Of a stretch of 64,000 bases of DNA, positions 1-64,000 are shown in pieces (position 1 is the first letter of the stretch; each line of letters begins with the position of its first letter). The notes under the pieces are model-generated. The model had not been told where the DNA came from. It did not search any database and was given only the letters and a program-made list of their open reading frames with translations. The translations under genes and the position numbers were made by a program. The stretch comes from Minisyncoccota bacterium (lineage in GTDB: Bacteria; Patescibacteriota; Minisyncoccia; Phycocordibacterales; JAQTLZ01): NCBI GenBank assembly GCA_028711065.1, contig JAQTSY010000005.1, positions 7,656-71,655 of the forward strand. Direction: 5' to 3'.

Positions 1-244
1 TGGAAGGCTCGCCTGCGCCTCGAAAAGAATAGCCTTGCTTCGCTATGTCTTCATACCAGACTGAATCCCACCGAGCATGGAGTCCTGCCAAATCCCAACT
101 CTGCGCTTCCAGAGCTTTCGCCGGATCAATCCAAGAATAAGCAGTATCTCCCTTGAGGTTGAACCTATTGAGTGCAACGATAGCGAAAATATTTACGACA
201 ATGAGCCAGAGGAAAAAGAGTAAAAAAGTCTTTTTAAAATCCAT
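1..244 (-). CDS. N-terminal part of a membrane protein. The gene continues past the window start.
   Basis: Reading the minus strand from the ATG at 244-242 gives MDFKKTFLLFFLWLIVVNIFAIVALNRFNLKGDTAYSWIDPAKALEAQSWDLAGLHARWDSVWYEDIAKQGYSF... with no stop before position 1. It has a hydrophobic N-terminus. It is not in the ORF track because it is open at the window edge. Confidence 0.4.
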   Translation of the reverse strand, partial: MDFKKTFLLFFLWLIVVNIFAIVALNRFNLKGDTAYSWIDPAKALEAQSWDLAGLHARWDSVWYEDIAKQGYSFRGAGEPS

Positions 245-321
245 ACGTAGAGAGAATTATATACTATGACTATACACAAAAGCGCGGTGTTCCTCAAAGA
301 AAGCCTCTGGGGACAACATTT

Positions 322-1530
322 TTGAGACCGTTCGTTATTGGCAGTATAATAAAGCGCATGAGACACGTAATAGCTCATCTGCAGAAAGAAAAATACTTCA
401 GTTATATCTACCTCTGTGCCTTTCTCCTCTCTCTCCACTACGCTTTTGTTTTGTATATAAACTCAAGTTTTCTAGAGCAATTTTTAGGAACTCAAACAAT
501 AGCATTTCTCTTCATAGGAAGCGCTCTCATTAACATCGTCATTCTTCTCAATATCACGACGCTTTTGCGTCGGTTCGGGAATTGGAGACTCATGCTTTCA
601 TTTCTAGTGCTTGAGATGATAGGAATGCTCGGTATGTCTCTCTCCACAAATGCGGCGAGTGCAAGCATTTCATTTTTACTCTTTGGAAGCATGGCATCCA
701 TCCTCCTTTTTAATTTGGATATTTTTCTCGAGACAGAAATAAAAACGGAAACGCATACCGGCGGGATACGAGGAATTTTTCTCACCATGTGTAATTTGGC
801 CTTCGTTCTTTCCCCATTCGTGGTCGGCCATCTGATTGGCGAAAATAATTACATGAGCGTTTACACACTTTCATTTATTTTTCTCCTGCTCCTCCTTCCT
901 ATCGTCATGTCGAAATTTAAAGGGTTTAAGGACCCCGACTACTCTCCCATGCATGTAGGAAATGCTCTCTCGCATTTCAAAGGAAACGGGAACTTATTCC
1001 ATATTTATGTGACAAATTTTCTCCTGCATTTTTTCTACGCGGTCATGATCATTTACACCCCGATCTACCTGCACCAATACATTGGTTTCTCATGGGGAAC
1101 AATCGGAGAAATGTTTAGCATCATGCTTATTCCATTCATCCTTTTTCAGATTCCCGGAGGAGAAATTTCTGATCACTTTGGAGAAAAGGGCATTCTCATC
1201 CTGGGACTCATTGTTATGGCGATCTCAACTCTCTTCCTCTCATTCGTCGGACAAAATGTAGTGGCATGGACGATACTCCTCTTTTTCACCCGATGCGGAG
1301 CATCACTCGTAGAAATTATGACGGAAACATATTTCTTCAAGCACGTCAAAGGAAAAAACTCCAATATCATTGGATTTTTCAGGACAGCAAGTCCTCTTTC
1401 ATTCGTCATTACTCCAATCGTAGCAACGCTCTTTTTGCTTGTTTTCCCAATGCAGTATCTCTATCTCCTTGTTGGCATTATGCTCCTTCTCGGGATACAG
1501 TTCGCTTACAACATAAAAGACACTATTTAA
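322..1530 (+). CDS. MFS-type transporter (multi-pass membrane protein)
   Basis: 402 aa with about 12 hydrophobic segments. It is Gly/Leu/Phe-rich, as MFS permeases usually are. The start may be at an internal Met. Confidence 0.55.
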   Translation: MRPFVIGSIIKRMRHVIAHLQKEKYFSYIYLCAFLLSLHYAFVLYINSSFLEQFLGTQTIAFLFIGSALINIVILLNITTLLRRFGNWRLMLSFLVLEMIGMLGMSLSTNAASASISFLLFGSMASILLFNLDIFLETEIKTETHTGGIRGIFLTMCNLAFVLSPFVVGHLIGENNYMSVYTLSFIFLLLLLPIVMSKFKGFKDPDYSPMHVGNALSHFKGNGNLFHIYVTNFLLHFFYAVMIIYTPIYLHQYIGFSWGTIGEMFSIMLIPFILFQIPGGEISDHFGEKGILILGLIVMAISTLFLSFVGQNVVAWTILLFFTRCGASLVEIMTETYFFKHVKGKNSNIIGFFRTASPLSFVITPIVATLFLLVFPMQYLYLLVGIMLLLGIQFAYNIKDTI

Positions 1531-1547
1531 TTCTTGAGTTGAAAATC

Positions 1548-2498
1548 TTATACGGCAGCTTTTTGTCTGCAAGCGTTTGAAGCCCTCACTCCTTCATTAT
1601 AGACCGCTGCATCGGCTTGTCTTGTCTCCACGAGTGAGTCGTACTCTGTCACGAGAGCGTTATATTCGACTACTCGCTTGTTGTATGTAGAATCATCGGA
1701 CGAAGCGTCTATCTCTGCTTTTTTGGCAATAAGGGTTTTCTCCAGACTGGCTATTTCTCCATCTTCAGATTCGATCTTGGCTTTGAGCGTTATGGAAGGT
1801 GCTGGGCAAGCAGTAGCAGGCAAGCCAAAGCTTTGCACTGCGATCCATGTTTCTTGTCCCTCGTAGAGACCTTTCCCGACAGCTACTCCGATTTCTTTGT
1901 ATTTTGGCTGCAAGATATTCTCCTTATGTCCCTCCGACGCCATCCACGCGGCGAGAAGTGTGGCGTCATCTTTAAAATTTCCAAGCGCGAGATTCTCTCC
2001 TACAATAATATAATCGTAGCCAACGCTTTTCGCCAGATCTCCCGGACCTACTCCGGAAGGAGAGACATGTTCAAAGTATTGTTTTGCGAACATATCCTGC
2101 ATTTTTTTCTGTGCATCGATATCAAGCAAAGAGTTTTCTTTGAGAGCAGGTACGGAAACCTTTGCTCTTTCAGCATTGGTGAGAGAGATAACTCCGCTTC
2201 GCGTGAGATTTCCGGTTTCCTTGTTGGAGGCAATCCGAAGCGGAGAAGGAGCGAAAATTTTCTCCGAAAGACCCTGGAGCGCAGGAATGATGCCGAGAGG
2301 AGACGTGGAGGGGCTTGGATTTTTAGTATTTTTGTTTCCTGTCTGTCCTAGAAATGTCAGAACTTTTTCAGGCACAAGGGCGCGTACATTTTCTAGTGCT
2401 CCTTGAAGACGCGACCACGAAAGGGGGACGTGTAGAAAATATGCGAGAATTATTATAACGAATACGATCGACAGTAAAAACTTGAAAAATTTCCACAT
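1548..2498 (-). CDS. Secreted CAP/SCP (PR-1/YkwD-like) domain protein with an N-terminal membrane anchor
   Basis: N-terminal TM helix. The C-terminal region carries a CAP-domain-like GENLALG...WMASEGHKENIL motif (compare SPGHR.NIL in YkwD). Confidence 0.6.
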   Translation of the reverse strand: MWKFFKFLLSIVFVIIILAYFLHVPLSWSRLQGALENVRALVPEKVLTFLGQTGNKNTKNPSPSTSPLGIIPALQGLSEKIFAPSPLRIASNKETGNLTRSGVISLTNAERAKVSVPALKENSLLDIDAQKKMQDMFAKQYFEHVSPSGVGPGDLAKSVGYDYIIVGENLALGNFKDDATLLAAWMASEGHKENILQPKYKEIGVAVGKGLYEGQETWIAVQSFGLPATACPAPSITLKAKIESEDGEIASLEKTLIAKKAEIDASSDDSTYNKRVVEYNALVTEYDSLVETRQADAAVYNEGVRASNACRQKAAV

Positions 2499-2552
2499 TG
2501 TATATTCTTCAACATATTATATGCCAACCAAATACAAAGGAAAAGGAAGTAC

Positions 2553-3239
2553 TTAGTGTATACGAGTTCCTTTAAATGGTTCCCCCTTGAGATACGCGTC
2601 GAGATTAATGAGGTTATTACCATTCATGACTACAACTTCGAGACCGAAACTTTCAGCCTCCTTTGCAGCAATAGGATCAAAGGGAGAACTCATTCCCGGC
2701 TCCCATTTTTCAGGAATAATTTTTCGAAATTCAGCCCAAGAAATATCCTCGATTATTTTTGCGTTTGGAAATTTTCTCGGATCTTTATCATACACATAAT
2801 TGATATTTGAAAGGTTGATGAGCTTTTTTGCGCCAATATTTTTTGCCATAAGGACGGCATCTTCGTCAGTACTGCAGCCCGGCTCATATCCAGCGCCAAT
2901 GAGAATGGCTTCTTTAAAATCGACAGGGGTGCTCGGATTATCTACAACATGAGGATGGGAAAGAGGCGCGAATATGGCACGCAAAAGCTCTGCATTTAAT
3001 TTCGTCGCTCCAATTCCAACCCAATCCGCGTCCGTTGCGCTCACTTCCGGAGAGATCGCACGCGCCGCTTCCTGGTAATTTCGAGCAGTCTTTCCGCCCC
3101 CGGCAACAATAGCAAAACGTATACCGTTTTTCGTATGGCGGATGATAAGTTCTTTAAATTTTTTTATAGAATCAACATCAATCTGCTGCGGGACCAAGAT
3201 CGAACCGCCAACAGAGATAATAATTGGGCTTTTGTCCAT
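2553..3239 (-). CDS. pyrH: Amino-acid-kinase fold protein, probably an archaeal-type UMP kinase
   Basis: 228 aa with IISVGGSILVP...VAGGG...GYEPGCSTDEDAVLMA...NINYVYDKDP, which matches the architecture of short archaeal-type uridylate kinases. Confidence 0.6.
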   Translation of the reverse strand: MDKSPIIISVGGSILVPQQIDVDSIKKFKELIIRHTKNGIRFAIVAGGGKTARNYQEAARAISPEVSATDADWVGIGATKLNAELLRAIFAPLSHPHVVDNPSTPVDFKEAILIGAGYEPGCSTDEDAVLMAKNIGAKKLINLSNINYVYDKDPRKFPNAKIIEDISWAEFRKIIPEKWEPGMSSPFDPIAAKEAESFGLEVVVMNGNNLINLDAYLKGEPFKGTRIH

Positions 3240-3264
3240 TTCTGTATGTTAGCAAAAAAAGCCC

Positions 3265-3837
3265 CTATAAGCTAGGCTTTTTGCCCCTTAATGCTTCTCC
3301 ATCTCGAATAACAATCATTTTATCTCCCTCGAATCGAACTATCGCGGACGGATCTGCGGTTAATTCTCCCCCGTCCTGATAGAAATCAACTTTTGTAGCA
3401 AAATATTTTTCTGCTTCTTCAACTGTCCTTGCAGGAGGGAGACCTTGGATATTCGCGCTCGGAGCGACGAGTGGGCCTGTTTCTTTGAGAATTGCGATGA
3501 GATCTTTATTCTGGGGTAATCGAAAAGCCAGCGACTTTCCACCTCGGTGAAGATACGCAAATTTTTCATCTGGCACTGGAAATATAATACTCACTGTCCC
3601 GGGCCAAAATTCGGGGAGATGAAGTTCAAGTTTGGGCGGGAGCGTGATCCCAAATGCCGCCAAATCGGCAACGGAAGAAATGAGAACGATGCAGGGTTTA
3701 TCTTTATCTCTCTGACGTAATTCATAGATCCGCTCGACGGCTCCGGGAGAATATGCAGAACCGACAAGTCCATAGAGGGTATCTGTTGGCATAACTCCCA
3801 CTCCGCCATTCTTTAAGCTTTTCACTATGGTATCCAT
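3265..3837 (-). CDS. tsaC: L-threonylcarbamoyladenylate synthase (Sua5/YciO/YrdC family; t6A biosynthesis)
   Basis: 190 aa with PTDTLYGL near the N-terminus and SANIQG, both YrdC-family hallmarks. Confidence 0.85.
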   Translation of the reverse strand: MDTIVKSLKNGGVGVMPTDTLYGLVGSAYSPGAVERIYELRQRDKDKPCIVLISSVADLAAFGITLPPKLELHLPEFWPGTVSIIFPVPDEKFAYLHRGGKSLAFRLPQNKDLIAILKETGPLVAPSANIQGLPPARTVEEAEKYFATKVDFYQDGGELTADPSAIVRFEGDKMIVIRDGEALRGKKPSL

Positions 3838-3896
3838 ATGGGAAAGATTCTAGCACGCGCTCCTCTTAAGAAAAAGAATATGCTAGGATAGGCTTC

Positions 3897-4529
3897 ATGG
3901 AAAAAACCCCGAAAGTCGCTTGCATCGCCCTTGATTTTGACGAAACGCTCGCTTTCATAAACAATCCGAAAACAGAACTTTTCAATACATGGGAAAAACG
4001 CGGAGTACCGAAAGAGATCGGAGAAAAAGCGTACGAAGAGATTCATGATGGAGAAGGTTTTTCTTATCCGGGAATGAAAATTGTACTCAAAAAATACGGA
4101 TACGACATGGACGAGGGATTTGAAAAAGAATTGTGGGAACGGCTCGAGAGAGGACTTCAGACATTTACGGAAGTGAAGGAAACTATCGAGAGATGGAAGA
4201 AAATGATACCTGTTGTCATTGTCACAGCAGGAGAAGAATCATTTCAGAGAGAGAAAATAAAGAGAACCGGTCTCTCCGATCTCCCCTGCATAGTCACCAG
4301 AGTTGGAAATAAAACAAAGGCGCTTCGTACTTTTATCGAAAAATATGGCGAACCAGTTGCCTTCATTGATGATAAAATAAGCGAACTAGAAACACTTAAA
4401 AATGCTGGTTTTTCAGAGAAAGAGTTGATTCCAGTGCTTCTTGATAGAACTGGGAAAACAAAAAAGAGCCAGTTTGAGACGATCTCTAGCCTCGATGATC
4501 CAAAGCTCTCTGTGATTCTAGGATTTTAG
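3897..4529 (+). CDS. HAD-superfamily hydrolase
   Basis: N-terminal IALDFDETL (HAD DxD motif I). Size 210 aa. Confidence 0.55.
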   Translation: MEKTPKVACIALDFDETLAFINNPKTELFNTWEKRGVPKEIGEKAYEEIHDGEGFSYPGMKIVLKKYGYDMDEGFEKELWERLERGLQTFTEVKETIERWKKMIPVVIVTAGEESFQREKIKRTGLSDLPCIVTRVGNKTKALRTFIEKYGEPVAFIDDKISELETLKNAGFSEKELIPVLLDRTGKTKKSQFETISSLDDPKLSVILGF

Positions 4530-5348
4530 GCTGAGCTTTTGGCGAAGATATGCAAGAGAGCCGATAAGACCTCCGGAATCAGCGAGCTCTGCTTTTTTGA
4601 TAACGGGTACGGTCGGAAATGCTTTGAGAAGCTTCTCAACGTGTTTCGCAACATTGTCCACAGATATGCCCACCTTCTTTACTACCATACTCCCACCAAT
4701 GATAACGGCATCTGGAGACCAGAAAAGAAGGGCGTTGTGGACCCCAACAGCAAAAGTCTTTTCAACTTCGTTCCACACTTTTGGATCCGTAATCTCAGCC
4801 GGATGTTTGCCGTATTTTGCCGCAATTGCCCTACCGGAAACCAAATCCCCCAGAGAAGAAACTTCGCCGTTATAATCAACAATCTGATAACCTGGCTCGA
4901 AATTAAAATGAGTCCGATCTATTTTGCCATCGACGACGCGAGATCCTCCGACACCGGTCGAAACGGTAATGTAAGCGACAATGGGAAATCCTTTGCCGGC
5001 TCCATCCATTGCTTCGCCAAGACCAACCATCGCAGTGTCATTTTCAATGAAAACAAATGATTTTGTGATATCCGCTATTGTCCGATGAAGGGGTTGATTA
5101 ATCCAACCTTGCAGATTTTTACAGACCAAGAGCTTTTCATGGGCTTCATCCAAAGTACCGGGCACACCCCCGGCGACAGCAAGAATTTTTTCTCCATTGC
5201 TAATCTCATCAACTGCTTTCTTAAATAAATTTTCGAATTTTGAAAAATCCTTCGGAGTATCGACAATAACCGGAGTCGAAAGTTCCTTCCCATCTTTAGA
5301 CCCCGCAATTCTCATTTTTGTCCCGCCAATGTCAAATACAATATACAT
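4518..5348 (-). CDS. ROK-family sugar kinase (glucokinase-like)
   Basis: MYIVFDIGGTKMR... ATPase N-terminal motif, then a ROK-like GVGGS and ENDTAMVGLGE. Confidence 0.7.
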   Translation of the reverse strand: MYIVFDIGGTKMRIAGSKDGKELSTPVIVDTPKDFSKFENLFKKAVDEISNGEKILAVAGGVPGTLDEAHEKLLVCKNLQGWINQPLHRTIADITKSFVFIENDTAMVGLGEAMDGAGKGFPIVAYITVSTGVGGSRVVDGKIDRTHFNFEPGYQIVDYNGEVSSLGDLVSGRAIAAKYGKHPAEITDPKVWNEVEKTFAVGVHNALLFWSPDAVIIGGSMVVKKVGISVDNVAKHVEKLLKAFPTVPVIKKAELADSGGLIGSLAYLRQKLSLKS

Positions 5349-5350
5349 AT

Positions 5351-6316
5351 TTATGAGATGAGTTTTTTAAATTCTTCTACCATTGGAACCTGCTCCGCTT
5401 CAACTCCATACAGCATTGCCGTATGATAGGCGGTCCAATCGGCAAGAAGAAGCGAGCTGAAAACTTTTTCACTCCTCGTCGCGCCGGTGAGAGAATATTC
5501 GAATACAGTAATTCCTCGATCTTCGTAGAGTTTCTTCGTGACCTTAAATCGCTTGCGGTTTTGCGGATGGTCAGCATCATCAGAGAGAAATACAAAAACA
5601 AATTTTTCTGAAAGTGATTTCGTCTTCCCCGCACGATCAAATCCCGTCATCTCATTATGATTCAATTCTGGAAAAACGTTGCAAAATGAGGGTATTTTAC
5701 CCGTTTCGTTGAGTTTTATTTTCCAGTTGTACGCGACGGACATGTTCTTGTCGGACGCATAGATGACCGGTACAAATCCCGACAGCTTTTTGGCCAGCTC
5801 TTTTCCTTTTGTTTCGAGAGCCTTCGGATCAAGCTTTGTTGCGAGAGTATTGAGCTCTTTCAGCAATTTTTTATTTCCCAAAAGCGTGACGAGAGCAAGC
5901 AAAGAAAAACCAAGAGCGCTTCTCGGTTGAATTCCAGTATCAGGTAAGACAATTCTCGGAATATCATTTTTCGCTGCAAATTCAATGAGATTTCCTCCAA
6001 CAGCGATGACCGCAAGATTCAACCCCTTGTCAAAGGCTGATTTTGCAAAATCAATTGTCTCTTCGGTATTTCCAGAATACGAGGATGCAATGTAAAGAGT
6101 TTCGCTTCGTTGCGCTTCGGTATAAAAAGGTAATCCGTAATTTCTGTGGATTGTGATGGGAATTTCGACATCAAGTGCCGATAAAAGATCCGCCGAAAGA
6201 TGCGAACCTCCCATTCCCCCTACTACTACCTGCCCAAACACCTGCAACTTCTCCTCATTCTCTATCTTCGGCTTCCAAGCAAACTGTTTTGCAAAATCTC
6301 GAATCGCTTTGTCCAT
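5351..6316 (-). CDS. Bifunctional phosphoglucose/phosphomannose isomerase (SIS domain, archaeal type)
   Basis: 321 aa with GGMGGSHLSADLL, SYSGNTEET and an SIS-domain layout typical of PGI/PMI. Overlapping stop/start with the upstream kinase. Confidence 0.7.
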   Translation of the reverse strand: MDKAIRDFAKQFAWKPKIENEEKLQVFGQVVVGGMGGSHLSADLLSALDVEIPITIHRNYGLPFYTEAQRSETLYIASSYSGNTEETIDFAKSAFDKGLNLAVIAVGGNLIEFAAKNDIPRIVLPDTGIQPRSALGFSLLALVTLLGNKKLLKELNTLATKLDPKALETKGKELAKKLSGFVPVIYASDKNMSVAYNWKIKLNETGKIPSFCNVFPELNHNEMTGFDRAGKTKSLSEKFVFVFLSDDADHPQNRKRFKVTKKLYEDRGITVFEYSLTGATRSEKVFSSLLLADWTAYHTAMLYGVEAEQVPMVEEFKKLIS

Positions 6317-6328
6317 GTTTATAAAAAA

Positions 6329-7228
6329 TTATTTTTTAGTTTCTATTGAATGCCCGCCAAATTGATTACGGAGAGCCGAAAGAATCTTGCCGATGTAACT
6401 CGGAGTAGCTCCGGACTCAACTCGAAATTTGAATGAATCTTCAATGACTTTTGCCGGGATACCCAATTCTTTCCCAGCATTCACTGTCCATTCTCCTTCT
6501 CCGGTGTGAGAAACAGTTCCAGAGACTTCAGCCAAGTTCTTACCAAATTTTCTATACGCATCGGAAAGCCAGCCGACAAGACGTGATTCGATAACAGAAC
6601 GATGATTATAGATTTCAGTCACTTTCAAAAGATCGAGATCAAATTCTGATTTTTCGAGAATGGCAAAACCTTCTGCAAGCGATTGCATCATGCCGTATTC
6701 GATTCCGTTATGCACCATTTTGGTAAAATGTCCTGCTCCGGCTTTTCCTAAATATGCGTAGGCTTCCGGCGCAGCAATATCTTTAAATAAATCTTCATGT
6801 TTCTTAAACACTTCTTCCTCTCCGCCAATCATAAGGCAAGCGCCTTCGCGAGCTCCTTTCGGTCCCCCGGAAGTACCAACATCAAGAAAATGAATCTCTT
6901 TCCCCGCGAGTTCTTTCGCTCTCCGCATCGAATCTTTATAAAAAGAATTTCCGCCGTCTATGATAGTATCGCCTTTTTCGAGAAATCCGATAAATTCGGC
7001 AATGACAGAATCAACAACGTTATTTGGAACCATGACCCAAACAGTACGAGGAGTGGGAAGTTCGGCAAGAAGTGCTTCATACGAATCTGCCACGCGGAGA
7101 CCGGCTTTCTTACCCTCTAGACGAGGCTCTGGACTTCGATTATACGCAATGACGTCTTGCTTCTTTTCATGCAGCCGCAAGACCATATTCATTCCCATTT
7201 TTCCGAGTCCGATATATCCAAGTTTCAT
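6329..7228 (-). CDS. gnd: 6-phosphogluconate dehydrogenase, decarboxylating, short (about 300 aa) form
   Basis: MKLGYIGLGKMGMNMVLRL NAD(P)-binding N-terminus, then GGNSFYKDS and GTSGG. Typical of the YqeC-like short 6PGDH. Confidence 0.8.
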   Translation of the reverse strand: MKLGYIGLGKMGMNMVLRLHEKKQDVIAYNRSPEPRLEGKKAGLRVADSYEALLAELPTPRTVWVMVPNNVVDSVIAEFIGFLEKGDTIIDGGNSFYKDSMRRAKELAGKEIHFLDVGTSGGPKGAREGACLMIGGEEEVFKKHEDLFKDIAAPEAYAYLGKAGAGHFTKMVHNGIEYGMMQSLAEGFAILEKSEFDLDLLKVTEIYNHRSVIESRLVGWLSDAYRKFGKNLAEVSGTVSHTGEGEWTVNAGKELGIPAKVIEDSFKFRVESGATPSYIGKILSALRNQFGGHSIETKK

Positions 7229-7252
7229 AGGGGTTATTGTAGCATAAACGCT

Positions 7253-8248
7253 TTATTTACCAGTAAAAACCTCCTTCGCTCCATCCCAAAATTCAGGATG
7301 ACCGTTTTGCTTCATGTAATACCACCACTCTGCTCCCCAGAGATATTGCTCACCGAAACCTGTGGTTTTTGCGAAAGAAATAATTGTGTTGAATTTGTTA
7401 ATATCCATTCGCGACAATTGATCAGAAATCGAGGTGTCAACAATTGGATGGAGAAGCCAAGGTTCGAGACCGAGTTCACTCAAAATATCTTTTTTCTTCC
7501 CAGCGATAATGTCAGCTACATTTTCTCGAATTCGATAGTATGCGGGAGTGATTGGATAACGGATTTTGCCAAAAATCGGGCTGTCTACGTAGAGGTAAAG
7601 GCTGGAGCCGAATACATCGCCCGCTTTGTGCGCACCATACCACACTCCAAGCTCTCCACTATCTGTCACCAACACCTGCCTCGCCGGATCAAGTTTTTTT
7701 ACCAGAGCAATTTCTTTACCGAAAAAAGCTGTATCGAGAGGTTCGCACGTCTGTCTTGCAAATACAGAAAGAAAAGGCTCATTCTCAACTTGCCAATAAG
7801 TAATATTGGGATAATTTTTATAACGATTGACGACTGTCGTAATGTAATCGAAAATTTTCTCCTGCCGTGTTGCTGTATCAAGTTTACTGGCCCAATCTGG
7901 CACATGGCATTCTGGCCAGCCAGGCAGACGCTCCCCAACAGCAAAAATCACCCCGGCATCGCGTAATTTTGCTTGCTGCATCTGAAAATCAAGCACAGAG
8001 AAATCATACATCCCCTCCTTCGGCTCTGTTCCTGGCCAATGCGCCGAAAGACGGAAATTTCTGACTTTTAGATCGTCAAGAAGCGCAAGATAGACCGTCT
8101 TCCAAGGAAGTCCGAGCTCATCTGAATGGAATTTGCTAAATGAAACTCCATAGACTATGTTTTCAGGAACCACTCGAAACGATAGGAGAGAGAGAAACAG
8201 AACGAGTGCGATGACTATTATGAGGAGAAATTTAAAAAAACGTCTCAT
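7253..8248 (-). CDS. Membrane-anchored TIM-barrel glycoside hydrolase (GH-A clan, GH5-like)
   Basis: N-terminal TM/signal segment and a WQVENEP catalytic acid/base-type motif. 331 aa. Confidence 0.5.
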   Translation of the reverse strand: MRRFFKFLLIIVIALVLFLSLLSFRVVPENIVYGVSFSKFHSDELGLPWKTVYLALLDDLKVRNFRLSAHWPGTEPKEGMYDFSVLDFQMQQAKLRDAGVIFAVGERLPGWPECHVPDWASKLDTATRQEKIFDYITTVVNRYKNYPNITYWQVENEPFLSVFARQTCEPLDTAFFGKEIALVKKLDPARQVLVTDSGELGVWYGAHKAGDVFGSSLYLYVDSPIFGKIRYPITPAYYRIRENVADIIAGKKKDILSELGLEPWLLHPIVDTSISDQLSRMDINKFNTIISFAKTTGFGEQYLWGAEWWYYMKQNGHPEFWDGAKEVFTGK

Positions 8249-8254
8249 GGGGTA

Positions 8255-9145
8255 TTAAATGAAGAGAAGGAAAAAGCCGGCAACAATAAACGATACCGAA
8301 ATTATTTTATGAAATATTTCATACGAATGTTTCGGATTGTAAACAAATTCCGAAAATTTCTTCCCGAAGAGAAGACCGAGCAAAAGCAAGAATACATACT
8401 GAAGTCCCACAAGCGCATTTACCAAAGACGCACTTGAAAGCTTTATTACGTAGAGAAAAAGCACCGCAGTAATGCCGGCAAGTACTTTATTGGATACGAT
8501 CATAAGCTTGGTCCCTCGGCTGGAACTTTTAAAACCTTCTCGAATAAGACGCAAATTTTCCGGCCAAATAAATAACATAATTGCTCCAAAGACATTTCCG
8601 ATCCGCGTCCAGAAAAATCCATTCACAAATGTCGTATCAGAAAGAACCATTTTTACAAGTACAGAGGAAATTCCAAGAAAAATCCCGGATGCGAGGATGT
8701 AAAACATGATTTTCGGCTTGAAACTGAAGTGCGACGTGAGAAGCGTACCCAAAACAAGAAAAATTGTTGCAAGAATAAAAAGGCTCGGCAAAAGTTCTTT
8801 CAGAAAAATAGACGAAAGAATAAAGGTGGATATTGCCGTCATGGCACCCACAACAGGAATAACGTCCAGTGGATCCGGAGAGCGCCGGAGTGCTTTATAA
8901 AGATATACAATCGCTTGAATATACGTAAAACCGCACAGAAGCGAGAAGATAATGATTTTGGTAGTGGGAACAGTAATATTTCCGGTGGGAATAAGGACAA
9001 GGACAATCGAAGAGAGAGCGCCGACAAAAAACGCATAAACTACCGAGTGAGGGAGTCTCTTTGTGACAACATATTTATCGATAAGAACGATGACGGCATT
9101 CAGAAGTTGAACGAAGACGACAAGAAGAAGCCAAAAGTATTGCAT
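8255..9145 (-). CDS. Integral membrane protein (about 10 TM segments; DMT/EamA-like fold possible)
   Basis: Highly hydrophobic. The start was moved to the internal Met (MQYFWLLL) to remove the 77-nt overlap with the GH1 gene. Confidence 0.4.
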   Translation of the reverse strand: MQYFWLLLVVFVQLLNAVIVLIDKYVVTKRLPHSVVYAFFVGALSSIVLVLIPTGNITVPTTKIIIFSLLCGFTYIQAIVYLYKALRRSPDPLDVIPVVGAMTAISTFILSSIFLKELLPSLFILATIFLVLGTLLTSHFSFKPKIMFYILASGIFLGISSVLVKMVLSDTTFVNGFFWTRIGNVFGAIMLFIWPENLRLIREGFKSSSRGTKLMIVSNKVLAGITAVLFLYVIKLSSASLVNALVGLQYVFLLLLGLLFGKKFSEFVYNPKHSYEIFHKIISVSFIVAGFFLLFI

Positions 9146-9149
9146 AATT

Positions 9150-10322
9150 TTAGAGAATGGTATTTGTCTCGCAGATTTTTTTATAAAGCAGGGCGGAGGG
9201 GCGAACGATACGTTCCATTGTATCATAATTTATTTTCACCAAGCCGAAGCGTTTGGTAAATCCTTCCGCCCATTCGTAGTTATCAAGAAGCGACCAGTAG
9301 AAGAATCCTTTTACATCCGCACCTTGTTCTATCGCCTGATGAACTGCGATAAGATGATCTCTGATGAATTTCCCTCTCTGGCTGTCATTTGCGTCTGCAA
9401 TGCCGTTTTCTGTTATATAGAGAGGTTTTTTGTACTCTTTCAGTTCCAGGAGCACATTTCGCAGTCCGTCCGGATAAACAGTCCATCCCATATCCGTGCG
9501 AGGCAAATTTTCAAGCTTCCCAAATGCAATATGTCGATAATAATTGACGCCGATAAAATCCTGGCACTCCCGGATGCCCTTCAGAAATTTATGATTCCAG
9601 AATTTGCGGGAAAAATTTGCCCGAACATCATTCCACCATCCTCCGCCAGAGCCGAAATCCATATTTTGTTTTGCAATGCCGATCTGGATCGAAGGATTTT
9701 TCTTTTTCATTTCGATGTATGCAAACCGGTGAGATTTCATCAAAATCTTGAGTGCTCTCCAATATTTTAAAATATCCCTTTTGAATGGTGGCCAGCCTCC
9801 GCGAAGATATCCATTCCCAAGCCAGACCATCGGCTCATTCATTGTCATCCAAAATTTCGCTTCGCTTCCAAGTTTTTCCACCACATATGCGCAATATCTG
9901 CCGAAAATTTCCGGTGCTTTTTTATTTTCAAATCCGCCCTTATCCCGAAACCAAAGAGGCAGAGTAAAGTGCCAAAGCGTCACAAAAGGCTCAAGCCCTC
10001 GCGCTTTGAGTGCGTGAAGAACTTTTCGATAATGCTCAATTTCTGCATCATCAAATTTCCCTTCTTCTGGCTCGATGCGGGCCCACTCGATTGAAAATCT
10101 GTGCGTGTTTTGAGAAAGTGATTTCGCAATATCAAAATCTTTTTCGTACAAATTGTAGTGATCGCAAGCTCGCCCGGTAAGAGGCACTTTTTTCTTCCGC
10201 CCAGCTTCAGCCCAATCCACATTCTCAATCCCGCCTTCTACCTGGTAAGAAGCCGTTGCACTCCCCCATAAAAACCCTTTCGGAAATTCTCGCGCTTGCG
10301 GAGCTGAAACATTTTTTTTCAT
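9150..10322 (-). CDS. GH1 beta-glucosidase
   Basis: FLWGSATASYQVEG near the N-terminus, TMNEP and ITENG catalytic motifs, and C-terminal WSLLDNYEWAEGF. The start was set at the internal MKKNVSAP. The 26-aa upstream extension in the ORF track looks spurious. Confidence 0.85.
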   Translation of the reverse strand: MKKNVSAPQAREFPKGFLWGSATASYQVEGGIENVDWAEAGRKKKVPLTGRACDHYNLYEKDFDIAKSLSQNTHRFSIEWARIEPEEGKFDDAEIEHYRKVLHALKARGLEPFVTLWHFTLPLWFRDKGGFENKKAPEIFGRYCAYVVEKLGSEAKFWMTMNEPMVWLGNGYLRGGWPPFKRDILKYWRALKILMKSHRFAYIEMKKKNPSIQIGIAKQNMDFGSGGGWWNDVRANFSRKFWNHKFLKGIRECQDFIGVNYYRHIAFGKLENLPRTDMGWTVYPDGLRNVLLELKEYKKPLYITENGIADANDSQRGKFIRDHLIAVHQAIEQGADVKGFFYWSLLDNYEWAEGFTKRFGLVKINYDTMERIVRPSALLYKKICETNTIL

Positions 10323-10420
10323 TATTGAATTATACAAGAAGTCTGTGATTTTGGCATACAAATCATACACAGCAAAACAATGTATTGCTTGTATCACTAG
10401 CCAAATCCAATTGAAATCCT

Positions 10421-10879
10421 TTATTCGCGGATAGAAATGGCCTTTTTAGTCACCTGAATCCATCGAAAAAAGAAAAAACCTATCACTGAAAAGAGAAGAC
10501 CTATACAAAAGAAGGTAATAGGAGTTCCCCAAAGCCCACCAAATGTATAAATTTTGTGCTGAGAGAAATCAGCAGAATAAATTACTTGAACCCTATCACC
10601 AATCTGATAAGGTTCCGCATTAATGCTAGACCCTGAATCGGAGGAGAAAGTCGTCTGATGCCCATCCACGATAAAAGAAACCTGTGGATAATAAGTATAT
10701 ACTGCGATACTCGAATTAGCAGATCTTGATATGACCTGCTTATATCCAACGACCTGTCCGCTTGTAACACTACCTCCCTGAAGAAGTCTGAAGCTAGAAA
10801 ATGCTACAAAGATAGATACGGAAAGAAAAACTACACCAACAGCACAGAAACAGACCATAAAAATCTTGAGAAATGTCAT
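10421..10879 (-). CDS. Small membrane protein with two terminal TM helices around a beta-rich core (DUF3592-like)
   Basis: 152 aa, TM at both ends, central ...SGQVVGYKQV...YTYYPQVSFIVDGH...IGDRVQVIY.... Confidence 0.4.
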   Translation of the reverse strand: MTFLKIFMVCFCAVGVVFLSVSIFVAFSSFRLLQGGSVTSGQVVGYKQVISRSANSSIAVYTYYPQVSFIVDGHQTTFSSDSGSSINAEPYQIGDRVQVIYSADFSQHKIYTFGGLWGTPITFFCIGLLFSVIGFFFFRWIQVTKKAISIRE

Positions 10880-10958
10880 GGATTGGAAAAGATAATTATG
10901 CTATTAGTTTAACATAAAATAGATAAAAAACTATCTGTTTACAAATCCGTACCCTATT

Positions 10959-10992
10959 CCTTAAATACTATCATATATGATAGTATTTAAGG
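10959..10992. promoter_or_regulatory. 34-bp perfect palindrome (core AAATACTATCATATATGATAGTATTT) in the divergent promoter region. Candidate operator or RBS-sequestering hairpin.
   Basis: CCTTAAATACTATCATATATGATAGTATTTAAGG is its own reverse complement. It ends 10 nt before the ATG at 11003, and the AAGGA Shine-Dalgarno lies inside its 3' arm. An identical 26-bp core recurs at 11439-11464. Confidence 0.5.
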
Positions 10993-11002
10993 ATACACAC
11001 AC

Positions 11003-11410
11003 ATGACACACGTATCAAGAAAACCGATGAAAAGTAAGGTTTCGAAACGACTCGAAAAAGAACTCTTGGCAGCTCTTGAACTCGCTTTTCATTCCAAACA
11101 ATCTAAGCCCCTCCTCCAATTACTTCTCACTCATACCGAGAAAATCATGTTGTCGAAACGCCTGGCAATACTGCACATGCTCGGACAAAATATACCGCAA
11201 GCAAAGATAGAGAAGGTATTGAAAGTCACAGCAGTTACTGTTTCGCGCTATACTCAAATTCTGAAAAGGGGTAAAAATGAATTGCCGGAAAATAAGCTGA
11301 AATTGAAGCGAGGCAGAAGAAAATCAAATGAACCAAACCTCTATAACGCTTTTGGACTCATGCCACCAATCGTCGGCCCAGGACGATGGGATTTTCTTGA
11401 TCGGTTGTAG
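11003..11410 (+). CDS. TrpR-like / YerC-YecD family small DNA-binding protein
   Basis: 135 aa. ...EKIMLSKRLAILHMLGQNIPQAKIEKVLKVTAVTVSRYTQIL... looks like the helix-turn-helix of the TrpR/YerC family. Confidence 0.55.
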   Translation: MTHVSRKPMKSKVSKRLEKELLAALELAFHSKQSKPLLQLLLTHTEKIMLSKRLAILHMLGQNIPQAKIEKVLKVTAVTVSRYTQILKRGKNELPENKLKLKRGRRKSNEPNLYNAFGLMPPIVGPGRWDFLDRL

Positions 11411-11433
11411 ACATTCAAATCAAAACTAACCCG

Positions 11434-11469
11434 ACAGAAAATACTATCATATATGATAGTATTTTCTGT
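11434..11469. terminator. 36-bp perfect palindrome (same 26-bp core as at 10959). Candidate bidirectional terminator and/or second operator.
   Basis: ACAGAAAATACTATCATATATGATAGTATTTTCTGT lies between the convergent gene ends 11410 and 11526. T-rich sequence follows it on the plus strand. Confidence 0.5.
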
Positions 11470-11525
11470 ATATTTTGAGTTTAAGGGTTTTATTCAATTT
11501 AATCGTATCTTTCTCTCTTAAAAAA

Positions 11526-12809
11526 TTAATACTCCAGAGCCTGTTCCATCTTTTTTTCGGCGAGGATCTGCGGAATGCCGTATGCCAGGCGATTCAATGT
11601 GACAATTTTATCTTTTATGCGAGAGGCGTATTTTTCTGATTCGGGAGGAATGCCGATGCCAGAGAAAGCGGTGCTTGTTTTCCCGTCGATCATGAGTTTT
11701 ATATAAAAATGAAAACGAGGAAGCCCCAAAAAGTCATCGACGGTCATCGGTTCAAATTCTTTCTCCAAAATCTCCGCGTCCTCGGCGCCAACTTCAAACG
11801 CGAGCATTGTGCCGATGTTTCCAAGCACGGCCTTCATAATCCCTTCTGGAAGTTGCGCCAAATACTGATTGGTAATGTGAATTCCCAACGCATATTTTCG
11901 GGATTCACTCAGGAGGCTTGTGAACGTGTCGGTCGTAAAATTTTGAAACTCATCGACGTAAAGATAGAACGGCACACGCCTATTCGCAGATTCATTCGCC
12001 CGTCTTTGAATCGCCCCCTGAAGACGCGAAATGAGAATGAGACCGAGCATATGCGCGTTTATATCTCCAATTTTTCCTTTTGAGAGATTCACAAGCAAAA
12101 TTTTATTACTGTTCATCAAGGTATCGAAATTGAAACTGCTCGTGCGCTGACCGATGATATTTCGCATCAGCTTATTGTTCATAAAATGCCCGAATTTGGA
12201 GAGGAAATAGTTGAGCATTTCACTCTTGTGGAAATCCGAAGTCTTCGCCATCTGTTTCGTCCAGAAATCAATCACCATCGGGTCTTTCAATTCTTTCCGC
12301 TTTTTCATCTCGAATTCTTTATCAACAAAAAGCTTTGGAATTTCCAATAGGCTTCCACCCTCCGGCCCCGCCATAACAGTCAAAGCGGCATTTCGAAGCC
12401 AATGCTCGAATTGAGGGCCGATGATTCCAGTTTTTTCCGGATCAAATAATTTATAGAATATTTGAATACATTCCCCCACCAAAAAATCTTTTTCCTGGTC
12501 ATCCCGTGCTTCCAAAAGATTTAATCCAAAAGGAAATTCCGTATCGCTTGGGTCAAAAAGGATGACATCTTCAAGCCGCTCTTTCGGAATATGTGAAAGA
12601 AGCCAATCAACAGACTCTCCATGCGGATCAATAAAACAAACCCCATGACCCTCTTTGATATCCTGAAGGCACATGTTTTGAAAAACGGTGGACTTCCCCA
12701 CTCCGGTTTTCCCAATCATATACATGTGTCGAAGACGATCTTTCTCATTCATTCCGATGAGGGTACGTCTGCCGTGATATTCATTTGCGCCGATGGTAAT
12801 AAATGACAT
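11526..12809 (-). CDS. P-loop NTPase of the VirD4/TraG/TrwB-like (FtsK-HerA superfamily) type; the kind annotated as type IV secretion system DNA-binding domain protein
   Basis: Walker A MIGKTGVGKST, DPHGE motif, Walker B YLYVDEFQNF. The start is set at the internal Met (MSFITIG). The upstream 21 codons in the ORF track fall inside a palindromic repeat. Confidence 0.5.
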   Translation of the reverse strand: MSFITIGANEYHGRRTLIGMNEKDRLRHMYMIGKTGVGKSTVFQNMCLQDIKEGHGVCFIDPHGESVDWLLSHIPKERLEDVILFDPSDTEFPFGLNLLEARDDQEKDFLVGECIQIFYKLFDPEKTGIIGPQFEHWLRNAALTVMAGPEGGSLLEIPKLFVDKEFEMKKRKELKDPMVIDFWTKQMAKTSDFHKSEMLNYFLSKFGHFMNNKLMRNIIGQRTSSFNFDTLMNSNKILLVNLSKGKIGDINAHMLGLILISRLQGAIQRRANESANRRVPFYLYVDEFQNFTTDTFTSLLSESRKYALGIHITNQYLAQLPEGIMKAVLGNIGTMLAFEVGAEDAEILEKEFEPMTVDDFLGLPRFHFYIKLMIDGKTSTAFSGIGIPPESEKYASRIKDKIVTLNRLAYGIPQILAEKKMEQALEY

Positions 12810-12822
12810 GTTAATTGTAGAT

Positions 12823-12987
12823 GAAATTATGAAAATGATGTTTTTTAAAATATTGCGCAAACTCGCGTGCACGGTCTGTCAACGACCCGCCTCGGGCGGG
12901 CTTATTGACAGACGCGAGTTGAGCATAGCAAAAATTCTCGCAGGGAATTTTATGTCGTATTTTAAAAAACATCATTTTCATAATTTC
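12823..12987. repeat. 165-bp MITE-like palindromic element: 30-bp perfect terminal inverted repeats around a 105-bp core with nested inverted repeats and a GC hairpin
   Basis: GAAATTATGAAAATGATGTTTTTTAAAATA (12823-12852) is the exact reverse complement of 12958-12987. Inside are ACTCGCGT..TCTGTCAA / TTGACAGACGCGAGT and CCCGCC-TCG-GGCGGG. The two mirror-image artefact ORFs (12793..13035 + and 12811..13005 -) come from this symmetry. Confidence 0.6.
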
Positions 12988-12997
12988 GTAAGTCATA

Positions 12998-13315
12998 TTA
13001 TTCAAAAAAAGTTAGGTCAAGCGATTTTTCCGTAAAATAATTCTCATCCAAAACTCGTTTTCGATTTTTCTTTGCCTCCTGAAGCTCTTTTTCTTTTTGG
13101 ATAATAAGAGCAAATTCTTTTGCTTCCCTGCTTATTTTTTCGATAAGCGATTTCTGAAGAGGAATGGAAATATACTCGGAAAGCGAAGAAAGCATTTCTG
13201 TTCGTTGTGCGTGCATTTTTTCAAGAGAAGGAGATGCGGCAAGTTTCCCGTCGATTTTCGCCTCCTCCAAACTCATCCCCACTTCCACTGAATGTAATTT
13301 TTCGTTTTTTCTCAT
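12998..13315 (-). CDS. Small coiled-coil protein (hypothetical)
   Basis: 105 aa, charged and helical (EKELQEAKKNRKR...). Its start is 2 nt downstream of the end of the Clp-like gene, so it is probably co-transcribed. Confidence 0.35.
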   Translation of the reverse strand: MRKNEKLHSVEVGMSLEEAKIDGKLAASPSLEKMHAQRTEMLSSLSEYISIPLQKSLIEKISREAKEFALIIQKEKELQEAKKNRKRVLDENYFTEKSLDLTFFE

Positions 13316-13316
13316 C

Positions 13317-14981
13317 CTATTTTTTGTTTAAAAGGGAGCGGGCAAGAAGCGATTCACATGTTTCCTCAATAAATCGCTTTACTGGACGTGCGCCGAAACG
13401 CGGGTCAACCATGGTTTTTATTCTTGCTTCGAGAAGTTTCGGATCAATATCAAACTGCACTCTATGTTTCGAAAGTCGTGCTTCAATTTTCTTGATTTCA
13501 AGCTGTGCAACCTCGACAAGACCCTTGAGAGAAAGCGGATTGAAAATGAGAATGCTGTCGAAGCGATTCAAAAATTCAAGGCGGAAAGTCTTCGCAAGTG
13601 CTGGTATTATTGTTTCTTTGAGAAAGGCTTCGCTTCCCAGATCAGTTCCCTTTTCGAATTCTTTCAGAATTTCATCCACAGCAATATTCGAAGTCGCCAT
13701 AATGATAGAGTGGCGAGCGTCTACGGTTTCATTTTGTCCTGAAGTGAGACGCCCGTCATCGAGAACCTGAAGAAAAATATCGAATACTTTTGGGTGTGCC
13801 TTTTCAATTTCATCGAGAAGAATGAGGCTGTGAGGTTCTTCGCGAAGCGCGTTGGTAAGAGCTCCTCCGTTTTCATATCCGATGTATCCTGCCGGAGCGC
13901 CGATAAGCCTCTGTACAGTGTGATCCTGCCCAAATTCCGACATATCAAAACGAATAAATGTTTCGCTTCGTCCGAACATATTTTCTGCAATAAGTTTTGC
14001 TGTTTCCGTTTTCCCCACACCGGATGGACCGAGCATAAGGAATGAACCGAGAGGCTTATTCGGATTTCGAATTCCTAGTTTCGCTCTTTGGAGCGTCGCA
14101 GCGATTTTCTTTATTGCTCCTTTTTGGTTGATTATTCTTTCGCTCAAAACAGATTCAAGATTTTTGAGCACATGAAGTTCATCGGGCTTTAATTGCGCTT
14201 TAGGAATTCCTGTTTTCCCAGCAACAACAGAAGCAATAATGTCGTCCGAAAGCTCTTTCTTTCCAAGCGACACCGCAAAGCCGAGGCTTTCATCAAGAAG
14301 ACTGACTGCTCCCCGAGGCAATTGCCCTAGTTTCGGAAATCGTTCTACAAAGCCAACAATTTCCTTGAGCACCGTAGCCGAAACCAAAATATGCTCCCCA
14401 TTCAAATTCGGCAGTGCTCTTTCGAGAATTTGTGCGTATTCAAGCGAAGTTTGATTCTTCACCTGTATCGTTTCAAAAGATTTCACAAACGCTGGATGTT
14501 CCCGCTCGAGCCAAGCATATTCATTCGGTTCAAGGGCCAAAACGATTCGCACGTGAGACTTTTTCAGAAGTATCTGGTAGAGGCGAAAAATATTTTTCAA
14601 AAGTGAACCGTTGCCAAATACCGCTCTGCCAAAATTATCAATAAATAAAACCGAAGGAGGCAAAGTGATCAGCGCCTGCTCAAAATATTTCGCGTACGTT
14701 TCATTTTCAAGTTCGTATAAATGCTCCGCATCAAGTTGGACGAATTGGAGCGAATCAAACTCTTTCTTCCCTGCCATTTTTTTCATCCAGCCATAGACAA
14801 GGGTAGTTTTCCCAATGCCATTTGAGCCAACAACAAGTACATTGTTGCTTATCTTTCGAGTTACAACACGAGTCAATCTCTCCATTTCTTCGGTACGACC
14901 AATCACATTCGGTAACTTTCCCGCTCGCACTTCTTTGCGAAGATCAAAATATTCAATTTTTTTAAAGTGAAAGTCAGTCAT
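13317..14981 (-). CDS. Clp/Hsp100-family double-AAA+ ATPase (ClpB/ClpC-like core without N-terminal and middle domains)
   Basis: D1 has Walker A GSNGIGKTT and an atypical Walker B VLFIDNFGR, with DN where DE is expected. D2 has Walker A GPSGVGKTE, Walker B LILLDEIEKAH, and sensor/arginine-finger context (HSIIMATSN). Confidence 0.7.
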   Translation of the reverse strand: MTDFHFKKIEYFDLRKEVRAGKLPNVIGRTEEMERLTRVVTRKISNNVLVVGSNGIGKTTLVYGWMKKMAGKKEFDSLQFVQLDAEHLYELENETYAKYFEQALITLPPSVLFIDNFGRAVFGNGSLLKNIFRLYQILLKKSHVRIVLALEPNEYAWLEREHPAFVKSFETIQVKNQTSLEYAQILERALPNLNGEHILVSATVLKEIVGFVERFPKLGQLPRGAVSLLDESLGFAVSLGKKELSDDIIASVVAGKTGIPKAQLKPDELHVLKNLESVLSERIINQKGAIKKIAATLQRAKLGIRNPNKPLGSFLMLGPSGVGKTETAKLIAENMFGRSETFIRFDMSEFGQDHTVQRLIGAPAGYIGYENGGALTNALREEPHSLILLDEIEKAHPKVFDIFLQVLDDGRLTSGQNETVDARHSIIMATSNIAVDEILKEFEKGTDLGSEAFLKETIIPALAKTFRLEFLNRFDSILIFNPLSLKGLVEVAQLEIKKIEARLSKHRVQFDIDPKLLEARIKTMVDPRFGARPVKRFIEETCESLLARSLLNKK

Positions 14982-14991
14982 TGCGAATTAT

Positions 14992-16827
14992 TTATGCGGC
15001 TCGTCTCATTGTAATACCGCTCGATGGATCACTTTCGGTATAATTTCTCTCCACTTCTACCTCATCTCTTGCCGGAGATTGTGAGCCCGCTGCGCCTCCC
15101 AGAATCCCAGTCCTCTCTCGGGATTCCGCAAAACTTACAATTTTTTCTTGCCCGCCTCCAGTCGCAGGCATCTCTAGAGCCATTTGAGACCCATCTTGGT
15201 TTTCATTTTCTCGTTCCCGCTCCACACCAACCTTTTGCAGAGATTCTTGTCTTACTTCAGCACGAGAAATGTAAGGAGAAATAATAGGTGCTTTTTCAGA
15301 AGTTTCCTTCGCTTCAGATTTTTCAGTTTTTTCTCGGCTTTCAACTTCCGGTTTCTGTTCTTTTACTGGAATAATCTTTTCCTCTTTTATTTGAGGTTTT
15401 TCAGCAACAGTTTCTTCGGACTTTTCGACTTTTTCAAGCTTTTTGATTTCTGGTTTTACTAATTTTACTTTTTCAATGACAGGAACGATTTTCACTGGCT
15501 CTAATTCTTCTTTAGACTCTTCCATCTTCCTCTCTCGAATAATCGGTTCTTCTTTTGGAATTTCATCCTTAATAACAACATCCTGGGCCTCCACGACGGG
15601 AGACACTTCAACTTCTTTCTCCAACACTTCAGGAAGTATCTTTAACTCGATACCCGTAGGCATTTCTTCTTGCACCCGAACGTCAATAATAACCTTCTCA
15701 ACTTTATCCGTTTCTAATACAACTTCTTCAGGTGTAGTTTGGTCTTGAGAAATTATAGTTTCTTTATCCTCTTCAATTTTTACTTGCGGTTCTTTGGTTT
15801 CGATTTCTGGCGCGACATCCTCTATAATAATTTCTTCATCTTTGATTTCAGACATTTCTACCGCAACAACCTTTGTTTCTTCAGTTCTTTCAGTCTTTTT
15901 TGTAACAGCAGAAGTATCTGCTTTTTCTTGAGGCTTGAGAACCTCTTTTTGAACTGCTTCTGGTTTAGAAACGGTTTCCGGAGAAGATAGCTGCGCTTTC
16001 AAAGTATTAAAGTACGATGTGCCGTTAAACAAAGAGGCGATAGAAAAAGTATCGATGGTATTGGCCTTTTCTACTTCATCGTGTGTGGTTTGGCCTTCTT
16101 GAGCATTTGAAAAAGTCCCCACAGAATTTTCCATTCCCAACTGCCCACGCAATTCAGCATTTACATCAATAACAAGCGGTTCGGCCTGCATGAAAGGATC
16201 TCCATTATCAAAAGGCATACTTCCTTCATCAGAACCATCATCTTGATTGGCTTCAGTGAGCTTTACGAGTTCTTGTTCTGGATGTAAGTAATGGGAATAT
16301 TTAATCTCATTATTCTGGCCTTCAAGACGAACAAAAGTTACATGGGTACCTTTTTCATCAACAATTTTAAAAGAATAAGATCCTTTTTCAGCCAGACCCC
16401 TTCTCATCTCTTCATCTATCTTTCGAAAATTCTCATTCTCGTTCACAGAACCTTTCCCCTCCTTATCAGTCAGACACTCTTCGGTCGCCAAATCATAGAT
16501 TTTTCCATCTGTTTCATTTAAGTAAGTTTTATCACCGGAAATATTTATTTCATCATCTACCCCCCACTCCTTACCCCTTCCCCCATGTTCTTTCGCGATA
16601 ATTGCTCGAATATCTCCGTCTCTCCACTCTCCTCTTTCGTCTTTTCGTGAAGGCTTTTCTCCTAATTCTGTTTTAGACTCTCCTTCGGCCCCAGTCTCTT
16701 CAACACGCGAAGCTTCAGGATTGCCAAAATCTTCTCTGTAATCAAAAGCACGAAGAGGCTCTTCCGCGACGAAAGAACCTAAACCTGCCTGTTCTTCTAA
16801 TTCTGCTGTTGGAGCTGGCTCATCCAT
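14992..16827 (-). CDS. Large hyper-acidic E/K-rich low-complexity repeat protein (hypothetical, about 610 aa)
   Basis: Long runs of EKxxEVKP-type repeats (KEEPIIRERKMEESKEELEPVKIVPVIEKVKLVKPEIKK...). No signal peptide. The start is set at MDEPAP. The 28 upstream codons in the track are hydrophobic junk. Confidence 0.5.
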   Translation of the reverse strand: MDEPAPTAELEEQAGLGSFVAEEPLRAFDYREDFGNPEASRVEETGAEGESKTELGEKPSRKDERGEWRDGDIRAIIAKEHGGRGKEWGVDDEINISGDKTYLNETDGKIYDLATEECLTDKEGKGSVNENENFRKIDEEMRRGLAEKGSYSFKIVDEKGTHVTFVRLEGQNNEIKYSHYLHPEQELVKLTEANQDDGSDEGSMPFDNGDPFMQAEPLVIDVNAELRGQLGMENSVGTFSNAQEGQTTHDEVEKANTIDTFSIASLFNGTSYFNTLKAQLSSPETVSKPEAVQKEVLKPQEKADTSAVTKKTERTEETKVVAVEMSEIKDEEIIIEDVAPEIETKEPQVKIEEDKETIISQDQTTPEEVVLETDKVEKVIIDVRVQEEMPTGIELKILPEVLEKEVEVSPVVEAQDVVIKDEIPKEEPIIRERKMEESKEELEPVKIVPVIEKVKLVKPEIKKLEKVEKSEETVAEKPQIKEEKIIPVKEQKPEVESREKTEKSEAKETSEKAPIISPYISRAEVRQESLQKVGVERERENENQDGSQMALEMPATGGGQEKIVSFAESRERTGILGGAAGSQSPARDEVEVERNYTESDPSSGITMRRAA

Positions 16828-17066
16828 TTTGTATAAAAAAATAAAGACAAAAAATCCTTCTCGATGAAAGAAGGTGACGAAGAGACGCACGCGCGCACTC
16901 TTTAATCTCACATCCTTTACTCGAGGACTGACGAAACATACTTTCGTGCGCGGTATTCGGACTTCTCTTTTTCAAGAGTTACCGTAGCGGTACTGTGCCG
17001 GAATTACACCGGACTTCCCCAACGCAACGAAATAATTTTTCAAACACAACAATCAAAACCGGAAAC

Positions 17067-17105
17067 GTATATGGATATTATATGTCACGGAGAAACACGT
17101 GCAAG
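17067..17105 (-). promoter_or_regulatory. Candidate sigma70-type promoter (TTGCAC - 16 nt - TATAAT) for the acidic-protein gene, giving a roughly 240-nt leader
   Basis: On the minus strand: TTGCAC (plus 17099-17104), a 16-nt spacer, then TATAAT (plus 17077-17082). Confidence 0.35.
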
Positions 17106-17192
17106 AGTGGATTACTACGCACAGCACAGATTAAAATAAAAGCTAGGGAAAAATTTTTAAAGCTCATAAAATAAGGAGATTCCTGGAATTAG

Positions 17193-18077
17193 CTAAGAAC
17201 ACATCTCTTCAATCACTCCGTCCGTTAGATCATTATTACTAGGAAAAATCTCTGTGGCACCGACTTTCTTTGCAATTGCAAGATAAACAGATTGTCCAAC
17301 GGCAATATTGTCGCAAAACGCCGGATCTTTCGGATACATCTTTTTTAATTCATCGATTGGTGTTCGCCTTAATTTCTGAACATAATCAGAAAAACCATCC
17401 GGAGAAAACAGTATTGTGTGCACAGGAAATGTGCCTTGTGTAAAAGATAACTTAAGAGGAGAACTGATTAATTCTACGAAATGCAAGATTCCGGTGACAA
17501 AAATAATATCTGCCTTTTCGTTTATGATCATTTCCGCCTCTAAATACTTGTCGAGACTATCCCAATCAATAGCGCCATCACTCCGTAAAAATTTTGCCTT
17601 CAAAAATTTAACTCCGAAAGGGAATTTATTAAAGCTTTTTAGATCTTTCTTATATCCAAAAACTAATTCTGTACTTCCTCCGCCAATATTTACTGCTGCA
17701 AACTGGATTTTTGATGGAATCATATTAACAAACCCTTTATAGAGATAAAGAGCCTCTTTCTCTTGAGAAATAACCTCTGGCGTCACAGAAAGAATGTCCT
17801 CAACCATTCGGCAAAACTCGGGAGCATTTTTTGCTTTTCTCAAAGCCTCTGTGCCAAGGACTTTTAGCATTTTCACGCCTTCTTTTTTATTTCGGGCCAA
17901 AGCAACCGAAAGAAGCTCTGAAGCTCTCTGAAATGCCTCGGGAGCAATATTTTCAGCTACACCGAGACCAACATCGGAATATCGTTCAAAATGTATAAGT
18001 TTTTTGGGACCTTTTTTTACTTCAAAAATATAATGTTTGAGACTTTGAGTTCCAATATCAATGATCGAGATTTTCAT
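17193..18077 (-). CDS. Ppx/GppA-family phosphatase (exopolyphosphatase / pppGpp phosphohydrolase-like)
   Basis: MKISIIDIGTQSLKHYIF... and VNIGGGSTEL actin-like ATPase-fold motifs typical of Ppx/GppA. 294 aa. Confidence 0.7.
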   Translation of the reverse strand: MKISIIDIGTQSLKHYIFEVKKGPKKLIHFERYSDVGLGVAENIAPEAFQRASELLSVALARNKKEGVKMLKVLGTEALRKAKNAPEFCRMVEDILSVTPEVISQEKEALYLYKGFVNMIPSKIQFAAVNIGGGSTELVFGYKKDLKSFNKFPFGVKFLKAKFLRSDGAIDWDSLDKYLEAEMIINEKADIIFVTGILHFVELISSPLKLSFTQGTFPVHTILFSPDGFSDYVQKLRRTPIDELKKMYPKDPAFCDNIAVGQSVYLAIAKKVGATEIFPSNNDLTDGVIEEMCS

Positions 18078-18502
18078 GAATTGAAATAAACTCTTTTTTT
18101 CTGGTAATTTTCTAAAATAACTTTCGATCCCGAGAAAAGGGGCTCTGGCAGATTATCGAGCGGATACCAATCCCATTCTCCGCTTTTTTCTGGCTCCATC
18201 ACCCGCGGCTCTCCGCTTGACCAATCTGCCGACATTCCGATATGAACATAATGCCGAGGGGGATATAATTTCGTCGTACCAACCGAAACAAATCGAATAT
18301 TTTTTATTTCAATATCGCATTCCTCTTTCGTTTCGCGCATTGCGCACTCTTCAAACGTCTCCATGTACTCCAAATGTCCCCCGGGAAATTGATATTCCCC
18401 ATTCCCAAATTGCCCTTTTCTTTTAGCTAAAAGAATTTTGCCATCTTTGAAAACAATGACGCCCATCCCCACTCTGGGTTTTAATTCTTTTGAATCAGCC
18501 AT
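18074..18502 (-). CDS. NUDIX hydrolase
   Basis: Nudix box GGHLEYMETFEECAMRETKEECDI. 4-nt overlap (ATGA) with the downstream Ppx/GppA gene. Confidence 0.8.
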   Translation of the reverse strand: MADSKELKPRVGMGVIVFKDGKILLAKRKGQFGNGEYQFPGGHLEYMETFEECAMRETKEECDIEIKNIRFVSVGTTKLYPPRHYVHIGMSADWSSGEPRVMEPEKSGEWDWYPLDNLPEPLFSGSKVILENYQKKRVYFNS

Positions 18503-18506
18503 AAAA

Positions 18507-19052
18507 TTAAAACTTCATATGGAACCAATCAAGCCCGTAAATGTCGTTTATAAGCGCTCTTTCTCCCTTAGCCCATGTTTTATTTTTTGAAAGACCGAGA
18601 AGCGCGATTGCTTCTTTCACGTGTTCTTCGCTATTTCCTTCAATTTCGAGATACGCTGGCATTTGGGGATATTGATCGATATCAAATACCCAGTCTTTCA
18701 AAACAAAAGAGATCCTATCTTTTTCTTGATGTCCGTACAGTTCAAGACCAAGCTCTACAAAAAGATCGGCTAATTTTTCGGATTCCTCAATATTAAAATT
18801 AATTTCTTTGTGCTTGCGAGCAGTTCCCAAAATTTCCGATTTGGCTTTCCACGTCACTTCGCGTTTCCCTTCTGAATTCTGCCTAATTCGAAGAAACCAC
18901 GGATCATCACCTGCATGAGTAAGTCCCTTCGGGCCGAACCAATCGACAATAAGACGAGTTTCTTTAGTCTTCTTTGCGCCTAATTCTTTGAGCTTCGCGA
19001 TCAAATCCTTGCTGTCGATATCCAAAACCTTCGTCTCAATTTCATGCGCCAT
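18507..19052 (-). CDS. CYTH-domain protein (triphosphate-tunnel metalloenzyme; CyaB/ThTPase-like)
   Basis: N-terminal EIETKVL (ExExK), LRIRQ, and C-terminal YLEIEG acidic motifs of the CYTH fold. 181 aa. Confidence 0.6.
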   Translation of the reverse strand: MAHEIETKVLDIDSKDLIAKLKELGAKKTKETRLIVDWFGPKGLTHAGDDPWFLRIRQNSEGKREVTWKAKSEILGTARKHKEINFNIEESEKLADLFVELGLELYGHQEKDRISFVLKDWVFDIDQYPQMPAYLEIEGNSEEHVKEAIALLGLSKNKTWAKGERALINDIYGLDWFHMKF

Positions 19053-19057
19053 AAAAA

Positions 19058-19684
19058 TTAGGAGAAAATTTTAGCTACCGTGTCTGCAAAAGAAACATCC
19101 TTCAGCATGTCCTTTTTCCAACCCTGAACAAACTGTGTGAGAAATTTCTTCGCGATCTTGTCTTCCATGCCTTGTATCATTTTGATAAAAGTCGAGCTAA
19201 TGAGCTCTACATCAGATTTCATGAATTTATTGGCATACATTTTAAAATGCACAGCCTCAATATAATCAGCAATTTTTGCAATGCGTGATTCGTCTGATTC
19301 AAACGCCTGTTCTTCTTTTAAAAGATCTGCAAAATATCCTTTCTGTGCGCCAAAAAGACCGGAAAGATAGCGCTGATTTTCTATTTCAAATTTCTTCGCG
19401 TGCTTATAAGCTTCGGGATTTGCTTTCCTGTATCGCATAGAAATATCGCCTCCGAAAAGTTCCCCCAGATCATGCACGAGCGAAAGTTCAAGAACTTTTT
19501 TTATGTCGATCTTTGCGCCTTTCGTATTGAGAGAAGCGGCGATCTGCCACGCAAGCATTGCTACCAAATATTGATGCTCTGCCAGATTCGAAAGCGGCAT
19601 GTCTCCGCCATTTACGGCATACCCATACTGCGGCTGTTTGCGGGTAAGTTCCAAAATATGAAAAAGTTTCGTAAGGTGTTCCAT
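19058..19684 (-). CDS. HD-domain phosphohydrolase (YfbR-like)
   Basis: ...HQYLVAMLAW...LVHDLGELFGGD... is an H..HD-type metal-binding pattern. Confidence 0.65.
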   Translation of the reverse strand: MEHLTKLFHILELTRKQPQYGYAVNGGDMPLSNLAEHQYLVAMLAWQIAASLNTKGAKIDIKKVLELSLVHDLGELFGGDISMRYRKANPEAYKHAKKFEIENQRYLSGLFGAQKGYFADLLKEEQAFESDESRIAKIADYIEAVHFKMYANKFMKSDVELISSTFIKMIQGMEDKIAKKFLTQFVQGWKKDMLKDVSFADTVAKIFS

Positions 19685-19745
19685 GCCGATTATAGTAGCA
19701 AAAATTTAAAAAACAGTCTCAAAATGCTAAGCTTATCTAACACTC

Positions 19746-20306
19746 ATGGAAAATGACGATATCATTCTCATAGAAAAGTCCCTCGAGGGAGATACCTCTG
19801 CATTTGAAATTTTGGTAAGTCGATACCTGAAGCATATCTATAATTTCGTTTACCACCTCTCTGGAAACGTCGACGAAGCAAACGACATCTCCCAAGAAGT
19901 CTTCGTAAAAGTCTGGAAAAACCTCAAAAAGTTCGACCCAGAGCAGAATTTCAAGACTTGGCTTTTTTCCATTGCAAGAAATACTACGATCGACTATTTC
20001 CGAAAGAAAAAGAGTATCTCGTTCGGAGATATGGAAATCGGCGAGAGCACTTCGTTTGAAGATTCTCTAACAGATGAGGAACCGCTTCCTGATGAAATCT
20101 TTGAACGGAAAGAGCTCGGAACATTCTTGGAAAAAGCCCTTGAAACCCTGCCTCTAGAGGGGCGGACTATTATTCTTCTCCACGACAAAGAAGACCTGAC
20201 ATTTGAAGAGATATCGAAAATCCTTAAGAAACCCATGAACACCGTGAAAAGCCAGTATCGGAGAGCAATTCTTGCGTTTAGAAAGACAATGAATGCACCA
20301 AAATAA
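19746..20306 (+). CDS. ECF-type RNA polymerase sigma-70 factor
   Basis: Region 2 (YLKHIYNFVYHLSGNVDEANDISQEVFVKVWKNL) and region 4 (LPLEGRTIILLHDKEDLTFEEISKIL) signatures. Confidence 0.85.
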   Translation: MENDDIILIEKSLEGDTSAFEILVSRYLKHIYNFVYHLSGNVDEANDISQEVFVKVWKNLKKFDPEQNFKTWLFSIARNTTIDYFRKKKSISFGDMEIGESTSFEDSLTDEEPLPDEIFERKELGTFLEKALETLPLEGRTIILLHDKEDLTFEEISKILKKPMNTVKSQYRRAILAFRKTMNAPK

Positions 20307-20330
20307 GGCCTTTTATCGTATACTTACAAA

Positions 20331-20729
20331 ATGAAAACGTATCGAAATCTTTTTAATAACCTCTCTGAAAAGACTCCTCCTCAAGGATTATGTTTGTCCA
20401 TTATAAAAAAAGTAAGATCCATCCAAAGCCGTAATGCAAAAATTCGCTTTACACTCTCTTCGATCGTGACTCTGGTGTCTCTTGGCGGTATTTTTGAATC
20501 CATTCTCAAACTTATCGAAAGTTCAAACCAGTCAGGCTTTTCACAATATTTCTCTCTCATTTTTTCTGATAGCACCCTCTTCTTTTCATATTGGAAAGAA
20601 TTCGGGCTTTCTCTTGTCGAATCGCTTCCACTCGTCAGCCTCGTGTTTCTCCTTGGGATTGTCGTCGTCTTTCTTTGGTCAGGAGCTCGGGCACTCAAAG
20701 ATGCGCGCAGAACTTTTTTACCAGCATAA
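20331..20729 (+). CDS. Putative membrane-bound anti-sigma factor
   Basis: Directly follows the ECF sigma gene. 132 aa with TM segments. Confidence 0.4.
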   Translation: MKTYRNLFNNLSEKTPPQGLCLSIIKKVRSIQSRNAKIRFTLSSIVTLVSLGGIFESILKLIESSNQSGFSQYFSLIFSDSTLFFSYWKEFGLSLVESLPLVSLVFLLGIVVVFLWSGARALKDARRTFLPA

Positions 20730-20738
20730 TTTTTCATC

Positions 20739-21227
20739 ATGGATATTAAAAAGATATACGAATCAAAGACGGCACGCTCTATTTTCTTTGGGATCTGCAT
20801 AGCGATCGTGGCTCTTCTTATTTTTCAAGCGGGAATATTCGTTGGTTTGAGGAAAGCCGAATTTTCAGAGCGATTAGGAGAAAATTATTATCGAGCATTC
20901 GGACCATCACGGGACAGAGTGATGGGATTTTTCCGAGAAGAGATAGAGGGAGGTCATGGCGCGTCCGGGAAAATCGTCCGGATAGATCTGCCAACATTTG
21001 TCGTAGCTCAGGCAGATAATACTGAAAAGATCGTGATGATCGATAAAACGACAATACTTAGGCGCTTTCGAGAGGAAATAAAAGATACGGACCTCAAAGT
21101 TGATGATTCCGTAATTGTACTCGGCTCCCCCAACGAAGCAGGACAGATAGTAGCAAAATTCGTGAGACTCATCCCGGAAATGGCCACAAGTTCTCCCACC
21201 TCGACACAGCCAATTATGCATAACTAA
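20739..21227 (+). CDS. Membrane-anchored hypothetical protein
   Basis: N-terminal TM then a soluble domain. Same operon as the sigma/anti-sigma pair. Confidence 0.35.
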   Translation: MDIKKIYESKTARSIFFGICIAIVALLIFQAGIFVGLRKAEFSERLGENYYRAFGPSRDRVMGFFREEIEGGHGASGKIVRIDLPTFVVAQADNTEKIVMIDKTTILRRFREEIKDTDLKVDDSVIVLGSPNEAGQIVAKFVRLIPEMATSSPTSTQPIMHN

Positions 21228-21239
21228 CAATACCGCTCA

Positions 21240-22961
21240 ATGAATCAAACGATTAAAAACATAAAAAAATATTTTGTCGCGCACAAAGTAATCGGAACAA
21301 TAGTTGTTCTTGTTATTCTCTTAGGCGCCTACCGGATCTACAAGCATTATACTGCTCCATCGACAGCCCCCCGCTATGTGCTCGGAACTGTGTCGAGAGG
21401 AACTATCACCACATCAGTTACGGGTACCGGGCAAGTATCGGCTTCAAATCAAATCGAACTGAAAGCAAAAGCTTCCGGCGATATTGTCTATCTCCCTGCA
21501 GCAGTCGGACAGGAAATTCCGGCTGGCACACTTATCGCCCAAATAGACTCTCATGATGCGGCAATTGCTTTGGAAACCGCGCAATTGGCGCTCCAGAAGC
21601 TTGTAAAACCAGCTGACGCTGTATCTCTCTCTGAAGCCGAAAATGCCTTAGCAGATGCAAAAGACGCAAACAAGAAAGCGACGGATGACCTCGCCAAAGC
21701 ATATGACGACAGTCTTAGTGCTATTGCAAATTCTTTTCTTGATTTCTCTCCCACTCTTACAGGTATAGATGATATTTTGGGAAAACAAGACCTTTCTGAC
21801 AATAACGCACGCATAAGCGGAAGAACTGCACTTGATTTTAGAAATAAAGCTTCAGCTGCGTATTATCTCGCAGATAACGCCGTGCAAAAAGAGACTCGGG
21901 ATTACCGCACCTTTGACCATAACGCTTCTCCGGAAACAGTTGAAAATATTTTAAATGAAACCTATGATACGGCAAAACTCGTCTCTGAAGCCACAAAAGA
22001 TACGAGAAATTTTGTCGATTACATGGCTGAAGATTCGCAGAGGAGTTCCGACTTTTCCGGCTACCAGAATACGCTCGCAGGCTATACGGCGGAAATGAAC
22101 GGGCACGTAGTTGATCTTCTTTCAATTCAAAATACTATTTCGGACGCGAAAAATACTATTTCCAGTTCGGCTCGAAGCATTCAGGAGAAAACTGAAGCGC
22201 TCCAGAAGATCAAAGACGGCACAGACGAACTCGATGTCCGTTCACAGGAGCTTTCCGTTCAGCAAAAAGAGTACGCGTACGAAGATTATTTCATCCGAGC
22301 GCCTTTTGACGGAGTCCTCGCGAAACTGGATGTGCGAAAAGGAGATTCGATAGGTTCTGGTGGTAGCCTCGGCACATTTTTAAGCAAGAATAAAATCGCC
22401 GATATTTCACTGAATGAAGTCGACGTTGCCCGCATAAAAGACGGACAGAAAGTCATGCTGACCTTTGACGCTATTGACGGTCTTACCATTTCAGGAGAGG
22501 TGGTAGAAACAGATCTGGTTGGCACAGTCACGCAAGGAGTCGTGAATTACAATGTGAAGATCGCCTTTGATACGGAGGACGATCGAGTGAAAGCGGGAAT
22601 GAGCGCGAACGCTGCCATTATTACTGACGTAATCCAAGACGTATTAATTGTTCCGAACAGCGCAGTGAAAACTCAAGGAAACACTCATTACGTAGAAATG
22701 TTTACAACGCCAATAACAAGCGCAAGTGCAGATACTGCGCAAGGAATTACTTCCGCTACATTGCCCAGTCAACAGGTAGTGGAAATCGGAACCTCAAATG
22801 ATACTCAAACCGAAATTACTTCGGGACTCAAAGAAGGAGATCAGATCGTAGTGCGAACTATCACCCCTTCAACCACAACTACGACAGCCCAGGCTCCAAG
22901 CCTCTTCGGAGGAAATACCCGCGCTGTCACAACTGGCGGAGCGCGCGGAGCCGGAAGATAG
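21240..22961 (+). CDS. HlyD/MacA-family periplasmic adaptor (membrane fusion protein)
   Basis: N-terminal TM, a lipoyl/beta-barrel-type start (GTVSRGTITTSVTGTG...ELKAKASG), a long coiled-coil, and a C-terminal beta domain. Confidence 0.7.
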   Translation: MNQTIKNIKKYFVAHKVIGTIVVLVILLGAYRIYKHYTAPSTAPRYVLGTVSRGTITTSVTGTGQVSASNQIELKAKASGDIVYLPAAVGQEIPAGTLIAQIDSHDAAIALETAQLALQKLVKPADAVSLSEAENALADAKDANKKATDDLAKAYDDSLSAIANSFLDFSPTLTGIDDILGKQDLSDNNARISGRTALDFRNKASAAYYLADNAVQKETRDYRTFDHNASPETVENILNETYDTAKLVSEATKDTRNFVDYMAEDSQRSSDFSGYQNTLAGYTAEMNGHVVDLLSIQNTISDAKNTISSSARSIQEKTEALQKIKDGTDELDVRSQELSVQQKEYAYEDYFIRAPFDGVLAKLDVRKGDSIGSGGSLGTFLSKNKIADISLNEVDVARIKDGQKVMLTFDAIDGLTISGEVVETDLVGTVTQGVVNYNVKIAFDTEDDRVKAGMSANAAIITDVIQDVLIVPNSAVKTQGNTHYVEMFTTPITSASADTAQGITSATLPSQQVVEIGTSNDTQTEITSGLKEGDQIVVRTITPSTTTTTAQAPSLFGGNTRAVTTGGARGAGR

Positions 22962-22976
22962 TTTTTCCCTTATTGT

Positions 22977-23687
22977 ATGATCGAAATCAAAGATGTCACA
23001 AAAACATACTCATCAGGAGATCTCGCCTTTCAAGCTCTTCGCGGAGTGAGCTTTACTATTGCCGACGGAGAATTCGTGGCCATCATGGGACCATCTGGGT
23101 CTGGGAAATCAACACTCATGCATATTCTTGGCGCTCTTGATACGCCGACCTCTGGGAAATATTTTCTTGACGGAAAAGATGTTTCAACATTAACCGATGA
23201 TGAACTAGCGGACATCAGGAGAGACAAAGTCGGTTTCGTTTTTCAAGCTTTTAACCTCCTTCCGCGGGCAACAGTTCTGCGAAATGTAATGCTCCCGCTT
23301 GTGTATGAAGGAATAGAAAAAGAAGAACGGGTGAAGCGCGCTGAATCGGCACTCAAAGCAGCAGGGCTCGACGAAGCTCATTTTTCACATCTTTCCAACC
23401 AGCTCTCCGGCGGACAAATTCAACGCGTTGCAATTGCCCGGGCGCTTGTGAATAATCCCACCCTCATTCTGGCAGACGAGCCTACTGGAAACCTCGATAC
23501 AAAAACGGGGGAAATCGTGCTCGGAACATTTCAACGCCTCAATGAAGAACAAGGACGCACGATCATTCTCATCACCCACGAACCCGACGTGGCAGAACAC
23601 GCAGAAAGAATTATTCATATTAAAGACGGGCTCATTCTAAGCGACAGCAAGAAACATACCCGAAAAATCATTAATAAAAAGCAATGA
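22977..23687 (+). CDS. ABC transporter ATP-binding protein (MacB/LolD-like)
   Basis: Walker A GPSGSGKST, ABC signature LSGGQIQRVAIARAL, Walker B ILADEPTGNLD. Confidence 0.9.
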   Translation: MIEIKDVTKTYSSGDLAFQALRGVSFTIADGEFVAIMGPSGSGKSTLMHILGALDTPTSGKYFLDGKDVSTLTDDELADIRRDKVGFVFQAFNLLPRATVLRNVMLPLVYEGIEKEERVKRAESALKAAGLDEAHFSHLSNQLSGGQIQRVAIARALVNNPTLILADEPTGNLDTKTGEIVLGTFQRLNEEQGRTIILITHEPDVAEHAERIIHIKDGLILSDSKKHTRKIINKKQ

Positions 23688-24895
23688 CTTCGCTCGACAT
23701 TCTTCAAGAAACATACATCGCTCTCTCTTCGAACAAAGTCCGAACAGGACTCACCATGCTCGGCATTGTGATCGGAATTGGCTCTGTCATTGCCATGGTT
23801 TCTATCGGCCAAGGCGCAAAAGCGCAGATCCAATCTTCGATCGAGGGACTCGGATCAAATCTTCTCACTATTCTTCCCGGCGTGGTCCAACCGGGGCGAG
23901 GACTTGTTTCATCTGGCAGAGGTTCGGCCCAAAGCCTGAAAAATGAAGATGCTACTGCCATCCAGCAAATTGACGGAATTGCAGCGCTTTCTCCGGAACT
24001 TTCACGAAGATTCCAGGTGAGCGCCCCAACAGGAAACAACACCAACACAACAGTGAACGGCGTTCTGCCGGCTTACATTACCGTAAGAAATCTTACCGTC
24101 GCAGATGGAAACTTTTTAACTGACGCGAGCGTTCGGAGCATCTCGCGCGAGGCGGTGCTCGGAGCGAATGTTGCAAAAGACCTCTTTGCAGACGCGGAAC
24201 CAGTCGGCAAAACGATTCGAGTTAATAATGCAATTTTCCGAGTTGTCGGAGTGCTTACCGCCAAAGGCGGAGCGGGATTTTCCGGGCCGGATGATCTGGT
24301 GATCGTCCCCCTCTCGACCATGCAGAAAGTATTAAGCGGCGTTGATTATCTTTCAGCATTGTACGTGAGCGTTACGGACAAAGACCAGATGAATTCGGTG
24401 CGGGATGTGATAACAGAAACACTTCTTGAAAAACACCGGGTCTCCGAAGCTGATTTCTCAATTATTTCTCAAGAAGATATTCTTGGCACACTTTCACAGG
24501 TGGTAAATACCTTTACCCTCTTTCTTGCCTCTATCGCGGGCATTTCGCTCGTCGTCGGCGGAATCGGCATTATGAATATGATGCTCACCACCGTAACAGA
24601 ACGAACGAAAGAGATCGGACTTCGCAAAGCGATCGGAGCAAAAAGCAGCGACATCAATACTCAATTTCTGGTGGAAGCCATCATGCTGACTTTCATTGGA
24701 GGGTTTGTGGGAATCGTCCTTGGATGGTCTATTGCATCGGCTGTAACTTACCTCGGTATTGTGCAGACCCAAGTGTCACTTTCTTCGATATTGCTCGCTT
24801 TCGGTGTTTCTGCAGCGATCGGAATTATCTTCGGATATTACCCCGCTCGTCGTGCCGGAAAATTAAATCCGATCGAGGCTTTGCGATACGAGTAA
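23684..24895 (+). CDS. ABC transporter permease (MacB/FtsX family)
   Basis: N-terminal TM, large periplasmic domain, C-terminal FtsX-type 3-TM bundle. 4-nt overlap with the ATPase gene. Confidence 0.85.
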   Translation: MTSLDILQETYIALSSNKVRTGLTMLGIVIGIGSVIAMVSIGQGAKAQIQSSIEGLGSNLLTILPGVVQPGRGLVSSGRGSAQSLKNEDATAIQQIDGIAALSPELSRRFQVSAPTGNNTNTTVNGVLPAYITVRNLTVADGNFLTDASVRSISREAVLGANVAKDLFADAEPVGKTIRVNNAIFRVVGVLTAKGGAGFSGPDDLVIVPLSTMQKVLSGVDYLSALYVSVTDKDQMNSVRDVITETLLEKHRVSEADFSIISQEDILGTLSQVVNTFTLFLASIAGISLVVGGIGIMNMMLTTVTERTKEIGLRKAIGAKSSDINTQFLVEAIMLTFIGGFVGIVLGWSIASAVTYLGIVQTQVSLSSILLAFGVSAAIGIIFGYYPARRAGKLNPIEALRYE

Positions 24896-24923
24896 AAATT
24901 TAATAAATAATGTAATAAAAGAT

Positions 24924-25325
24924 ATGAATAAAAAAATTGTAGGAGTTATTGTAGTCATTATCATCGCAGGAGCGAGTTTCTATGGAGGGATGCAATATGG
25001 AAAGAATAGCGTTACAAGCGCATTCAGCGCTCGATTTGGACAAGGTGGAGCGGGTGGAGGACAAAGAGGTGCTCGAGGAGGCGCAAATGGAGGAGGATTT
25101 GTGACGGGAACAGTATTATCGCAGGATACGAATGGCATCACTGTTCAACTGCGAAGCGGCGGTTCTCAAATCATTCTCATCTCTTCAAGCACGCCAATCA
25201 TGAAAAGTGTCGCCGGCGGAGAATCTGACCTGCAAAAAGGACAAAACGTAATGGTCATGGGAACCACAAATCCGGACGGCAGTCTCACTGCTGAGTCAGT
25301 TCAGATACGACAAGCGAGCAATTAA
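24924..25325 (+). CDS. Small Gly-rich secreted protein (hypothetical)
   Basis: Signal/TM segment, then GQGGAGGGQRGARGGANGGG and a beta-rich C-terminus. Confidence 0.35.
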   Translation: MNKKIVGVIVVIIIAGASFYGGMQYGKNSVTSAFSARFGQGGAGGGQRGARGGANGGGFVTGTVLSQDTNGITVQLRSGGSQIILISSSTPIMKSVAGGESDLQKGQNVMVMGTTNPDGSLTAESVQIRQASN

Positions 25326-25327
25326 CC

Positions 25328-26956
25328 TCACGAGGAAGTAAAGAGCACACCTTCGTATGGCCGGAGGGTAACAGTATTCTCTTTTGAAGAAAGAGGCGTG
25401 TTCATGTACGTCGAACATGCAATTTGTAATTTCCTTCCTTCGACAACAAGTTCTTCATTCACTATTTCATTTGAAAAGTTGAGCATGACAAACCACTCTT
25501 CTTTCGATGTCTTTCTGCTGTAAAAGAATACATCGGATGATTTCGCGTTTCTCGGAACGTATTCGCCATAGCGAAGAGCCTCCGATGCGTTCCTATAGTA
25601 GAGAAGCATTTTATAAAGATAAAACATTGATTCCGGATTCGCCCTTTCTGTTTTCACATTCACCTTCGCGTAGTCTTCAGAGACGGGGAGCCAAGGTTCC
25701 ACTTCTGAAAAGCCTGCGTTCAAATCATCCGACCATTGCATCGGCGTCCTTTCCGGATCACGAAGAATGGAAGGATTTTCAATGAGCGTGGCGAAGCCGT
25801 CTTTCATTTTGTGTTTTGGTATTTCCACATTTTTCATGCCTATTTCTTCTCCGTAATAGACAAAAACAGTACCCCGAAGCGTAAGAAGCATGAGAGCGAG
25901 AAGCCGTGTACGAGTCTCTCCAAAGCGCGTAAGTACTCTCCTATGATCATGGTTACCCAGCACATAGGTCGGAACTCTTTTTGGTCCAACAAGCTTATCG
26001 AAAGCGTTTATAAATGCTCTGTAAATTTCTGCAGACCACGGCTTTTTAAATAATTCAAAAAGATTGAAATTAAAAGGAGTATGATTCCGATACGTACACC
26101 CGTCATAGATCTTTATAAGCTGTGTAAGATCGACATACGATTCTGTCACAATAAAGATGTCCCGATATTTTTTCGAGGATTCGCATATTAGATTAATAAC
26201 TCCGATTACTTCCGGCTGATTTTCATCATACATATGAAGATACTCATCGTATGGCAAATCAACCCCCTTCACGAAATGAGTATTCACAGGGTCATCCCGA
26301 AAACGCTTGTCTTCAACTGTATGCGCGACAGCATCCACACGAAAACCATCGACTCCCCTTTTGAGCCAGAAATCAATTATCTTTTTAAATTCTTTGCGCA
26401 CCTCATCGTTTCTCCAATTCAAATCTGGCTGATGCGGAAGGAAATGATGAAGATAGCATTGTCCAGTCGATGGGTCAGGTGTCCATGCAGAACCGCCGGA
26501 AACAGCAAGCCAATTATTCGGTGGCAAACCTCCTGGAAGCGGATCCTTCCAGACATACCAATCTCTTTTCGGATTGGTTTTCGACATTCTAGCTTCTTGA
26601 AACCAAGGATGCTCGCGGGAAGTGTGATTGACCACCAAATCCATAATAATTTTAAGTCCCCGCTTATGCGCCTCCGCAACAAGCTTGTCAAAAATCTCGA
26701 GCGTCCCGAATCGAGGATCTATATCGCAATAATCGGTCACATCATAGCCAAAATCTTTCATCGGCGATGGGTAGACGGGTGAAATCCACAAAGCATCAAC
26801 TCCTAATGAATGCGGGCTGCCCCGGAAATAATCGAGTCTTGAAATAATACCTTCAAGGTCGCCAATACCGTCTCCGTTGGAATCTTGAAAGCTCCACGGA
26901 TAGATCTGATAGATAACCGCGTTTTCGTACCACTTCGGCCGTTGAAACCAAAACAT
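25328..26956 (-). CDS. GH13 alpha-glucosidase / oligo-1,6-glucosidase-like
   Basis: YQIYPWSF, DGIGDLEGI, GVDALWISP, DLVVNHTS, GFRVDAV. These are the canonical GH13 regions. Confidence 0.85.
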   Translation of the reverse strand: MFWFQRPKWYENAVIYQIYPWSFQDSNGDGIGDLEGIISRLDYFRGSPHSLGVDALWISPVYPSPMKDFGYDVTDYCDIDPRFGTLEIFDKLVAEAHKRGLKIIMDLVVNHTSREHPWFQEARMSKTNPKRDWYVWKDPLPGGLPPNNWLAVSGGSAWTPDPSTGQCYLHHFLPHQPDLNWRNDEVRKEFKKIIDFWLKRGVDGFRVDAVAHTVEDKRFRDDPVNTHFVKGVDLPYDEYLHMYDENQPEVIGVINLICESSKKYRDIFIVTESYVDLTQLIKIYDGCTYRNHTPFNFNLFELFKKPWSAEIYRAFINAFDKLVGPKRVPTYVLGNHDHRRVLTRFGETRTRLLALMLLTLRGTVFVYYGEEIGMKNVEIPKHKMKDGFATLIENPSILRDPERTPMQWSDDLNAGFSEVEPWLPVSEDYAKVNVKTERANPESMFYLYKMLLYYRNASEALRYGEYVPRNAKSSDVFFYSRKTSKEEWFVMLNFSNEIVNEELVVEGRKLQIACSTYMNTPLSSKENTVTLRPYEGVLFTSS

Positions 26957-26989
26957 GGTTTTATTATAACGCAGATTGTAAAATCTATC

Positions 26990-28138
26990 TCAGCCGTTTT
27001 TATGGTCTTTCCAGTGTTTCTCCCAGATGATTGTATGCAGTTTTGCAAAAAGCTTTTCGGCTTTTAATTTTGTCTTTTCATCAGCATTTGCCAGTGAGCG
27101 CACCGCGAGAAGAAGCTGTTTCGCTCCCTTCTCTATTTCTGTCGGGTTCCAAGAGACTGGAGAAAATGGGCCAATTTTTCTCTCGCTTGCCCACCACCAT
27201 GCACAGCTAGCTACTCCTTTGTCGGCATACTTTCTTGCTTTCCCATATTCTAGATCTCCCTGCGCACCCTCGACGGTTTTAAGCACAAAATTCCTAAACA
27301 GATTGAGGCGTTTATGAATTATATTTCTCGGGTCGTCCCAGAGCCCAAAAGGAATTTTTTCGGCAAGTTCTTCTTTCGTGGATTCCCAGCTTGCTTCGCG
27401 AACCGAAATCGTTTCCTTTTTCGAAAGACGGGAAAGATATTCTGAAGCGGTAAGATTTTGTACCTCTTTGTCAGTGAAGATACGTTCATAAAATCCCCTG
27501 TCATCTGTATGCCAATGGCCGTAAAGTTCTCCATCATGAAGGGTGATAATATAATTTGCGAACTTCTCTTTATTTTTTGAAATATATTCGGGAGGAAATG
27601 TTTTCGAGAACTCGGAGTTTCGAAAAATGACATTCAGCCCGTTGCCTTTCAAAACGTATCTGACTTCCGGATCCACTTTAACTTCTGCATGGGTTTCATC
27701 GAGAACGAGAAAAGTAAATCCAAGCTTTTTCAAGAGAGATGCAATTTTAGGCCCATAGGCAAGTTCAGGCAGATAAAAACCGGCCATTTTGTAGGCGTCT
27801 CCGAAATATTTTCTCAAAACATCCTCGTTGAGGCGTATCTGCCGCTCTATCTCTTTTTTCGACAAAAGCGGAAGTATTGGATGATACATCGCACTCCCGA
27901 GAAGCTCGATTCTCCCCTCGATGGCATATTTTCGAATACCATCGATGATGTCAGCCCTTCCATATTTTTCTAAAAGCTCCACAAGCGAGCCGTTAATATT
28001 CAAAGTAATTTTAAGAGTCGGGTATTTTTCAAGAAGCTTCAAAATAAGCGAGTAGCTTTCGTTTGAAACTTTTTCTATCACCTCCTTTTCCTGCGTCGGC
28101 GGCTGATAAATATGCAATATGTTTACCCAATACTTCAT
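26990..28138 (-). CDS. GH57-family glycoside hydrolase
   Basis: N-terminal ILHIYQPP (GH57 HxHQP-type motif). 382 aa. Confidence 0.6.
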   Translation of the reverse strand: MKYWVNILHIYQPPTQEKEVIEKVSNESYSLILKLLEKYPTLKITLNINGSLVELLEKYGRADIIDGIRKYAIEGRIELLGSAMYHPILPLLSKKEIERQIRLNEDVLRKYFGDAYKMAGFYLPELAYGPKIASLLKKLGFTFLVLDETHAEVKVDPEVRYVLKGNGLNVIFRNSEFSKTFPPEYISKNKEKFANYIITLHDGELYGHWHTDDRGFYERIFTDKEVQNLTASEYLSRLSKKETISVREASWESTKEELAEKIPFGLWDDPRNIIHKRLNLFRNFVLKTVEGAQGDLEYGKARKYADKGVASCAWWWASERKIGPFSPVSWNPTEIEKGAKQLLLAVRSLANADEKTKLKAEKLFAKLHTIIWEKHWKDHKNG

Positions 28139-28146
28139 ACAAGAAA

Positions 28147-29649
28147 TTATTTGCCATTCCCTCCTCCATTCCGCATAAATTTCTTCTTGAGCCGTATGGT
28201 GGTCTTGTAAAGCTCAATATATTTTTGCGCTGGAATGATCCATGAATTCGCCTGTTGGAGGCAGAAGACGACAAGGTCTCGCCATGTATCTTTGTATTTA
28301 TACGTTTCAAGGGCCCGGACGATGGCGATCAAAAGATTTCCGGAGTCGTATCTCGGAAAAGTAAAGCCATTTCCAGTCTGCTCGTACGGATCAAAATCGG
28401 TGATGGTATCAGCAAGCCCGCCGATATGGTGAACGATCGGGATACAGCCGTAGCGGAGGGCGATGAGCTGATTGAGACCGCACGGTTCAAAACGCGATGG
28501 CAAAAGAAACATATCGGAGCCGGCGTAGAGAGACGTCTCCATATTACTATCAAAAGGTATGAAAGCGAATTTCTTGGGAAATTCTTTTTCGACAGACAAA
28601 AGCATATCGCTCAAAGCCTTATCTCCATCTCCCATGATGATGATCTGCGCATTCAAGCGCAAAATAGTAGAGACCACCAAAGAAAAAAGATCGAATCCTT
28701 TCTGATTGGTAATGCGGGACGTCATGCAGATGAGCGGGACTGACTCATCGACTTCCAGACCGTACTTTTTCTGAATATAAAGCTTATTATCTTTTTTTCT
28801 TCCAGCAGACTTGTCACTGTAATGCTGAACGAGACCGGGATCAGTCAGGGGGTTGTAGTCGTCGTAATCAATACCGTTTACGATTCCAAAGACAATTTTC
28901 TCGCGATTTTTAAGAACACGATTCAATTCCTGGCCGAAGTCCTTGGTCATGATTTCCTCTCGATACGTCTCTGATACGGTATTGATCGCATCGGCGTTCA
29001 TAATTGCTCGTTTGGCGAAATTGATCTTTTCAACCCTATCCACGTCGTCGAAAGTCGGCAATGAAGAAGTTCCGGGATCTCGCTCCCCTTCAGGAATTGC
29101 CCACCAGTCGTGGCCCAGCTGGAATGCAAGATTATGTATCGTGAAAAGGCATGCGGTGTCATGCCAAAATTCGTCTTTTTTATATCTGCCTCGCAAAAAA
29201 TAAGGAATGAGCCCTGTGTGCCAATCGTGACAATGAAGCACATTCGCTTTCAGATTGAGAAGTTTCAGAAGATGGAGCGCTGCCACATCGAAGAAAAAGA
29301 AGCGGGCGTTGTCGTTTACGGCACCGTAGAGAGTATTTCGTTCGCCGAAAAATTTCTTGCTCGCGACGAAATACACGGGAACATCGCTTGAAGGAAGCAT
29401 TCCCTTCAAGAAACTAACTTCTTCCCAAATGCCGGGAGAAAGTTCTACGTGTTCATTTTCTGCAACAACCTCAAGCGTCTGACCTTCGACGTTGATGATA
29501 TTCTCGTAGTAAGGAGTGATAATGAGAACGTTATGGCCAAGCTCTCGATGAGCGCGAGGAAGGGAGCCTCCAATCGTGGCTAAACCGCCGCTTTTGGAGA
29601 ATGGCTGGACTTCAGAGATGATATGGGCGATCGTAAGTCGTTGGCGCAT
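28147..29649 (-). CDS. glgA: Glycogen/starch synthase (GT5)
   Basis: Conserved KSGGLATIGGSLP motif (compare K[TS]GGL.DV), about 490 aa, and the GT-B C-terminal region. The start is at the internal Met (MRQRL). Confidence 0.8.
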   Translation of the reverse strand: MRQRLTIAHIISEVQPFSKSGGLATIGGSLPRAHRELGHNVLIITPYYENIINVEGQTLEVVAENEHVELSPGIWEEVSFLKGMLPSSDVPVYFVASKKFFGERNTLYGAVNDNARFFFFDVAALHLLKLLNLKANVLHCHDWHTGLIPYFLRGRYKKDEFWHDTACLFTIHNLAFQLGHDWWAIPEGERDPGTSSLPTFDDVDRVEKINFAKRAIMNADAINTVSETYREEIMTKDFGQELNRVLKNREKIVFGIVNGIDYDDYNPLTDPGLVQHYSDKSAGRKKDNKLYIQKKYGLEVDESVPLICMTSRITNQKGFDLFSLVVSTILRLNAQIIIMGDGDKALSDMLLSVEKEFPKKFAFIPFDSNMETSLYAGSDMFLLPSRFEPCGLNQLIALRYGCIPIVHHIGGLADTITDFDPYEQTGNGFTFPRYDSGNLLIAIVRALETYKYKDTWRDLVVFCLQQANSWIIPAQKYIELYKTTIRLKKKFMRNGGGNGK

Positions 29650-29704
29650 AAAATGTGCAAGTGGGTACAATAATACCACATTTTCGGCCTATTTCAAAGG
29701 AGCA

Positions 29705-30148
29705 TCAACGAGTGCGGATCGGGTGGAGATGAGCAGCAATACCTATAGCTGCCGCAATAATAGCGATGTTTTTGATGATATATTGGCCTTCGAGAGTGGG
29801 GACCAAAACTGACGTCCAGACCATTTTCGGCAAGATAAAAAGGGGAAGAACGGTGGTGATCATGTGGATGAAAAGAAGCGGAATGACTACCCTCTCGAGT
29901 CCAGGGATAAGAAAAAGAATTCCGATAAGCATTTCAAAGAGGCCAAAGAATATAAGAAATGTCGGCGGATCCATGAAAGGCATGGTTGAGTGAAGGAGCG
30001 TCTTCACCATAACTGACGCTGGACTAAGCCCCAGAACTTTTAAAGCTCCGAACCAAAAGAAAACCAGAAAAATAGAAAACCTTGCGAGAGGAATAGAAAT
30101 CTTCCTAAGAAAATGAAGGATCTTAAGGTCAATTTTCCTAATGTTCAT
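29705..30148 (-). CDS. Small integral membrane protein (hypothetical)
   Basis: Four predicted TM helices. The start was trimmed to MNIRKIDLK to avoid overlap with the divergent bcp gene. Confidence 0.35.
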   Translation of the reverse strand: MNIRKIDLKILHFLRKISIPLARFSIFLVFFWFGALKVLGLSPASVMVKTLLHSTMPFMDPPTFLIFFGLFEMLIGILFLIPGLERVVIPLLFIHMITTVLPLFILPKMVWTSVLVPTLEGQYIIKNIAIIAAAIGIAAHLHPIRTR

Positions 30149-30170
30149 GCTTTTATTGTATACTGTCCTT

Positions 30171-30611
30171 ATGCTCGAAACAAACACACAAGCCCCAGAT
30201 TTCACCCTCCCCGATCAAAATGGAAAGGTACATACTCTTTCGGGGTATAAAGGGCAGTACATTCTTGTGTATTTCTATCCCGAAGATGATACCCCAGGCT
30301 GTATCAAGGAGGCCTGCGCAATCAGAGAGGTGTACGGAGATTTTGAAAAAAATAATATAAAAGTTTTCGGAATCAGCGCCGATACAGTAGACAGCCACAA
30401 AAAATTTGAAGAAAAATATGGACTCCCCTTTACACTTCTTTCCGACCCAGAGAAAAAGGTCATTCTGCCCTATGGCTCGGGCACAATTCTGACAAAAAGA
30501 ATTTCATATCTCATTAATCCTGAAGGAGTAATCGTCAAAGCATACCCGAAAGTGGATCCCGTCCATCACGGAGAAGAAATACTGAAAGACGTTTATGCTC
30601 TCTCAAAATAA
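30171..30611 (+). CDS. bcp: Peroxiredoxin Bcp (thiol peroxidase, AhpC/TSA family)
   Basis: FYPEDDTPGCIKEAC with the peroxidatic Cys in a TPGC context. About 146 aa. Confidence 0.8.
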   Translation: MLETNTQAPDFTLPDQNGKVHTLSGYKGQYILVYFYPEDDTPGCIKEACAIREVYGDFEKNNIKVFGISADTVDSHKKFEEKYGLPFTLLSDPEKKVILPYGSGTILTKRISYLINPEGVIVKAYPKVDPVHHGEEILKDVYALSK

Positions 30612-30624
30612 AACGGGAGGAGAT

Positions 30625-31020
30625 CTAAATCACACCTTGCCTCTTTTTCGCAAGAAACATATCGAAAGATAATTCCGGAGCATCTGCCATTGCGATAGAG
30701 AGTGTCGCCAGTGCTAATCCGACATCTCTTATCGCGACCGAGCCATATCCTAGCGTGTATGCGATATCAAAAATATGAAGCGCTAAAACAAGAGCGACAA
30801 TTCTTGTTTGAAATCCGACGAGAAGCGCGATACCAAAGATGATCTCAAACCAGCTGTTTATCGCAATGAGAGTAAGCGGAGCGAATGGCAGAGATGTCGT
30901 CCAGGGAGGCAATATCTTCACCCACATTTGAGGATGGAGAAGCTGTTGCGTTCCGAACCACAAAAGCACGAAACTAATCGCAATACGAAGCACAAGTGGA
31001 GCATATTTTTTCATATTCAT
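30625..31020 (-). CDS. DoxX-family membrane protein
   Basis: 131 aa, 4 TM segments, LRIAISFVLLWFGTQQL-type DoxX start. Confidence 0.55.
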   Translation of the reverse strand: MNMKKYAPLVLRIAISFVLLWFGTQQLLHPQMWVKILPPWTTSLPFAPLTLIAINSWFEIIFGIALLVGFQTRIVALVLALHIFDIAYTLGYGSVAIRDVGLALATLSIAMADAPELSFDMFLAKKRQGVI

Positions 31021-31033
31021 ATTATAAAATACA

Positions 31034-31447
31034 TTACTTCAAAACTCCAATAAGAAATGTCGCAAGCTCTCTCTCCGGACGTCCTTGTCCTCCATGCATA
31101 GCCATAAAAGCACTCGTACCATCTTTCCCGCAGATGGAAAGAATCGCATCACGCCCACCAGGGTGCTGGTCTATCCACATTGTCAAATCATACACATTGC
31201 CATTAATTGTCGTATAACAGCTAGTCGCGTCACTATGCGCCGATACATCTGCCAAAGTGTACTGTTTCGGACCACTCGAGACAGGAGAAGCTGCAGTAGT
31301 CGCCCCCGGAGTAGAGGAAACTGCAGGCACTTGAGTTGGAGTTGGCACCGTAAGATCAGGAGGAATGGAAGTTTGATTTGAAAACAAAAAGATACCCCCA
31401 ACGAGTAGAAGCACGACGATAATGGCTACAATGACATAAGATTTCAT
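31034..31447 (-). CDS. Membrane-anchored cytochrome b5-like heme-binding domain protein
   Basis: N-terminal TM, Thr/Pro linker, then YDLTMWIDQHPGG (b5 HPGG motif). Confidence 0.65.
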   Translation of the reverse strand: MKSYVIVAIIVVLLLVGGIFLFSNQTSIPPDLTVPTPTQVPAVSSTPGATTAASPVSSGPKQYTLADVSAHSDATSCYTTINGNVYDLTMWIDQHPGGRDAILSICGKDGTSAFMAMHGGQGRPERELATFLIGVLK

Positions 31448-31495
31448 AATAATAGCGAATATGTATACGATTATACCAGAAAATATGGTGCAAAC

Positions 31496-32125
31496 TTATT
31501 TCCTACTTGAGAGAGCAACTTTGATACCGAGAAGAATAAGCACGGCACCAGTAACTCGCTCAATATGATGCTGTACTTTTGAAATCTTTTCTTTGATAAG
31601 CGGATTTGAGAAAAATACAGAAACGAGAGAGAACCAAAGGAAGGTCATCACCACCATCTCTACGCCGTAAAGGCCTTCAATAAGTCTTGGTGTCCCGGGA
31701 TTTATGACTTGAGTGAAAAGGGCCAGCATGAAAAGTGTTGCTTTCGGATTTAATACATTCGTAAGAAATCCGATTCGAATCGCAGACAGTGGACTGATTT
31801 CTTTTTCTGCTTTCAGAATCTCTTCCGCTTTTTCTGCTTGGGGCTTTGCTCGGAGAGATTTATATCCAATATAAATAAGATACCCCGCGCCCAGATATTT
31901 TATAACATTAAATAAAAGAATGGATTGTGAAATGAGAAGCCCAATACCCAAGAGACAATAGGTGACGTGTACTGCAATTCCAAACCCCAACCCAAGAGAG
32001 GTATAGACTCCCACTTTCCTCGAATAAACAAGGCTGTTTCTTGTTACCATGACAAAATCAGGTCCGGGACTCATGACCGCAAGAAGATGGACTATAACAA
32101 CAGTAAAAAATTGGGCTAAATACAT
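31496..32125 (-). CDS. LysE/RhtB-family amino-acid exporter
   Basis: 209 aa, 6 TM segments, SPGPDFV motif near the N-terminus. Confidence 0.75.
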   Translation of the reverse strand: MYLAQFFTVVIVHLLAVMSPGPDFVMVTRNSLVYSRKVGVYTSLGLGFGIAVHVTYCLLGIGLLISQSILLFNVIKYLGAGYLIYIGYKSLRAKPQAEKAEEILKAEKEISPLSAIRIGFLTNVLNPKATLFMLALFTQVINPGTPRLIEGLYGVEMVVMTFLWFSLVSVFFSNPLIKEKISKVQHHIERVTGAVLILLGIKVALSSRK

Positions 32126-32167
32126 ATTTTTATCATAAAGATATTTCCAACAAGAGTCAAAGAAAGA

Positions 32168-32848
32168 CTAAGACCACGCTGGCTTTATGCCAAGTTCAGG
32201 TATCGCAAGATGCTCCGGAGTTTCAAGTATAAATTCCATAGCGCGTGCTACTTCTTCCGGTTCCATGCCACTTGTGAGATCTCTTTTTGAATTCTGTTTT
32301 TTCCAGAAAGCAGTCTTTATGAGCCCTGGGAAAAAGCCGACAACAGAAATCCCGAAGGGTTTGCAATCCATAGTAAGCGATTTTGTAAATCCGGTAATAG
32401 CCCACTTGGAAGTGTTATAGACAACGCGCTCGCTCGTTGCCGTGAGCCCCGCTTGAGAAATCACATTAATAATTCTTCCTTTTTTCTCTTTTTTCATGAA
32501 GGGTAAGACTGCTTTCGTAAGAAACATGGTTCCGACTGTATTCACATTCATCACCCGCTGAATATCTTCCGGAGTATTGTTTTCGATAGAACCTTCAACC
32601 AATATTCCTGCGTTGTTGATAAGATAATCGATCGTTTTATATTTCCCGATCACTCCTGCGACAGCTTTCTCAAGAGTTTTGTAATCAGAAACATCGCCAA
32701 TTACATGATCACAGCCGATTTCTTTCGCTACTTCAGAAGTCTTCTTTTCATCTCGGCACAAAATGATCACCTTATATTTCTTTGCAAACTTTTCTGCCAT
32801 AGCTCTCCCCAACCCTTCGCTTCCGCCGGAAATAAGAATTGTCTTCAT
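32168..32848 (-). CDS. Short-chain dehydrogenase/reductase (SDR)
   Basis: ISGGSEGLG cofactor-binding motif and NNAG. Confidence 0.8.
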   Translation of the reverse strand: MKTILISGGSEGLGRAMAEKFAKKYKVIILCRDEKKTSEVAKEIGCDHVIGDVSDYKTLEKAVAGVIGKYKTIDYLINNAGILVEGSIENNTPEDIQRVMNVNTVGTMFLTKAVLPFMKKEKKGRIINVISQAGLTATSERVVYNTSKWAITGFTKSLTMDCKPFGISVVGFFPGLIKTAFWKKQNSKRDLTSGMEPEEVARAMEFILETPEHLAIPELGIKPAWS

Positions 32849-32849
32849 A

Positions 32850-33362
32850 TTATTTTATGACTTTATAATGCAGCTGAATTTCATTATCGGTGATCTTCTT
32901 AGAATCGATAAATTCAAGTTTCTTCTCGAAATCCAAACCATTGAAAAGAGGGATACCTTTCCCTAAGAGGGTCGGCTCGATATCAAGATACATTTCGTCT
33001 ACCAAATTCTCTGAGAGAAATGAGGCGTTGAGAACCCCGCCGCCAGCAACGATGACTGTCTTAAAATTTCTTAATAATTCAAGAGCTTCTTTGGGAGAAT
33101 GCGCAATCGAATGACTAGCGCTTAAAAGTTTAAAATCATTATGCGAAACGGCAATTATTTTAACTCCCGCTTCAAGAAATTCACGAAACTCTGAACCCTT
33201 TGAAAGTACCTCATAAGTTCTCCGTCCCACAACAAGGGCGCCGGACTGAGAAACCACGGCCACATAATTCAACAACTCTTCTTTTGTTAAGAAATCGGCC
33301 GAATCATCTTTTTTAGCAATCAGACCATTCGGAGTTATGCCCATATAGAGAATTACTTTCAT
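32850..33362 (-). CDS. Dihydrofolate-reductase-like protein (RibD C-terminal domain family)
   Basis: 170 aa, MKVILYMGITPNGLIAKKDD... typical of the RibD_C/DHFR-like family. Confidence 0.65.
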   Translation of the reverse strand: MKVILYMGITPNGLIAKKDDSADFLTKEELLNYVAVVSQSGALVVGRRTYEVLSKGSEFREFLEAGVKIIAVSHNDFKLLSASHSIAHSPKEALELLRNFKTVIVAGGGVLNASFLSENLVDEMYLDIEPTLLGKGIPLFNGLDFEKKLEFIDSKKITDNEIQLHYKVIK

Positions 33363-33391
33363 GATAGAAAATTATAGCAGATAGGTCATTT

Positions 33392-33964
33392 TTATGCTTT
33401 TTGCCGGCCAAGAAGTATTGCGCCAGTAATCGCAAGATTAATTAAAAATATGTAGACAGGAAAGGCAAGAAGAACGAGATTAAAATTCCCAACTGCAAGA
33501 ATTGCGAAAAAACCACTTAAAAAATTTAGAACCCAGGCTAATATCGGTTCAGTAGTCGGATGTTCATAAGACTTAATCATTGTGAGCAAGCCCCCAGTAG
33601 CATCAATGAAAATGGCGACAAAAAGCGCTACAGCTGGTTCATTGGTTACATACCAAAGTATCAGACTTATGACAACTGCACAGAGTGCAATTTTATCTCT
33701 CTTTTGCATGCCCCCCATTCCGTATTTTGTTGCGAAGAAAAAGACCACAAGATCTCCCAATCCTTGGGTAGCGGGAAGCCAAAGAGAATGAGTTGCTCCT
33801 TTCACTAATTGCGTAAAAAAAGAAATACCTCCAAGGAGCGCCCAAATAAACCAAGAAGCTCGCTCCGGTCTCGTCTCATGCCTCAAAATCCCCACAATGT
33901 AGGGAATAAAAGCCACCGTCATGAAAATACCAGAAAGGTAACCGGAGTACTGGCTAAGCATCAT
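33392..33964 (-). CDS. Integral membrane protein (hypothetical)
   Basis: 190 aa with about 6 TM segments and no recognisable motif. Confidence 0.3.
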   Translation of the reverse strand: MMLSQYSGYLSGIFMTVAFIPYIVGILRHETRPERASWFIWALLGGISFFTQLVKGATHSLWLPATQGLGDLVVFFFATKYGMGGMQKRDKIALCAVVISLILWYVTNEPAVALFVAIFIDATGGLLTMIKSYEHPTTEPILAWVLNFLSGFFAILAVGNFNLVLLAFPVYIFLINLAITGAILLGRQKA

Positions 33965-34401
33965 TTGATTATACCATCCCCAAAAGGAAGTCTTTTCAAG
34001 AATAATTCAATCTGATTTTTATGACCAAAAAAGAGTTCTTTCGGAAGATTCTTCAAATCAAACCATTTCCATTCGTAACAAAGTTCTGGTTCGGTAAGCT
34101 TCACTTCCCCCTTTACCCCTTCTGCGATCATGCCAACTTGAACATAATGGCGATTGTTCGTCGGGCCATTGTCGTTCGCAAGATTTGTAAACGTAAATTT
34201 CTCCGCTTCAAGCGAGGTCTCTTCTTTGAGTTCCCTCCTAGCGCAGTCAATCATATTCTCCCCAGTTTCAAGATGTCCTCCGGGAAGTCCCCAGAGTCCG
34301 TCGCCAGAAGTGTTCTTGCGCTGACCAAGCAAAAGTTTTCCGTCTTTTATAACGAAGACGTTTACACCAACTGGAAAAGTGGGACGTTCCTGCATAAACA
34401 T
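33961..34401 (-). CDS. NUDIX hydrolase
   Basis: Nudix box GGHLETGENMIDCARRELKEETSL. Confidence 0.8.
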   Translation of the reverse strand: MFMQERPTFPVGVNVFVIKDGKLLLGQRKNTSGDGLWGLPGGHLETGENMIDCARRELKEETSLEAEKFTFTNLANDNGPTNNRHYVQVGMIAEGVKGEVKLTEPELCYEWKWFDLKNLPKELFFGHKNQIELFLKRLPFGDGIIK

Positions 34402-35309
34402 TAATTCGAATTTGCTAGTAAAAGCTCCGTGAGATTTTCTCCTTTGAGATATACATCCATGATCTTCTCATGTAAAGTATACCTCCATTTTTGTATGTTC
34501 GGCCACTTTTCCATTCGGACTACCGACCAAACGCTTCGGCAAAAAATAAAGTCGTTTGCATAATCAGATAGTTTCGGAAGTCCTTTTGATTCATAGAGAG
34601 CGTCAATTTCGCTCCAGTAAAGTCCGACCTGCTGTTTTGAAAAAACATATTTCCCCATGTATTCATAATTCCCTTCGTGTGGAAAGAAAAAGATCTGGGT
34701 TATATTCGTCACCAAATCATAGCCAGCAGGAGCATGCGCGGTGCGTTCCCAGTCAATAACACCTTTCTCGAAAATATTGTGCGGATTAAAATCACCATGA
34801 GTAATGACGGTCGGTAGTTCTTTAATGTGGCTTTCCACTTTTTTCATGCAGCTTTCCGATTTCTCTTTAAGATGCGGAGCTTCTTTGAGAATAGTTTCGA
34901 ATTGAATAAGTTTCTGAAACGCTTCTTCATTGAAAGGATCTTTTGAAGCGGTTTGAAGCTGTGCTTCGGCATACTTTTTTGTTATTGCCAGGAGGCTCTG
35001 GAAAAGAAAGTCTGAAACTGATCCATTTTTAGCGAAATCTTCGGCGCAAAGCTGGCCGAAATGAAATTCGCCGAGAGAATTTTCGATAAAATAGCTTTTG
35101 TCTTCGTACTGCCCCTCAGAAATGATTCTTGCCATTGGGTAGCCAAAATGGACCAACTTTTTATGAAATTGAACTTCCTTCTCGATCAATTCTTTCGGAC
35201 CAATACGAAGGAATGTCCCGTTCCCTTTATAAATAGAAACGGGGACTTGATGCCTTGTACGCACATGAGTGTAGGACTTTCCTAGAACCGTAATTTCAGG
35301 TTTTTCCAT
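34401..35309 (-). CDS. Aminoglycoside/choline-kinase-like phosphotransferase (APH fold)
   Basis: ITHGDFNPHNIF catalytic-loop motif and DWERTAHAPAGYD. Confidence 0.6.
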   Translation of the reverse strand: MEKPEITVLGKSYTHVRTRHQVPVSIYKGNGTFLRIGPKELIEKEVQFHKKLVHFGYPMARIISEGQYEDKSYFIENSLGEFHFGQLCAEDFAKNGSVSDFLFQSLLAITKKYAEAQLQTASKDPFNEEAFQKLIQFETILKEAPHLKEKSESCMKKVESHIKELPTVITHGDFNPHNIFEKGVIDWERTAHAPAGYDLVTNITQIFFFPHEGNYEYMGKYVFSKQQVGLYWSEIDALYESKGLPKLSDYANDFIFCRSVWSVVRMEKWPNIQKWRYTLHEKIMDVYLKGENLTELLLANSN

Positions 35310-35336
35310 TGGAACACAATATCACATTCCCGGAAA

Positions 35337-36668
35337 TTACTGATACTGTATGAAGCTTGGCCGAGGAATAAGCTTTAGAACTTCAGCAGGCGTCATCATT
35401 CGAGGACTCGGCGGTAAAATATCATTTTTATAGAAAAGTTTGAAGCCGGTGAATTGCACTGGGTTTAGATATTCATACGCATTATAGGTACCCATTTTTT
35501 TCCCTGGAGAGCCCCAACCGTCCATATCCATGACAACCTGCACTTCAGGAAGCGGTTTGATCTGCTTATAATTCGTCACCATTGCTTGGGTGTAGCGATG
35601 GACGATGAGCACTTTTGGCGGCAAATTATTTGCGCGGACTAGTCCCGCCAAATAATTTGCCGCCCAGTTTATATCTGTCGCATCCACAGTTCCCACGACA
35701 GTCCCCGGTCTCGCCTTGCTTGGCGCCATGGCAAATTCTGGATCAATCGCCAAGTGCACCTGTGGCATTTTCAAATATTTTTCAAGAAGCGGGACTTCTG
35801 TCTGTACCGTCGAGAGCCCGACTTGAACTTCGAGAATCACGATACCATTCACTTGGGAAGCAAGGTCAAGCGCGTGATCCATCTGGCTCGAAGGCATTCT
35901 CGCTCGATATTTTCCATCCGCCCCCGCACTTCCCTGCGCCGTCACGGCAATGTAGTCGATAGCGGGCATTACAGGGGTAACTGGATCGGCAATCTCCCAC
36001 TTGTGTATTTCACCTTGGAGCTTTGCGAGCATTTCAGCAGGAGGATACTGGCCAAGAACTCCCATGCCTTTCGCGTAGAAATTTCCGTAGTAAGCGATGA
36101 TGCGCTTGAATGGCAAGATGGCCCCACCAAGCGGGTAGAGAGGCTTTCCATCTGCATTTAGAATTTTTACCGGCCACAATTTGGGAACAACCCTCGGCAC
36201 TGTGGTGGTAGCTTTTTTTGTCGTCGAAGTGCCCACAAGGGTAGGCGTGGGAATAGTAGAAGAACCAATTTGAGTTCCATTATTCGCGAGTATCGCCATT
36301 CTTCTGTCGTAATCAACAAAATCTAGAACAATCGGGGTTGGGGTAGGCGAATCAGTAGATTCGGGGCTTGGCCCAAAACTATTTCTGATTTTCGAAATCG
36401 GCTTATAGTCAGCTACCACGTAGTTATTTTGACCAGGCAGCCAATTGGTATACCCCACAACGTATACGACAAAAATACCCACAAGAGAACAAAATGCCAC
36501 TATAAGAATAGGGAGCAGAACTTTCCTCGCTTTATTCTTCTTTTTCTTTTCCGTAGAAATAGTAAATGAAAAAAAATTTGTAAATGCTTTGCTTAGTGTA
36601 CCATATCTTTTTCCGCAACTGCCTTTCGCAAATACTCTTTGCATTCCTTGAAACACTCTTCGCAGCAA
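35337..36668 (-). CDS. Membrane-anchored extracytoplasmic protein (hypothetical; TIM-barrel-like C-terminus possible)
   Basis: TM helix, then a Pro/Thr-rich linker (SPTPTPIVLD...TTKKATTTVPR), then a conserved-looking C-terminal domain. The annotated start overlaps trhO by 76 nt, so the real start is probably a downstream or non-ATG codon. Confidence 0.35.
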   Translation of the reverse strand: MLRRVFQGMQRVFAKGSCGKRYGTLSKAFTNFFSFTISTEKKKKNKARKVLLPILIVAFCSLVGIFVVYVVGYTNWLPGQNNYVVADYKPISKIRNSFGPSPESTDSPTPTPIVLDFVDYDRRMAILANNGTQIGSSTIPTPTLVGTSTTKKATTTVPRVVPKLWPVKILNADGKPLYPLGGAILPFKRIIAYYGNFYAKGMGVLGQYPPAEMLAKLQGEIHKWEIADPVTPVMPAIDYIAVTAQGSAGADGKYRARMPSSQMDHALDLASQVNGIVILEVQVGLSTVQTEVPLLEKYLKMPQVHLAIDPEFAMAPSKARPGTVVGTVDATDINWAANYLAGLVRANNLPPKVLIVHRYTQAMVTNYKQIKPLPEVQVVMDMDGWGSPGKKMGTYNAYEYLNPVQFTGFKLFYKNDILPPSPRMMTPAEVLKLIPRPSFIQYQ

Positions 36669-37468
36669 AGAAGTTTCGGAGAAGGGCGAAGCCTCGTATC
36701 AGAGCAATAATTTTCAGTTTGGGCTCCGCAAGAAAAACACTCTCCTATCGTAATTTTCTTCTCGGTTGGCGCGACATCAGTCGTCATTCTGTTATCAAAA
36801 ACAAAAAGCGTGCCCTTGAAATGTTTGCCGGGGTATTCTTGCATGTAGGTATGAATACCGTCTTTCAATTGATACACATTCTTGAACCCCTCACGTTTTA
36901 AAAGACATGTCGCCTTCTCGCATCGGATGCCTCCTGTGCATACTGTTACCACTTTTTTATCTTTAAGATCCGCGAGCTTGCCGAGCTTTTTCGGCAAATC
37001 ACGGAAATTCGATAATCCTGGATCGATCGTCTTGTCGAATTTCCCGCTTGCGATTTCATAATCATTGCGGAGATCAAGCACAACAAAATCTTCTTGGTCT
37101 TCGTACCATTTCTCTAATTCTGCCGAAGGAAGTGCTGGCGCTGTTTCATTTTTCACGTCAAATGTCCCCGCGCCGAGCGTGATGACCTCACTTCGAATTT
37201 TTATTTTTAATTTAGGAAATGCTTTTCCATCCCCTGCGCTTTCTTTTACCAAAATGTCGGAAAAAAATGGTTCGCTCCGAAGAAACGCTTTGTAAGCATC
37301 TATTGCTCCCCGAGTACCCTCGAACGTTGCATTGACGCCTTCTTCTGCGAGAAGCATGCGCCCAGAAAGTGAGAGCTCGGTACATTTTTCCCTGTGTGCC
37401 TCTGCTACTGTCTCCAGATTTGAGAGAGATCCAAATTTATAGAAAAGGATAACGACGTATTCTTTCAT
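36593..37468 (-). CDS. trhO: tRNA uridine(34) hydroxylase TrhO (rhodanese-domain, UPF0176/YceA family)
   Basis: N-terminal ILFYKF...LLAEEGVNATFEG and a rhodanese active-site CTGGIRCEK. Confidence 0.75.
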   Translation of the reverse strand: MKEYVVILFYKFGSLSNLETVAEAHREKCTELSLSGRMLLAEEGVNATFEGTRGAIDAYKAFLRSEPFFSDILVKESAGDGKAFPKLKIKIRSEVITLGAGTFDVKNETAPALPSAELEKWYEDQEDFVVLDLRNDYEIASGKFDKTIDPGLSNFRDLPKKLGKLADLKDKKVVTVCTGGIRCEKATCLLKREGFKNVYQLKDGIHTYMQEYPGKHFKGTLFVFDNRMTTDVAPTEKKITIGECFSCGAQTENYCSDTRLRPSPKLLCCEECFKECKEYLRKAVAEKDMVH

Positions 37469-37506
37469 ACCCGTACTCTAGCAAAATTTCAGCGAAACAG
37501 CCACAC

Positions 37507-38250
37507 TTATTTTTCTTTCATATAACTCTCGAATCCTGTGGTCATAACAGCCTGTCCGTCTTTGTCTATTTGATACGCCTCAAACCCAGGAAGTTTTTCT
37601 AAAAACTCAATTCCTCTCGTCCCCATTGCAAACGCGGCAGTGGCAAAACGATCAGCCTCATATACATTTGGTCCTATCACAGTAAGACTTAAAATTCCGT
37701 CTGAAGGTGCGGCTTTTTTTACGGGATCATAAATATGCGTCCCTCTTTTGTAAGTGCCAGATGTGGCCACTCCTTTATCGTCTAAATAAATAATCTTCAC
37801 AATATCCCCTCCTCTCTCGTCCTTTCTTTTAAATGGGTTTTCTATACCGACACTCCACAATCCTCCTACAGAATTCTTTCCGCTTACTTGGATATCTCCG
37901 CCGATCTCAACGTAAAAGTTTTTAATGCCTTTGCTTTTTATGATCTCTGACGCCTTCCATATCGCCCAGCCTTTCACCATCCCTGAGGGATCAATAAATC
38001 CTTTGGGCGTTACGATATCAAAGTATCCTTCTGTCTCTTTTCTTGTTTTTTCAGACAGAGCGATAACTTCTTTCATATCCGCGCTCCATTTCTCTTTTGG
38101 AATTTCTCGGCGATTGATGGCGCTTATCTCACTTGTAGTTTTATAAGTGCTAAACTTTTGATCAACATAAGTAAAATAGGAAAAAACTTCCTCGAAAATC
38201 CCCGGAATAATTTCCCTATCGTTTATATCGATGCCAACTGGCATTCCCAT
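37507..38250 (-). CDS. apbE: FAD:protein FMN transferase (ApbE family)
   Basis: IMGMPVGIDI, DPSGMVKGWA, EIGGDI, VATSGTYKRG are the ApbE motifs. The start was moved downstream to avoid overlap with the VOC gene. Confidence 0.7.
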   Translation of the reverse strand: MGMPVGIDINDREIIPGIFEEVFSYFTYVDQKFSTYKTTSEISAINRREIPKEKWSADMKEVIALSEKTRKETEGYFDIVTPKGFIDPSGMVKGWAIWKASEIIKSKGIKNFYVEIGGDIQVSGKNSVGGLWSVGIENPFKRKDERGGDIVKIIYLDDKGVATSGTYKRGTHIYDPVKKAAPSDGILSLTVIGPNVYEADRFATAAFAMGTRGIEFLEKLPGFEAYQIDKDGQAVMTTGFESYMKEK

Positions 38251-38281
38251 AATTATCTGTTTCTCTCGCATCAATTTTTCT

Positions 38282-38671
38282 CTACTTAGGCTTCCACTCC
38301 GTCGGTTGCATAAGACCGAGACGATTTCCTTCGGTATCTTTGGCCCCAGCAAACCAGCCGACGTGCGGAATTTCCATCTTTTCTTTGGTTATAGTGCCCC
38401 CATTTTTTTTGATTGCTTCCATTGCCTTATCGAGATCCTCAACTTGCACGGTACAATCATAGAGATAAAATTTCTCTCCTTTTTGAGGCCGCTCGTACAT
38501 CCCGCCGTTTATTCCGGGCCCTTTCCCCGTTTCAATTCCCCAATAATCCATCCCGCCCTCCTCTTTTTTCATCATAAGGCTTATTTTCCAGCCTAATGCT
38601 TTCTCGTAAAATTTCTTTGCCCGCTCTACATCATCTGCTTGAATTTCAAAATGTATAACTCTATTGTTCAT
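38282..38671 (-). CDS. VOC/glyoxalase-family protein
   Basis: About 130 aa. VIHFEIQADDVERAKKFYEKALGW looks like the start of a glyoxalase beta-alpha-beta-beta-beta module. Confidence 0.6.
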   Translation of the reverse strand: MNNRVIHFEIQADDVERAKKFYEKALGWKISLMMKKEEGGMDYWGIETGKGPGINGGMYERPQKGEKFYLYDCTVQVEDLDKAMEAIKKNGGTITKEKMEIPHVGWFAGAKDTEGNRLGLMQPTEWKPK

Positions 38672-38696
38672 AGGAGTAAAGTGAGAATTGATAAAA

Positions 38697-38981
38697 TTAC
38701 TCAAAGACCCTTAAGACCTCCCGGCGACCAGTTAGATAGAGATCGTGATAACCCTTCATTTTCTCTTTCCATTGTTTTTCTTCATCCGCCGTATAGCTTT
38801 TCATTCTTGCTTCAAATTCAGCCAGGTCTTTGAATTCGGTCTCCAAAATCACTTGGTTGAAATCGCTCACGAAATCCGTCAAAACTCTGAAATTCCCTTT
38901 CATCTTCATACCCTTAAACATCTTTGCCAAGGTTGAAGCTTTCCCAGGCTTCGCAATAAAAATTTCTCGAATGATTATCAT
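38697..38981 (-). CDS. Small alpha+beta protein (Dabb/ABM-like?), hypothetical
   Basis: 94 aa with no clear motif. Confidence 0.3.
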   Translation of the reverse strand: MIIIREIFIAKPGKASTLAKMFKGMKMKGNFRVLTDFVSDFNQVILETEFKDLAEFEARMKSYTADEEKQWKEKMKGYHDLYLTGRREVLRVFE

Positions 38982-39011
38982 TGTAGTGTTTAATTAAACT
39001 AATAATAAAAA

Positions 39012-39422
39012 CTATTTTTGTATCATTTTCGGATCCATCCACATCACCTCCCAAATATGACCATCGAGGTCATTTACTGATCTCCCATACATAGAATCTC
39101 CCACGTTCATCTCTGGCACAATATTTTCTTTCCCACCCATCGAAATCGCCTTATTCACCCATTCGTCTACTTTTTCTTTGCTTTCGGCCGAAATGCAGAT
39201 GGCGCACTCAACGTCGGAACTATTATCAACCACACCTCGCTTCGCTAATTTTTTAAAGAAATCATGAACAACAAGCATGACAAAAATATTTTCATCTACA
39301 ATCATGCATGTCGCATTCTGGTCGGTGAACTGTTTGTTAAACGTATATCCAAGCCCCGTAAAAAACTCGATGGAGTGATTCAAATCTTTCACAGGCAAAT
39401 TCACAAATATATTTGTTTTCAT
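39012..39422 (-). CDS. VOC/glyoxalase (bleomycin-resistance-like) family protein
   Basis: 136 aa. NLPVKDLNHSIEFFTGLGY... is a VOC-fold signature. Confidence 0.6.
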   Translation of the reverse strand: MKTNIFVNLPVKDLNHSIEFFTGLGYTFNKQFTDQNATCMIVDENIFVMLVVHDFFKKLAKRGVVDNSSDVECAICISAESKEKVDEWVNKAISMGGKENIVPEMNVGDSMYGRSVNDLDGHIWEVMWMDPKMIQK

Positions 39423-39458
39423 ATACGAATGCTCATATATTTCTAATAAAGACCTTTG

Positions 39459-39482
39459 GCCCCGCGCCCGAAGGGCGGGGGC
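39459..39482 (-). terminator. GC-rich hairpin downstream of the FAD oxidoreductase gene (candidate terminator; weak U-tract)
   Basis: GGCCCCGCGCCCGAAGGGCGGGGGC stem-loop sitting in AT-rich surroundings. Confidence 0.3.
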
Positions 39483-39502
39483 ATTTCTTTCCCCTTCCCT
39501 TT

Positions 39503-40804
39503 TTATTTCCCTCCTCCAGAATACTTGAAAATATTTTTAACCGCCCCACCAAAAAATTCCTTTGAATAATCGATTCCTTTTTCGAAGAGCATGATAAATC
39601 CTGGGCTTCTTCCTACATCATACAATGACGCCCAAATATTATGTCTGCCAAACACTTTGTCGACAACTATCTGCGCAGTAATACCTGCATAGGTCATCCC
39701 ATTCCCTGAAAATCCGAATGCATACATAACACGCTCACCCGGATGGAGTTCGCCAATGTATGCCAATCCATCAATGGATTCGAGGATCGGCCCGCTCCAT
39801 CTTCGTACTATTTTATAGGAAAGTTTTGGAAAAGTCGTGGCCACAAAATCCTCGAGAGCTTTGAAACATTTTTCTTCGTTTATATGAATGTCAGCACGAT
39901 GATCTTCGCCCCCGACAATCATCCGGTCAAATTTTTTCCCTGCATCAACTCTCCAATAATGATAGGGACTTTTCAAATCCTCATATATGCCTTCCGGTAA
40001 AACTCCCTTTTCTATTTCAAGTTCAAACACATAGGACGTATAGAGGGCTTTTTTGAAATACAGAGAGGATGGATGCTTGAACGGCTCATACGTAGAAGCG
40101 ATGACCCAATCCGCTCTGATGTTTCCTGAAGCTGTCCTAACCGCCTGCGCCTTTCCGTGCGAGTTATGCATAATCGAAAGTGCTTCAGTATTCTCATATA
40201 TTTCCACGCCAAGTTTTCTCGCTCGTTCGAGAAGCGCGCCGATAAATTTCATAGGATGAAACTTTGCTTGGCCCTCTGTTAACAAGTATCCTTCATTTTT
40301 AAATCCAAGTTCATTCTCTTCTTTCCCGACAAAAGAAGCTTCTCGCCCAAGAGTCTTCAGCACTCTTAATTCCTCCTTAAGCAGATTTTTTTCTTTGACA
40401 GTGGTGGCATAGATACGATTTTCACAGCGAGTGAAATCGCAGTCAATCTTTTCATCGCGGATGATGGATTCGATAAGAAGAATAGCTTCTTCATGAGAAT
40501 TGAGAATAATACTTGCAGGAATCGTTCCCAAACCTTTTACGAGCTCTGAGGGCCTGGTATCCAAAGATTCAGTAATAAAAGCGGTGGTAACACCCGTAGC
40601 GCCGAAGCCAACTTTCCCCTTCTCAACAAGGACAACTTTTTTTCCCCCTTTGGCGAGGAGATACGCCGAAAGTGCTCCAGTAATTCCGCCCCCAATAATG
40701 ACGACGTGAGCGGAGGTGTCAGCATCGAGCGCAGGATATTTCCTAAGAGTAACGCCTTCATCCCAGGTCAGAACATCCGTTGTGTTTTGATCTTCTCTCT
40801 TCAT
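39503..40804 (-). CDS. FAD-dependent oxidoreductase (DAO family)
   Basis: VVIIGGGITGALSAYLLAKGGKKVVLVEK dinucleotide-binding motif. 433 aa. Confidence 0.75.
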   Translation of the reverse strand: MKREDQNTTDVLTWDEGVTLRKYPALDADTSAHVVIIGGGITGALSAYLLAKGGKKVVLVEKGKVGFGATGVTTAFITESLDTRPSELVKGLGTIPASIILNSHEEAILLIESIIRDEKIDCDFTRCENRIYATTVKEKNLLKEELRVLKTLGREASFVGKEENELGFKNEGYLLTEGQAKFHPMKFIGALLERARKLGVEIYENTEALSIMHNSHGKAQAVRTASGNIRADWVIASTYEPFKHPSSLYFKKALYTSYVFELEIEKGVLPEGIYEDLKSPYHYWRVDAGKKFDRMIVGGEDHRADIHINEEKCFKALEDFVATTFPKLSYKIVRRWSGPILESIDGLAYIGELHPGERVMYAFGFSGNGMTYAGITAQIVVDKVFGRHNIWASLYDVGRSPGFIMLFEKGIDYSKEFFGGAVKNIFKYSGGGK

Positions 40805-40918
40805 GCTTTACAAAACGTATGAGAAAGATGTTCATTACAAAATTGCAAAATTACAACACTAAAAAACATCTGGCACTATAGTGCCAGATGTTTTTTCTTT
40901 CCTCATCGAAATTCCCGC

Positions 40919-41110
40919 CTATGCATGTACTTTGGATTCAAACATTTTCATCATATCAGCATCCGACATTCCCATTTCCTTCATCTTGTCGGTGTGTGCC
41001 TCTTTCATATGCTTCATCATTTTCCCAGCTACCTCTTTCGTGGAATTTCCTGTTGCCTCAAAATGGCAATCTGTCTCGGGATCAAGATCCTTGCATGCAA
41101 GTTTCATCAT
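40919..41110 (-). CDS. DUF1059-family small protein
   Basis: 63 aa. MMKLACKDLDPETDCHFEATGNSTKEVAGKMMKHMKEAH matches the DUF1059 pattern (KxxCxDxGxDCxFE...H..H). A paralogue lies at 44524..44739. Confidence 0.55.
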   Translation of the reverse strand: MMKLACKDLDPETDCHFEATGNSTKEVAGKMMKHMKEAHTDKMKEMGMSDADMMKMFESKVHA

Positions 41111-41164
41111 GGTAGTTTTAGCTTAAAGGCTGATAACGACCACAAAACTCTCTTCGAAAAAGAA

Positions 41165-41467
41165 TTAATGATTTTGTGTCTGTTGATAGCAAGCGACATC
41201 ATACTGGGACACCGCATGGGTGCTATTTGAATGTTCTGCCGACGCTGACCCGTCGCTTCCCGCATACACAGTTTCTGCGTGCGCAAAACCGCCGCTACTG
41301 AACCCTTTCGGAGCCATCGTAGCGTTCTCTGCTCCGCACTCAGCTCCAGGTTGTCCGGTGCCAGATGGATTTGGAGCTGCTAAAACTAAAGTCGCCGCAA
41401 TAAGAGATCCCGCAACGGAAAGACCGACAGCTGTACCAAGAGTGGTAAGAAGTTTTTTTGTTTTCAT
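41165..41467 (-). CDS. Small secreted protein (hypothetical)
   Basis: Signal peptide MKTKKLLTTLGTAVGLSVAGSLIAATLVLA, then a Gly/Ser/Ala-rich segment. Confidence 0.35.
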   Translation of the reverse strand: MKTKKLLTTLGTAVGLSVAGSLIAATLVLAAPNPSGTGQPGAECGAENATMAPKGFSSGGFAHAETVYAGSDGSASAEHSNSTHAVSQYDVACYQQTQNH

Positions 41468-41638
41468 ATTTTTAAAAATAAATTAAATCCGCGGATAATT
41501 CCGACCTTTGCTATACAGACGCGGGCTTTTATCTTTCATGACATCTTTCAAAAAAATCGACACAAAAATTCTGCGACCGCAACTGTTTCAGTTCACTGTC
41601 ATGGGTCAAGGCTCTCGCACGTCATAAGGGAAGAGGCT

Positions 41639-41929
41639 ATGAATACCATCCTACAAACCAATATCTTCTTCATCATTACCTCTGTAGCAGTTGTAGTAGT
41701 CCTTTTGTTTCTCATCGTGATTCTCTCGTTCACAATCTTGATCTTGAAGGACCTGAAACACCTCACAAAGAAAGGAAAAGAAGAGGGAGAGAAGATCTTG
41801 GATGATATAGGAGGCATGCGAAGCGAAATTAAAGCCAAGAAAACGGCAATTGCTCTTTTTCTTTTCTTCTTAGGACAAAGGATTAAAAAGTTTTTCCATC
41901 GAAGACCGCGTGAAGAAGAATATTACTAA
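41639..41929 (+). CDS. Small membrane protein (hypothetical)
   Basis: 96 aa, one TM helix and a charged C-terminus. Confidence 0.25.
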   Translation: MNTILQTNIFFIITSVAVVVVLLFLIVILSFTILILKDLKHLTKKGKEEGEKILDDIGGMRSEIKAKKTAIALFLFFLGQRIKKFFHRRPREEEYY

Positions 41930-41949
41930 CTTAATTTCTTAAACACACC

Positions 41950-42291
41950 ATGAAAACAGTAACAAAATTAGGACTCTTAGGAGCTGTAGCGGGAGTTGGA
42001 TATTATTTGTATGGAAGCGAACATGCAAAAAAGCACCGGGAGGCTGCCAGCTCTTGGATGAAAAAAGCTCAAAAAGAAGTTGCCTCGCAAGTTAAAAAAC
42101 TGAAAGAGGAAACGTTAACAAAAGAAAATTACGAAAAAATAGTGGAAGAAGTGGGCAAAAAATACCAGCTTCTCCTTTCGCTCAAAAATGAGGAAGTAAC
42201 AAAATTTGTGGATATCTTGGATGGCGCCTGGGAAGATCTCAAAGGCCAAGCTCACACTACAGCAAAAGTCATCAAAAGAGGGATGAAATAA
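41950..42291 (+). CDS. Small membrane-anchored coiled-coil protein (hypothetical)
   Basis: 113 aa, N-terminal TM then a K/E-rich helix. Confidence 0.3.
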   Translation: MKTVTKLGLLGAVAGVGYYLYGSEHAKKHREAASSWMKKAQKEVASQVKKLKEETLTKENYEKIVEEVGKKYQLLLSLKNEEVTKFVDILDGAWEDLKGQAHTTAKVIKRGMK

Positions 42292-42303
42292 AAGGGATTC
42301 GAT

Positions 42304-42777
42304 TTATCCAAGCAAATCTCGAAGCCGAGGATATTTAGAAAAAATCGAAAGTCCAGAGAACCAATGCTGGAAGCCAAAGGCTCGTCCAGCATTATGGTAT
42401 GCCAATACCAGAAGCCCAGCTGCATAGATGATATGGTCGTCGACAATAAGTGAGTGAGCGTCTGGATGGAGAATCCCGAGTGGAAGCCAATAAAGAACCA
42501 TAAGAAGCGCACCCAATTTTGCAGACAGGCGTACGCCAATTCCCAAGATAAGAGAAACGCCGAGAAGCGTGAGTCCCCAAACATTTACAAAATTAACGAT
42601 CGGGAGAATGCTTGGAGTGGCGAGAAAATGATAAAATCCGACAAATGTCTTTGCTCCGGCAAGATAGCCGCCGGCTGAAAAATTCGGATCAAGAAGATGG
42701 GTAATACCGGCATAGAAAAACATCCATCCCATCGTTATCCTCAAAAGAAACAACGAGAGTTTATGAAAATGAGTCAT
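42304..42777 (-). CDS. DoxX-family membrane protein
   Basis: 157 aa, LLRITMGWMFFYAGITHL DoxX start, 4 TM segments. Confidence 0.65.
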   Translation of the reverse strand: MTHFHKLSLFLLRITMGWMFFYAGITHLLDPNFSAGGYLAGAKTFVGFYHFLATPSILPIVNFVNVWGLTLLGVSLILGIGVRLSAKLGALLMVLYWLPLGILHPDAHSLIVDDHIIYAAGLLVLAYHNAGRAFGFQHWFSGLSIFSKYPRLRDLLG

Positions 42778-43165
42778 GAAATAAATAATAATGAATTAGA
42801 AATAATGCCCGGAACCTTTTTCTTCTGTAGTATGAGTTTTGTCCTCCTCTCTTCTCTTTGGTCTCATTTGCTCCTTCGGTTTCTTTTGTTTGCGCACTGG
42901 ATTCATCATCGCGTTTTTCACTTTTCCTTCAAGACGGGGAGGGCGAGTAAGATGCCACCCCTCACGAAGCAGTCTTTTTTTATCAATCATGGAAGTAGGA
43001 GTTTACAAATAACCCGGCTATAGCAATGCCGATTCGGCCTAGGCGTGGGAGAGAGGTGGTGAGTAGATTTCCTGCATCATCGACTGCCCTCGTCATTCGG
43101 CAATACCTGATACATCGTCATCTCTATTATATTCTTCGACCTTTAGATCCGCAAGAAGTTACCCC

Positions 43166-44164
43166 CTAGCGAATTCCTGTATCGCAAGAAATATTCACCC
43201 CGTTTGTAGTCGGAGCTTTTACTGAAACTGTGAGCGGAGAACACCTTGGGTATGGATTTCCGCCAGTGGCTTGAATTGTGTAGTCTCCATACGGAAGGGT
43301 GAGACTGAAGCTCCCGTCACTTCCGCTTTGTGTGGTCTTCACTGTTCTTGTATTTGTTGTTGAGTCTGCTTCAATCGTCGTTTGATACGGCTTTGGAGCA
43401 CAAGCAGGATCAGGCGGGATTTTTTCTACAGGACAAACTGGAGAAAGCGTTACGGAGCCATTCACAACACTTTCTCTTGCACATGTTCCCCCAACATCGC
43501 CGAAAGGAAGATGCGACGCAGGATCAGGTACACATTGAAGACCTGCCTGACAGACAGGTGCATTCAGCATATTTCCTCCACAGCGCTCTCCAAGTCCGGC
43601 AAGTTTTTGACTCGTAACGTGAAAAGTAATTCGATACTGGCCCGCTGAAATCTCCTTTTGACTTTCTCTAGCTGGAGTTACCGAAGTTATTGATACTTGG
43701 TATTTCCCAAAAGAATAGGGTGCGTCGGAGAGAGACATAGTTCTCGTTAGTGTTTGTGTTCCGTCTGAAAGGGTGACGCTTACATTTACTGTACCAGCCT
43801 GGATACAAACTACATCTGTAGGACATCGGCTATCTCCGATAATAATGTTGAGAGTAACAGCGAGCGCTCCGATATTTCCTTTTTGTCCAATGCTAAGTGT
43901 TACATCTCCACTTGCTGGAGGTATTTGGGTTGAAGTTGGAGTACCTGGACACTCTGCAAATTCACAATTTGGGCCAACACGTCCAACGGAGCTCCCATCA
44001 GGACAAATTTTTGCTTCCATTGTGCAGGCGACTGGCGAAGGTGTCGGCGTTCCAATAGGTGCGGTGCCATTCTTCGGCCAGAAAAGAAAAACTGCTCCAA
44101 TGATGATGAGAAAGATAAGTATCGTAATTGTAAGAGGATTTTTCATGCGATTTCGGAAAAACAA
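43166..44164 (-). CDS. Secreted Cys-rich protein (hypothetical)
   Basis: Signal/TM, then many paired Cys (CTMEAKICPDG...CEFAECPG...), and a beta-rich C-terminus. Confidence 0.4.
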   Translation of the reverse strand: MFFRNRMKNPLTITILIFLIIIGAVFLFWPKNGTAPIGTPTPSPVACTMEAKICPDGSSVGRVGPNCEFAECPGTPTSTQIPPASGDVTLSIGQKGNIGALAVTLNIIIGDSRCPTDVVCIQAGTVNVSVTLSDGTQTLTRTMSLSDAPYSFGKYQVSITSVTPARESQKEISAGQYRITFHVTSQKLAGLGERCGGNMLNAPVCQAGLQCVPDPASHLPFGDVGGTCARESVVNGSVTLSPVCPVEKIPPDPACAPKPYQTTIEADSTTNTRTVKTTQSGSDGSFSLTLPYGDYTIQATGGNPYPRCSPLTVSVKAPTTNGVNISCDTGIR

Positions 44165-44168
44165 CCTT

Positions 44169-44411
44169 TTATTTTTTAGTAAAAAGTTCTGAAGCCTTAA
44201 GCTTGATGACCAAAAAAAGATAAATAATATCGAGAATGCCTGCTGTGTTCACCAAAAGAAGTATTACGAACCACCATTCCTGCCCGCGCCGTCCCGAATG
44301 CCAAAGCGCCAGTCCTTTCCAGAAAATACTCCAGAGAGCGAGAAGAATAAATACTGGTCCAAATGGACGGATCCAATTCGGTCCCAAACCCATTCCATTA
44401 AAGTTATACAT
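44169..44411 (-). CDS. Small two-TM membrane protein (hypothetical)
   Basis: 80 aa with two hydrophobic helices. It begins 5 nt downstream of the end of the Cys-rich protein gene. Confidence 0.35.
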   Translation of the reverse strand: MYNFNGMGLGPNWIRPFGPVFILLALWSIFWKGLALWHSGRRGQEWWFVILLLVNTAGILDIIYLFLVIKLKASELFTKK

Positions 44412-44523
44412 AGGTTGAGTTGTTAAAATGAGTAAATCTCTCTACACATAAGCCGTACAAAAAGCGAAATTCTTACAAAATTATTTCTGCTTCCAGAGGA
44501 GGAAAAACTTAAAAAAGTTTCAT

Positions 44524-44739
44524 TTACATATCAGGCGTTCCAGCCCAGGTTTTCATAAAATCTTCACTCCATTTTTTCATCATCGGGTCGTCCTTCGGCA
44601 TCTTCTTTACATCAGCTGCCATTTTAGGATGCGCTTTTTCTAAGTGCTTCATCCCATTTGCCATAAGCTCCTCCGGAGTCGTGCCTGTTATAGGTTCATC
44701 GCACTCACCCCCCATCGCCCTACATGTTATTGTTTTCAT
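44524..44739 (-). CDS. DUF1059-family small protein (paralogue of 40919..41110)
   Basis: MKTITCRAMGGECDEPITGTTPEELMANGMKHLEKAHP has the same C..C...H..H pattern. Confidence 0.55.
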   Translation of the reverse strand: MKTITCRAMGGECDEPITGTTPEELMANGMKHLEKAHPKMAADVKKMPKDDPMMKKWSEDFMKTWAGTPDM

Positions 44740-44779
44740 GAGTTTACAAAAATTAATTTTTAATATTATTATTCTATCA

Positions 44780-44977
44780 TTATTTTCTCTTTCGGAGTTT
44801 TTGTCTCGGCACTTTATCTCCTCCCCTGCGCGCTTCTGAAATTGCGATAGCCACTGCCTGTTTTTGGCTTGTTACTCTTTTGCGAGATGTGCCGCTTTTA
44901 AGTTTTCCTTTTCCAAACTCATGCATAACTCGGCTAATTTTCTTTTGGGCTTTTGGTCCATACTTTGTCATATCCAT
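44780..44977 (-). CDS. Small basic protein (hypothetical)
   Basis: 65 aa, Lys/Arg-rich (KGKLKSGTSRKRVTSQKQAVAIAISEARRGGDK). Confidence 0.35.
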   Translation of the reverse strand: MDMTKYGPKAQKKISRVMHEFGKGKLKSGTSRKRVTSQKQAVAIAISEARRGGDKVPRQKLRKRK

Positions 44978-45091
44978 AACGACGAGAAGGAAAGAAAAAA
45001 TTTACAGCACATATCACCCGCAACATTGTTTGACTATTATTTTTGAATATTGTATTTTAAGTTTCGGCAAACGAACCTTAGGAGGGACTAA

Positions 45092-45685
45092 ATGCAAGCT
45101 GGAGAATTGTACGACCTTGCGTACAGTGCGCTAGGAGATACTCTCACACTCGAACCTGCTGTCGCTACGACAATCGCGGTAAAACACGCGGCCAAAGGAA
45201 AAGCTTTGGACATAGGATGCGGTCAAGGCAGGGACACTCTGTTCCTTGCCGAGAGCGGGTTCGATGTGGTCGGTATCGACATTTCGAGGGTAGGCATTGA
45301 GAGGCTGAACGCAAGAGTTAAGGGCAAGAACCTCAAGCTGAAAACTGTAGTGGGAGACGTCCGCCAGGAGCTTTTAAAAGACGAATACACCCTTATCGTC
45401 TGCAATCGCGTCCTACAGGACATCCCGCAAAAAGACAGCTTGTGGATGATCGAGCGTATGCAGTCTAAAACATTGCCTCGAGGCGTCAATTTCATTGCTG
45501 CCTACGGCCATGGTACGCTCGAAACAAATCGGCTTCTGGACGAAGAAGGTCATTTTTTTGGGAGTAGTGAGCTCCGCAAGCTCTATGTTGGATGGGAAAT
45601 ACTTTATTACTCATCCGACATGGAGCAGATCGGCAGAGCAACATACAACCCTTTCTTTACCATCGTCGCACAGAAACCAAAGTAA
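45092..45685 (+). CDS. Class I SAM-dependent methyltransferase (TehB-like)
   Basis: ALDIGCGQGRDTLFLAESGFDVVGIDIS SAM-binding motif I. The DNA is clearly GC-richer than its surroundings. Confidence 0.75.
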   Translation: MQAGELYDLAYSALGDTLTLEPAVATTIAVKHAAKGKALDIGCGQGRDTLFLAESGFDVVGIDISRVGIERLNARVKGKNLKLKTVVGDVRQELLKDEYTLIVCNRVLQDIPQKDSLWMIERMQSKTLPRGVNFIAAYGHGTLETNRLLDEEGHFFGSSELRKLYVGWEILYYSSDMEQIGRATYNPFFTIVAQKPK

Positions 45686-45726
45686 CCGAAATGAATGCAA
45701 CGCAAATTCCCGCGTTGCGTTTTTAT

Positions 45727-46284
45727 TTAACGAAAGAGTCTGCCGAAAAAGCTTTTCGCGCGACCCCAGGCTGTTTGAGGACGGCTTGGCATTGGCATAG
45801 TTGTCGGTGCGTCCTCTATTTTTTTAGTTGGAGAAATTTCCCTCAGTTTTGCTCGGGTAAATTCGAGTTCCAAACGCCTTCCTACCTCCGCGCTTTCTGG
45901 ATTAAAGCTGTAGAATTTTGCTTTTTTCGGGTATTTTTCTATAAAACCTCTTACAGCTTGTTCGATAACTTGTTCTTTGGAGTGTTTTCCTCCTTCGCCT
46001 ATAACAATACGCGCCACCTCTTTAAAAGCCGGGTCGTCAAACGGATCAGGGTAAATTTTCTCCTTTTCTGGGATATCAAGCTTTTGCCCACGAGATTCAA
46101 CTTTCGCCCGACGCTCTTTGGCAAATTTCAGAAATTCGGGATCTTCGTTGGGGTTATCACGTACTTTCATTTTCTCCCCCGTAAACGTACCTTCCGTAAC
46201 CGGAGTCACAAAAGCCTGTGTGTCGGAAAATGTTTCGCCTTCCGCGCCACTCTCCGTTTTAGTATCAAGATTTTCTAGGGGCAT
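45727..46284 (-). CDS. Hypothetical protein
   Basis: 185 aa, acidic N-terminus, no recognisable motif. Confidence 0.4.
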   Translation of the reverse strand: MPLENLDTKTESGAEGETFSDTQAFVTPVTEGTFTGEKMKVRDNPNEDPEFLKFAKERRAKVESRGQKLDIPEKEKIYPDPFDDPAFKEVARIVIGEGGKHSKEQVIEQAVRGFIEKYPKKAKFYSFNPESAEVGRRLELEFTRAKLREISPTKKIEDAPTTMPMPSRPQTAWGRAKSFFGRLFR

Positions 46285-46353
46285 AAGATGTTTAATTATT
46301 AGAGATAATTATAGTAAAGAATCAGACAAGGGACAATGCGCCGAAAATGGAGC

Positions 46354-46382
46354 GAAAAAAAACGGAGCCACTTCGTGACTCC
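46354..46382 (-). terminator. Rho-independent terminator downstream of the histidine phosphatase gene
   Basis: On the minus strand: GGAGTCACGAAGTGGCTCC hairpin followed by GTTTTTTTT. Confidence 0.55.
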
Positions 46383-46403
46383 AGTTCGTAAACACTCTGC
46401 GAT

Positions 46404-47186
46404 CTACGCAACCAGCTCGTAATACCGCTTGTTGTAGTAGGTCAATTTGAGCCGGCCGTTGGACCCTTCATTGGGATAACCCGTGTACAGGGTCGCTCCA
46501 CAATTAATCGGCTTCTCCTCTTCATCAAGCCGGATGAATTCTTTGTCACCAAGCCGTTCGAAATTCGCCCGAATTCCAAGGATGTTGAGGTGATGAGTTA
46601 CCGCCAGCACATCCTTTTGGGCAAAATCTCGAATCAGCGTAGTGGTCCAAGACCGATTCCGCTCCCGAACGTCGGGCACATTCTCGCCCTGCGGATACCG
46701 ATACCAGTACGGTCCCTCCAGTTCGTAGAGAGCGGCTTGATCAGGGTGAAGAGCGTGGAAAACCCGCCAGTCGTTGTAGAGAAGCGCGAGACCGTGTTCC
46801 TGTTCTCTGATTCGCTCCTCTTGATAGACCTTGACCGATTTTAGCGCCGGCCAGCCCCGCATCATGTGCTCCAGAGTAAGACACGCGCGAAGGTAAGGCG
46901 AGACAAAAATGACATGAGGTGTCGTCTCACAGGCAGACAACGCTCGGCCAGTTTCGAACGCCTGCCGACCCTCGAGGTCAGCGAGCGGTGTATCGGCATC
47001 GCCAACGCCGAGCGCGAACTTCTCCTTCACTTTCCGTGCCAACTTCTGCGTCCTCCCGGAATGCTTATCGCGTTCCCAGGCGACAAGGAAATCCTGATAC
47101 AGCGGATCCTCTTTCTTCTTGCCCCGGAGTTCGTTGAACACCGAGGTATCATGACGAAAGAGACGTATGGAATTCGGCCATTTCAT
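46404..47186 (-). CDS. Histidine phosphatase superfamily (phosphoglycerate-mutase-like) protein
   Basis: N-terminal RLFRHDTS (RHG-type catalytic motif) and a later VTHHLN His. The DNA is markedly GC-rich. Confidence 0.6.
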   Translation of the reverse strand: MKWPNSIRLFRHDTSVFNELRGKKKEDPLYQDFLVAWERDKHSGRTQKLARKVKEKFALGVGDADTPLADLEGRQAFETGRALSACETTPHVIFVSPYLRACLTLEHMMRGWPALKSVKVYQEERIREQEHGLALLYNDWRVFHALHPDQAALYELEGPYWYRYPQGENVPDVRERNRSWTTTLIRDFAQKDVLAVTHHLNILGIRANFERLGDKEFIRLDEEEKPINCGATLYTGYPNEGSNGRLKLTYYNKRYYELVA

Positions 47187-47353
47187 GGCTATTGCTCCTT
47201 TCTTTCAATGAGTCTCCAAAATGAATGATTGCCTCCTTTTCTTAATACTACACAAAATTAATGATGTGTCAATATATAATTTCGGGCACAACAAGAAACC
47301 AGCCCCGTTTCCTTTAGGAAACGGGGCTGGTTTTAGAGACTCTGTCGAACAAA

Positions 47354-48031
47354 TTATTTCGTCGTCTTGCCGAAGATAAGTCGTGCAGCTGCCCCAAGAG
47401 CAAGAAGGACAAGCGCTCCGAGAATATAAGAAGTATAATTTCTTGCTCCGCTTGTTTCTATCGCAGCCAAATCTTTCACAACCAAAGGAGTTGCAGTTGT
47501 CGAAACTCCCTGTCCTGCGTTATTCGTTTCCCCCGCGACAGAATTATTTGTTGCTACTGTCGCATTTGAAATTGTGATTTGAACTGGTGCTCCTCCATTA
47601 GCAGAGAATACATTTTTGTTTTGAGCGTTGTAAATCTCTGTATCATTCGCTACTGCGAGAGATGCGGTACCCGACTTGAGCGCAGTAAATGTTACTGTAC
47701 CGAAAATCTTTCCAGCGGAAATTCCTCCGGGATATCCAGCTGTCTTTACAAGCGATCCAGAATCCATACTGTCATAGCCGGGCTGTGAAAGCGGGAGCCA
47801 TACTGGAGCAAAATTGAACGCGGTCGCTTTCAAAAGATCTTTCGAATAGGAAAGTGCAACTTTAGAAGTATAGACGCTCTCGCCTGCTGGAATCACTGAA
47901 ACCTGCACAGTAACTGTCTGGCCAGCTTTTACATTGAATGTTGAAGGTATAAGAGAAACATTAGCCGCTGCAGAAGCAAAAGCTGGAACAGCCAGCGCAA
48001 GAACAATAAGTGAAAAGATAAATTTCTTCAT
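47354..48031 (-). CDS. Cell-surface protein with N-terminal signal peptide and C-terminal TM anchor (hypothetical)
   Basis: MKKFIFSLIVLALAVPAFASAAA signal, beta-rich body, C-terminal LGALVLLALGAAARLIF anchor. Confidence 0.4.
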   Translation of the reverse strand: MKKFIFSLIVLALAVPAFASAAANVSLIPSTFNVKAGQTVTVQVSVIPAGESVYTSKVALSYSKDLLKATAFNFAPVWLPLSQPGYDSMDSGSLVKTAGYPGGISAGKIFGTVTFTALKSGTASLAVANDTEIYNAQNKNVFSANGGAPVQITISNATVATNNSVAGETNNAGQGVSTTATPLVVKDLAAIETSGARNYTSYILGALVLLALGAAARLIFGKTTK

Positions 48032-48036
48032 GATAA

Positions 48037-49095
48037 TTATTTTGCCCAGTTAATGAGTAATTGATTAAAATCCAAAATATCTACGGCACCGTCGAGGTTA
48101 AAATCTGCAGGATTTCCCTTCCCTTTCTTACCCCAATTTACTAGAAGAAGATTGAAGTCGAGGATGTTGTATGTATGCGCACCCAAAACTTTTCCTGAAC
48201 CGCCAGAAGAACCACCGCTGGCTGCATGATGAGTCGGCGTCGGAGATGGAGTCGCTTCGGGAGTAGGTGAAGGCGTTGGAGTCGGCGTAATTTCTGGGGT
48301 TGGACTTGGTGTCGGCGTTACTTCAGGAGTCGGCGAAGGTGTGGGTGTAACTTCCGGTGTTGGAGAAGGAGTTGGTTCTGGCGTGACAGTCGGTGTAGGA
48401 GTTGGTGTCACTTCAGGCGTTGGTGTTGAAGCTGGAGCGGGATCATCTAAAGTAATGGTACAAGTTTTTGTCTCATCTTTGATGAAAGTCCCTGTACAAT
48501 CTTCCGAAAAACTTTTTACATAGCCATGAGCATCTACGACATCGATCGTATAGCTCCCCGGATGAATTTGAAAAAGTTGTCCGGGATCCTCTTTCCCTGC
48601 CGCATTGCCACTGGTTACAGAATCCGTCGATCTGGTCTGAAAGCTAGGAGCAGTAAGCGTACCGGAATCATCATTAACAACATGAGTAATAACATGAAGC
48701 TTTCCACTGCAAGGAGTAGAATTGCTAGAGTAATCGGTTACGTATGAATCATCGGAACCGTGTTCAAGAATTGCCGTCGCTATGCAACCAACGACATATT
48801 TATCCGGAGTAGTAGAGAGAAATCGAAAATCATTTGCTCCAGAAGAGAGAGGAAGAAAGTTAGGATGAATAATAACATCTGGTTCACTAGTATGGAGGAC
48901 GATACGAACTCTGTAGGTACTGATATCAGCAGATGCTGTCAAAAATCCTGAAACAGATATGGCGATAGGGTCAGTGCCTGCTGTGCTCGAAGTGATAAAG
49001 ACTCTCGGTAGGAGAGCTGCTGCTCCTGCAGTATGAGCAAAAGCGAACACTCCTAGAATAAGAAGACCTGCTGAAATCAATTTGTAACTTTTCAT
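48037..49095 (-). CDS. Secreted protein with a Pro/Thr-rich linker and C-terminal dockerin-like repeats
   Basis: Signal peptide, then a ([14 protein letters not shown])n linker, then C-terminal ...[13 protein letters not shown]...[23 protein letters not shown], which looks like two dockerin type I Ca-binding segments. Confidence 0.5.
48235..48440. repeat. Imperfect tandem DNA repeats (about 24 nt unit) encoding the PT-linker
   Basis: Reiterated GGTGTCGGCGTTACTTCAGGAGTCGGCGAAGG-type units, corresponding to [12 protein letters not shown] on the coding strand. Confidence 0.5.
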
Positions 49096-49240
49096 AATTT
49101 CGATTAAATAGTAATAAAAGGCATTAAAAAAGGCTCTAAAGAGCCATAAAAACAGATTCGTGTCTAACGGTACTACTATACACTAACAAATATGAAAAGT
49201 CAACTAATTCTCTGGATGAGAAACTAGGCTGTTTTGAACG

Positions 49241-50416
49241 CTATCCGCACGAAGAAATTATTTTTCTGTAGTACTCCTCATACTGCGCGACGATTTTTTC
49301 AGAACAAAAGTTTGATCGGGCCCGTTCTTTTGCATTTTCTCCAATTTTTTTCACGAGAGATTCATCATAGGAAAGTTCCAGAAGCTTTTTTGCAAAATCA
49401 TCTACCTTCCCCACTCCAAATAAATACCCCGTTTTGCCGTCTTGCAGAACTTCTGAAATTCCTCCGGCATTTGTTGCGAGCACTGGCTTACCATATGACA
49501 TCGTTTCAAGAATTCCCATTCCAAAACTTTCTGTTTCAGAAGTATAGATGCCGATGTCAGCGGCATTAATATAATTTTCGATATCTAGAACATTTCGTTT
49601 TATAATTATTTGGTCGCCTATACCTAACTCCTCAACAAGAGGCTTAAAGGGAGCAAAGTCCGCCCCCGCGAGAATTAAAAGCTTTATTTTCTTATTTTCT
49701 TTGACCTTTCCGAGAATCGCCAAAAGATCCGGAATTCTTTTCACTTTGCGCAAATTAGAAAGATGGATCGCTAGGAAATCTGTATCCGCCACACCAATCT
49801 CTTTTCTTACTTCTTCAGCACTTTTTGCGACAGGTTTCGGAGTATAGAAATTATGAATAACCTCGATATGTTTCTTGGTATCAAGATTTTTTATCGTATC
49901 TTTTTTTAAACTTTCTGAAACTGCCGTAACCCCGCATGAACTTTCAATGGAATATTTGATAACCGGCATCACCGTTTTATCCCGCGCGAGAAGGGTAATA
50001 TCAGTACCGTGAAGGGTCGTGATTATGTTTGGAAAAGGAATTTTTTCTTCATCCGCAATATCTTTTGCCAGAAGTGCGGCGGTAGCATGAGGCACAGCAT
50101 AATGCACGTGTAAAATATCGAGCTTGAATTCTTTGCAGACATCCACAATTCGGACCGCGAGCGGGAGGGTGTAATCGGGGTATTTGAAAAGCTCGTAGCC
50201 GTTGAAATCGACTTTATGGAAAAAAATATTCGGTAATTTCCTATCGAGCGCGAAGGGCGGATCATAGCTTAAAAAATGGACCTCGTGTCCCCTCTTCGCA
50301 AGTTCGCTCCCGAGTCCAGTCGCGACAATCCCGCTCCCACCAACAGATGGGTAGCAGACGATTCCTATTTTAAGAGACTTTCCCGTCCCCTTTTTCGAAG
50401 TAGTAAAAAATCCCAT
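49241..50416 (-). CDS. bshA: GT4 glycosyltransferase of the BshA type (N-acetyl-alpha-D-glucosaminyl L-malate synthase-like)
   Basis: KIGIVCYPSVGGSGIVATGLGSELAKRGHEVHF, LDILHVHYAVPHA, TTLHGTDITLLA, HLSNLRKVKRI and EKIVAQYEEYY are very close to the conserved blocks of Bacillus BshA. The start is set at MGFFTTSKK. Confidence 0.8.
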   Translation of the reverse strand: MGFFTTSKKGTGKSLKIGIVCYPSVGGSGIVATGLGSELAKRGHEVHFLSYDPPFALDRKLPNIFFHKVDFNGYELFKYPDYTLPLAVRIVDVCKEFKLDILHVHYAVPHATAALLAKDIADEEKIPFPNIITTLHGTDITLLARDKTVMPVIKYSIESSCGVTAVSESLKKDTIKNLDTKKHIEVIHNFYTPKPVAKSAEEVRKEIGVADTDFLAIHLSNLRKVKRIPDLLAILGKVKENKKIKLLILAGADFAPFKPLVEELGIGDQIIIKRNVLDIENYINAADIGIYTSETESFGMGILETMSYGKPVLATNAGGISEVLQDGKTGYLFGVGKVDDFAKKLLELSYDESLVKKIGENAKERARSNFCSEKIVAQYEEYYRKIISSCG

Positions 50417-50417
50417 T

Positions 50418-51116
50418 TTAATAATTTCTCGCGGAAGATCCCAATTGAGAAAGAGTATCGGCTCGAATAGCATCATTGACCCAAAGCACTGTTGCATATT
50501 TCACATCAATCGAGGCGCCATAGGCTTTTGCCCGGCTCTCGATCATATTCACATAATTTTTCGTCTTCATTTGGCTTTCATGAACTGCGACAGCTTTCAT
50601 CCATGTATCATACTGCGCCGAGACATCGATAATGATATCGGGTTTTTTCTCAAATCCATGACTTGATGGATAGAAGTAAAGACTTTCGATAGAATGCGAA
50701 GGAAGTTTTTTTAATTCTTCTAATCCGCCGTAGCGGGCGAGACGAGATGCAGAGCGAGCCATTTGAGAGAGAGCATAATGATCTGGATGCTGATTCTCGA
50801 AATAAGAAGTTGAAAGAACAATGTTTGGTTTGTATTCGCGGATGATCTTTGCGAGTTTGAAAGCGTTTTTGGGAGTGTTTTCCATATGTGAATCTCCCCC
50901 TAAAGATATGAATTCTATTTCGGCACCAATGATTTTCGCTGCCATTTCTGCCTCTTTCTGGCGGCCTTCCGAAGTCCCATTCGTCCCCGCTTCCCCAAGT
51001 GAGCAGACAACAATTTTCACCTGCGAACCTGCTTCAATCTCTTTGATAAGGAGGCCTGCGCAGCCAAATTCGACATCGTCTGGGTGAGCACCAAATGCAA
51101 GGATTTTTTTAGACAT
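50418..51116 (-). CDS. bshB: LmbE/PIG-L-family N-acetylglucosaminyl deacetylase (BshB-like)
   Basis: ILAFGAHPDDVEFGCAG zinc-binding motif and HPDHYA. Its stop abuts the bshA start. Confidence 0.7.
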   Translation of the reverse strand: MSKKILAFGAHPDDVEFGCAGLLIKEIEAGSQVKIVVCSLGEAGTNGTSEGRQKEAEMAAKIIGAEIEFISLGGDSHMENTPKNAFKLAKIIREYKPNIVLSTSYFENQHPDHYALSQMARSASRLARYGGLEELKKLPSHSIESLYFYPSSHGFEKKPDIIIDVSAQYDTWMKAVAVHESQMKTKNYVNMIESRAKAYGASIDVKYATVLWVNDAIRADTLSQLGSSARNY

Positions 51117-51149
51117 ACAATTTAATGGCAATCTCTATTAATAAGTTTA

Positions 51150-51923
51150 CTACACTTCACCAATATAGGCATACTCGCTTTTTTCTATTTCCTGTCGATC
51201 TACAAAAACGACTTCTGGAAAATCTGATTTTTTAAGATATGCGCCTTCTCCTGCTCCAGAAATATAATGTGTGCTGTGAATCACTGATTGCATCCAGGCA
51301 AAGCGCTCATCACGTCCTGGATTTTTCTGCCATTTTTCGATTTTTGCAGGCGCAGGAATTGTAAAATATTTTCCTCCGCCTTCATGGAGCCGAAAGTCCC
51401 CCTCATGCATTTCAGCGCGAACAATTTCTCCTTCGTATGGGATATCGGCAAAAAACTCTGATAACTCTGACGCTTTCGTTCGGAAATCTTTATCGGATGA
51501 GCGCATGACTTCAATTCCCTCGAGAAGTCCCATTCGTGTATACATATCGAGACAGAAATCTGCAGCATTGTCTCCAGCGGCACCCGCGAAAATATCTATC
51601 ATTTTTTTGCCGACAAAACGGGGCAATTTTCGTAAAGTTTCTTCTTTCCAACCGACAGGAATCTTTTTGAGATACAACGGAGAATATTTCTTTTGAATTT
51701 TGTTCTCTTGGGTGAAATTCAATCGCCCTTCCTCCTTCGTTTTCAAATCTTCAAGGATAGTGATTGTTTCCCGATAATCAGCGTCACTGTCGTGATAGAA
51801 AAAGACAATTCTCCCTCCGATCTCTTTTTGTAATTTCCGAGCAGTCTGGATTTTGGCATAGAGAAAACGCTTGGGGAAAATCCCGCAGGGTTGCTGGCCG
51901 AAGGCTATGATTGGTGTGGACAT
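51150..51923 (-). CDS. Hypothetical protein with resemblance to the N-terminal domain of BshC (bacillithiol cysteine-adding enzyme)
   Basis: IIAFGQQPCGIFPKRF resembles BshC VVGGQQAGLLTGPLY, and IVFFYHDSDADYRE resembles BshC IPIFWVAGEDHDLDE. At 257 aa it is about half the length of BshC. The BshC call is weak. Confidence 0.4.
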   Translation of the reverse strand: MSTPIIAFGQQPCGIFPKRFLYAKIQTARKLQKEIGGRIVFFYHDSDADYRETITILEDLKTKEEGRLNFTQENKIQKKYSPLYLKKIPVGWKEETLRKLPRFVGKKMIDIFAGAAGDNAADFCLDMYTRMGLLEGIEVMRSSDKDFRTKASELSEFFADIPYEGEIVRAEMHEGDFRLHEGGGKYFTIPAPAKIEKWQKNPGRDERFAWMQSVIHSTHYISGAGEGAYLKKSDFPEVVFVDRQEIEKSEYAYIGEV

Positions 51924-51926
51924 ACA

Positions 51927-52745
51927 TTATTTCTTAATAAGAGCGGATTCGCTAAAACCATGAGTCCAATAAACCTTTGAATAGAGTTTTGTATAGTCCG
52001 TCAATTCTCTTATAAGCCTCTTCCTTCTTTCTCGACTCACTTTTCCAAGCAGTAAAGCCGTTTCGGAAGGAGAAAGAGAAAGGATAAGCGATAAGAGGCG
52101 GGAGGTGATGATGTTATCTTTATTATTCATTAATTGCACAAGATACTTTATTCCTTTCTGTTTATATTGATACGCGGTAATTTCTTTCTCGATATTATTT
52201 TCAAGCTTCAGGTAAACAAATAAAGAAAGAGATTTTGGCTTCTTTCCAAGAAGCAACTTGCTAGACATTTTCAGGGCAGAGCCAGTCGCAGAAATGTCGT
52301 CTATAAGAATAATTCTCTTGTTTCGAACGCGAGGCCCGTAATAATGAAGTTTCTTTTCTAAAATCTTTCTCTTTGCAGTTGGCGAAAGGTCGTAATAAGA
52401 AGTGTTTCCAAAATAAATATTTTCTAGTACAATTTCCCCTTTTTGCATTTGTAAGATCCTTGCAATGGAATTGACCAAAGATACGGCAACGCTTGTTTGA
52501 GTCGTGGCAGGATGATTGATGATAATATAATCTTTTCTATTCTTACGGAAATCCTTTGGCAGAGTTGACGAAATAGCTTTGGCCATTTCTCGAGCACACT
52601 TTTCCACTGCATGGACGTCCCCGAGCTTAAGGGCGGAGAGGAAAAGAAAAAAATCTTTATCCAAGCGAAGATCCCTTCGAGAACATTTTCTTAATGCTGT
52701 GATTGGATATTTTTTGCCTTCGATACGAATGTTACTCGGTGACAT
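51927..52745 (-). CDS. Phosphoribosyltransferase-domain protein (type I PRTase/ComF-like)
   Basis: RIILIDDISATGSALK PRPP-binding motif. It is the first gene of the 4-gene operon. Confidence 0.55.
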   Translation of the reverse strand: MSPSNIRIEGKKYPITALRKCSRRDLRLDKDFFLFLSALKLGDVHAVEKCAREMAKAISSTLPKDFRKNRKDYIIINHPATTQTSVAVSLVNSIARILQMQKGEIVLENIYFGNTSYYDLSPTAKRKILEKKLHYYGPRVRNKRIILIDDISATGSALKMSSKLLLGKKPKSLSLFVYLKLENNIEKEITAYQYKQKGIKYLVQLMNNKDNIITSRLLSLILSLSPSETALLLGKVSRERRKRLIRELTDYTKLYSKVYWTHGFSESALIKK

Positions 52746-52855
52746 GATTCTTTGCGGGTCAGGGAGTGTCGGTCGTTACACGACCAGTATCCCGATTCGT
52801 TTTTTCTTTCAGAAAAAAGCTGAATCGGGCTTCGAGTCCCTGGGCCAGGAAACTC

Positions 52856-52919
52856 TTTCCCTACGGGAACAGTATCCCCGATGGATTTTTTAGACGCGCT
52901 CACGCGCTTTAAAAAATAC
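52856..52919 (-). repeat. Copy 1 of a conserved structured repeat module (candidate ncRNA or miniature mobile-element end), downstream of tRNA-Gln
   Basis: Minus strand reads GCCCCGATGAGTA-[TTTTTTAAAGCGCG-TGA-GCGCGTCTAAAAAA]-TCCATCGGGGATACTGTTCCCGTAGGGAAA. The 30-nt 3' block is identical to 61674-61703. It is flanked by antisense copies of a tRNA T-arm (GGGACTCGAAGCCCC). Confidence 0.45.
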
Positions 52920-52991
52920 TCATCGGGGCTTCGAGTCCCTGCCGAAGTAACCCCCGTTACTTCGGGCAGAAAATTTCCTTCGGAAATTTTG

Positions 52992-53062
52992 CTGCGGGTC
53001 AGGGACTCGAACCCCAATAACATCCTCCAGAGGGATGTGTCCTACCATTAGACGAACCCGCA
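52992..53062 (-). tRNA. tRNA-Gln (anticodon CTG)
   Basis: Manual cloverleaf: acceptor TGCGGGT/ACCCGCA (U1-A72, G73, as in bacterial tRNA-Gln), D-arm GTCT-AATGGTA-GGAC, anticodon stem CATCC/GGATG with loop CTCTGGA, T-arm TGGGG-TTCGAGT-CCCTG. No encoded CCA. Confidence 0.75.
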
Positions 53063-53083
53063 ATATTATAAATTCTCTAAAAT

Positions 53084-53139
53084 TGTCCTACCATTAGCCT
53101 GCCCGCGGACGGGCTTTGCCGGCCAGGGACGAACCCGCA
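53084..53139 (-). pseudogene. Partial duplicate of the 5' 25 nt of tRNA-Gln, interrupted by a 31-nt palindromic insert
   Basis: Minus strand: TTGCGGGTTCGTC + CCTGGCCGGCAAAGCCCGTCCGCGGGCAGGC + TAATGGTAGGACA. Compare the tRNA: TGCGGGTTCGTCTAATGGTAGGACA. Confidence 0.45.
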
Positions 53140-53283
53140 ATTCAATTACAGAAACAGAACTAAGCCCATAATACTAAACCAGCTTATACGAAAAATGACG
53201 AAAAATCCAATCCGCTCAAATAAAAACATGTAATCGAGTAAACCCGACTGCACGCTCATTTCCCAGAAGATGATTCTGTTCAC

Positions 53284-53655
53284 CTAAACGGCAACGCTCT
53301 CCCACCTCGAACGCTTGTTCTTCGAACCCGGCGGCCGTCCGCGGCGCGGCTTCGCCGGAAGCACAGGGGCCGAGGTTTCTTCCACGACTGCAGGAGCCGG
53401 CTCTTCCGAAACCGTAGCAGACGAAGTTTCCGGCACACTTGCACCCGAATCTTCAACCACAGTGACCTCCGAATCTGTAGCCGATGCGGTCGGCGAATCC
53501 GGAACTCCAAGAACCGCTCCCCGCCTGCCCTGAATAGAGCAACGCCCCTTTGCGTGGCGATTGCCCCCAGATGCCACGGGTTTGCGGCACAAATCACATG
53601 TACCGTTTGCCAATTGACCCTCCCTCTTGAAATGCGCTCCCATGATTAGGAGCAA
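53284..53655 (-). CDS. Small GC-rich ORF: Cys-containing N-terminus, acidic Ser/Thr/Glu-rich middle, C-terminal AT-hook (PRRGRPPGSKNK), hypothetical
   Basis: The DNA is far GC-richer than its surroundings. All frames are open here, so the coding call is uncertain. The RGRP AT-hook motif favours this frame. Confidence 0.3.
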   Translation of the reverse strand: MLLIMGAHFKREGQLANGTCDLCRKPVASGGNRHAKGRCSIQGRRGAVLGVPDSPTASATDSEVTVVEDSGASVPETSSATVSEEPAPAVVEETSAPVLPAKPRRGRPPGSKNKRSRWESVAV

Positions 53656-53733
53656 GAACCCCTCGTCTCCGGATCGCCAGAGACAGTAAAATCAAGCCAC
53701 TTTATAGCAAATTTTGAGAAAAATGTCGATGCA

Positions 53734-53759
53734 ATAAAACTGGCCGGGGCCAGTTTTAT
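53734..53759 (-). terminator. Perfect 12-bp-stem hairpin (bidirectional terminator) just downstream of pyrG
   Basis: ATAAAACTGGCC-GG-GGCCAGTTTTAT, followed on the plus strand by TGTTTTTATTTTTT. The pyrG stop codon is at 53765. Confidence 0.55.
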
Positions 53760-53764
53760 TGTTT

Positions 53765-55414
53765 TTATTTTTTGGTCTTAAGACACGCTGTGATAAACGC
53801 TGAGAACAGAGGATGCGGAGACAGGGGCCGTGCGAGAAATTCCGGATGGAACTGCGTTCCAAGAAAGAATGGATGCACTGACTCCGGGAGCTCTGCGATT
53901 TCCATAAGTTTTCCTGACGGAGACATACCTGAGAAAACAAGACCTTGTTCTTCGATTTGCGTTATGAATTCAGGATTCACTTCGTAGCGATGACGATGCC
54001 GTTCGCTTATTTTTGCCTTTCCATACGCTTTCATTGCAACAGTGCCTTTTTTTAAATGTGCTGGATAAGAACCCAAGCGCATCGAACCTCCATAATTCCC
54101 ATTCGCGAGAAGGACTTTTTGGTCAGACATAATATCAATAACAGGATATTTTGTTTTTGGATTGATTTCTGTAGTATTCGCATCTTTGAGTCCGACAACA
54201 TTTCGAGCGAATTCCACGACCGCAAGCTGCATCCCGTAACAAAGTCCGAAATATGGAATGCCTTTTTCACGAGCAAAGCGGATAGTTTCGATGACCCCTT
54301 CGATACCGGAAGAACCGAAGCCTCCGGGAACGATAATGCCGTCGTACGCTTCCAATGCTTCAATTTTTAATTTCCCTGTTTCAAAATCTTTCGAATTTAT
54401 CCATGTGAGATTTGCTTTCGCATTCTGCCAATACGCGGAAAACTTCACTGCTTCAATAACAGAAATATACGCGTCAGAAAGAAAGAAATCTCCTGTATCA
54501 AAATATTTCCCAACGACCGCAATATTCAAAGTTGAAGTGCCATTTTTGGTCTTAGCAACGAATTTCTTCCAATCTTTGAGAACGTCTCCTTTCTTCGGCG
54601 CCGTTAGACCGAGATTTTTAAGAATGATCTCTCCGATTTTATCTTTTTCAAAATTGACCGGAACATCATAGACGCTATCAACGTCGGGAGCCGAAATAAC
54701 ATTTTCCTCTGAAATACTGCACCAAATCGCTATCTTTTGCTTTCTCTTTTGATCAAGCGGAATATGGCTTCGCGCAATGATCATGTCCGGCTGAACTCCG
54801 TAGGAATTGAGCTGATGAACAGCATTTTGCGTTGGACGCGTTTTCATCTCGCCGAGTTTTGAAGGGACAGGAAGGTAACTCACCAAAATAAAGAAAACGT
54901 CATGAGGATTTCTAATCTTCAATGTTCGAGCCGCTTCGATGAAAAGAATGTTCTGGTAATCCCCAACCGTTCCGCCGATCTCAATGAGAGAGATATCTGA
55001 TTTATTCACTTTCGCCGAACGAACAATTCTTTCCTTGATTTCATTGGTGATATGCGGAATTGCTTCGACAAATTTACCGCCATAACCCAAGCTACGCTCA
55101 CGGTCGATCACGGTCTTGTAAACCATCCCGCTTGTCATGTAATCCTCAGGGGTCAGATCTTTTTCCATGAAGCGTTCGTAATTTCCCATATCCTGATCGG
55201 TCTCAAGGCCTGAATTTAAAACGAAAACCTCACCGTGTTCAGTGGGGTTCATAGTACCAGCATCGACGTTCAAATACGGATCGATTTTGATGGGATTTAC
55301 ATTGAAGCCTTTGGCTTCAAGAATCCGGCCGATAGAAGATGTGGCAATCCCCTTTCCTACTCCGGACATAACCCCACCTATCACAAATACGTATTTGTGG
55401 TTTTGTTTTTTCAT
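53765..55414 (-). CDS. pyrG: CTP synthase
   Basis: N-terminal YVFVIGGVMSGVGKGIATSS, a C-terminal glutamine amidotransferase domain (GLCYGMQ), 549 aa. Confidence 0.95.
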   Translation of the reverse strand: MKKQNHKYVFVIGGVMSGVGKGIATSSIGRILEAKGFNVNPIKIDPYLNVDAGTMNPTEHGEVFVLNSGLETDQDMGNYERFMEKDLTPEDYMTSGMVYKTVIDRERSLGYGGKFVEAIPHITNEIKERIVRSAKVNKSDISLIEIGGTVGDYQNILFIEAARTLKIRNPHDVFFILVSYLPVPSKLGEMKTRPTQNAVHQLNSYGVQPDMIIARSHIPLDQKRKQKIAIWCSISEENVISAPDVDSVYDVPVNFEKDKIGEIILKNLGLTAPKKGDVLKDWKKFVAKTKNGTSTLNIAVVGKYFDTGDFFLSDAYISVIEAVKFSAYWQNAKANLTWINSKDFETGKLKIEALEAYDGIIVPGGFGSSGIEGVIETIRFAREKGIPYFGLCYGMQLAVVEFARNVVGLKDANTTEINPKTKYPVIDIMSDQKVLLANGNYGGSMRLGSYPAHLKKGTVAMKAYGKAKISERHRHRYEVNPEFITQIEEQGLVFSGMSPSGKLMEIAELPESVHPFFLGTQFHPEFLARPLSPHPLFSAFITACLKTKK

Positions 55415-55424
55415 ATAAATTCGA

Positions 55425-56351
55425 TTAAATTTTCAAATACTTCCTCGTTGCTAAAAAACTTGATACTGCACTAATGAAAATCCCTGACAGCGTAATGATA
55501 AGGAAAATCTGTAAAAAATTCGCTTTATAGTAATCAAAAATATTGATTCCCGTAAAGAAATTCTCTGTCTTCGGCCCAAGCCAAAACGTAATCGGATAAA
55601 AAAGAACAAGGGTAACCAGCGCGGAGATAAGTCCGTAGAAAATTCCCGTAACAACGAACGGTCCCCGGATGTAGCGGTTGCTTGCACCCACAAGCCTCAT
55701 CACGGAAATCTCTTCGCGAGCAGTATAGATTGCCAAGCGAATAGTGTTGAATGTGATAAGCACCGATATAATAACTAAAATAATCGTAAGAGTAAACCCA
55801 AGCTTCTGCCCGGCCTGGATAATGCGGGTAAGCCTATCGATAGCGATTTTATTTTGAAGATAATTTACTTTATCAATAATGGTGTTTCCATCACTTGAAA
55901 GAGCGTTTTTTCCATTAAGGAACGTTGCAATGCCTTCATATTGAGAAGGATCTTTGGCCTTAATATTCAACACTGCACCAAGCGGATTGTCCCCAAGCTC
56001 GTCGAGTGCTTGAAGAGTCAGCTGATCTGTTTGATGTTTCGCTTTGAAATTGGCGAGAGCCTGATCTCGAGAAATGTAATCAATGTGGGCAACTTCCGGC
56101 AAAGCTTCGAGCGTCTTTTTGAGAGAAAGAATGTCGTCTTCGCTCGCCGTTGTTACAAGATAAACATTAATATCAACTTTATTTTGAATCTGAGTGAGAG
56201 TTGATGAAAGGGTTGCAGAAGCGAAAATAAGAGAACCGATTACAAACAAGGTCACGATGAGAACTAGAACCGAAGCGAGAGAAACAAAACCATTTCTCCA
56301 GAAACTGGTGAACCCCGCTCGAAATACTCTCTTTATTTTTGTCCAAATCAT
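55425..56351 (-). CDS. ftsX: Cell-division ABC transporter permease FtsX
   Basis: N-terminal TM, periplasmic domain, C-terminal 3-TM FtsX bundle. It sits immediately downstream of ftsE. Confidence 0.85.
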   Translation of the reverse strand: MIWTKIKRVFRAGFTSFWRNGFVSLASVLVLIVTLFVIGSLIFASATLSSTLTQIQNKVDINVYLVTTASEDDILSLKKTLEALPEVAHIDYISRDQALANFKAKHQTDQLTLQALDELGDNPLGAVLNIKAKDPSQYEGIATFLNGKNALSSDGNTIIDKVNYLQNKIAIDRLTRIIQAGQKLGFTLTIILVIISVLITFNTIRLAIYTAREEISVMRLVGASNRYIRGPFVVTGIFYGLISALVTLVLFYPITFWLGPKTENFFTGINIFDYYKANFLQIFLIITLSGIFISAVSSFLATRKYLKI

Positions 56352-56374
56352 GAATGATTTTTTATATAGTAAAT

Positions 56375-57055
56375 TTATAGAATATATTTGCCATCTTTAT
56401 CGTCTCGAACGATCTTGCCCGTATCCATGGTAATTACCCTGCCTCCCACAGAATCAACCACTCCTCTATTATGGGTGGTGAGAATAACCGTTGTACCGAG
56501 TTCATGGATCTTCTTCAAAATCTGGACAATGTCGAGCGTGTTTATGGGATCAAGATTTCCAGTCGGTTCATCGGCGATCAAAATATCGGGTTGATTGACT
56601 ATCGCCCGAGCGATAGCTACACGCTGTTTTTCCCCGCCCGAGAGCTCTCGCGGGAAATTCAATACTTTATCGCCAAGCCCCACAAGCTCAAGCACATGGG
56701 GAACATCAGCGGCAATTTCTTCATCTGTTCTTCCCGAAGCTTCCATGGCGAACGCAATATTTTCGTAGGCTGTTTTGTCAGGAAGAAGCCTGAAATCTTG
56801 GAAAACTGTGCCGATTCGGCGACGAAGCTGGCTTACCTCTTTTCTCCTGAGCCTCTGAAGATCGACAGATTCGAGAAAAACCCTGCCGGAAGTTGGCCTC
56901 TCTTCAGCAAATATCATCTTGAGAAGGGTCGTTTTGCCCGCGCCAGAATGTCCGACGATAGATACAAATTCTTTAGGGTGTACTTTAAAACTCACATCCG
57001 AAAGAGCCACTGAATTATCGCCATATACCTTCGAGACTTTTTCAAAATATATCAT
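56375..57055 (-). CDS. ftsE: Cell-division ATP-binding protein FtsE
   Basis: Walker A GHSGAGKTT, signature LSGGEKQRVAIARAI, Walker B ILIADEPTGNLD. 226 aa. Confidence 0.9.
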   Translation of the reverse strand: MIYFEKVSKVYGDNSVALSDVSFKVHPKEFVSIVGHSGAGKTTLLKMIFAEERPTSGRVFLESVDLQRLRRKEVSQLRRRIGTVFQDFRLLPDKTAYENIAFAMEASGRTDEEIAADVPHVLELVGLGDKVLNFPRELSGGEKQRVAIARAIVNQPDILIADEPTGNLDPINTLDIVQILKKIHELGTTVILTTHNRGVVDSVGGRVITMDTGKIVRDDKDGKYIL

Positions 57056-57155
57056 GAAAGAAAAGCTTCGCGAGTTAGAGAAGCCCCTTTAGTTTAACAT
57101 GTTTTGCATCCATGCCAAACCTCTTTTATAGACTATCGGAACCGAAAAAATCCTT

Positions 57156-58037
57156 TTAAAGAGCCTTTTCTGCTTCGATAAAAAGATCGAGGTCGCCTGC
57201 AAGCACTTTGTCAGCATTCGAGGTTTCTGCTTCGGTACGATGATCTTTCACCATCTTGTACGGATGGAGCACATACGAGCGAATCTGGCTTCCCCATTCA
57301 ATATCTGTTGAAGAGCTTATTGCCATCCCTTTTTCTTTTTTCTTCCTGTCATCTTCCTGTTTTTTGTAGATCTTCGCTTTTATCATTGCGATAGCTTTCT
57401 CGCGATTTTGCTGCTGGCTTCGCTCGCTCGTTACGTGCACGGAAAATCCTGTTGGAATATAGACTGCACGAACCGCAGTCTCCCGCTTATTCACATTTTG
57501 TCCTCCAGGACCGCCAGCTTTTGCAGTTTCAATTTTAATATCCTGCGCAGGTATTTCGATCTCATCCATTTTTTCGAATTTCGGCAAAACTTCAACAAGC
57601 GAAAAGGAAGTTTGTCGTATGCCTTTTGCACCAAAGGGTGAGATGCGAACGAGACGATGCACTCCCGATTCATTCTTCAGCGTTCCGTACGCCCCCTTCC
57701 CTTCAATCTCGAAGGAAATATTGCGGTATCCGCCGTGGTCATTTTCATTTTGAGAGAGAATTGTCATTCCCCATCCCTTTTTGTCGGCATATTTGGTGTA
57801 CATCTGAAAGAGCATTCCAGAAAAATCTTCCGCGTCATCTCCGCCGGCGCCGGAAAAGATGGTGATGATAGCATCGCCCTTGTCGAATTTCCCCACACCA
57901 GAAAGCTCCTCTTTGAGCGTTTGGATTTCTTTAATGACCACCTGAGCCCGATTTTTGTCAGCCCAAAAATCGGGCTCTGACATACTCGCCTCGAGTTCCC
58001 TTATTTTCTCTTCTTTTGTCTGTTTTATTTCTGGCAT
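57156..58037 (-). CDS. prfB: Peptide chain release factor 2
   Basis: SPF tripeptide (RISPFGAKG), GGQ motif ([10 protein letters not shown]), and the C-terminal RF domain. 293 aa. There is no upstream frameshift segment: a tRNA gene ends 10 nt upstream. Confidence 0.85.
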
Positions 58038-58047
58038 ATTTTTCCGG

Positions 58048-58120
58048 AGCCATCCCCGAGGATCGAACTCGGGACCCCCACTTTACGAAAGTGGTGCTCT
58101 ACCAACTGAGCTAGGATGGC
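58048..58120 (-). tRNA. tRNA-Thr (anticodon CGT)
   Basis: Cloverleaf: acceptor GCCATCC/GGATGGC, D-arm GCTC-AGTTGGTA-GAGC, anticodon stem CCACT/AGTGG with loop TTCGTAA, T-arm CCGAG-TTCGATC-CTCGG, discriminator T. 73 nt. Confidence 0.85.
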
Positions 58121-58127
58121 GATATGG

Positions 58128-58393
58128 AGCCGATGTCCGGGATTGAACCGGAGACCTCGTCATTCATCTATACCTTTATTTCACCTGACTGGGCTTATAA
58201 AAGGATTAGACTGTATCTTGCGCATACCTTTTCGGTTTAGCGTCCCTTGTCAGTCGTTCGAGCGCGTAGAGCGCTACGGTCTTATCCACTTGAATGGACT
58301 TTAACCGTAATTCGGGTTTCAACATTTCGTTTCCAAAATGAAGGGCAATTTTTGTTTACCAATGACGTGCTCTACCAACTGAGCTACATCGGC
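58128..58393 (-). tRNA. tRNA-Thr (anticodon GGT) interrupted by a roughly 193-nt intron between positions 36 and 37
   Basis: 5' exon GCCGATG-TA-GCTC-AGTTGGTA-GAGC-A-CGTCA-TTGGT (58393..58358). 3' exon AA-TGACG-AGGTC-TCCGG-TTCAATC-CCGGA-CATCGGC-T (58164..58128), with CCA encoded at 58127..58125. All stems are perfect once the insert is removed. Confidence 0.7.
58165..58357 (-). ncRNA. Candidate group I self-splicing intron in the tRNA-Thr(GGT) anticodon loop. No ORF.
   Basis: The 5' exon ends in U and the insert ends in G (GGTATAGATG|AA). The insert contains a GAACGACTGACAAGG block (like the P7 5'/R element GUUCAACGACUA) and an AAGATACAGTCTAA block (like the P7 3'/S element AAGAUAUAGUC), with GACTG/CAGTC able to form P7. 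The 193-nt size is near the known minimum (about 205 nt). Confidence 0.5.
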
Positions 58394-58513
58394 TTATAAA
58401 TTCACATGTAAAGAACTACGTAAGAATAGTCTATTTATGCTACATTTTCAATCAATACAAAAACCGCCTTCGGGCGGTTTTCGTACATCTCTCTAAGATG
58501 GAAATCAAAGATT

Positions 58514-61180
58514 TTACTTATCCACTTCCGAGGGTACGACTTTGCAGTTTGCTGTGGCAGTTTGTGTCACTCTGTCACCGTCCCGCACGGGATTCGGCGA
58601 TTCCACTCCATTCCAAGAAGTACATGAGAGTGAGTAGACTTGCGCATTCTGAATCCCTCCACTCACATTAGACGCTCGAGCGTCAGAGAACTTAAATCCT
58701 GGAGGAGGAATGACAACAGCATCTCCTTTTGTCGCAGAGAAATTAGCATTTGTCGAATCGAATCCGACCCCAGTTATGGTGCAGGTTGGAGTATAATTGC
58801 TTTCGAGATTTGTCAGAAGATTACATTGATCGCCTTTCGGAATGAGCGCTGGATCTGCTCTGAATGTCATATTTTGAATCACCGCAGGAGCTGGTCTCGG
58901 TACACATACGTTGTTGACGATAATATGGTCATCAAAATCACACGGAGGTGGTGTTGGGGTTGGCGATGTGGCACAGCTATTGTCTGCTTCGCATCCCGGC
59001 GTCGGGGTAATCTCATCCGTAGGTGTTGGAGTAGGACCGTCATAACTACAAGGTGCTGGTTCTCCTTCGTTGTTAGCATTGGCATCGGTACAGAGATCGT
59101 CATACGTACAGTCTCCCACTTCACCGTTATTGTTCGCCTGTGAATCGGTACAAACATTCTCCGCGGGAACAGTAATAGTAAGATGGAAATCGGTAACCCC
59201 CACTCGTTGTCCCAGATTCACTTTATTCGTCACCCTACCGACAATATCGTTGTCTCCTGGGGTAGTCGGCATATCAAATGGTCCGAAAGAGAATGTGGAC
59301 TGGCTTACGATAAACGAATGTCCCGAGGCTCTTTTTGTTTTCGTCTTGAGTGCTGCCGGCACAGAATTCCCGGGCACGCTCAGAAGTTCCGCTGTAATAT
59401 CTCCAGGAGAGTTTCCGCAAGCAGGGCTGAAGACAGAAAGAAGGACGGTGAATTTCGTACCGTCGGCACTCGGTACCACTGTGCCATATACTGCAGGAGC
59501 GATTTCATGAGCGGTCGCTTTTCCATTTTTCTGATTCACGCTTTCAGTACTATCAACATCAGCCGGCGGCACCCCCAAGCCTGCCTCTACGCTTGCAACA
59601 ATATCTTCCCAGGCTGGTTTTTTGCCTTTTGCAACTTGTTTTGTCGTTGCAGCAAATACTTTCTTCCCATCCACTTTCAGAAAAGTAGCGAGAATGGGTT
59701 TCGATGCTGCCTTCGCCGCCTTCTTTGCCGCTGCAGCATCTTTTCTTGCTTGAATTGCCGCCGCCCTCTCTGCCGCAGTCAGGGCTGCCACATTGGAATT
59801 TCTACTCGCAATTCCATTTACCGCTTTCAGTGAGGGAGACCCGCCAAAGAATACAAGACCTAAAACTCCGACCGCGAAGAGAAGTACAAGTGCTGTTGGT
59901 TCTACTTTTTTCTTGAAGACAGCGATCACAATCAAAATCCCCAGAAGAACGATGCCCCCAACTACCACGATAGGCAGAATAGGCAATCTATTGGCTTCCT
60001 TTATAAGTGCATTTGCCTTTTCCTCATCATAATTGCTCGATAAAGGCTGATTATAAGAAGAAAGAACTGTACCGTGAGAAGAAAGGGTTGCTTCTACCCG
60101 TAAAGCTTTTGCGGCTACGTCTGCTTCAATCTGAACAGCCTGAGCAATAGAATCACTTAAATCTATAGTAGTTGGAGCGTTTTTTCCGACAAGCTCATCT
60201 TTCTCATTAAAAAGTAAGATGCTTAGCTGTGCTGTACCCGTCGCAATACTCTCTCCCGTTTCAATATCATAAGGAACACCGGTAATGTTTGCTACAAGAG
60301 AGATGGTGTCTCCAGGCTGTGCAGAAGTTGTCTTGGCAGTAATCGACTGAATGCTGCCGATATCCCCCGCTACGATGTAGCGAAACGATACTGTCGGAGC
60401 TCTCGCAACGCCACTCTGATCAAGAAAAGAAACGCTTCCTGCATACACCCCACCGGCATAATTAAAAACCGGCAACAAAAGAGTCGCTGTTTTTCCGCTC
60501 TTTGCGGGCAGATCAAGAGGAGTCCCGGTTTGCGTGGTGAGTTCTTTTCCAAGCATTGATTTTTCAAAGATTGAAACGTGAGGGGTAACAGAAATCGCGG
60601 TGGTGCCAGTATTAGAAAGAGCGACAACTAACGAAATTGACTGATCTCTTTTCACTACCGGACCTTCCTGCACGCCAAATTGTCTCTGTCCAATCGCCAC
60701 ATACGCATCAGTCACTTTTGCAAAAGCGCTTCCGCCAGTTACCGTGATGAGAGCATCTTTCCAGCCCATAGGCACGCCACTCTTTAAAAAGTTTTGAATC
60801 TGAATGCCAAGATTGGTACCGCTTATGGCTTCAGGAAGTTTGTAAGAAAAAGGAACACTTCTGACTTCTTGCGCTTTCAACGAAATCGGTCCGAATGTTT
60901 TTGTGTCGTAATTGTCTGTCGGAATTCCATCTTGATAATTCCCCATGAGTGAAATGGTGTAAGAGATTTGAGATACAGCGAATGCGTTGGCATTTACGAT
61001 AGTAAACGTACCAACAACAGTGTCCCCGCTTTTAAAAGAGTCGGAAAGAAGGTTGATATTAGCAACATTCACTTGCGGATTGTCGAGATAGTCGTCAGCA
61101 AAGACAGGAGATGCCGACTGGACAAAAACAGAGCCAGTGACCAAAAGAGAGAGAAGAGATACGAAGAATAGTTTTTTCAT
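58514..61180 (-). CDS. Large (888 aa) surface protein: signal peptide, beta-rich repeats, internal TM pair, Ala/Lys-rich segment, Cys-rich C-terminal domain (hypothetical)
   Basis: MKKLFFVSLLSLLVTGSVFVQSASPVFA signal. Hydrophobic stretch LPILPIVVVGGIVLLGILIVIAVF. C-terminal CTDSQANNNGEVGDCTYDDLCTDANANNEGEPAPCSY.... Confidence 0.45.
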   Translation of the reverse strand: MKKLFFVSLLSLLVTGSVFVQSASPVFADDYLDNPQVNVANINLLSDSFKSGDTVVGTFTIVNANAFAVSQISYTISLMGNYQDGIPTDNYDTKTFGPISLKAQEVRSVPFSYKLPEAISGTNLGIQIQNFLKSGVPMGWKDALITVTGGSAFAKVTDAYVAIGQRQFGVQEGPVVKRDQSISLVVALSNTGTTAISVTPHVSIFEKSMLGKELTTQTGTPLDLPAKSGKTATLLLPVFNYAGGVYAGSVSFLDQSGVARAPTVSFRYIVAGDIGSIQSITAKTTSAQPGDTISLVANITGVPYDIETGESIATGTAQLSILLFNEKDELVGKNAPTTIDLSDSIAQAVQIEADVAAKALRVEATLSSHGTVLSSYNQPLSSNYDEEKANALIKEANRLPILPIVVVGGIVLLGILIVIAVFKKKVEPTALVLLFAVGVLGLVFFGGSPSLKAVNGIASRNSNVAALTAAERAAAIQARKDAAAAKKAAKAASKPILATFLKVDGKKVFAATTKQVAKGKKPAWEDIVASVEAGLGVPPADVDSTESVNQKNGKATAHEIAPAVYGTVVPSADGTKFTVLLSVFSPACGNSPGDITAELLSVPGNSVPAALKTKTKRASGHSFIVSQSTFSFGPFDMPTTPGDNDIVGRVTNKVNLGQRVGVTDFHLTITVPAENVCTDSQANNNGEVGDCTYDDLCTDANANNEGEPAPCSYDGPTPTPTDEITPTPGCEADNSCATSPTPTPPPCDFDDHIIVNNVCVPRPAPAVIQNMTFRADPALIPKGDQCNLLTNLESNYTPTCTITGVGFDSTNANFSATKGDAVVIPPPGFKFSDARASNVSGGIQNAQVYSLSCTSWNGVESPNPVRDGDRVTQTATANCKVVPSEVDK

Positions 61181-61362
61181 TATTTTTTATGAGCTCTTTA
61201 AAAACGCCGACGAGACGTTCTTTTTTTCTCTTTTATTATACCGTGATACCCTACTGGGACAAAGGAAAGCTGTGGAAAGAAAAAAGCTTAGCTGACTTCA
61301 TTTAAGAGCAAAATTGTGCTACTCTCTCGTATGTTCAGGCACAAGATCGCGATATTTAAAAT

Positions 61363-61433
61363 GTCGGTGTAGTTCAATGGTAGAACGAGGGACTCATAAG
61401 CCCTAGACAGTGGTCCGATTCCACTCATCGACA
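61363..61433 (+). tRNA. tRNA-Met/CAT-anticodon tRNA (elongator Met or Ile2; not an initiator by the 1-72 criterion)
   Basis: Acceptor GTCGGTG/CATCGAC, D-arm GTTC-AATGGTA-GAAC, anticodon stem AGGGA/GCCCT with loop CTCATAA, T-arm AGTGG-TCCGATT-CCACT (C at position 55), discriminator A. Confidence 0.7.
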
Positions 61434-61481
61434 CCTTTTTGCGAAAGAGCAGTAAATCTGCTACATTTATATTCCACGAAT

Positions 61482-61553
61482 GCGGCTGTAGTTCAACGGT
61501 AGAACGCTCCCCTGTCACGGGAGAGGTCGTGGGGTCAGCACCCATCAGCCGCG
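61482..61553 (+). tRNA. tRNA-Asp (anticodon GTC) with a non-canonical T-loop
   Basis: Acceptor GCGGCTG/CAGCCGC, D-arm GTTC-AACGGTA-GAAC, anticodon stem CTCCC/GGGAG with loop CTGTCAC, T-arm GTGGG-GTCAGCA-CCCAT (not TTCGAAT-like), discriminator G, CCA encoded. Confidence 0.65.
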
Positions 61554-61556
61554 CCA

Positions 61557-61581
61557 ACAAAAACCCCGAAAGGGGTTTTTC
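61557..61581 (+). terminator. Rho-independent (bidirectional-type) terminator after the tRNA-Met/Asp pair
   Basis: AAAAACCCC-GAAA-GGGGTTTTT perfect hairpin with flanking A and T tracts. Confidence 0.6.
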
Positions 61582-61629
61582 GTTTGGCGCGGCTAGAAAG
61601 CGCGGGACGCTTTCGTGATGGGTGCTGAC

Positions 61630-61704
61630 GCCCCGATGAGTAGATTTTGTCGCGCGAAGGCGCGAACAAAATCTCCATCGGGGATACTGTTCCCGTAGGG
61701 AAAA
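61630..61704 (+). repeat. Copy 2 of the conserved structured repeat module (candidate ncRNA or miniature mobile-element end), downstream of tRNA-Asp
   Basis: GCCCCGATGAGTAG-[ATTTTGTCGCGCG-AAG-GCGCGAACAAAAT]-CTCCATCGGGGATACTGTTCCCGTAGGGAAAA. It is flanked by GGGTGCTGAC (61621-30 and 61722-31), which is antisense to the unusual tRNA-Asp T-arm GTCAGCACCC. Confidence 0.45.
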
Positions 61705-61863
61705 GCACCCGTGGGTGCTGACGACCTTTTGAGCCTAAAATTTGCGAAGCAAAATTTTAGCCAAAAGGTGTACTGCGGCTGTAAGCCGAAGCGCCCATCT
61801 AATTAAAAGCACCCATCAGTCAACCGACCACATTCAAAAATTATTTCCTGCTATAATGAATCA

Positions 61864-62235
61864 ATGAAAAAAGTACATATTGAAATAGCACTAAGCGCGA
61901 TGTTTGTCGTTTTGGGTACTCTTTTTGTCTACAGCCGCCTAGTCGGATTCAATATTTTTTGGAACTCCCAGGTCATTTGGAGCCTTGTACTTGCTTTTGG
62001 TTGGGTAATTGTAGCCATCGGATATTACAACCAGGGCTGGATAGTCCACACAAGTAAAAGCGCCGATCATGTTTCGATTATTCTGCCCGTGGCGGTTTTC
62101 ATCGTCCAATGTGTTCTTTTTGTAAAAGGTATTTATTACCACGATTGGTCTCTCACTACTGGCGCGGTTATGGTAAATTCAGGAGTTGTCTTCAGCTTGT
62201 ATCAAATTTTGAAAGTGAGACGAAAACGAAGATAA
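61864..62235 (+). CDS. Small 4-TM membrane protein (hypothetical)
   Basis: 123 aa, hydrophobic, C-terminal KVRRKRR. Confidence 0.35.
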   Translation: MKKVHIEIALSAMFVVLGTLFVYSRLVGFNIFWNSQVIWSLVLAFGWVIVAIGYYNQGWIVHTSKSADHVSIILPVAVFIVQCVLFVKGIYYHDWSLTTGAVMVNSGVVFSLYQILKVRRKRR

Positions 62236-62898
62236 TCACTCCAGGACAGTCACGGTACTCTCCGAAAGAGCGAAATCCTTTTTGAAAAAGACTTGGGCAA
62301 TATGATGAATCGAGTAGGTAATGAAAAATGCTGAAAGTACATCAATCGTGTAATGGAGATGCGCGAGAAGCACTACGCCTCCAAAAAAGATCGCGGAAAG
62401 CACAAAAAATATTCTGAGGAACTTATTCTTCCAGAAGATGAGAGCCATAAGAAACGGAATGCCTGTGTGAGCGGAAAAGAAGAGATCTCCGCCAAAGGTA
62501 AAATCATACACGATACTCTGCGGACTCACATCGAGCATAGCGTGTGCTGGAAAAGGACCGATATGAGTAAGAGTAATAAAAAGTGCGCGAATGGCTACAA
62601 AGAGAGCTATGCTTTTGAGCGTAAATGGAATTTTCTGCGGGGCGTAACTTATAAGCACCAAAGCTATGAATATCCAAAAACTGACAAACCCATAGATAAA
62701 AAGTCCATCAAGATCATAGCTTCGGGTATTGCTCAAAATGATATCGGTAACCGAACTGCTCGCCTTCTCTGCCGCATAAGTGCCGGCATAAAAATTGATG
62801 AAAAGACTTCCTATGAGCAATAGAAAACCAAGAATTACAGAAAAAAGAAATCCTTTATTCTGAAGACAAAGTCTGTATTTTCCAGTAAATGTTTTCAT
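62236..62898 (-). CDS. PAP2_C / sphingomyelin-synthase-like membrane phosphotransferase-fold protein
   Basis: FTFGGDLFFSAHTGIP (GD...S-x-H-T) and LAHLHYTIDVLSAFFITYSIHH (HYTxDV...Y..H) match the PAP2_C/SMS-type motifs. 6 TM segments. Confidence 0.55.
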   Translation of the reverse strand: MKTFTGKYRLCLQNKGFLFSVILGFLLLIGSLFINFYAGTYAAEKASSSVTDIILSNTRSYDLDGLFIYGFVSFWIFIALVLISYAPQKIPFTLKSIALFVAIRALFITLTHIGPFPAHAMLDVSPQSIVYDFTFGGDLFFSAHTGIPFLMALIFWKNKFLRIFFVLSAIFFGGVVLLAHLHYTIDVLSAFFITYSIHHIAQVFFKKDFALSESTVTVLE

Positions 62899-62951
62899 AA
62901 AAAGAATTATCTTATCTTACCCCATGACAGATGTTCTTCAAAACAGTGAAA

Positions 62952-63980
62952 TCATCTCACATCTTTATATTCCTTTGTCACCGGCCTGTGAAGAACCGCC
63001 TCTGAAAGAAAATTGGAGACATAGAGTTTCGCGGTTTTTATAATTCCATGATGAGTAAGGCGCCGGCCGGAGGTATGCATAGCGAAACTTGGCTTGAATT
63101 TTACTTTGCCAAACTTATACGCCCGCCTAGCGATATCAGTATCTTCTCCGTAAAATTCGATCGAGGTATCGAAGCCTCCCATTTTCTCAAGTACCTCTCT
63201 CCGAATCACAAAATTACCTCCCACAAGCATATAGCGAGTGAACAGATATGCCGGATAAGCAAGTATCATCCACCAAAGAGAGACGAGGGTTCTCTGCCAC
63301 ATCGGAAGATCGTAATAGATATAAGGGCCGCTTAATGAGGCGAGATTTGCATTTTTTTCAAACTCCCTGAGAGCTGATTCGATCCATCCTGCGGACATTT
63401 TGGTGTCAGCATCAATATAAGCGATAATGTCCCCTTTTGCTTCTTCAAATCCGCGCTGGCGGGCTCGAGTAAGTCCTTTCCTCTTCTCATAAACCACCCT
63501 AACGCCGGGAAAACCCTCCGCGATATCTTTTGTCCTGTCGGTACTTGCGTTGTCGATCACAATAATCTCGAAGAATCGGTCTTTTGAATTCTTCTTCACA
63601 TGCTCCAAACATACTCCAATATGCTTTTCTTCATTATGAGCACAGATGACGAGACTCGAAGAAGGTTGCTTATTCTGTCGGCGAGTGGAATACTCTTCTA
63701 TTCCCTTGCGGAAAATTTCCTCCCAAGCATCTGCGATTTTTGATGGAGCAAGTTCGTGTGTGTAGGCAATACCAGCTTCTCCCATTCTTTTCGCTACTTC
63801 ATTATTCTCAAAAAGGAATTTGATTTTCTCTGCAAGCACCTCGTCATCATTTGGCTCGATCTGGTAGCCACACTCCGGTTTCAAATATTCTTTGAGTCCA
63901 TGTGCACTCGCTCCGATAGACGGAAGACCTGTGGCGAAAGCTTGCATGAGAGCGAGAGACTGAGTTTCAGCAGTGCTCAT
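62952..63980 (-). CDS. GT2 glycosyltransferase domain protein, preceded by a GT4-like C-terminal segment. The gene probably extends beyond the window end.
   Basis: FFEIIVIDNASTDRTKDIAE...IAYIDADT are GT2 DxD-region motifs. The N-terminal approximately 100 aa (SLALMQAFATGLPSIGASAHGLKEY) look like the C-terminal end of a GT4 domain, and there is no stop within 63981-64000. Confidence 0.65.
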   Translation of the reverse strand: MSTAETQSLALMQAFATGLPSIGASAHGLKEYLKPECGYQIEPNDDEVLAEKIKFLFENNEVAKRMGEAGIAYTHELAPSKIADAWEEIFRKGIEEYSTRRQNKQPSSSLVICAHNEEKHIGVCLEHVKKNSKDRFFEIIVIDNASTDRTKDIAEGFPGVRVVYEKRKGLTRARQRGFEEAKGDIIAYIDADTKMSAGWIESALREFEKNANLASLSGPYIYYDLPMWQRTLVSLWWMILAYPAYLFTRYMLVGGNFVIRREVLEKMGGFDTSIEFYGEDTDIARRAYKFGKVKFKPSFAMHTSGRRLTHHGIIKTAKLYVSNFLSEAVLHRPVTKEYKDVR

Positions 63981-64000
63981 GATGACAAAAATATCAGATG

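What the first reader, a model, noticed from the sequence alone, without database searches (positions are those of the whole stretch)
49241..52745. Compact bshA-bshB-(half-size bshC-like)-PRTase operon: a bacillithiol-like low-molecular-weight thiol pathway in a reduced genome
Four minus-strand genes are packed with gaps or overlaps of 4 nt or less.
- The GT4 gene matches Bacillus BshA block for block: CYPSVGGSG, LDILHVHYA.PHA, TTLHGTDIT, SNxRKVKR, EKIV.QYE.
- The next gene is an LmbE-type deacetylase (AHPDDVEFGCAG), as BshB is.
- The third gene (257 aa) shares motifs with the N-terminal domain of BshC (GQQ...G..P and the hydrophobic-D/E-D-x-D block) but has only half its length.
- A PRTase-domain protein leads the operon.

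Bacillithiol biosynthesis has not, as far as I know, been described in CPR-like minimal genomes, so this points to an unrecognised redox buffer there. A truncated BshC, possibly working with the PRTase-fold partner, would be a new variant of the cysteine-adding step, which is still mechanistically unclear even in Bacillus. The operon also ends exactly at the tRNA-Gln integration scar.
Basis: partly seen in the sequence, partly recalled or inferred. Interest (0 to 1): 0.65.

Follow-up and report, generated by a model that had tools for sequence, protein, structure and literature searches.

The report
Compact BshC-like gene beside bshB-bshA
A small, unannotated 257-residue protein that looks like the catalytic core of BshC (the poorly understood last enzyme of bacillithiol synthesis) always sits just upstream of bshB and bshA, in this candidate-phyla-radiation (CPR) genome and in hundreds of Verrucomicrobiota- and Melainabacteria-labelled genomes, so these lineages probably make a bacillithiol-type thiol by a pathway that homology surveys have missed.

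Summary
The four minus-strand genes are real. The GT4 gene passes NCBI's BshA equivalog model (424 bits, cut-off 273.7). The LmbE gene is best matched by BshB1 but falls just below cut-off (161.6 vs 182.5).

The 257-aa protein hits no Pfam, NCBIfam or PDB sequence model. Its AlphaFold model (pLDDT 92.5) has B. subtilis BshC (4WBD) as top PDB fold match (E 7e-9), followed by class I aminoacyl-tRNA synthetases. A collinear profile alignment to BshC residues 82-357 puts 15 conserved positions of each family on top of each other (shuffles: 1.9 on average, at most 9).

The family is large (5,491 clusters; at least 571 species genomes). It is not confined to reduced genomes. In 77 of 85 loci examined the order is 257-aa gene, bshB, bshA.

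The PRTase gene is not part of the system. It is absent from all 85 related loci, replaced by DinB-NUDIX-PNPOx in the closest relative, nearly an orphan, and lower in GC.

Verdict: a new compact variant of the BshC step in a conserved three-gene cassette. The function is inferred, not shown.

The parts
49241..50416 (-). [quoted passage not shown] The start is taken at M28; the longest ORF reaches 50497.
   Evidence: TIGR03999 scores 424 bits against a cut-off of 273.7, over profile positions 1-374 of 375. Pfam Glycos_transf_1 and Glyco_transf_4 also match. Homologues are 389-394 aa with about 15 residues before KIGIVCYP, which favours the M28 start.
50418..51116 (-). bshB-like LmbE/PIG-L deacetylase. 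The ATG start gives 232 aa; an alternative TTG start lies at 51131.
   Evidence: The best family is TIGR04001 BshB1 at 161.6 bits, below the 182.5 cut-off. PF02585 PIG-L scores 87.3 against 28.2. AHPDD and HPDH motifs are present in the translation. The 232-aa length matches the gene called in L004.
51150..51923 (-). Compact BshC-like protein ('mini-BshC', 257 aa), the predicted third-step ligase of the cassette.
   Evidence: - No Pfam, NCBIfam or PDB sequence hit.
- AF2 model pLDDT 92.5; top Foldseek PDB hit is 4WBD BshC at E 6.9e-9.
- hhalign aligns it collinearly to BshC 82-357, with 15 co-conserved identical positions against 1.9+-1.4 in shuffles.
- It lies upstream of bshB-bshA in 77 of 85 loci.
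51927..52745 (-). Strain-specific PRTase-fold gene. It is physically first in the gene string but is not part of the conserved cassette.
   Evidence: - PF15610 scores 27.4 (GA 28.7) and PF00156 scores 25.2 (GA 26.3).
- It has a PRPP-loop sequence, RIILIDDISATGS.
- AF2 plus Foldseek give generic type I PRTases.
- Only 3 clusters exist in 5.8e9, and it is absent from all 85 related loci.
- GC is 37.6% against 42-43% for neighbours.
52753..52765 (-). Exact 13-bp direct copy of the 3' end of tRNA-Gln (att-like repeat). It lies inside a 33-bp block conserved with the closest relative and marks the upstream edge of the variable cassette.
52991..53062 (-). tRNA-Gln(CTG).
   Evidence: ARAGORN. The same tRNA sits at the same position in relative L004.
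49132..49145 (-). Terminator-like hairpin plus T-run downstream of bshA; the likely 3' end of the transcription unit.
   Evidence: Consensus scan. This is only a pattern match.

Best explanation
The conserved unit is a three-gene cassette: mini-BshC, bshB, bshA. It most likely makes bacillithiol or a very close derivative.

Predicted steps:
1. BshA condenses UDP-GlcNAc with L-malate. This is inferred from passing the equivalog model.
2. The LmbE enzyme removes the acetyl group to give GlcN-malate. This is inferred from the best family match and the metal-site motifs.
3. The 257-aa protein ligates cysteine to the free amine, as BshC is thought to do. This step is inferred, not shown.

The 257-aa protein is a free-standing Rossmann-type, class-I-aminoacyl-tRNA-synthetase-like core equivalent to about residues 85-385 of BshC. 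It keeps the family's conserved positions: GQQ.G after strand 1, F(F/W)xxxDxDxxE after strand 2, xSxD, and MQ...xGxGExxY before the last strand. It lacks BshC's N-terminal ~85 residues and its C-terminal coiled-coil dimerisation domain.

The PRTase gene ahead of it is a strain-specific insertion into a variable slot next to tRNA-Gln. It is probably co-transcribed but functionally unrelated.
For: - BshA: 424 bits against a 273.7 cut-off. The GT4 genes of four distant carriers also pass, at 392-424 bits.
- BshB1 is the best model for the deacetylase in every case tested.
- Structure: the G3 model has pLDDT 92.5. 4WBD BshC is the top hit of 350,542 PDB chains at E 6.9e-9 and TMq 0.63. The next hits are class I LysRS at 1e-3, then GluRS, TyrRS and GlnRS.
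- Sequence: hhalign gives one collinear alignment of 208-210 columns, G3 2-230 to BshC 82-357, E 0.0024. Its score exceeds all 150 block shuffles. It pairs 15 identical positions that are at least 90% conserved in both families, against 1.9+-1.4 (maximum 9) in 120 shuffles.
- Linkage: the order G3, bshB, bshA on one strand holds in 77 of 85 loci. Five more have G3 then bshA, and three contigs are truncated. The loci span 35-70% GC.
- Conservation: 55-85% identity across phyla and 48 invariant positions.
- Redox context: DinB sits next to the cassette in the closest relative. msrA, msrB, G6PD and 6PGD lie nearby in Doudnabacteria-labelled loci.
- PRTase exclusion.
Against: - No biochemical or metabolite evidence exists for any carrier of this cassette.
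- G3 gives no HMMER-level hit to PF10079 or TIGR03998, even at E<=10. With a larger, less diverse G3 alignment the hhalign score is not above shuffles (30 of 150 reach it).
- The deacetylase is below the BshB1 cut-off in all carriers tested (124-163 against 182.5).
- No bacilliredoxin, Bdr/YpdA, FosB or DinB was found among about 50 ORFs scanned in this 64-kb window.
- I could not test whether carriers lack canonical BshC.
- BshC's own reaction has never been reconstituted (PMC5790435), so 'works like BshC' inherits that uncertainty.
- In the high-GC loci the cassette follows a sodium:solute symporter and an 850-aa secreted PIG-L protein. The model does not explain this.
Confidence: 0.6

Rival explanations
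1. The cassette builds on GlcN-malate, but the 257-aa ligase attaches something other than cysteine, or acts on a different acceptor. The product would be a different metabolite, either a novel thiol or a non-thiol compound, rather than bacillithiol.
For: - G3 is only about 15-21% identical to BshC.
- The deacetylases score below the BshB1 cut-off.
- No known bacillithiol-using enzymes were seen in the window.
- The high-GC loci add a symporter and a large PIG-L protein that have no counterpart in known bsh loci.
Against: - The GT4 passes the BshA equivalog model by a wide margin in every lineage tested.
- The positions conserved in BshC are the ones conserved in G3, which argues for the same chemistry.
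- A DinB-family gene is adjacent in the closest relative. From my own knowledge, DinB is the family of bacillithiol and mycothiol S-transferases.
Confidence: 0.2
2. The GT4 and LmbE genes serve cell-envelope glycoconjugate synthesis. The 257-aa protein is an unrelated aminoacyl-tRNA-synthetase-like protein that merely travels with them.
For: - GT4 and PIG-L families are common in envelope pathways.
- Two surface-type proteins lie just downstream in this window and in L004.
- A secreted PIG-L protein lies upstream in the high-GC loci.
Against: - The equivalog-level BshA score is 424 bits, against at most 90 bits for any envelope GT4 model.
- The best structural match of G3 is BshC specifically, five orders of magnitude ahead of the tRNA synthetases.
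- The three-gene order is kept across phyla while the flanks change completely.
Confidence: 0.07
3. One reading: a truncated BshC works together with the PRTase-fold protein as a two-component cysteine-adding system.
For: The PRTase gene ends 3 nt before the 257-aa gene on the same strand. It has an intact PRPP-loop motif and a PRTase fold.
Against: - No PRTase homologue lies within 6 kb of the 257-aa gene in any of 85 loci.
- The 86.7%-identical syntenic relative carries DinB-NUDIX-PNPOx in that slot.
- There are only two homologues (30-32% identity) in 5.8 billion clusters, neither near bsh genes.
- Its GC is lower.
- It has weak similarity to PRTase components of defence systems (PRTase_III-A, ShosT, PsyrT).
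Confidence: 0.03

Closest known systems
BshC (YllA) of Bacillus subtilis, PDB 4WBD; Pfam PF10079 + PF24850; NCBIfam TIGR03998
   Same: - Top structural match.
- Collinear remote alignment to residues 82-357 with shared conserved positions: G, Q, G, A, D, D, E, W, F, S, P, M, G, E, Y.
- Genetic association with bshA and bshB. From the review PMC5790435, BshC itself was found through co-occurrence with bshA.
   Different: - Less than half the length (257 aa against 539 aa). It has no N-terminal ~85 residues and no C-terminal coiled-coil domain.
- No HMMER-detectable similarity.
- Always immediately upstream of bshB-bshA, whereas B. subtilis bshC is transcribed separately with panE (PMC5790435).
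- It forms its own compact family of 239 representatives, none of BshC length.
Catalytic domain of class I aminoacyl-tRNA synthetases (e.g. class I LysRS 1IRX, GluRS, TyrRS, GlnRS)
   Same: Rossmann-type nucleotide-binding fold. These are the second tier of structural matches, at E 1e-3 to 5e-2. The two G3 motifs lie at the ends of the first strand and of the penultimate strand of the predicted sheet. My own inference is that these positions correspond to HIGH and KMSKS.
   Different: No HIGH or KMSKS sequence and no anticodon-binding domain. TM-scores are much lower (0.3-0.5).
MshC, the cysteine ligase of mycothiol synthesis
   Same: The analogous step in a parallel GT4 - LmbE - ligase pathway. 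From my own knowledge, MshC is an ATP-dependent CysRS homologue, so it is also class-I-synthetase-like.
   Different: No sequence match was seen. The mycothiol models score far lower than the bacillithiol ones for the GT4 and the deacetylase (MshA 60 bits, MshB 28 bits).
Bacillus bshA-bshB1 operon
   Same: Adjacent bshB and bshA genes of the same two families.
   Different: Here the ligase gene is in the same operon and comes first. mgsA and the pantothenate genes are absent.
ComF-like / PRTase_3 proteins and defence-system PRTases (ShosT, PsyrT, PRTase_III-A); applies to the PRTase gene only
   Same: Type I PRTase fold and PRPP loop, with weak profile matches.
   Different: All scores are below or near thresholds. 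No partner gene typical of those systems was seen next to it.

Membership tests
[quoted passage not shown] | Whole-protein score at or above the curated equivalog cut-off (273.7 bits), with a full-length match | tested here: met
   424 bits over profile positions 1-374 of 375. Four distant cassette GT4s score 392-424 bits.
[quoted passage not shown] | Uses L-malate as acceptor and UDP-GlcNAc as donor | not testable with these tools
   Needs an enzyme assay. Inferred only from the equivalog score.
BshB1 (TIGR04001, bacillithiol biosynthesis deacetylase) | Whole-protein score at or above the curated cut-off (182.5 bits) | tested here: not met
   161.6 bits. It is the best family by far (BshB2 scores 44 bits) but falls below cut-off. 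Other cassette deacetylases score 124-163 bits.
BshB1 (TIGR04001, bacillithiol biosynthesis deacetylase) | LmbE/PIG-L fold with AHPDD and HxxH metal-site motifs | tested here: met
   PF02585 scores 87.3 bits against 28.2. AHPDDVEF and QHPDHYA are in the translation.
BshC (TIGR03998; PF10079 N-terminal + PF24850 C-terminal) | Match to the family's sequence models | tested here: not met
   No hit to the window protein at E<=0.01. No hit for any of 29 family members at E<=10. No PDB sequence hit.
BshC (TIGR03998; PF10079 N-terminal + PF24850 C-terminal) | Length of about 540 aa with a C-terminal coiled-coil dimerisation domain | tested here: not met
   257 aa. The alignment ends near BshC residue 357-385, and the model has no long helical tail. 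Canonical BshCs carry PF24850.
BshC (TIGR03998; PF10079 N-terminal + PF24850 C-terminal) | Rossmann-type catalytic core with the BshC fold | tested here: met
   Foldseek top hit is 4WBD at E 6.9e-9, probability 1.00 and TMq 0.63, from a model with pLDDT 92.5.
BshC (TIGR03998; PF10079 N-terminal + PF24850 C-terminal) | Family-conserved residues (GQQ.G, FWxxxEDHDxxE, NSxD, MQE...GPGExxYW) | tested here: met
   15 identical positions at least 90% conserved in both families, against 1.9+-1.4 in shuffles, with 0 of 120 shuffles reaching 15. The overall hhalign score is marginal.
BshC (TIGR03998; PF10079 N-terminal + PF24850 C-terminal) | Co-occurrence or co-localisation with bshA and bshB | tested here: met
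   77 of 85 loci have G3-bshB-bshA and 5 more have G3-bshA.
BshC (TIGR03998; PF10079 N-terminal + PF24850 C-terminal) | Required for addition of cysteine to GlcN-malate in vivo | not testable with these tools
   Needs genetics or complementation and thiol analysis.
Type I phosphoribosyltransferase (PF00156 / PF15610 PRTase_3), for the 272-aa gene | Pfam gathering score | tested here: not met
   PF15610 scores 27.4 against 28.7, and PF00156 scores 25.2 against 26.3. Both are just below cut-off.
Type I phosphoribosyltransferase (PF00156 / PF15610 PRTase_3), for the 272-aa gene | PRTase fold and PRPP-binding loop | tested here: met
   The AF2 model (pLDDT 77) matches PyrR, HGPRT, APRT and ComF at E about 1e-5. 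The RIILIDDISATGS loop is in the translation.

The most novel reading that the evidence does not exclude
The 257-aa family is the minimal, self-sufficient cysteine-adding enzyme of a bacillithiol-type pathway. Three things would follow.
- It would give Patescibacteria, Verrucomicrobiota and Melainabacteria a low-molecular-weight thiol. Verrucomicrobia were listed in 2018 among lineages with no documented or predicted thiol.
- It would show that BshC's coiled-coil and N-terminal regions are dispensable for catalysis.
- It would offer a small, highly conserved protein with which the still-unreconstituted BshC reaction could finally be worked out.
Probability: 0.45. Interest if true: 0.8.

Novelty: new variant of a known kind. 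Interest (0 to 1): 0.68.

Why it matters
Three points make this worth following up.
- BshC is the one step of bacillithiol synthesis whose reaction is still unknown. It has never been reconstituted, and the activated form of cysteine is unidentified (PMC5790435). A half-size, strongly conserved version that keeps only the Rossmann core narrows where the chemistry must happen, and it is an easier protein to study.
- Published surveys of bacillithiol genes required BshC hits of similar length and more than 80% coverage (PMC6282198; PMC12719100), so they could not see this family. One of them names Verrucomicrobia among lineages with 'no documented or predicted' redox thiol. The cassette found here predicts such a thiol in at least 571 species-level genomes of Patescibacteria-, Verrucomicrobiota- and Melainabacteria-labelled MAGs.
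- For CPR bacteria, it would mean that organisms with minimal biosynthetic capacity still spend three genes on a dedicated redox buffer.

Tried and rejected
- **Sequence models on the 257-aa protein.** Pfam, NCBIfam, PADLOC, PHROGs and PDB sequence searches (single sequence and profile) all returned nothing relevant.
- **Profile search of 1.84 billion representatives.** It found only the family itself (239 hits, none of BshC length). It therefore gave no bridge to BshC and no fused or intermediate forms.
- **hhalign variants.** Against a single BshC sequence it aligned only the C-terminal motif. With a 140-sequence, low-diversity G3 alignment the score was not above block shuffles. Only the more diverse 29-sequence alignment gave a score above all shuffles.
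- **Missing paper and contig.** The BshC structure paper (PMC4303302) is not held. Look-up of the window's own contig by exact protein failed.
- **PRTase as partner.** Rejected on comparative grounds.
- **TehB-like methyltransferase at 45092-45685 as a possible NmbA (N-methyl-bacillithiol synthase).** Its PDB matches are TehB proteins and generic methyltransferases, with nothing called NmbA. The idea was dropped.
- **Bacillithiol-using partners in the window.** I looked for DinB, Brx, Bdr/YpdA and FosB. None was found among about 50 ORFs scanned. This is weak evidence, because only 64 kb is available and not every small ORF was scanned.
- **Complementarity with canonical BshC.** Whether carrier genomes lack canonical BshC could not be tested.


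Full report
**1. What is in the sequence**

Four co-directional minus-strand ORFs occupy 49241-52745:
- a GT4 glycosyltransferase (longest ORF 49241-50497);
- an LmbE/PIG-L protein (50418-51131);
- a 257-aa ORF (51150-51923), called G3 below;
- a 272-aa PRTase-like ORF (51927-52745), called G4 below.

The junctions are tight but not uniformly '4 nt or less'.
- G4/G3: 3 nt.
- LmbE/GT4: 1 nt if the GT4 starts at M28. Homologue lengths and the start of the HMM match favour this start.
- G3/LmbE: 18 nt with the TTG start, or 33 nt with the ATG start. The ATG start gives the 232-aa length called in the closest relative.

A terminator-like hairpin follows the GT4 gene at 49145-49132. tRNA-Gln lies at 52991-53062. 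An exact 13-bp copy of its 3' end lies 8 nt upstream of the G4 start codon. Proteins identical to G3 and G4 are on record from a Candidatus Pacebacteria/Paceibacterota MAG, named 'hypothetical protein' and 'phosphoribosyltransferase'.

**2. The two ordinary genes**

The GT4 scores 424 bits on NCBI's BshA equivalog model TIGR03999 (cut-off 273.7) over the whole profile. The next best GT4 model reaches 90 bits, and MshA reaches 60 bits.

The LmbE protein is best matched by BshB1 (TIGR04001) at 161.6 bits. This is below the 182.5 cut-off but far above BshB2 (44), Mca (30) and MshB (28). It carries the AHPDD and HPDH motifs.

The same pattern holds in distant carriers labelled Opitutaceae, Obscuribacteraceae, Doudnabacteria and Nomurabacteria. 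There BshA scores 392-424 bits and the deacetylase 124-163 bits. The sub-threshold BshB score is thus a property of this whole clade, not a defect of this gene.

**3. The 257-aa protein**

Sequence-model searches find nothing.
- No Pfam or NCBIfam family matches at E<=0.01.
- No BshC model (PF10079, TIGR03998) matches any of 29 diverse family members, even at E<=10.
- No PDB chain matches by phmmer or by profile.

Yet the protein is anything but an orphan. 5,491 clusters (90% identity) match at E<=1e-3. All are about 255-265 aa and none carries a Pfam domain. The top 120 are 55-100% identical, and 48 positions are invariant among 60 members. A profile search of 1.84 billion representatives finds only 239 hits, none of BshC length. 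The family is therefore compact, discrete and without fused or intermediate forms.

An AlphaFold2 model built on the family alignment is confident (pLDDT 92.5, pTM 0.89). Foldseek against 350,542 PDB chains puts B. subtilis BshC (4WBD) first, at E 6.9e-9, probability 1.00 and TM 0.63 normalised to the query. Only then come class I aminoacyl-tRNA synthetases (class I LysRS 1e-3; GluRS, TyrRS and GlnRS at 4e-3 and weaker).

For sequence-level corroboration I first verified the B. subtilis BshC sequence against chain 4wbd_A. I then collected canonical BshCs, all carrying PF10079 + PF24850, and compared profiles.

hhalign gives one collinear alignment of about 208 columns, G3 2-230 to BshC 82-357 (E 0.0024). 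The evidence is marginal on score alone.
- With the diverse 29-sequence G3 alignment the score (31.0) exceeds all 150 block-shuffled controls (maximum 30.2).
- With a larger but less diverse alignment it does not (30 of 150 controls reach it).

A more specific test is clearer. The alignment superposes 15 identical positions that are at least 90% conserved in both families: G9/G89, Q11/Q91, G14/G94, A28/A113, D47/D134, D49/D136, E52/E139, W92/W179, F123/F213, S142/S232, P202/P324, M211/M337, G223/G350, E226/E353 and Y229/Y356. Block shuffles give 1.9 +- 1.4, with a maximum of 9 and 0 of 120 reaching 15.

G3 therefore corresponds to the Rossmann-type core of BshC. It lacks the first ~85 residues and the C-terminal coiled-coil domain. 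According to the review PMC5790435, that coiled coil mediates BshC dimerisation.

**4. Genomic association**

Gene neighbourhoods of homologues on long contigs show G3 followed by a PIG-L gene and a GT4 gene.

In the 85 loci I hold, which span 35-70% GC:
- 77 have G3, BshB-like and BshA-like genes in that order on one strand;
- 5 have G3 directly followed by BshA;
- the remaining 3 are contigs that end inside or before the cassette.

The flanks differ completely between lineages. The three-gene order is what is conserved. None of the 85 loci has a canonical BshC within 6 kb.

The record titles name many Verrucomicrobiota (Opitutaceae, Verrucomicrobiia, Limisphaerales, including an 8.86-Mb chromosome). 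They also name Melainabacteria/Obscuribacterales and Patescibacteria groups (Nomurabacteria, Doudnabacteria and others). MAG labels can be wrong in detail, but the GC range shows the cassette lives in very different genomes. It is not an adaptation of reduced genomes.

**5. The PRTase gene**

G4 has a PRPP loop and a generic type I PRTase fold.
- The AF2 model has pLDDT 77 and matches PyrR, HGPRT, APRT and ComF at about 1e-5.
- It lies just below the Pfam thresholds for PRTase_3 and Pribosyltran.
- It has weak matches to defence-system PRTases.

It is not part of the system.
- No homologue lies near G3 in any of the 85 loci.
- Only two homologues (30-32% identity) exist among 5.8 billion clusters, in unrelated contexts.
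- Its GC is 37.6%, against 42-43% for its neighbours.
- The closest relative (L004) is 86.7% identical in DNA and syntenic on both sides. It carries DinB, NUDIX and PNPOx genes in exactly this slot.

The slot is bounded upstream by a 33-bp block shared by both genomes. That block contains the copy of the tRNA-Gln 3' end. Downstream, the slot is bounded by the start of G3. G4 is therefore cargo of a variable site next to tRNA-Gln. Co-transcription with the cassette is likely from the 3-nt spacing, but a functional partnership is not supported.

**6. Mechanism**

Shown here:
- family membership of BshA;
- the LmbE fold and motifs of the deacetylase;
- fold and conserved-position similarity of G3 to the BshC core;
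- invariant gene linkage.

Inferred:
- UDP-GlcNAc + L-malate gives GlcNAc-malate (BshA), which is deacetylated to GlcN-malate;
- cysteine is then added by G3;
- the two G3 motif regions lie after the first strand and before the last strands of the predicted sheet, where class I synthetases bind nucleotide, which suggests nucleotide-dependent activation. This placement is my inference.

BshC's own reaction has never been reconstituted and its activated cysteine donor is unknown (PMC5790435). The last step is therefore the least certain.

Supporting context is modest. A DinB-family gene sits next to the cassette in the closest relative. Methionine sulfoxide reductases and the NADPH-producing G6PD and 6PGD lie nearby in Doudnabacteria-labelled loci. 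In this window no Brx, Bdr, FosB or DinB was seen among about 50 ORFs scanned.

**7. Comparison with what is known, and novelty**

By the defining sequence models and architecture, G3 is not a member of the BshC family as currently delimited. It resembles BshC in fold, conserved residues and genomic association. I therefore file it as a new compact variant of the BshC step, not as 'a BshC'.

I found no paper linking bacillithiol with Patescibacteria or Parcubacteria in any substantive way. Two genome surveys of bsh genes required BshC hits of similar length to the query. The 2025 survey also required more than 80% coverage (PMC6282198; PMC12719100). Neither could have detected this family. [quoted passage not shown] The cassette described here is a concrete candidate answer.

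**8. Verdict**

It is wrong on the PRTase partner and on the link to genome reduction.

The strongest result is broader than the original finding: a three-gene cassette (mini-BshC, bshB, bshA) conserved across several phyla. Function remains inferred. Complementation of a bshC mutant and thiol profiling of a cultured carrier would settle it.

Noticed in passing
window 52745-53260; L004 4180-4620: The region around tRNA-Gln is littered with tRNA fragments.
- An exact 13-bp copy of the tRNA 3' end lies at 52753-52765.
- A partial copy of the tRNA 5' end (TTGCGGGTTCGTC) lies upstream, inside a block 94% identical to the relative.
- The 227 bp between tRNA and repeat contain two hairpin-plus-T-run elements that share GGGACTCGAAGCCC.
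This looks like the remains of repeated integration and excision at this tRNA.
   Followed up: partly
L004 4585-5987 (closest relative; corresponds to window 51927-52745): The relative carries DinB (PF05163), NUDIX and PNPOx-like genes directly upstream of the 257-aa gene, where this window has the PRTase gene. From my own knowledge, DinB-family proteins include bacillithiol and mycothiol S-transferases, so this cargo may be functionally linked to the cassette in that strain.
   Followed up: partly
L078 1594-8636 and about 50 other high-GC loci (L022-L085): In the loci labelled Verrucomicrobiota and Melainabacteria the cassette is the end of a longer co-directional string: DUF2911 protein, an ~850-aa PIG-L + NPCBM_assoc protein, a sodium:solute symporter (SSF), mini-BshC, BshB, BshA. 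The symporter gene overlaps the mini-BshC start by a few bases. It was found in 53 loci and the large PIG-L protein in 45. The role of these extra genes is unexplained.
   Followed up: partly
L006, L007, L009-L014, L029 (about 4100-6000): In Nomurabacteria-type low-GC loci a fused ABC_membrane + ABC_tran exporter gene lies next to the mini-BshC gene, immediately upstream and on the same strand in most of them. I did not test whether it exports a thiol or cysteine.
   Followed up: no
L002/L016, L003, L015, L034, L074: In Doudnabacteria-labelled loci msrA, msrB, G6PD and 6PGD lie within a few kb of the cassette. This is an oxidative-stress / NADPH theme. This window also has a 6PGD-like gene (6329-7228), but it is 43 kb away.
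   Followed up: partly
L002/L016, L015, L024, L079: Five loci have mini-BshC followed directly by BshA with no deacetylase between them. The deacetylase may be elsewhere in those genomes or may be dispensable.
   Followed up: no
window 47354-49095: Two genes just downstream of bshA encode signal-peptide proteins with no Pfam match for the one tested. The 352-aa protein has a long Pro/Thr-rich linker and a dockerin-like C-terminal repeat ([10 protein letters not shown]). Both are conserved in the closest relative.
   Followed up: no
window 45092-45685: TehB-type SAM methyltransferase. I checked it as a possible N-methyl-bacillithiol synthase. Its solved relatives are TehB proteins and generic methyltransferases, not NmbA.
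   Followed up: yes
window 36593-37468 and 39503-40804: A rhodanese-domain protein (UPF0176 type) and a DAO-family FAD oxidoreductase lie 12-15 kb from the cassette. No link to the thiol pathway was tested.
   Followed up: no

What the first reader, a model, noticed from the sequence alone, without database searches (positions are those of the whole stretch)
52750..61740. Conserved structured repeat module after tRNA genes at two loci, each flanked by antisense copies of its own neighbouring tRNA's T-arm
Two intergenic regions, 52746-52990 and 61557-61860, share a roughly 75-nt module lying in the same orientation as the adjacent tRNA genes and just downstream of them (copy 1 on the minus strand after tRNA-Gln, copy 2 on the plus strand after tRNA-Asp). 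The module has three parts:
- GCCCCGATGAGTA.
- An AT-flanked GCGCG hairpin. The two copies differ in sequence but keep the same fold: TTTTGTCGCGCG-AAG-GCGCGAACAAAA in one, TTTTTTAAAGCGCG-TGA-GCGCGTCTAAAAAA in the other. This is compensatory variation.
- A 30-nt identical block, TCCATCGGGGATACTGTTCCCGTAGGGAAA.

Within the module, CCCCGATG can pair with CATCGGGG, enclosing the variable hairpin, and TTCCC-GTA-GGGAA forms a 3' hairpin. Both loci also share terminator-like hairpins with covarying stems: AAAATTTCC-GAA-GGAAATTTT in one and AAAAACCCC-GAAA-GGGGTTTTT in the other.

Most striking, each module is bracketed by two antisense copies of the T-arm of its own neighbouring tRNA. Locus 1 carries GGGACTCGAAGCCC, antisense to a canonical GGGG(C)TTCGAGTCCC arm like that of tRNA-Gln. 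Locus 2 carries GGGTGCTGAC, antisense to the aberrant GTCAGCACCC T-loop of tRNA-Asp. Conserved sequence, structure-preserving variation and locus-specific complementarity to the adjacent tRNA together point to either a functional structured RNA that pairs with or processes the tRNA transcript, or the ends of a tRNA-targeting miniature mobile element (IS200/605-PATE-like or integrase att-derived). I cannot place it in any RNA or repeat family I know.
Basis: seen in the sequence. Interest (0 to 1): 0.8.

Follow-up and report, generated by a model that had tools for sequence, protein, structure and literature searches.

The report
Hairpin element inserted behind tRNA genes
Behind two tRNA genes sits a small, strongly folded DNA cassette, from a family I could not find described, that occurs behind many different tRNA genes in ultra-small (CPR/Patescibacteria) bacteria and is always flanked by forward and reverse copies of its own tRNA's tail; it looks like a miniature mobile element aimed at tRNA genes rather than an ordinary RNA gene.

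Summary
The ~75-nt module (52856-52928 and 61630-61703) is the conserved core of a repeat family. A covariance model found 19 copies (18 distinct) in this Paceibacteria-type MAG, Saccharibacteria MAGs and metagenome contigs, 17 of them just downstream of a tRNA gene and in one fixed orientation. Each unit, read on the tRNA strand, is: antisense copy of the tRNA T-loop/T-stem (often also the acceptor 3' strand, split by a small hairpin), G, a long bulged hairpin, RTACTG, a short hairpin, then a sense copy of the tRNA 3' end.

- The flanks match the neighbouring tRNA exactly, across six different T-loop heptamers.
- Both core hairpins covary heavily (23 of 25 pairs), with no G-U pair among 415 paired cells.
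- Close relatives carry the same tRNA-Gln with two, one or no units.
- There is no Rfam family, no phage or plasmid match, no nearby recombinase and no paper.

Best reading: a non-autonomous, structure-defined DNA element that inserts at tRNA T-loops, regenerates the tRNA 3' end and stacks up next to the tRNA. It is probably handled as a folded single strand by an unidentified recombinase acting in trans. A structured RNA is not excluded.

The parts
52991..53062 (-). tRNA-Gln(CTG), the target or anchor gene of locus 1. Its T-loop is TTCGAGT and its 3' end is ...TCCCTGACCCGCAGC.
   Evidence: ARAGORN; Rfam tRNA 54.6 bits
52970..52990 (.). Palindromic hairpin h1 (AAAATTTCC-GAA-GGAAATTTT) between the tRNA and the first antisense copy. 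It has the shape of a bidirectional terminator.
   Evidence: Sequence. Not flagged by the simple terminator scan. Conserved in L017 with a symmetric 1-nt shortening.
52942..52969 (-). CTGC, an antisense remnant of the acceptor 3' end, followed by side hairpin H3' (CCGAAGTAAC-GGGG-GTTACTTCGG). H3' sits at the acceptor/T-stem junction of the antisense copy.
   Evidence: An equivalent hairpin sits at the same position in every well-preserved unit of other loci. Identical in L017.
52929..52941 (-). R' proximal: CAGGGACTCGAAG, the antisense of the tRNA-Gln T-loop plus T-stem 3' strand, followed by the invariant G.
   Evidence: (I11)
52856..52928 (-). It comprises an 8-bp stem CCCCGATG/CATCGGGG with two bulged bases, a variable AT-flanked GCGCG hairpin, ATACTG, and hairpin TTCCC-GTA-GGGAA.
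   Evidence: (96.1 bits)
52844..52855 (-). R*: GAGTTTCCTGGC, a degenerate sense copy of the T-loop end plus T-stem 3' strand. It forms a tight palindrome with the next R'.
   Evidence: Sequence, compared with the tRNA 3' end
52830..52842 (-). Second R' (CAGGGACTCGAAG), belonging to unit A.
52771..52829 (-). Core A, a diverged unit: stem CCCGATTC/GAATCGGG, a short AT hairpin, ATACTG, and hairpin GTCG-TGTAA-CGAC. It is orthologous to the single unit of relative L017.
   Evidence: (74.8 bits)
52753..52765 (-). Copy 3: TCCCTGACCCGCA, a sense copy of the T-stem 3' strand plus acceptor 3' strand of tRNA-Gln. It is the distal direct repeat and lies 7 nt before the start codon of the ComF-like gene.
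61482..61556 (+). tRNA-Asp(GTC) with the aberrant T-loop GTCAGCA and an encoded CCA. It is the anchor gene of locus 2.
   Evidence: 58.3 bits
61559..61580 (.). Palindromic hairpin h2 (AAAAACCCC-GAAA-GGGGTTTTT).
   Evidence: it forms the apex of the long hairpin
61585..61615 (+). TGGCGCGGCT, the antisense of the acceptor 3' strand plus CCA, followed by side hairpin H3' (GAAAGCG-CGGGA-CGCTTTC).
   Evidence: The same H3' type (AGAAAG..GGGA..CTTTCG) occurs at L004 tRNA-Ser and L009 tRNA-Val.
61616..61629 (+). R' proximal: TGATGGGTGCTGAC, the antisense of the aberrant T-loop plus T-stem 3' strand of tRNA-Asp.
   Evidence: (I7)
61630..61703 (+).
   Evidence: 84.3 bits
61704..61722 (+). R* (AGCACCCG) followed directly by the second R' (TGGGTGCTGAC). 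Together they form a tight palindrome.
61723..61788 (+). Core A', a diverged unit: stem ACCTTTTG/CAAAAGGT, GTACTG, and hairpin CGGC-TGTAA-GCCG.
   Evidence: 63.1 bits
61808..61819 (+). Copy 3: AGCACCCATCAG, a sense copy of the T-loop end, T-stem 3' strand and start of the acceptor strand of tRNA-Asp. It is the distal direct repeat.

Best explanation
It is a non-autonomous, structure-defined DNA repeat element specialised for the 3' ends of tRNA genes in Patescibacteria.

**Anatomy.** A conserved scaffold carries two kinds of part:
- side hairpin H3';
- a ~60-75-nt core with one long bulged hairpin and one short hairpin, joined by RTACTG.

This scaffold is interleaved with segments copied from the neighbouring tRNA.

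**Proposed mechanism.** The element enters at the T-loop of the tRNA gene, around positions 56/57. The inserted block carries or recreates the T-loop-to-3'-end segment, so the tRNA stays intact. The old 3' end is pushed downstream and becomes a direct repeat. New blocks enter on the tRNA-proximal side, which builds arrays. The inverted copy of the tRNA tail pairs with a sense copy, so that the single strand folds into a forked hairpin that imitates the double-stranded target. The two core hairpins, with their conserved unpaired bases, are the handles for a recombinase encoded elsewhere.

**Shown:** the anatomy, the tRNA linkage, the target-matched flanks, Watson-Crick-only covariation, presence/absence among relatives, and arrays.

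**Inferred:** entry at the T-loop, the single-stranded folded intermediate, and a trans-acting recombinase.

**Unexplained:** how the antisense segment comes to match each new tRNA.
For: **Family and tRNA linkage**
- A covariance model built from 14 units finds 19 (18 distinct) in 124 kb.
- 17 lie just downstream of a tRNA gene, on the opposite strand as modelled. One lies upstream of tRNA-Glu beside a duplicated tRNA 5' half. One sits at a contig end.
- The tRNAs are Gln, Asp, Arg(GCG), Arg(TCG), Pro, Gly, Ser, Glu, Val and Thr.

**Flanks copy the neighbouring tRNA**
- The right flank is an exact 8-14-nt copy starting at T54 in 14 of 15 units.
- This covers six different T-loop heptamers, including the aberrant GTCAGCA.
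- The left flank is an antisense copy of 7-20 nt in 12 of 15 units.
- L004 tRNA-Ser carries three perfect 20-mers, TTCGAATCTCGCCTTCTCCG.

**Direct repeats of a tRNA 3' end** around inserted DNA are the known signature of integration into tRNA genes (PMC9897764).

**Presence and absence at tRNA-Gln(CTG) downstream of CTP synthase**
- The window has two units and L017 has one.
- L020, L021 and L022 have none, and also lack the antisense copy and the 3' fragment.
- L021 has the identical T-arm and acceptor 3' end.

**Arrays grow next to the tRNA**
- In window versus L017, and in L002 versus L004 (syntenic), the shared unit is distal and the extra unit is proximal.
- L009 tRNA-Val carries two blocks that are identical as far as the contig shows.

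**DNA-like helices**
- 95.8% of cells are paired.
- 23 of 25 pairs show double changes, in 119 compensatory cells.
- No shuffle out of 500 reaches these values.
- There are 0 G-U pairs among 415 paired cells, and only 4 A-C/C-A cells, which would be G-U on the other strand.
- Two bulged positions are conserved.

**Spread between lineages.** Core identity between a Paceibacteria-type MAG and a Saccharibacteria MAG, at different tRNAs, is 84%. That is as high as within genomes.

**Topology.** The order sense copy, apical hairpin, antisense copy, rest of element, sense copy is what integration of a forked single-stranded hairpin predicts, by my inference from the CTXphi attP(+) mechanism (PMC3089051).
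Against: - **No recombinase or transposase.** None lies in window 1-30 kb or 49-64 kb, nor next to elements in L002, L003, L004 or L006. Window 30-49 kb was not scanned.
- **No free or full-length form.** Nothing was found in IMG/VR, phage or plasmid collections.
- **No recent jump seen.** No two copies at different tRNAs are identical, so recent transposition between tRNAs is not shown.
- **Matching of the element to each tRNA is unexplained.** If the element brings its own tRNA tail, a jump to another tRNA should destroy that tRNA. Yet every antisense segment matches its present neighbour. This needs tRNA-specific lineages, target copying, or palindrome-templated correction.
- **The extra unit B is awkward for the block model.** The window and L017 share an identical tRNA, h and H3' but differ in the core beside them. 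This fits poorly with whole-block integration.
- **Polarity is ambiguous.** A deletion between the 13-nt repeats in L017 would look the same as an insertion in the window.
- **In-place selection is possible.** Orthologous units keep their hairpins through multiple compensatory changes. That could reflect selection for a host function at the locus.
Confidence: 0.5

Rival explanations
1. It is a structured non-coding RNA. There are two versions.
- It is the 3' trailer of the tRNA transcript. Its antisense segment can pair with the tRNA 3' end, and the downstream sense copy releases it.
- It is a convergent RNA that ends at the shared bidirectional hairpin. Its two ends pair into an acceptor/T-stem 'minihelix' that mimics the neighbouring tRNA.

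Either version would act in tRNA processing or quality control, or as a decoy.
For: - The folding is extremely non-random and covariation is heavy.
- A conserved scaffold with interleaved, locus-specific segments complementary to a nearby RNA resembles guide RNAs.
- The hairpin between the tRNA and the element has A- and T-tracts on both sides, as expected between convergent transcripts.
- The tRNA-strand fold is on average 2.6 kcal/mol more stable than the opposite strand.
- Hairpins are maintained between orthologous units.
Against: - There are no G-U pairs in 415 paired cells on the modelled strand, and only 4 candidates on the other. If about 5% of pairs were G-U, which is my rough figure for RNA helices and was not measured here, about 20 would be expected.
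- Neither element has a promoter-like site. In locus 1 the convergent RNA would have to start inside the ComF-like gene.
- The acceptor part of the 'minihelix' is missing or incomplete in about half of the units.
- Relatives with the same tRNA lack the element.
- There is no Rfam family.
Confidence: 0.2
2. No dedicated enzyme is involved. The palindromic tRNA T-arm and the palindromic terminator provoke template switching during replication or break repair. This gives direct-inverted-direct triplications of the tRNA tail. The hairpin core is copied from other loci through T-loop microhomology. Hairpin arms are then kept perfectly complementary by quasi-palindrome correction, not by selection.
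For: - The direct-inverted-direct arrangement has junctions at two palindrome centres, the terminator loop and the T-loop.
- The R*/R' junctions are tight palindromes.
- The palindrome runs past the tRNA end into the spacer.
- Stems are Watson-Crick only and change on both sides quickly, even between close relatives whose flanks are identical.
- No mobile-element gene is nearby.
Against: - Orientation and junction positions are the same in 17 of 19 units.
- The conserved bulged bases and the RTACTG / TGTAA motifs are not 'corrected' away.
- The same core is 84% identical across phylum-level lineages.
- No core-less triplication was seen at the other tRNAs examined.
Confidence: 0.15
3. The units are scars: the attL/attR-proximal leftovers of larger integrative elements or prophages that entered these tRNA genes and were later deleted.
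For: - Direct repeats of tRNA 3' ends and stacked partial copies occur, for example three TCTTAGCGG copies in L004.
- This is typical of tRNA integration hot spots (PMC9897764).
- Tandem tRNA-Gln copies with different acceptor stems occur in L006.
Against: - Every unit has the same internal junctions. R' is followed directly by G and the long hairpin, with no heterogeneous deletion end points.
- No unit contains any gene remnant.
- The module was not found in IMG/VR, phage or plasmid collections.
- No integrase fragments lie nearby.
Confidence: 0.1

Closest known systems
Genomic islands, prophages and ICEs that integrate into tRNA genes through tyrosine integrases (T-loop sublocation; Reiter 1989 and Williams 2002 from my own knowledge; PMC9897764)
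   Same: The DNA is inserted at the 3' part of a tRNA gene. The tRNA is regenerated. A partial 3' copy is left as a direct repeat at the far end. Repeated events stack remnants.
   Different: The element is only ~100-250 bp and has no integrase or cargo. It has a conserved folded core. It carries a third, inverted copy of the tRNA tail. One scaffold is found at ten or more different tRNAs, whereas an integrase normally has one target.
CTXphi attP(+), the forked single-stranded hairpin recombined by XerCD (IMEX; PMC3089051)
   Same: Two copies of the target-like site lie in opposite orientation, separated by a short spacer, so the single strand folds into a mimic of the duplex target. The predicted integrated order, sense-apex-antisense-rest-sense, matches what is seen here.
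   Different: The target is a tRNA T-loop, not dif. The 'rest of the genome' is a 60-75-nt hairpin cassette. No phage genes are present. No Xer involvement has been tested.
Integron attC sites
   Same: These are imperfect palindromes recognised by structure. The base-paired box is conserved, extrahelical bases are conserved, and the terminal structure varies in sequence and length. Covariation is Watson-Crick only.
   Different: There are no RYYYAAC/GTTRRRY boxes, no cassette ORFs and no IntI. The context is always a tRNA gene.
Bacterial MITEs, REP/BIME elements and IS200/IS605-derived PATEs
   Same: They are small, non-autonomous, hairpin-rich intergenic repeats with a patchy distribution among relatives.
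   Different: The inverted repeats here are not element-specific but copied from the local tRNA. There is no fixed short target-site duplication. The two hairpins are dissimilar. tRNA linkage and orientation are strict.
CRISPR repeat duplication by Cas1-Cas2, and casposon insertion at tRNA 3' ends (from my own knowledge)
   Same: Arrays grow at one pole, and each insertion duplicates a ~15-30-bp palindromic target segment.
   Different: Here the inserted units are conserved and the duplicated segment is the tRNA tail. No Cas1 was seen. This resemblance was not tested.

Membership tests
Any Rfam RNA family | Score at or above the family's gathering threshold | tested here: not met
   Only tRNAs and one AdoCbl riboswitch pass in the window. 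E-value mode on locus 1 and on L006, L007 and L009 gives only chance-level hits.
IS200/IS605-derived PATE | Two similar subterminal hairpins (LE and RE) bound by one TnpA | tested here: not met
   The long bulged hairpin (8-bp base plus an AT-rich extension) and the 4-5-bp hairpin with loop TGTAA/GTA share no sequence or shape.
IS200/IS605-derived PATE | Insertion 3' of a fixed tetra- or pentanucleotide, without target duplication or inverted repeats | tested here: not met
   The flanks are 7-20-nt inverted and direct copies of the tRNA tail.
IS200/IS605-derived PATE | tnpA or tnpB present in the genome | not testable with these tools
   None in the ~45 kb of the window that was scanned. The whole genome is not available.
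tRNA-integrating element (integrase att sites) | One complete tRNA and one partial 3' copy as direct repeats bounding the inserted DNA | tested here: met
   13 nt in locus 1, 12 nt in locus 2, and up to 20 nt or more elsewhere. In L017 the repeat extends past the tRNA end.
tRNA-integrating element (integrase att sites) | Integrase gene inside the element, next to one att site | tested here: not met
   The units are 100-250 bp with no ORF. The neighbours are housekeeping genes.
tRNA-integrating element (integrase att sites) | Occupied and empty sites among related genomes | tested here: met
   tRNA-Gln has 2, 1, 0, 0 and 0 units in the window, L017, L020, L021 and L022.
Integron attC | R''/R' boxes RYYYAAC ... 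GTTRRRY | tested here: not met
   The stem bases are CCCCGATG, ACCTTTTG, CCCGATTC and similar. No AAC/GTT boxes are present.
Integron attC | Conserved extrahelical bases and a variable terminal structure | tested here: met
   There are two conserved bulged positions next to the 8-bp stem. The distal hairpin varies from 17 to 47 nt.
CTXphi-type folded attP(+) | Two target-like sites in opposite orientation that pair in the single strand | tested here: met
   The tRNA tail and its antisense copy pair across the apical hairpin in the ssDNA fold. The same holds at all loci.
CTXphi-type folded attP(+) | Recombination by Xer or another tyrosine recombinase on single-stranded DNA | not testable with these tools
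   Needs biochemistry or read-level junction data.
Classical MITE | Element-specific terminal inverted repeats and a fixed short target-site duplication | tested here: not met
   The inverted repeats differ at each locus and equal the local tRNA sequence. The repeat length varies from 7 to 20 nt or more.
Structured RNA gene (generic) | Covariation that includes G-U intermediates and is asymmetric between strands | tested here: not met
   0 G-U among 415 paired cells on one strand, and 4 possible on the other.

The most novel reading that the evidence does not exclude
The element is a re-targetable mobile cassette. A conserved scaffold (H3' plus core) has its tRNA-matching segments written from the target at each insertion. 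It moves as a folded single strand, DNA or an RNA copy, that recognises tRNA genes by base-pairing or structural mimicry of the T-arm/acceptor helix, not through a sequence-specific protein. Uptake of single-stranded DNA by the competence machinery of these bacteria could provide the route of entry. This would be a new class of guide-bearing or target-copying mobile element that exploits the most conserved genes in the cell.
Probability: 0.2. Interest if true: 0.9.

Novelty: new variant of a known kind. Interest (0 to 1): 0.7.

Why it matters
- **A rare mobile element in reduced genomes.** Patescibacteria have tiny genomes and are thought to carry few mobile elements. A family that colonises the 3' ends of many different, mostly single-copy tRNA genes without breaking them would be one of their few widespread mobile DNAs. 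It may also be a source of tRNA-locus rearrangement, such as duplicated tRNA halves and tandem tRNA copies.
- **An unusual design.** The scaffold is constant, the segments in between match the target, and a third copy of the target tail is inverted. This is unlike standard transposons and integrase sites. It points to recombination guided by structure or by pairing, which is of interest for mechanism and possibly for tools.
- **Practical consequences.** These units break short-read assemblies: a Logan contig ends inside H3'. They also create tRNA fragments that can confuse annotation.

Tried and rejected
**Known families and collections**
- Rfam gave no family in gathering or E-value mode.
- An IMG/VR pattern scan gave five hits. 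All are chance hairpins with no covariance-model hit.
- BLAST against phage and plasmid collections gave no match.
- Seven literature searches found no description of the element.
- L001 (Lewinellaceae), L005 and L008 from the pattern scans are chance matches, in a coding region or a plain hairpin.

**Hypotheses considered by reading the sequence, and dropped**
- Hammerhead or other small ribozyme: CGATGAG lies inside a covarying helix, and the junction strands do not fit.
- Intron-containing, split or minihelix tRNA gene on the opposite strand: there are no D or anticodon arms, and the left arm is a perfect complement of the 3' strands, not a copy of the 5' strands.
- Retro-copy of mature tRNA: the copies lack CCA unless the gene encodes it, and they include spacer beyond the tRNA end.
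- Inverton: orientation is the same in all 19 copies.
- IS91 (GTTC target) and cutting at a TTCGAA restriction-like site: several T-loops are not of that sequence.
- IS110-type bridge RNA: the matching segments are 12-20 nt of one region, not two short half-site guides, and there is no recombinase.

**Other dead ends**
- Pfam scans of ~45 kb of the window and of four related loci found only housekeeping genes.
- A look-up of the ComF-like protein returned only a second assembly of the same sequence.


Full report
**1. The observation**

The two intergenic regions were read directly.
- ARAGORN and Rfam place tRNA-Gln(CTG) at 52991-53062(-) and tRNA-Met plus tRNA-Asp(GTC) at 61363-61435 and 61482-61556(+).
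- The 30-nt block is found exactly twice, with none expected in shuffles.
- The repeat finder reports the module as a 77-nt, 82% complementary inverted pair (I1). It also reports the antisense T-arm matches (I7, I11).
- Aligning the whole regions, locus 1 plus strand against locus 2 minus strand, shows they are homologous over ~250 nt. Each holds two units, not one.
- As single strands they fold with z = -8.4 and -13.0 against dinucleotide shuffles.

**2. Anatomy**

Read on the strand of the tRNA, each locus is:

tRNA; short palindromic hairpin h with A- and T-tracts; antisense copy of the acceptor 3' strand; small side hairpin H3'; antisense copy of the T-stem 3' strand and T-loop (R'); an invariant G; core; sense copy of the tRNA tail (R).

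The core is:
- an 8-bp stem with two conserved bulged bases, continued by an AT-rich hairpin of variable sequence and length;
- the motif RTACTG;
- a 4-5-bp hairpin with loop TGTAA or GTA.

In tandem arrays every unit has its own R'/R pair, and the R*/R' junction between units is a tight palindrome. Exact window coordinates were checked and are listed under parts.

**3. It is a family, and it is tied to tRNA genes**

- A gapped pattern from the core found two Saccharibacteria MAGs in the species-representative genomes.
- The same kind of pattern found four true contigs in JGI metagenomes. The other hits are chance.
- A covariance model built from 14 units finds 19 units, 18 distinct, in 124 kb of window plus loci.
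- 17 lie immediately downstream of a tRNA gene and always in the same relative orientation.
- One lies upstream of tRNA-Glu, next to an ~80-nt duplication that includes the tRNA 5' half. One is at a contig end.
- The tRNAs are Gln, Asp, Arg(GCG), Arg(TCG), Pro, Gly, Ser(TGA), Glu, Val and Thr(GGT).
- The window comes from a MAG labelled Candidatus Pacebacteria/Paceibacterota. The family therefore spans at least two deep Patescibacteria lineages.

**4. The flanks are copied from the neighbouring tRNA**

- In 14 of 15 units the sequence after the core is an exact 8-14-nt copy of the neighbouring tRNA, starting at T54.
- This covers six different heptamers: TTCGAGT, GTCAGCA, TTCGATT, TTCGAAT, TCCGATT and, by eye in L017, TTCAATC.
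- In 12 of 15 units the other flank is a 7-20-nt antisense copy.
- L004 tRNA-Ser shows three perfect 20-mers: direct, inverted, direct.
- The left arm is a perfect complement of the tRNA's 3' strands. For example, CAGGGA faces TCCCTG, whereas the tRNA-Gln T-stem itself has wobble pairs. So it is an inverted copy, not a copy of the tRNA's 5' strands.
- The copies lack CCA unless the gene encodes it, and they often include a few bases of spacer. They were therefore copied from DNA or a primary transcript, not from mature tRNA.

**5. Structure-preserving evolution without G-U**

- On the model alignment, 95.8% of 433 cells are paired.
- 23 of 25 pairs have changes on both sides, in 119 compensatory cells.
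- No shuffle out of 500 reaches these values, and slid controls collapse.
- There is not one G-U pair among 415 paired cells. Only four A-C/C-A cells could be G-U on the other strand.
- Ordinary RNA helices carry a few percent G-U; this figure is from my own knowledge and was not measured here.
- Two bulged positions and the motifs RTACTG and TGTAA are conserved and are not 'corrected' into pairs.
- The invariant TAC of the short hairpin loop is complementary to the invariant GTA of RTACTG. Because neither varies, this possible 3-bp contact cannot be tested.
- The tRNA-strand fold is on average 2.6 kcal/mol more stable, which is a weak hint only.
- Taken together this looks like hairpins that must pair as DNA, or on both strands, with protein-recognition features. 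It looks less like a typical RNA.

**6. Insertional behaviour**

*tRNA-Gln downstream of CTP synthase in relatives (CTP synthase identity 77-87%):*

| Source | State of the tRNA-Gln locus |
|---|---|
| Window | two units |
| L017 | identical tRNA, h, H3' and R', but one unit |
| L020, L021, L022 | tRNA-Gln with no unit, no antisense copy and no 3' fragment; L021 has the identical T-arm and acceptor 3' end |
| L016, L018, L019 | no tRNA-Gln at this position |

- L017's unit is the counterpart of unit A. The distal loop is the same, and the 8-bp stem and the short hairpin differ at three and four pairs, all compensated.
- L017 also carries an element at an intron-less tRNA-Thr(GGT). There the direct repeat runs at least 10 nt, and by eye about 35 nt, past the tRNA end. 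The window has no element at that tRNA.
- The tRNA-Arg(GCG) loci of L002 and L004 are syntenic. L004's single unit corresponds to L002's distal unit, and L002's extra unit is tRNA-proximal. This is the same polarity as window versus L017.
- L009 tRNA-Val has two tandem blocks that are identical as far as the contig shows. L004 tRNA-Arg is followed by three TCTTAGCGG fragments.
- Core identity is as high between phyla as within genomes, 84% for window B versus L003 at tRNA-Pro.
- All this fits an element that is gained and lost, accumulates next to the tRNA, and spreads between lineages.

**7. What it is not**

- It matches no Rfam family.
- It is absent from the phage and plasmid collections and from IMG/VR, apart from chance hairpins.
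- No integrase, transposase, Rep or reverse transcriptase lies within ~45 kb of the window or beside elements in four other loci.
- Neither element has a promoter-like site, and the h hairpins fail the simple terminator scan.
- Literature searches found nothing on it.

**8. Mechanism**

*Shown:* a conserved scaffold with interleaved copies of the local tRNA tail in the order direct, inverted, direct; fixed orientation; Watson-Crick-only hairpins with conserved bulges; presence/absence among relatives; arrays.

*Inferred:*
- Insertion happens at the T-loop. The sense copy on the distal side typically starts around position 57, and the antisense copy ends exactly at the complement of T54.
- Each event leaves an intact tRNA and pushes the former tail downstream. 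This is the known outcome of integration into tRNA genes (PMC9897764).
- The order sense, apical hairpin, antisense, remainder, sense is what I derive for a forked single-stranded hairpin integrating by exchange of one strand pair, as in CTXphi (PMC3089051). Here the 'remainder' is just the two-hairpin core.
- I therefore commit to a non-autonomous hairpin cassette recombined as a folded single strand by a trans-acting recombinase.

*Confidence:* about 0.75 that this is an insertional DNA element, and about 0.3-0.35 for the folded single-strand mechanism. The stated combined confidence is 0.5.

*Main open problems:*
- It is unexplained how the antisense segments come to match each tRNA. The candidates are tRNA-specific lineages, copying from the target, or palindrome-templated correction.
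- The extra unit B sits beside an h/H3'/R' segment identical to that of L017. This fits a local insertion with a 13-nt duplication better than integration of a whole block.
- A deletion in L017 cannot be excluded.

*Rivals:* a structured RNA, template-switch rearrangement without a dedicated enzyme, and scars of larger elements. They are set out separately with their tests.

**9. Comparison and novelty**

- It behaves like a tRNA-integrating element in its direct repeats, regenerated tRNA, hot-spot stacking and empty sites.
- It resembles attC and CTXphi attP(+) sites in being defined by fold, not sequence.
- It is not a member of any tested family. It fails the defining features of PATEs, classical MITEs, attC sequence boxes and integrase-bearing islands.
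- I rate it a new variant of a known kind: a miniature, non-autonomous, tRNA-targeting element.
- There is a real chance, about 0.2, that the target-matching segments reflect a re-targetable, pairing-based mechanism that would be new in kind.

Noticed in passing
window 58125-58393 (-): A second tRNA-Thr (anticodon GGT) is interrupted by a ~193-nt insert after the anticodon (about 58163-58355). It lies 4 nt upstream of tRNA-Thr(CGT), and ARAGORN missed it. Rfam gives only a sub-threshold group I intron hit (12.9 bits, E 0.95). Relatives L016, L017 and L018 have the same tRNA without the insert. Divergent group I introns at 36/37 of tRNA-Thr(GGU) in Patescibacteria are described in PMC13011429.
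   Followed up: partly
window 53084-53139 (-): A duplicated 5' fragment of tRNA-Gln (positions 1-27) lies upstream of the complete gene. It is split by a 30-nt GC-rich hairpin (53098-53127) that is unique in the window. After it comes a 20-nt spacer containing TATAAT, 6 nt before the complete tRNA. L017 has no such fragment. Its tRNA sits where the window's fragment sits.
   Followed up: partly
window 61527-61545 (+): tRNA-Asp has a non-canonical T-loop, GTCAGCA in place of TTCRANY, yet scores 58 bits as a tRNA. The same heptamer appears in both neighbouring units, so the tRNA and the element copies have been homogenised. The direction of copying is unknown.
   Followed up: partly
L006 1791-2330: Two tandem tRNA-Gln copies precede the element. 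The first is complete, with acceptor TGGGGGA/TCCCCCA. The second lacks a normal D-arm and has a different acceptor 3' strand (TCCGGCA). The antisense copy matches the second tRNA, and the distal sense copy matches the first, including 4 nt of its flank. This suggests that element-linked tRNA segments move between strains.
   Followed up: partly
L004 about 9780-9845 and L006 about 2005-2040: The same 14-nt insert, AAAYGTACTCATGG, interrupts the distal sense copy of the T-loop at two different tRNAs (Arg and Gln) on two contigs. It may be a sub-family marker or part of the element's end.
   Followed up: no
L009 1850-2070: One unit lies upstream of tRNA-Glu, between an ~80-nt direct repeat made of the tRNA's 5' flank plus its 5' half up to the anticodon loop. 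It is the only unit not downstream of a tRNA, and it suggests that the anticodon loop is sometimes used.
   Followed up: partly
L010 1-30: A Logan assembly of the same organism breaks exactly inside the H3' hairpin of locus 1. These palindromes fragment short-read assemblies, so copy numbers in MAGs are probably underestimated.
   Followed up: no
window 16903-17044 (-): An AdoCbl (cobalamin) riboswitch passes the Rfam threshold (60.5 bits). It lies just upstream of a 639-aa ORF with no Pfam match.
   Followed up: no

Follow-up and report, generated by a model that had tools for sequence, protein, structure and literature searches.

The window analysed here is a stretch of 64,000 nucleotides (nt) from a Minisyncoccota bacterium (GenBank assembly GCA_028711065.1, contig JAQTSY010000005.1), in which an intact tRNA-Gln gene has pyrG, a small ORF and a PRTase-like operon as its neighbours. 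Along the strand of the tRNA, the locus contains the following features:

53284-53646, minus strand: small GC-rich ORF of 120 amino acids with an N-terminal CxxC...H...C motif and a basic, AT-hook-like C-terminus
53128-53141, minus strand: displaced 5′ end of tRNA-Gln, ATTGCGGGTTCGTC, an exact 14-nt direct repeat of 53051-53064
53098-53127, minus strand: GC-rich hairpin of 30 nt, CCTGGCCGGCAAAGCCCGTCCGCGGGCAGG, which splits the displaced 5′ fragment
53084-53097, minus strand: displaced tRNA-Gln nt 13-26, CTAATGGTAGGACA, an exact 14-nt direct repeat of 53038-53051
53063-53083, minus strand: AT-rich 21-nt spacer, ATTTTAGAGAATTTATAATAT, from the displaced 5′ fragment to the functional tRNA
52991-53062, minus strand: intact tRNA-Gln(CUG), found by ARAGORN and by Rfam RF00005 (54.6 bits), identical in the relative L016
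52970-52990, minus strand: tip1, a hairpin between an A-run and a U-run, AAAATTTCCGAAGGAAATTTT, directly 3′ of tRNA-Gln
52966-52969, minus strand: CTGC, antisense of the last bases of tRNA-Gln (GCAG)
52942-52965, minus strand: hp, a perfect 10-bp hairpin, CCGAAGTAAC GGGG GTTACTTCGG, from repeat analysis and folding
52846-52941, minus strand: module B (model R1, 93.9 bits, E 1.6e-23)
52760-52842, minus strand: module A (model R1, 78.5 bits; MFE -34 kcal/mol, z -4.8)
52753-52765, minus strand: direct repeat TCCCTGACCCGCA, which copies nt 60 (in the T-loop) through nt 72 of tRNA-Gln

The 13-nt repeat of the tRNA-Gln 3′ end, TGCGGGTCAGGGA, to which an earlier note on this DNA had drawn attention, is real: it has two exact matches in the 64 kb, at 52753-52765 and 52993-53005, compared with none in 100 shuffles. 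The repeat ends at nt 72, the final acceptor-stem base of tRNA-Gln, and its distal copy closes module A, 7 nt short of the PRTase-like start codon (ATG). Between the two copies lie 225 nt of non-coding DNA, which hold two tandem modules of ~90 nt together with trailer hairpins. The T-arm-like 16-mer GGGCTTCGAGTCCCTG also exists on the plus strand, although its copies lie at 52827-52842 and 52926-52941 and not, as first given, at 52826 and 52918; it has three matches against 0.35 expected and differs by one base from the tRNA-Gln T-arm of the opposite strand. These pieces had been taken for separate debris, but they are the antisense arms of modules A and B.

In both Gln modules, the 5′ arm is the exact antisense of the T-loop and T-stem of tRNA-Gln. 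Module B is ordered as CAGGGACTCGAA (the antisense T-arm), G, P2 (CCCCGATG...CATCGGGG), ATACTG, P3 (TTCCC GTA GGGAA), AGAG and a terminal TTTCCTG that represents a decayed sense copy, and its three-way junction has an MFE of -44.1 kcal/mol (z -4.6). Module A, which occupies the position of the single module of L016, is ordered as CAGGGACTCGAA, G, P2 (CCCGATTC...GAATCGGG), ATACTG, P3 (GTCGT GTA ACGAC), CGACAC and TCCCTG. Between tRNA-Gln and module B, the CTGC at 52966-52969 is an abbreviated version of the antisense acceptor arm found at other loci, with its full-length equivalent, TGGCGCGGCT, at 61585-61594 of the tRNA-Asp locus, while hp interrupts the antisense arm at the boundary of acceptor and T-stem. 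An equivalent hairpin occurs in the same position at the Asp, Arg, Ser, Glu, Val and Gly loci and at the Gln locus of L006. A consensus scan detected no promoter between the element and the PRTase-like gene at the Gln locus, where there is also no room for one, so the Gln modules are probably transcribed.

A second host of the element, tRNA-Asp, is found in the same window. Its trailer spans 61557-61819, 8.5 kb from the Gln locus, and its arms match tRNA-Asp:

61482-61556, plus strand: tRNA-Asp(GUC), found by ARAGORN and the Rfam scan
61557-61616, plus strand: first part of the Asp trailer, with tip1 (61557-61584), the antisense acceptor arm (61585-61594) and hp (61595-61616)
61617-61710, plus strand: module Asp1 (model R1, 82.2 bits; MFE -54.4 kcal/mol, z -6.7)
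61711-61796, plus strand: module Asp2 (folding z -4.6), a member of alignment A1
61808-61819, plus strand: direct repeat of the tRNA-Asp 3′ part, AGCACCCATCAG, a 12-nt exact sense match to the tRNA

As at other loci, tip1 of the Asp trailer is a terminator-like hairpin, and the arm TGGCGCGGCT is the antisense of the acceptor 3′ strand, CCA included. Asp1 consists of the antisense T-arm GATGGGTGCTGAC, a type-1 core and the sense segment GCACCC. Asp2, which under default filters is not among the matches of model R1, consists of GTGGGTGCTGAC, a type-2 core (GACCTTTTG...CAAAAGGT GTACTG CGGC TGTAA GCCG) and the sense segment GCGCCCATC.

Pattern scans and model R1 together yielded 17-18 modules, the scans of the sequence collection having used an exact pattern drawn from the window, so that the sample is small and biased to one core type. 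These modules are distributed over the window, L002, L003, L004, L006, L009 and L016, in at least six genomes, and accompany 10 tRNA species: Gln, Asp, Arg(GCG), Arg(TCG), Pro, Gly, Ser(TGA), Glu, Val and Thr(GGT). The carrier contigs belong to Saccharibacteria and other Patescibacteria, and the copy number reaches four modules in the 64-kb window and three in 8 kb of L003. All modules share the orientation of the tRNA strand, and all lie 3′ of a tRNA save a weaker copy upstream of tRNA-Glu in L009 and a copy in L007 that has no tRNA in reach. Pattern matches in L001, L005 and L008 were rejected as chance hits, as they have no tRNA nearby and no model match; those in L001 and L008 sit in apparent coding sequence.

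Each copy of the element runs, on the tRNA strand, in the order S, tip1, S′, core, S. S is the 3′ part of the copy's own tRNA from the T-loop to the 3′ end, sometimes extending 4-6 nt further; tip1 is a terminator-like hairpin; and S′ is the antisense of S, with T54 as its exact end point and with hp inserted where the acceptor meets the T-stem. The core is a three-way junction made of GAAG, P2 with an AGY/C internal loop, RUACUG and a 5-bp P3 with a GUA loop, and GAAG, AGY/C, RUACUG and GUA are its conserved unpaired nucleotides. Each module of ~90 nt contains P1, a long P2, AUACUG and P3 with its GUA loop. Minimal modules (S′T, core, S) can be stacked, as seen in the pairs behind tRNA-Gln and tRNA-Asp of the window, and at the L009 tRNA-Val the whole unit of ~226 nt is tandemly repeated. 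At about half of the loci the tRNA is separated from the module by a strong terminator-like hairpin, and another terminator comes after the repeat. When the tRNA 3′ part and the trailer are folded together, S, tip1 and S′ form a hairpin with hp as a branch (z -9.2 for Gln and -13.5 for Asp, where the fold was made as DNA and the antisense arm pairs with the tRNA 3′ part).

The stems of the core covary strongly. In 19 of 22 P2/P3 pairs both sides have changed, and 93.5% of the P2/P3 alignment cells are paired compared with 42-57% when the partners are slid; the observed pairing values were reached by none of 500 shuffles. These stems comprise 259 Watson-Crick pairs, one G-T and one A-C, and therefore hold too few wobble pairs for a strand test to decide. 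The few G-U pairs of P1 and the arms are all on the tRNA-sense strand. The arms, in turn, follow the tRNA: 10 of the 12 trailers carry an exact antisense match of 10-14 nt to their own tRNA that starts at T54 (a mismatch shortens it to 8 nt in L003-Gly and 6 nt in L009-Val), every one of the 12 carries a sense repeat of 7-20 nt, and matches to other tRNAs are limited to 4-9 nt unless the T-arms are related. Overall, the arms match their target over 10-23 nt and co-vary with it, for example at tRNA-Arg(GCG) of L002 and L004. The modules constitute a well-defined, covarying, non-coding family, previously uncatalogued and outside Rfam 15, which the model now makes searchable.

As the earlier note had proposed, syntenic loci were compared for empty sites. 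Homologues of the PRTase-like gene proved distant (30-32% identical) and not syntenic, and PyrG was used in their place. The closest relative, L016 (PyrG 87% identical), has tRNA-Gln with one module and a 15-nt repeat. Four further syntenic loci, from the more distant L022, L023, L025/L026 and L027 (PyrG 76-78% identical), have tRNA-Gln after pyrG with no element, even though T-arm and acceptor are unchanged in L023 and L027. Because these four loci lack it, the DNA that separates tRNA-Gln from its 3′-end repeat at the pyrG-tRNA-Gln locus is an insertion, and the element was gained in the lineage of the window and L016. Occupancy varies between relatives at other tRNAs too: L004 has the element at tRNA-Ser(TGA) and L002 an empty site, and L016 has it at tRNA-Thr(GGT), where the window does not.

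Between the window and L016, tip1, hp (identical in the two) and the antisense arm are 100% conserved, apart from the symmetric loss of one A and one T in the L016 tip1, whereas the core has changed. The orthologous pair, GlnA and the Gln module of L016, has a core identity of only 72%, compared with 86% between L003-Arg and L016-Thr and 82% between GlnB and Asp1 of the window. The cores follow neither genome nor tRNA.

The displaced 5′ copy of tRNA-Gln is a separate alteration of the locus. The segment at 53128-53141 covers the two bases that precede the gene and nt 1-12, and it is missing upstream of tRNA-Gln in L016, L022, L023, L025 and L027. Since the 5′ fragment is confined to the window, the tRNA-Gln gene has been altered more than once, in agreement with the earlier suggestion of a locus hit repeatedly. 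The hairpin that had been reported to split the copy is present as well, with a length of 30 nt and not 31. Over 17 nt, its complementarity to 53335-53351 within the small GC-rich ORF is 82%, and a CRISPR-DR28 assignment was rejected as noise (17.8 bits in Rfam against the 35 required). The spacer at 53063-53083 contains a TATAAT-like hexamer that the consensus scan did not call a promoter. Orthology between the region upstream of the displaced fragment and that upstream of the L016 tRNA was not significant, with 87 of 300 shuffles scoring equally.

Upstream of this fragment, the segment 53284-53655 has 56-62% G+C compared with 35-47% in its flanks, and its ORF ends in PRRGRPPGSKNK, which was assessed by the AT-hook core criterion of R-G-R-P in a basic context. 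The unusual composition and the AT-hook-like ORF had been noticed correctly, but their attribution to foreign cargo does not hold. The ORF has no Pfam match and no real match in phage and plasmid databases, and its sole match among 5.8 billion proteins is a 97-amino acid, 99%-identical protein of a Candidatus Pacebacteria MAG. The syntenic ORF of L016 (10941-11147) has the same N-terminal CxxC...H...C motif, with 17 of 29 residues identical (E 6e-11); the AT-hook-like tail is not kept in this homologue, whose basic tail differs. The GC-rich ORF is a native, lineage-specific small gene and a neighbour unrelated to the element.

Searches for known families gave no counterpart of the element. No Rfam 15 family matches it (up to E 10 at the locus and up to E 0.1 at four others), and apart from tRNA the scans of the five loci gave nothing but noise below the threshold. 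Hammerhead, C/D-box, T-box, twister, pistol, hatchet and HDV-like assignments were set aside, as the core sequences do not fit and Rfam returned nothing. No integrase (including the tyrosine integrase that the earlier note had proposed to look for), transposase or reverse transcriptase adjoins any copy in the fetched flanks by Pfam, and no DEDD or HUH gene was seen near any copy in the same flanks. Phage, plasmid and viral-contig searches found no free, excised, phage-borne or plasmid-borne form: the tRNA-Gln and its trailer matched only tRNA-Gln genes in the phage and plasmid search, and the viral-contig scans gave nothing, with all nine loose-pattern matches failing the model. A full-text literature search found no description of such a tRNA-trailing element; one paper concerns group I introns in Patescibacteria tRNAs (PMC13011429).

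What these loci carry is best read as a non-coding, probably mobile family that targets tRNA 3′ ends, with a mechanism that we infer only. To the fuller statement, that small non-coding elements built of hairpins, of a family not described before, occupy the 3′ flank of Patescibacteria tRNA genes as selfish, non-autonomous mobile DNA, we give an even chance. The element would enter the tRNA gene at the T-loop, and as it would bring a replacement 3′ end and a terminator, the tRNA would stay intact and the original 3′ end would remain as the direct repeat. The most likely route would be recombination through a folded single-stranded attachment site, in which the S-tip1-S′ hairpin would imitate a double-stranded target as do CTX-phage attP or integron attC, with the reaction carried out by an enzyme encoded elsewhere. 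The whole unit would then correspond to an unrolled dumbbell of ~200-230 nt.

Mobility is favoured by the shuffling of cores across genomes and tRNAs, the filled and empty differences between relatives, and the tandem unit of L009. Hints of action at the DNA level are the near-pure Watson-Crick stems, the terminator-like hairpins around the module and the S-tip1-S′ fold. Against a mobile element stand the lack of a recombinase, transposase or reverse transcriptase beside the copies and of a free form, as well as the tRNA-specificity of the arms, since a new tRNA needs both S and S′ rewritten. We know of no established mechanism that rewrites both on a move to a new tRNA. The conserved unpaired nucleotides are equally typical of functional RNA, the Gln modules are probably transcribed, and the invariance of tip1, hp and antisense arm between the window and L016 could reflect selection on RNA.

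The element resembles several classes of mobile DNA. Like the integrative elements that target tRNA genes, it lies 3′ of an intact tRNA and is bounded by a direct repeat that copies the tRNA from the T-loop onward and may run a few bases past the gene, and relatives have empty sites. Unlike them, it spans 90-330 nt, is non-coding, lacks an integrase and cargo genes, and has an extra inverted copy of the target, and one core occurs at many tRNAs with the arms re-specified. With integron attC and CTX attP(+) it shares the imperfect palindrome whose folded strand imitates a double-stranded target, an extrahelical feature on one arm (here hp), a variable tip, tandem arrays, and the order expected after integration, namely target copy, loop, inverted copy, body and target copy. 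However, the closing boxes of attC are conserved and its tip is variable, whereas here the arms vary with the tRNA and the core, in the place of the tip, is conserved. In addition, neither R″/R′ boxes (RYYYAAC...GTTRRRY) nor dif-like XerC/XerD arms were noticed on reading the sequences, and the element has no cargo gene or phage genome. MITEs and REP/REPIN sequences are similarly short, non-coding, intergenic and hairpin-forming, occur in several copies per genome and are presumably mobilised in trans. The element differs from MITEs in the absence of shared terminal inverted repeats, its inverted arms being local tRNA copies and only the internal core being common, and from MITEs and REP/REPIN alike in its strict tRNA 3′-end target, fixed orientation and three-way-junction core with conserved unpaired bases.

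A cis-acting RNA is a possible alternative, though we lean against it. The modules would share a transcript with the tRNA, and their antisense arm (segment 2) would pair in two alternative ways: with the tRNA 3′ third (segment 1), blocking folding or processing of the cloverleaf, or with the downstream sense copy (segment 3), closing the three-way junction. A junction-binding protein or ligand would choose between the two and so control how the tRNA matures or whether the downstream mRNA is released. In another version, the closed form would be a minihelix that resembles a tRNA and is a substrate of RNase P or RNase Z. The choice between 1:2 and 2:3 pairing is present at every locus, and hp emerges where the body of a tRNA would lie, between the acceptor and T stems. 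Conserved junction and loop nucleotides with covarying stems, the constant orientation of the modules with the tRNA, the end of module A 7 nt before the next ATG with no promoter between, the invariance of tip1, hp and arm between the window and L016, and the placement of the few G-U pairs of P1 and the arms on the tRNA-sense strand are all consistent with such an RNA. This is countered by the near absence of G-U among 260 P2/P3 pairs, by the strong terminator-like hairpins between tRNA and module at about half of the loci, and by the many tRNAs, including the same tRNA in close relatives, that have no element. The cores are moreover shuffled between loci and lineages, and the origin of the arms would still require copying at the DNA level. 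Like HDV-like theta ribozymes, hammerheads and tRNA-like structures, the element is a structured unit directly 3′ of a tRNA, with a three-way junction and short conserved joining strands, and in its closed arms it reproduces a tRNA's acceptor and T-stem strand. On the other hand, it has no Rfam 15 match, its T-loop is replaced by the core, and its joining strands (GAAG, RUACUG and 0-1 nt) differ from those of the hammerhead (CUGANGA, GAAA and H).

A nucleic-acid-guided or replicon-like element is unlikely. In the guided form, the antisense arm, as RNA or single-stranded DNA, would guide insertion into the tRNA gene that it matches, in the manner of IS110 bridge RNAs or the exon-binding sites of group II introns. 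In the replicon form, each copy would be the DNA version of a dumbbell or viroid-like circle of ~200-230 nt, which would arise by rolling-circle copying, be cleaved by enzymes of tRNA processing or by the three-way junction as a ribozyme, and re-insert by homology to the tRNA gene. The length of the target match and its covariation with the tRNA, the sharp boundary at T54 and the lack of any protein encoded by the element fit these schemes, and the alternation of S, tip1, S′, core and S with the tandem whole unit looks like an unrolled dumbbell. Both schemes are opposed by the lack of a DEDD, reverse transcriptase or HUH gene near any copy, of a matching ribozyme family and of a circular or free form in the data, which leaves them resting on geometry, and by the reported absence of group II introns from Patescibacteria (PMC13011429). 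The bridge (seek) RNAs of IS110/IS1111 likewise have antisense and sense target segments that flank a conserved stem-loop; here, however, no DEDD recombinase gene is adjacent in the fetched flanks, both guides (10-23 nt) cover identical target bases and are complementary to one another, and a donor-binding loop cannot be recognised. The element may even be a protein-less, programmable parasite of tRNA genes, whose antisense arm (RNA or folded single-stranded DNA) recognises the stretch from T-loop to 3′ end in any tRNA gene that it matches and directs insertion to that site, and whose unit is the genomic copy of a dumbbell or viroid-like circle of ~200-230 nt, replicated as a rolling circle and cleaved either by enzymes that process tRNAs or by its own three-way junction, a doubtful proposal to which we grant a minor chance.

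The classical scar favoured by the earlier note, in which a tyrosine integrase would have placed a prophage or island into the tRNA-Gln 3′ end between attL and attR, later deleted to ~230 bp with the ORF as leftover cargo, would account for the direct repeat, the empty sites and the position at the T-loop, a crossover sublocation for integrases as Williams is said to have described in 2002, but it is highly improbable: the insert is a complete, conserved, covarying structure that recurs in several genomes and behind many tRNAs (including tRNA-Asp), it has neither an integrase nor any resemblance to phage, plasmid or viral sequences, and the ORF, syntenic in L016, sits across the tRNA from the insert and beyond the repeats.

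Patescibacteria have tiny genomes, yet these elements are tolerated behind many of their tRNA genes. The family accounts for the stray 'tRNA fragments' of these genomes and for their antisense T-arm pieces and long, structured trailers, all of which annotators should expect. If the arms are guides or a folded mimic of the target, the element would be a compact, natural and protein-less means of directing insertion by sequence at tRNA genes; should the modules work as RNA, these would be the first tRNA genes with a built-in competitor for their own 3′ third.

The sequence features that the earlier note had reported around tRNA-Gln, and had read as an integration or excision scar, are all present in the window. 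The 13 nt at 52753-52765 are an exact copy of sequence from the 3′ end of the tRNA gene (two exact matches in the window versus none in 100 shuffles), and on its 5′ side two exact 14-mers, separated by a 30-nt GC-rich hairpin, duplicate nucleotides 1-26 together with the two preceding bases. The 16-mer GGGCTTCGAGTCCCTG occurs on the plus strand at 52827 and 52926, with one mismatch to the complement of the tRNA-Gln T-arm. On the tRNA strand, a regular build is evident in the 225 nt that separate tRNA-Gln from its 3′-end repeat: the tRNA is followed by a hairpin (tip1), CTGC, a second hairpin (hp), and two modules in tandem (GlnB, 96 nt, then GlnA, 83 nt). Both modules open with CAGGGACTCGAA, the exact antisense of the T-loop and the 3′ strand of the T-stem, ending at the complement of T54, and continue with G, P2, AUACUG, P3, a few bases, and the sense strand. 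The parts are as follows:

52991-53062, minus strand: tRNA-Gln(CUG)
tip1: hairpin between an A-run and a U-run
CTGC: antisense of the final tRNA-Gln bases
hp: perfect 10-bp hairpin
P1, in the modules: module start paired with the terminal sense copy of the T-stem 3′ strand
P2, in the modules: long hairpin GCCCCGAUGAGY...CCAUCGGGG
P3, in the modules: 5-bp hairpin with a GUA loop

All modules fold into a three-way junction (z −4.6 to −7.5), with the 13-nt repeat as the closing strand of the second Gln module. It follows from this fold that the T-arm-like repeats on the plus strand are not separate fragments, as had been thought, but the antisense arms of the two modules.

A search of the window with module segments uncovered a second locus at 61677, directly behind tRNA-Asp. 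Here the order is tRNA-Asp, a terminator-like hairpin, TGGCGCGGCT, a hairpin, GATGGGTGCTGAC, two modules (Asp1 and Asp2), and AGCACCCATCAG:

TGGCGCGGCT: antisense of the tRNA-Asp acceptor 3′ strand, CCA included
GATGGGTGCTGAC: antisense of the unusual T-loop and stem of tRNA-Asp
AGCACCCATCAG: sense copy of the tRNA-Asp 3′ part

The core (the P2/P3 part) of the first Asp module has 30 identical bases in common with GlnB, and the second has a different core, termed type 2. Comparison of the two loci thus reveals a core common to both and arms that belong to the local tRNA. The tRNA-Asp gene itself (61482-61556) has the T-loop GUCAGCA instead of the usual UUCRANY and an encoded CCA end, yet reaches a tRNA score of 58 bits.

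Thirteen modules were aligned, and at 19 of the 22 P2/P3 pairs both partners vary. Paired cells amount to 93.5%, against 42-57% when partners are slid by 1-3 columns, and none of 500 shuffles equaled the observed values. Among unpaired bases, conservation is seen in GAAG 5′ of P2, in the AGY/C internal loop that interrupts P2, in RUACUG, and in the loop GUA. None of the module copies matches a family in Rfam 15, and a full-text literature search, whose incomplete coverage leaves room for a description elsewhere, returned no account of such an element.

An exact pattern derived from the window was run against GTDB genomes and JGI metagenomes (one scan each), followed by a simple regular expression and then a covariance model of the module (R1). 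The sample of about 17-18 modules is small and biased to one core type, because the exact pattern was taken from the window. The window itself belongs to a "Candidatus Pacebacteria" MAG, going by the source names attached to identical proteins. Carriers outside the window are two MAGs with record titles naming Saccharibacteria (L002, L003), four metagenome contigs (L004, L006, L007/L009), and the closest relative of the window (L016), with Arg(GCG) twice, Arg(TCG), Pro, Gly, Ser(TGA), Gln, Glu, Val, and Thr(GGT) as host tRNAs. Modules are on the tRNA strand in all loci found, and downstream of the tRNA except in two weaker copies: in L009 the module precedes tRNA-Glu, and in L007 no tRNA is in reach. 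No module accompanies tRNAs Thr(CGT), Met, or intron-bearing Thr(GGT) of the window, nor Ser(TGA) of L002, Leu of L003, or Ser(CGA) of L009, which share contigs with filled tRNAs. R1 detects modules at 70-97 bits, and in the window recovers three of the four known modules (Asp2 is missed) and no further matches.

Several copies depart from the common form. In L009 (1817-2143, plus strand), nucleotides 1-35 of tRNA-Glu and about 40 nt of upstream flank are copied, followed by a hairpin, a type-2 core (R1 43 bits), and the complete tRNA-Glu; the copied flank occurs once more further upstream. This layout suggests arrays that duplicate a 5′ half, comparable to the displaced 5′ fragment in the window. 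The arms of the L007 module (1988-2059, minus strand; R1 29.6 bits) are TGTCATTCCCG / CGGGAATGACA, and its P3 is followed, ahead of the closing strand, by two additional repeated hairpins. This contig contains no tRNA, although it extends only 68 nt upstream of the module; the element may not be confined to tRNAs, or this tRNA may lie beyond the contig end. In L006, two small GIY-YIG nuclease-family ORFs (1412-1774 and ~2190-2440, plus strand) lie on either side of tRNA-Gln and the element, and the element is separated from its tRNA by a second tRNA-Gln-like copy with hairpins in place of the D-arm and an altered acceptor strand. Between P3 and the closing strand, modules in L004 (9831-9941, minus strand) and L006 (2038-2148, plus strand) have the same insertion of 14 nt, AAAYGTACTCATGG, whose CUCAU could pair with AUGAG of the P2 5′ strand. 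In L003 (4440-6100), the loop CATACTAAATG occurs in each of the three hp/tip hairpins, which follow tRNA-Pro, Gly, and Arg, and the distal P2 stems are nearly identical, a homogeneity within one genome across tRNA loci.

The arms follow the host tRNA closely. Across 12 loci, the longest exact antisense match between the trailer and the final 26 nt of the host tRNA spans 10-14 nt, starting in every case at T54, with two loci falling short by one mismatch each; matches to non-host tRNAs reach 4-9 nt except where T-arms are related. At these loci the sense repeat (7-20 nt) starts inside the T-loop (nt 54-60), and in several extends 4-6 nt beyond the gene. Differing tRNA-Arg(GCG) genes in L002 and L004 each have matching arms, and wherever a full antisense acceptor arm exists, hp sits exactly at the acceptor/T-stem boundary. 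The order is everywhere S, tip1, S′, core, S, where S is the tRNA 3′ part and S′ its antisense. S′ has two possible partners, the 3′ third of its own tRNA on the far side of tip1 and the downstream S on the far side of the core, and the minimum-energy fold takes the former (z −9.2 and −13.5). Formally, the arrangement is an unrolled dumbbell: the tRNA gene between T54 and its 3′ end forms the stem, and tip1 and the core are the caps. At tRNA-Val in L009, the entire unit of ~226 nt is tandemly repeated.

The segment at 53284-53655 is GC-rich and contains an ORF with the tail PRRGRPPGSKNK, as the earlier note stated; its foreign origin did not hold. The ORF has no Pfam family and no match in phage or plasmid searches, and its sole match among 5.8 billion proteins is a 97-aa protein, 99% identical, annotated from a Candidatus Pacebacteria MAG. 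At the equivalent position L016 has an uncalled 69-codon ORF with the N-terminal CxxC...H...C in common (17/29 identical, E 6e-11) and a different basic tail. The ORF is a native, fast-evolving small gene, outside the repeats and no part of the element.

Syntenic loci were located through PyrG homologues. In L016 (PyrG 87% identical), pyrG and the small ORF are followed by a tRNA-Gln identical to that of the window, with identical tip1, CTGC, hp, and antisense arm, one module with a different core, and a 15-nt repeat; the displaced 5′ fragment is absent. The proposed empty sites do exist: in L022, L023, L025/L026, and L027 (PyrG 76-78% identical), tRNA-Gln follows pyrG with no element, and L023 and L027 do not differ from the window in its T-arm and acceptor. 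The filled and empty loci together show that the element was gained in the lineage of the window and L016, and that the second Gln module and the displaced 5′ fragment arrived later. Core identity is 86% between L003-Arg(TCG) and L016-Thr, across classes of Patescibacteria, and 82% between GlnB and Asp1, against 72% between the positional orthologues GlnA and L016-Gln. Core similarity thus tracks neither host nor tRNA, which speaks for cores having been exchanged or moved from one locus or lineage to another.

Two further features of the window were observed. The tRNA-Thr(GGU) gene at 58125-58393 (minus strand) is split at its anticodon loop by an intervening sequence of 193 nt (~58164-58356); the gene was missed by ARAGORN and Rfam, its spliced form is called tRNA-Thr(ggt), and its L016 orthologue is intronless. 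The insert fits the divergent group I introns described at position 36/37 of Patescibacteria tRNA-Thr (PMC13011429). An AdoCbl (cobalamin) riboswitch lies at 16903-17044 (minus strand; 60.5 bits, gathering score 50).

The modules could have a role as RNA, as their unpaired bases are conserved, they have a fixed orientation, the small number of wobble pairs in the arms is confined to the tRNA strand, a promoter scan found none between GlnA and the next gene, and the window and L016 do not differ at all in tip1, hp, or the arm. A reading at the level of DNA is favored by stems that are almost wholly Watson-Crick (259 pairs, with one G-T and one A-C), and by gain and loss, tandem amplification, and core shuffling. 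It is also favored by the strong terminator-like tip1 ahead of the module, with a second terminator past the repeat, at about half of the loci, since an element arriving with a 3′ end and terminator of its own would displace those of the host. The two readings are compatible and do not exclude each other. No candidate enzyme gene was found in the flanks examined of any element copy, and no free form in sequence scans that included viral contigs. The likeliest substrate would be the folded single-stranded S-tip1-S′ site, because the order of target copy, loop, inverted copy, body, and target copy is the outcome at CTX attP and integron attC, folded single-stranded sites whose post-integration order is also seen in this tRNA-trailing element. 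Perfect S′ complementarity may be kept by selection or by template-switch "palindrome correction." We give an even chance to the family being a non-autonomous mobile element that would enter tRNA genes at the T-loop and supply a replacement 3′ end, the displaced original remaining as the direct repeat.
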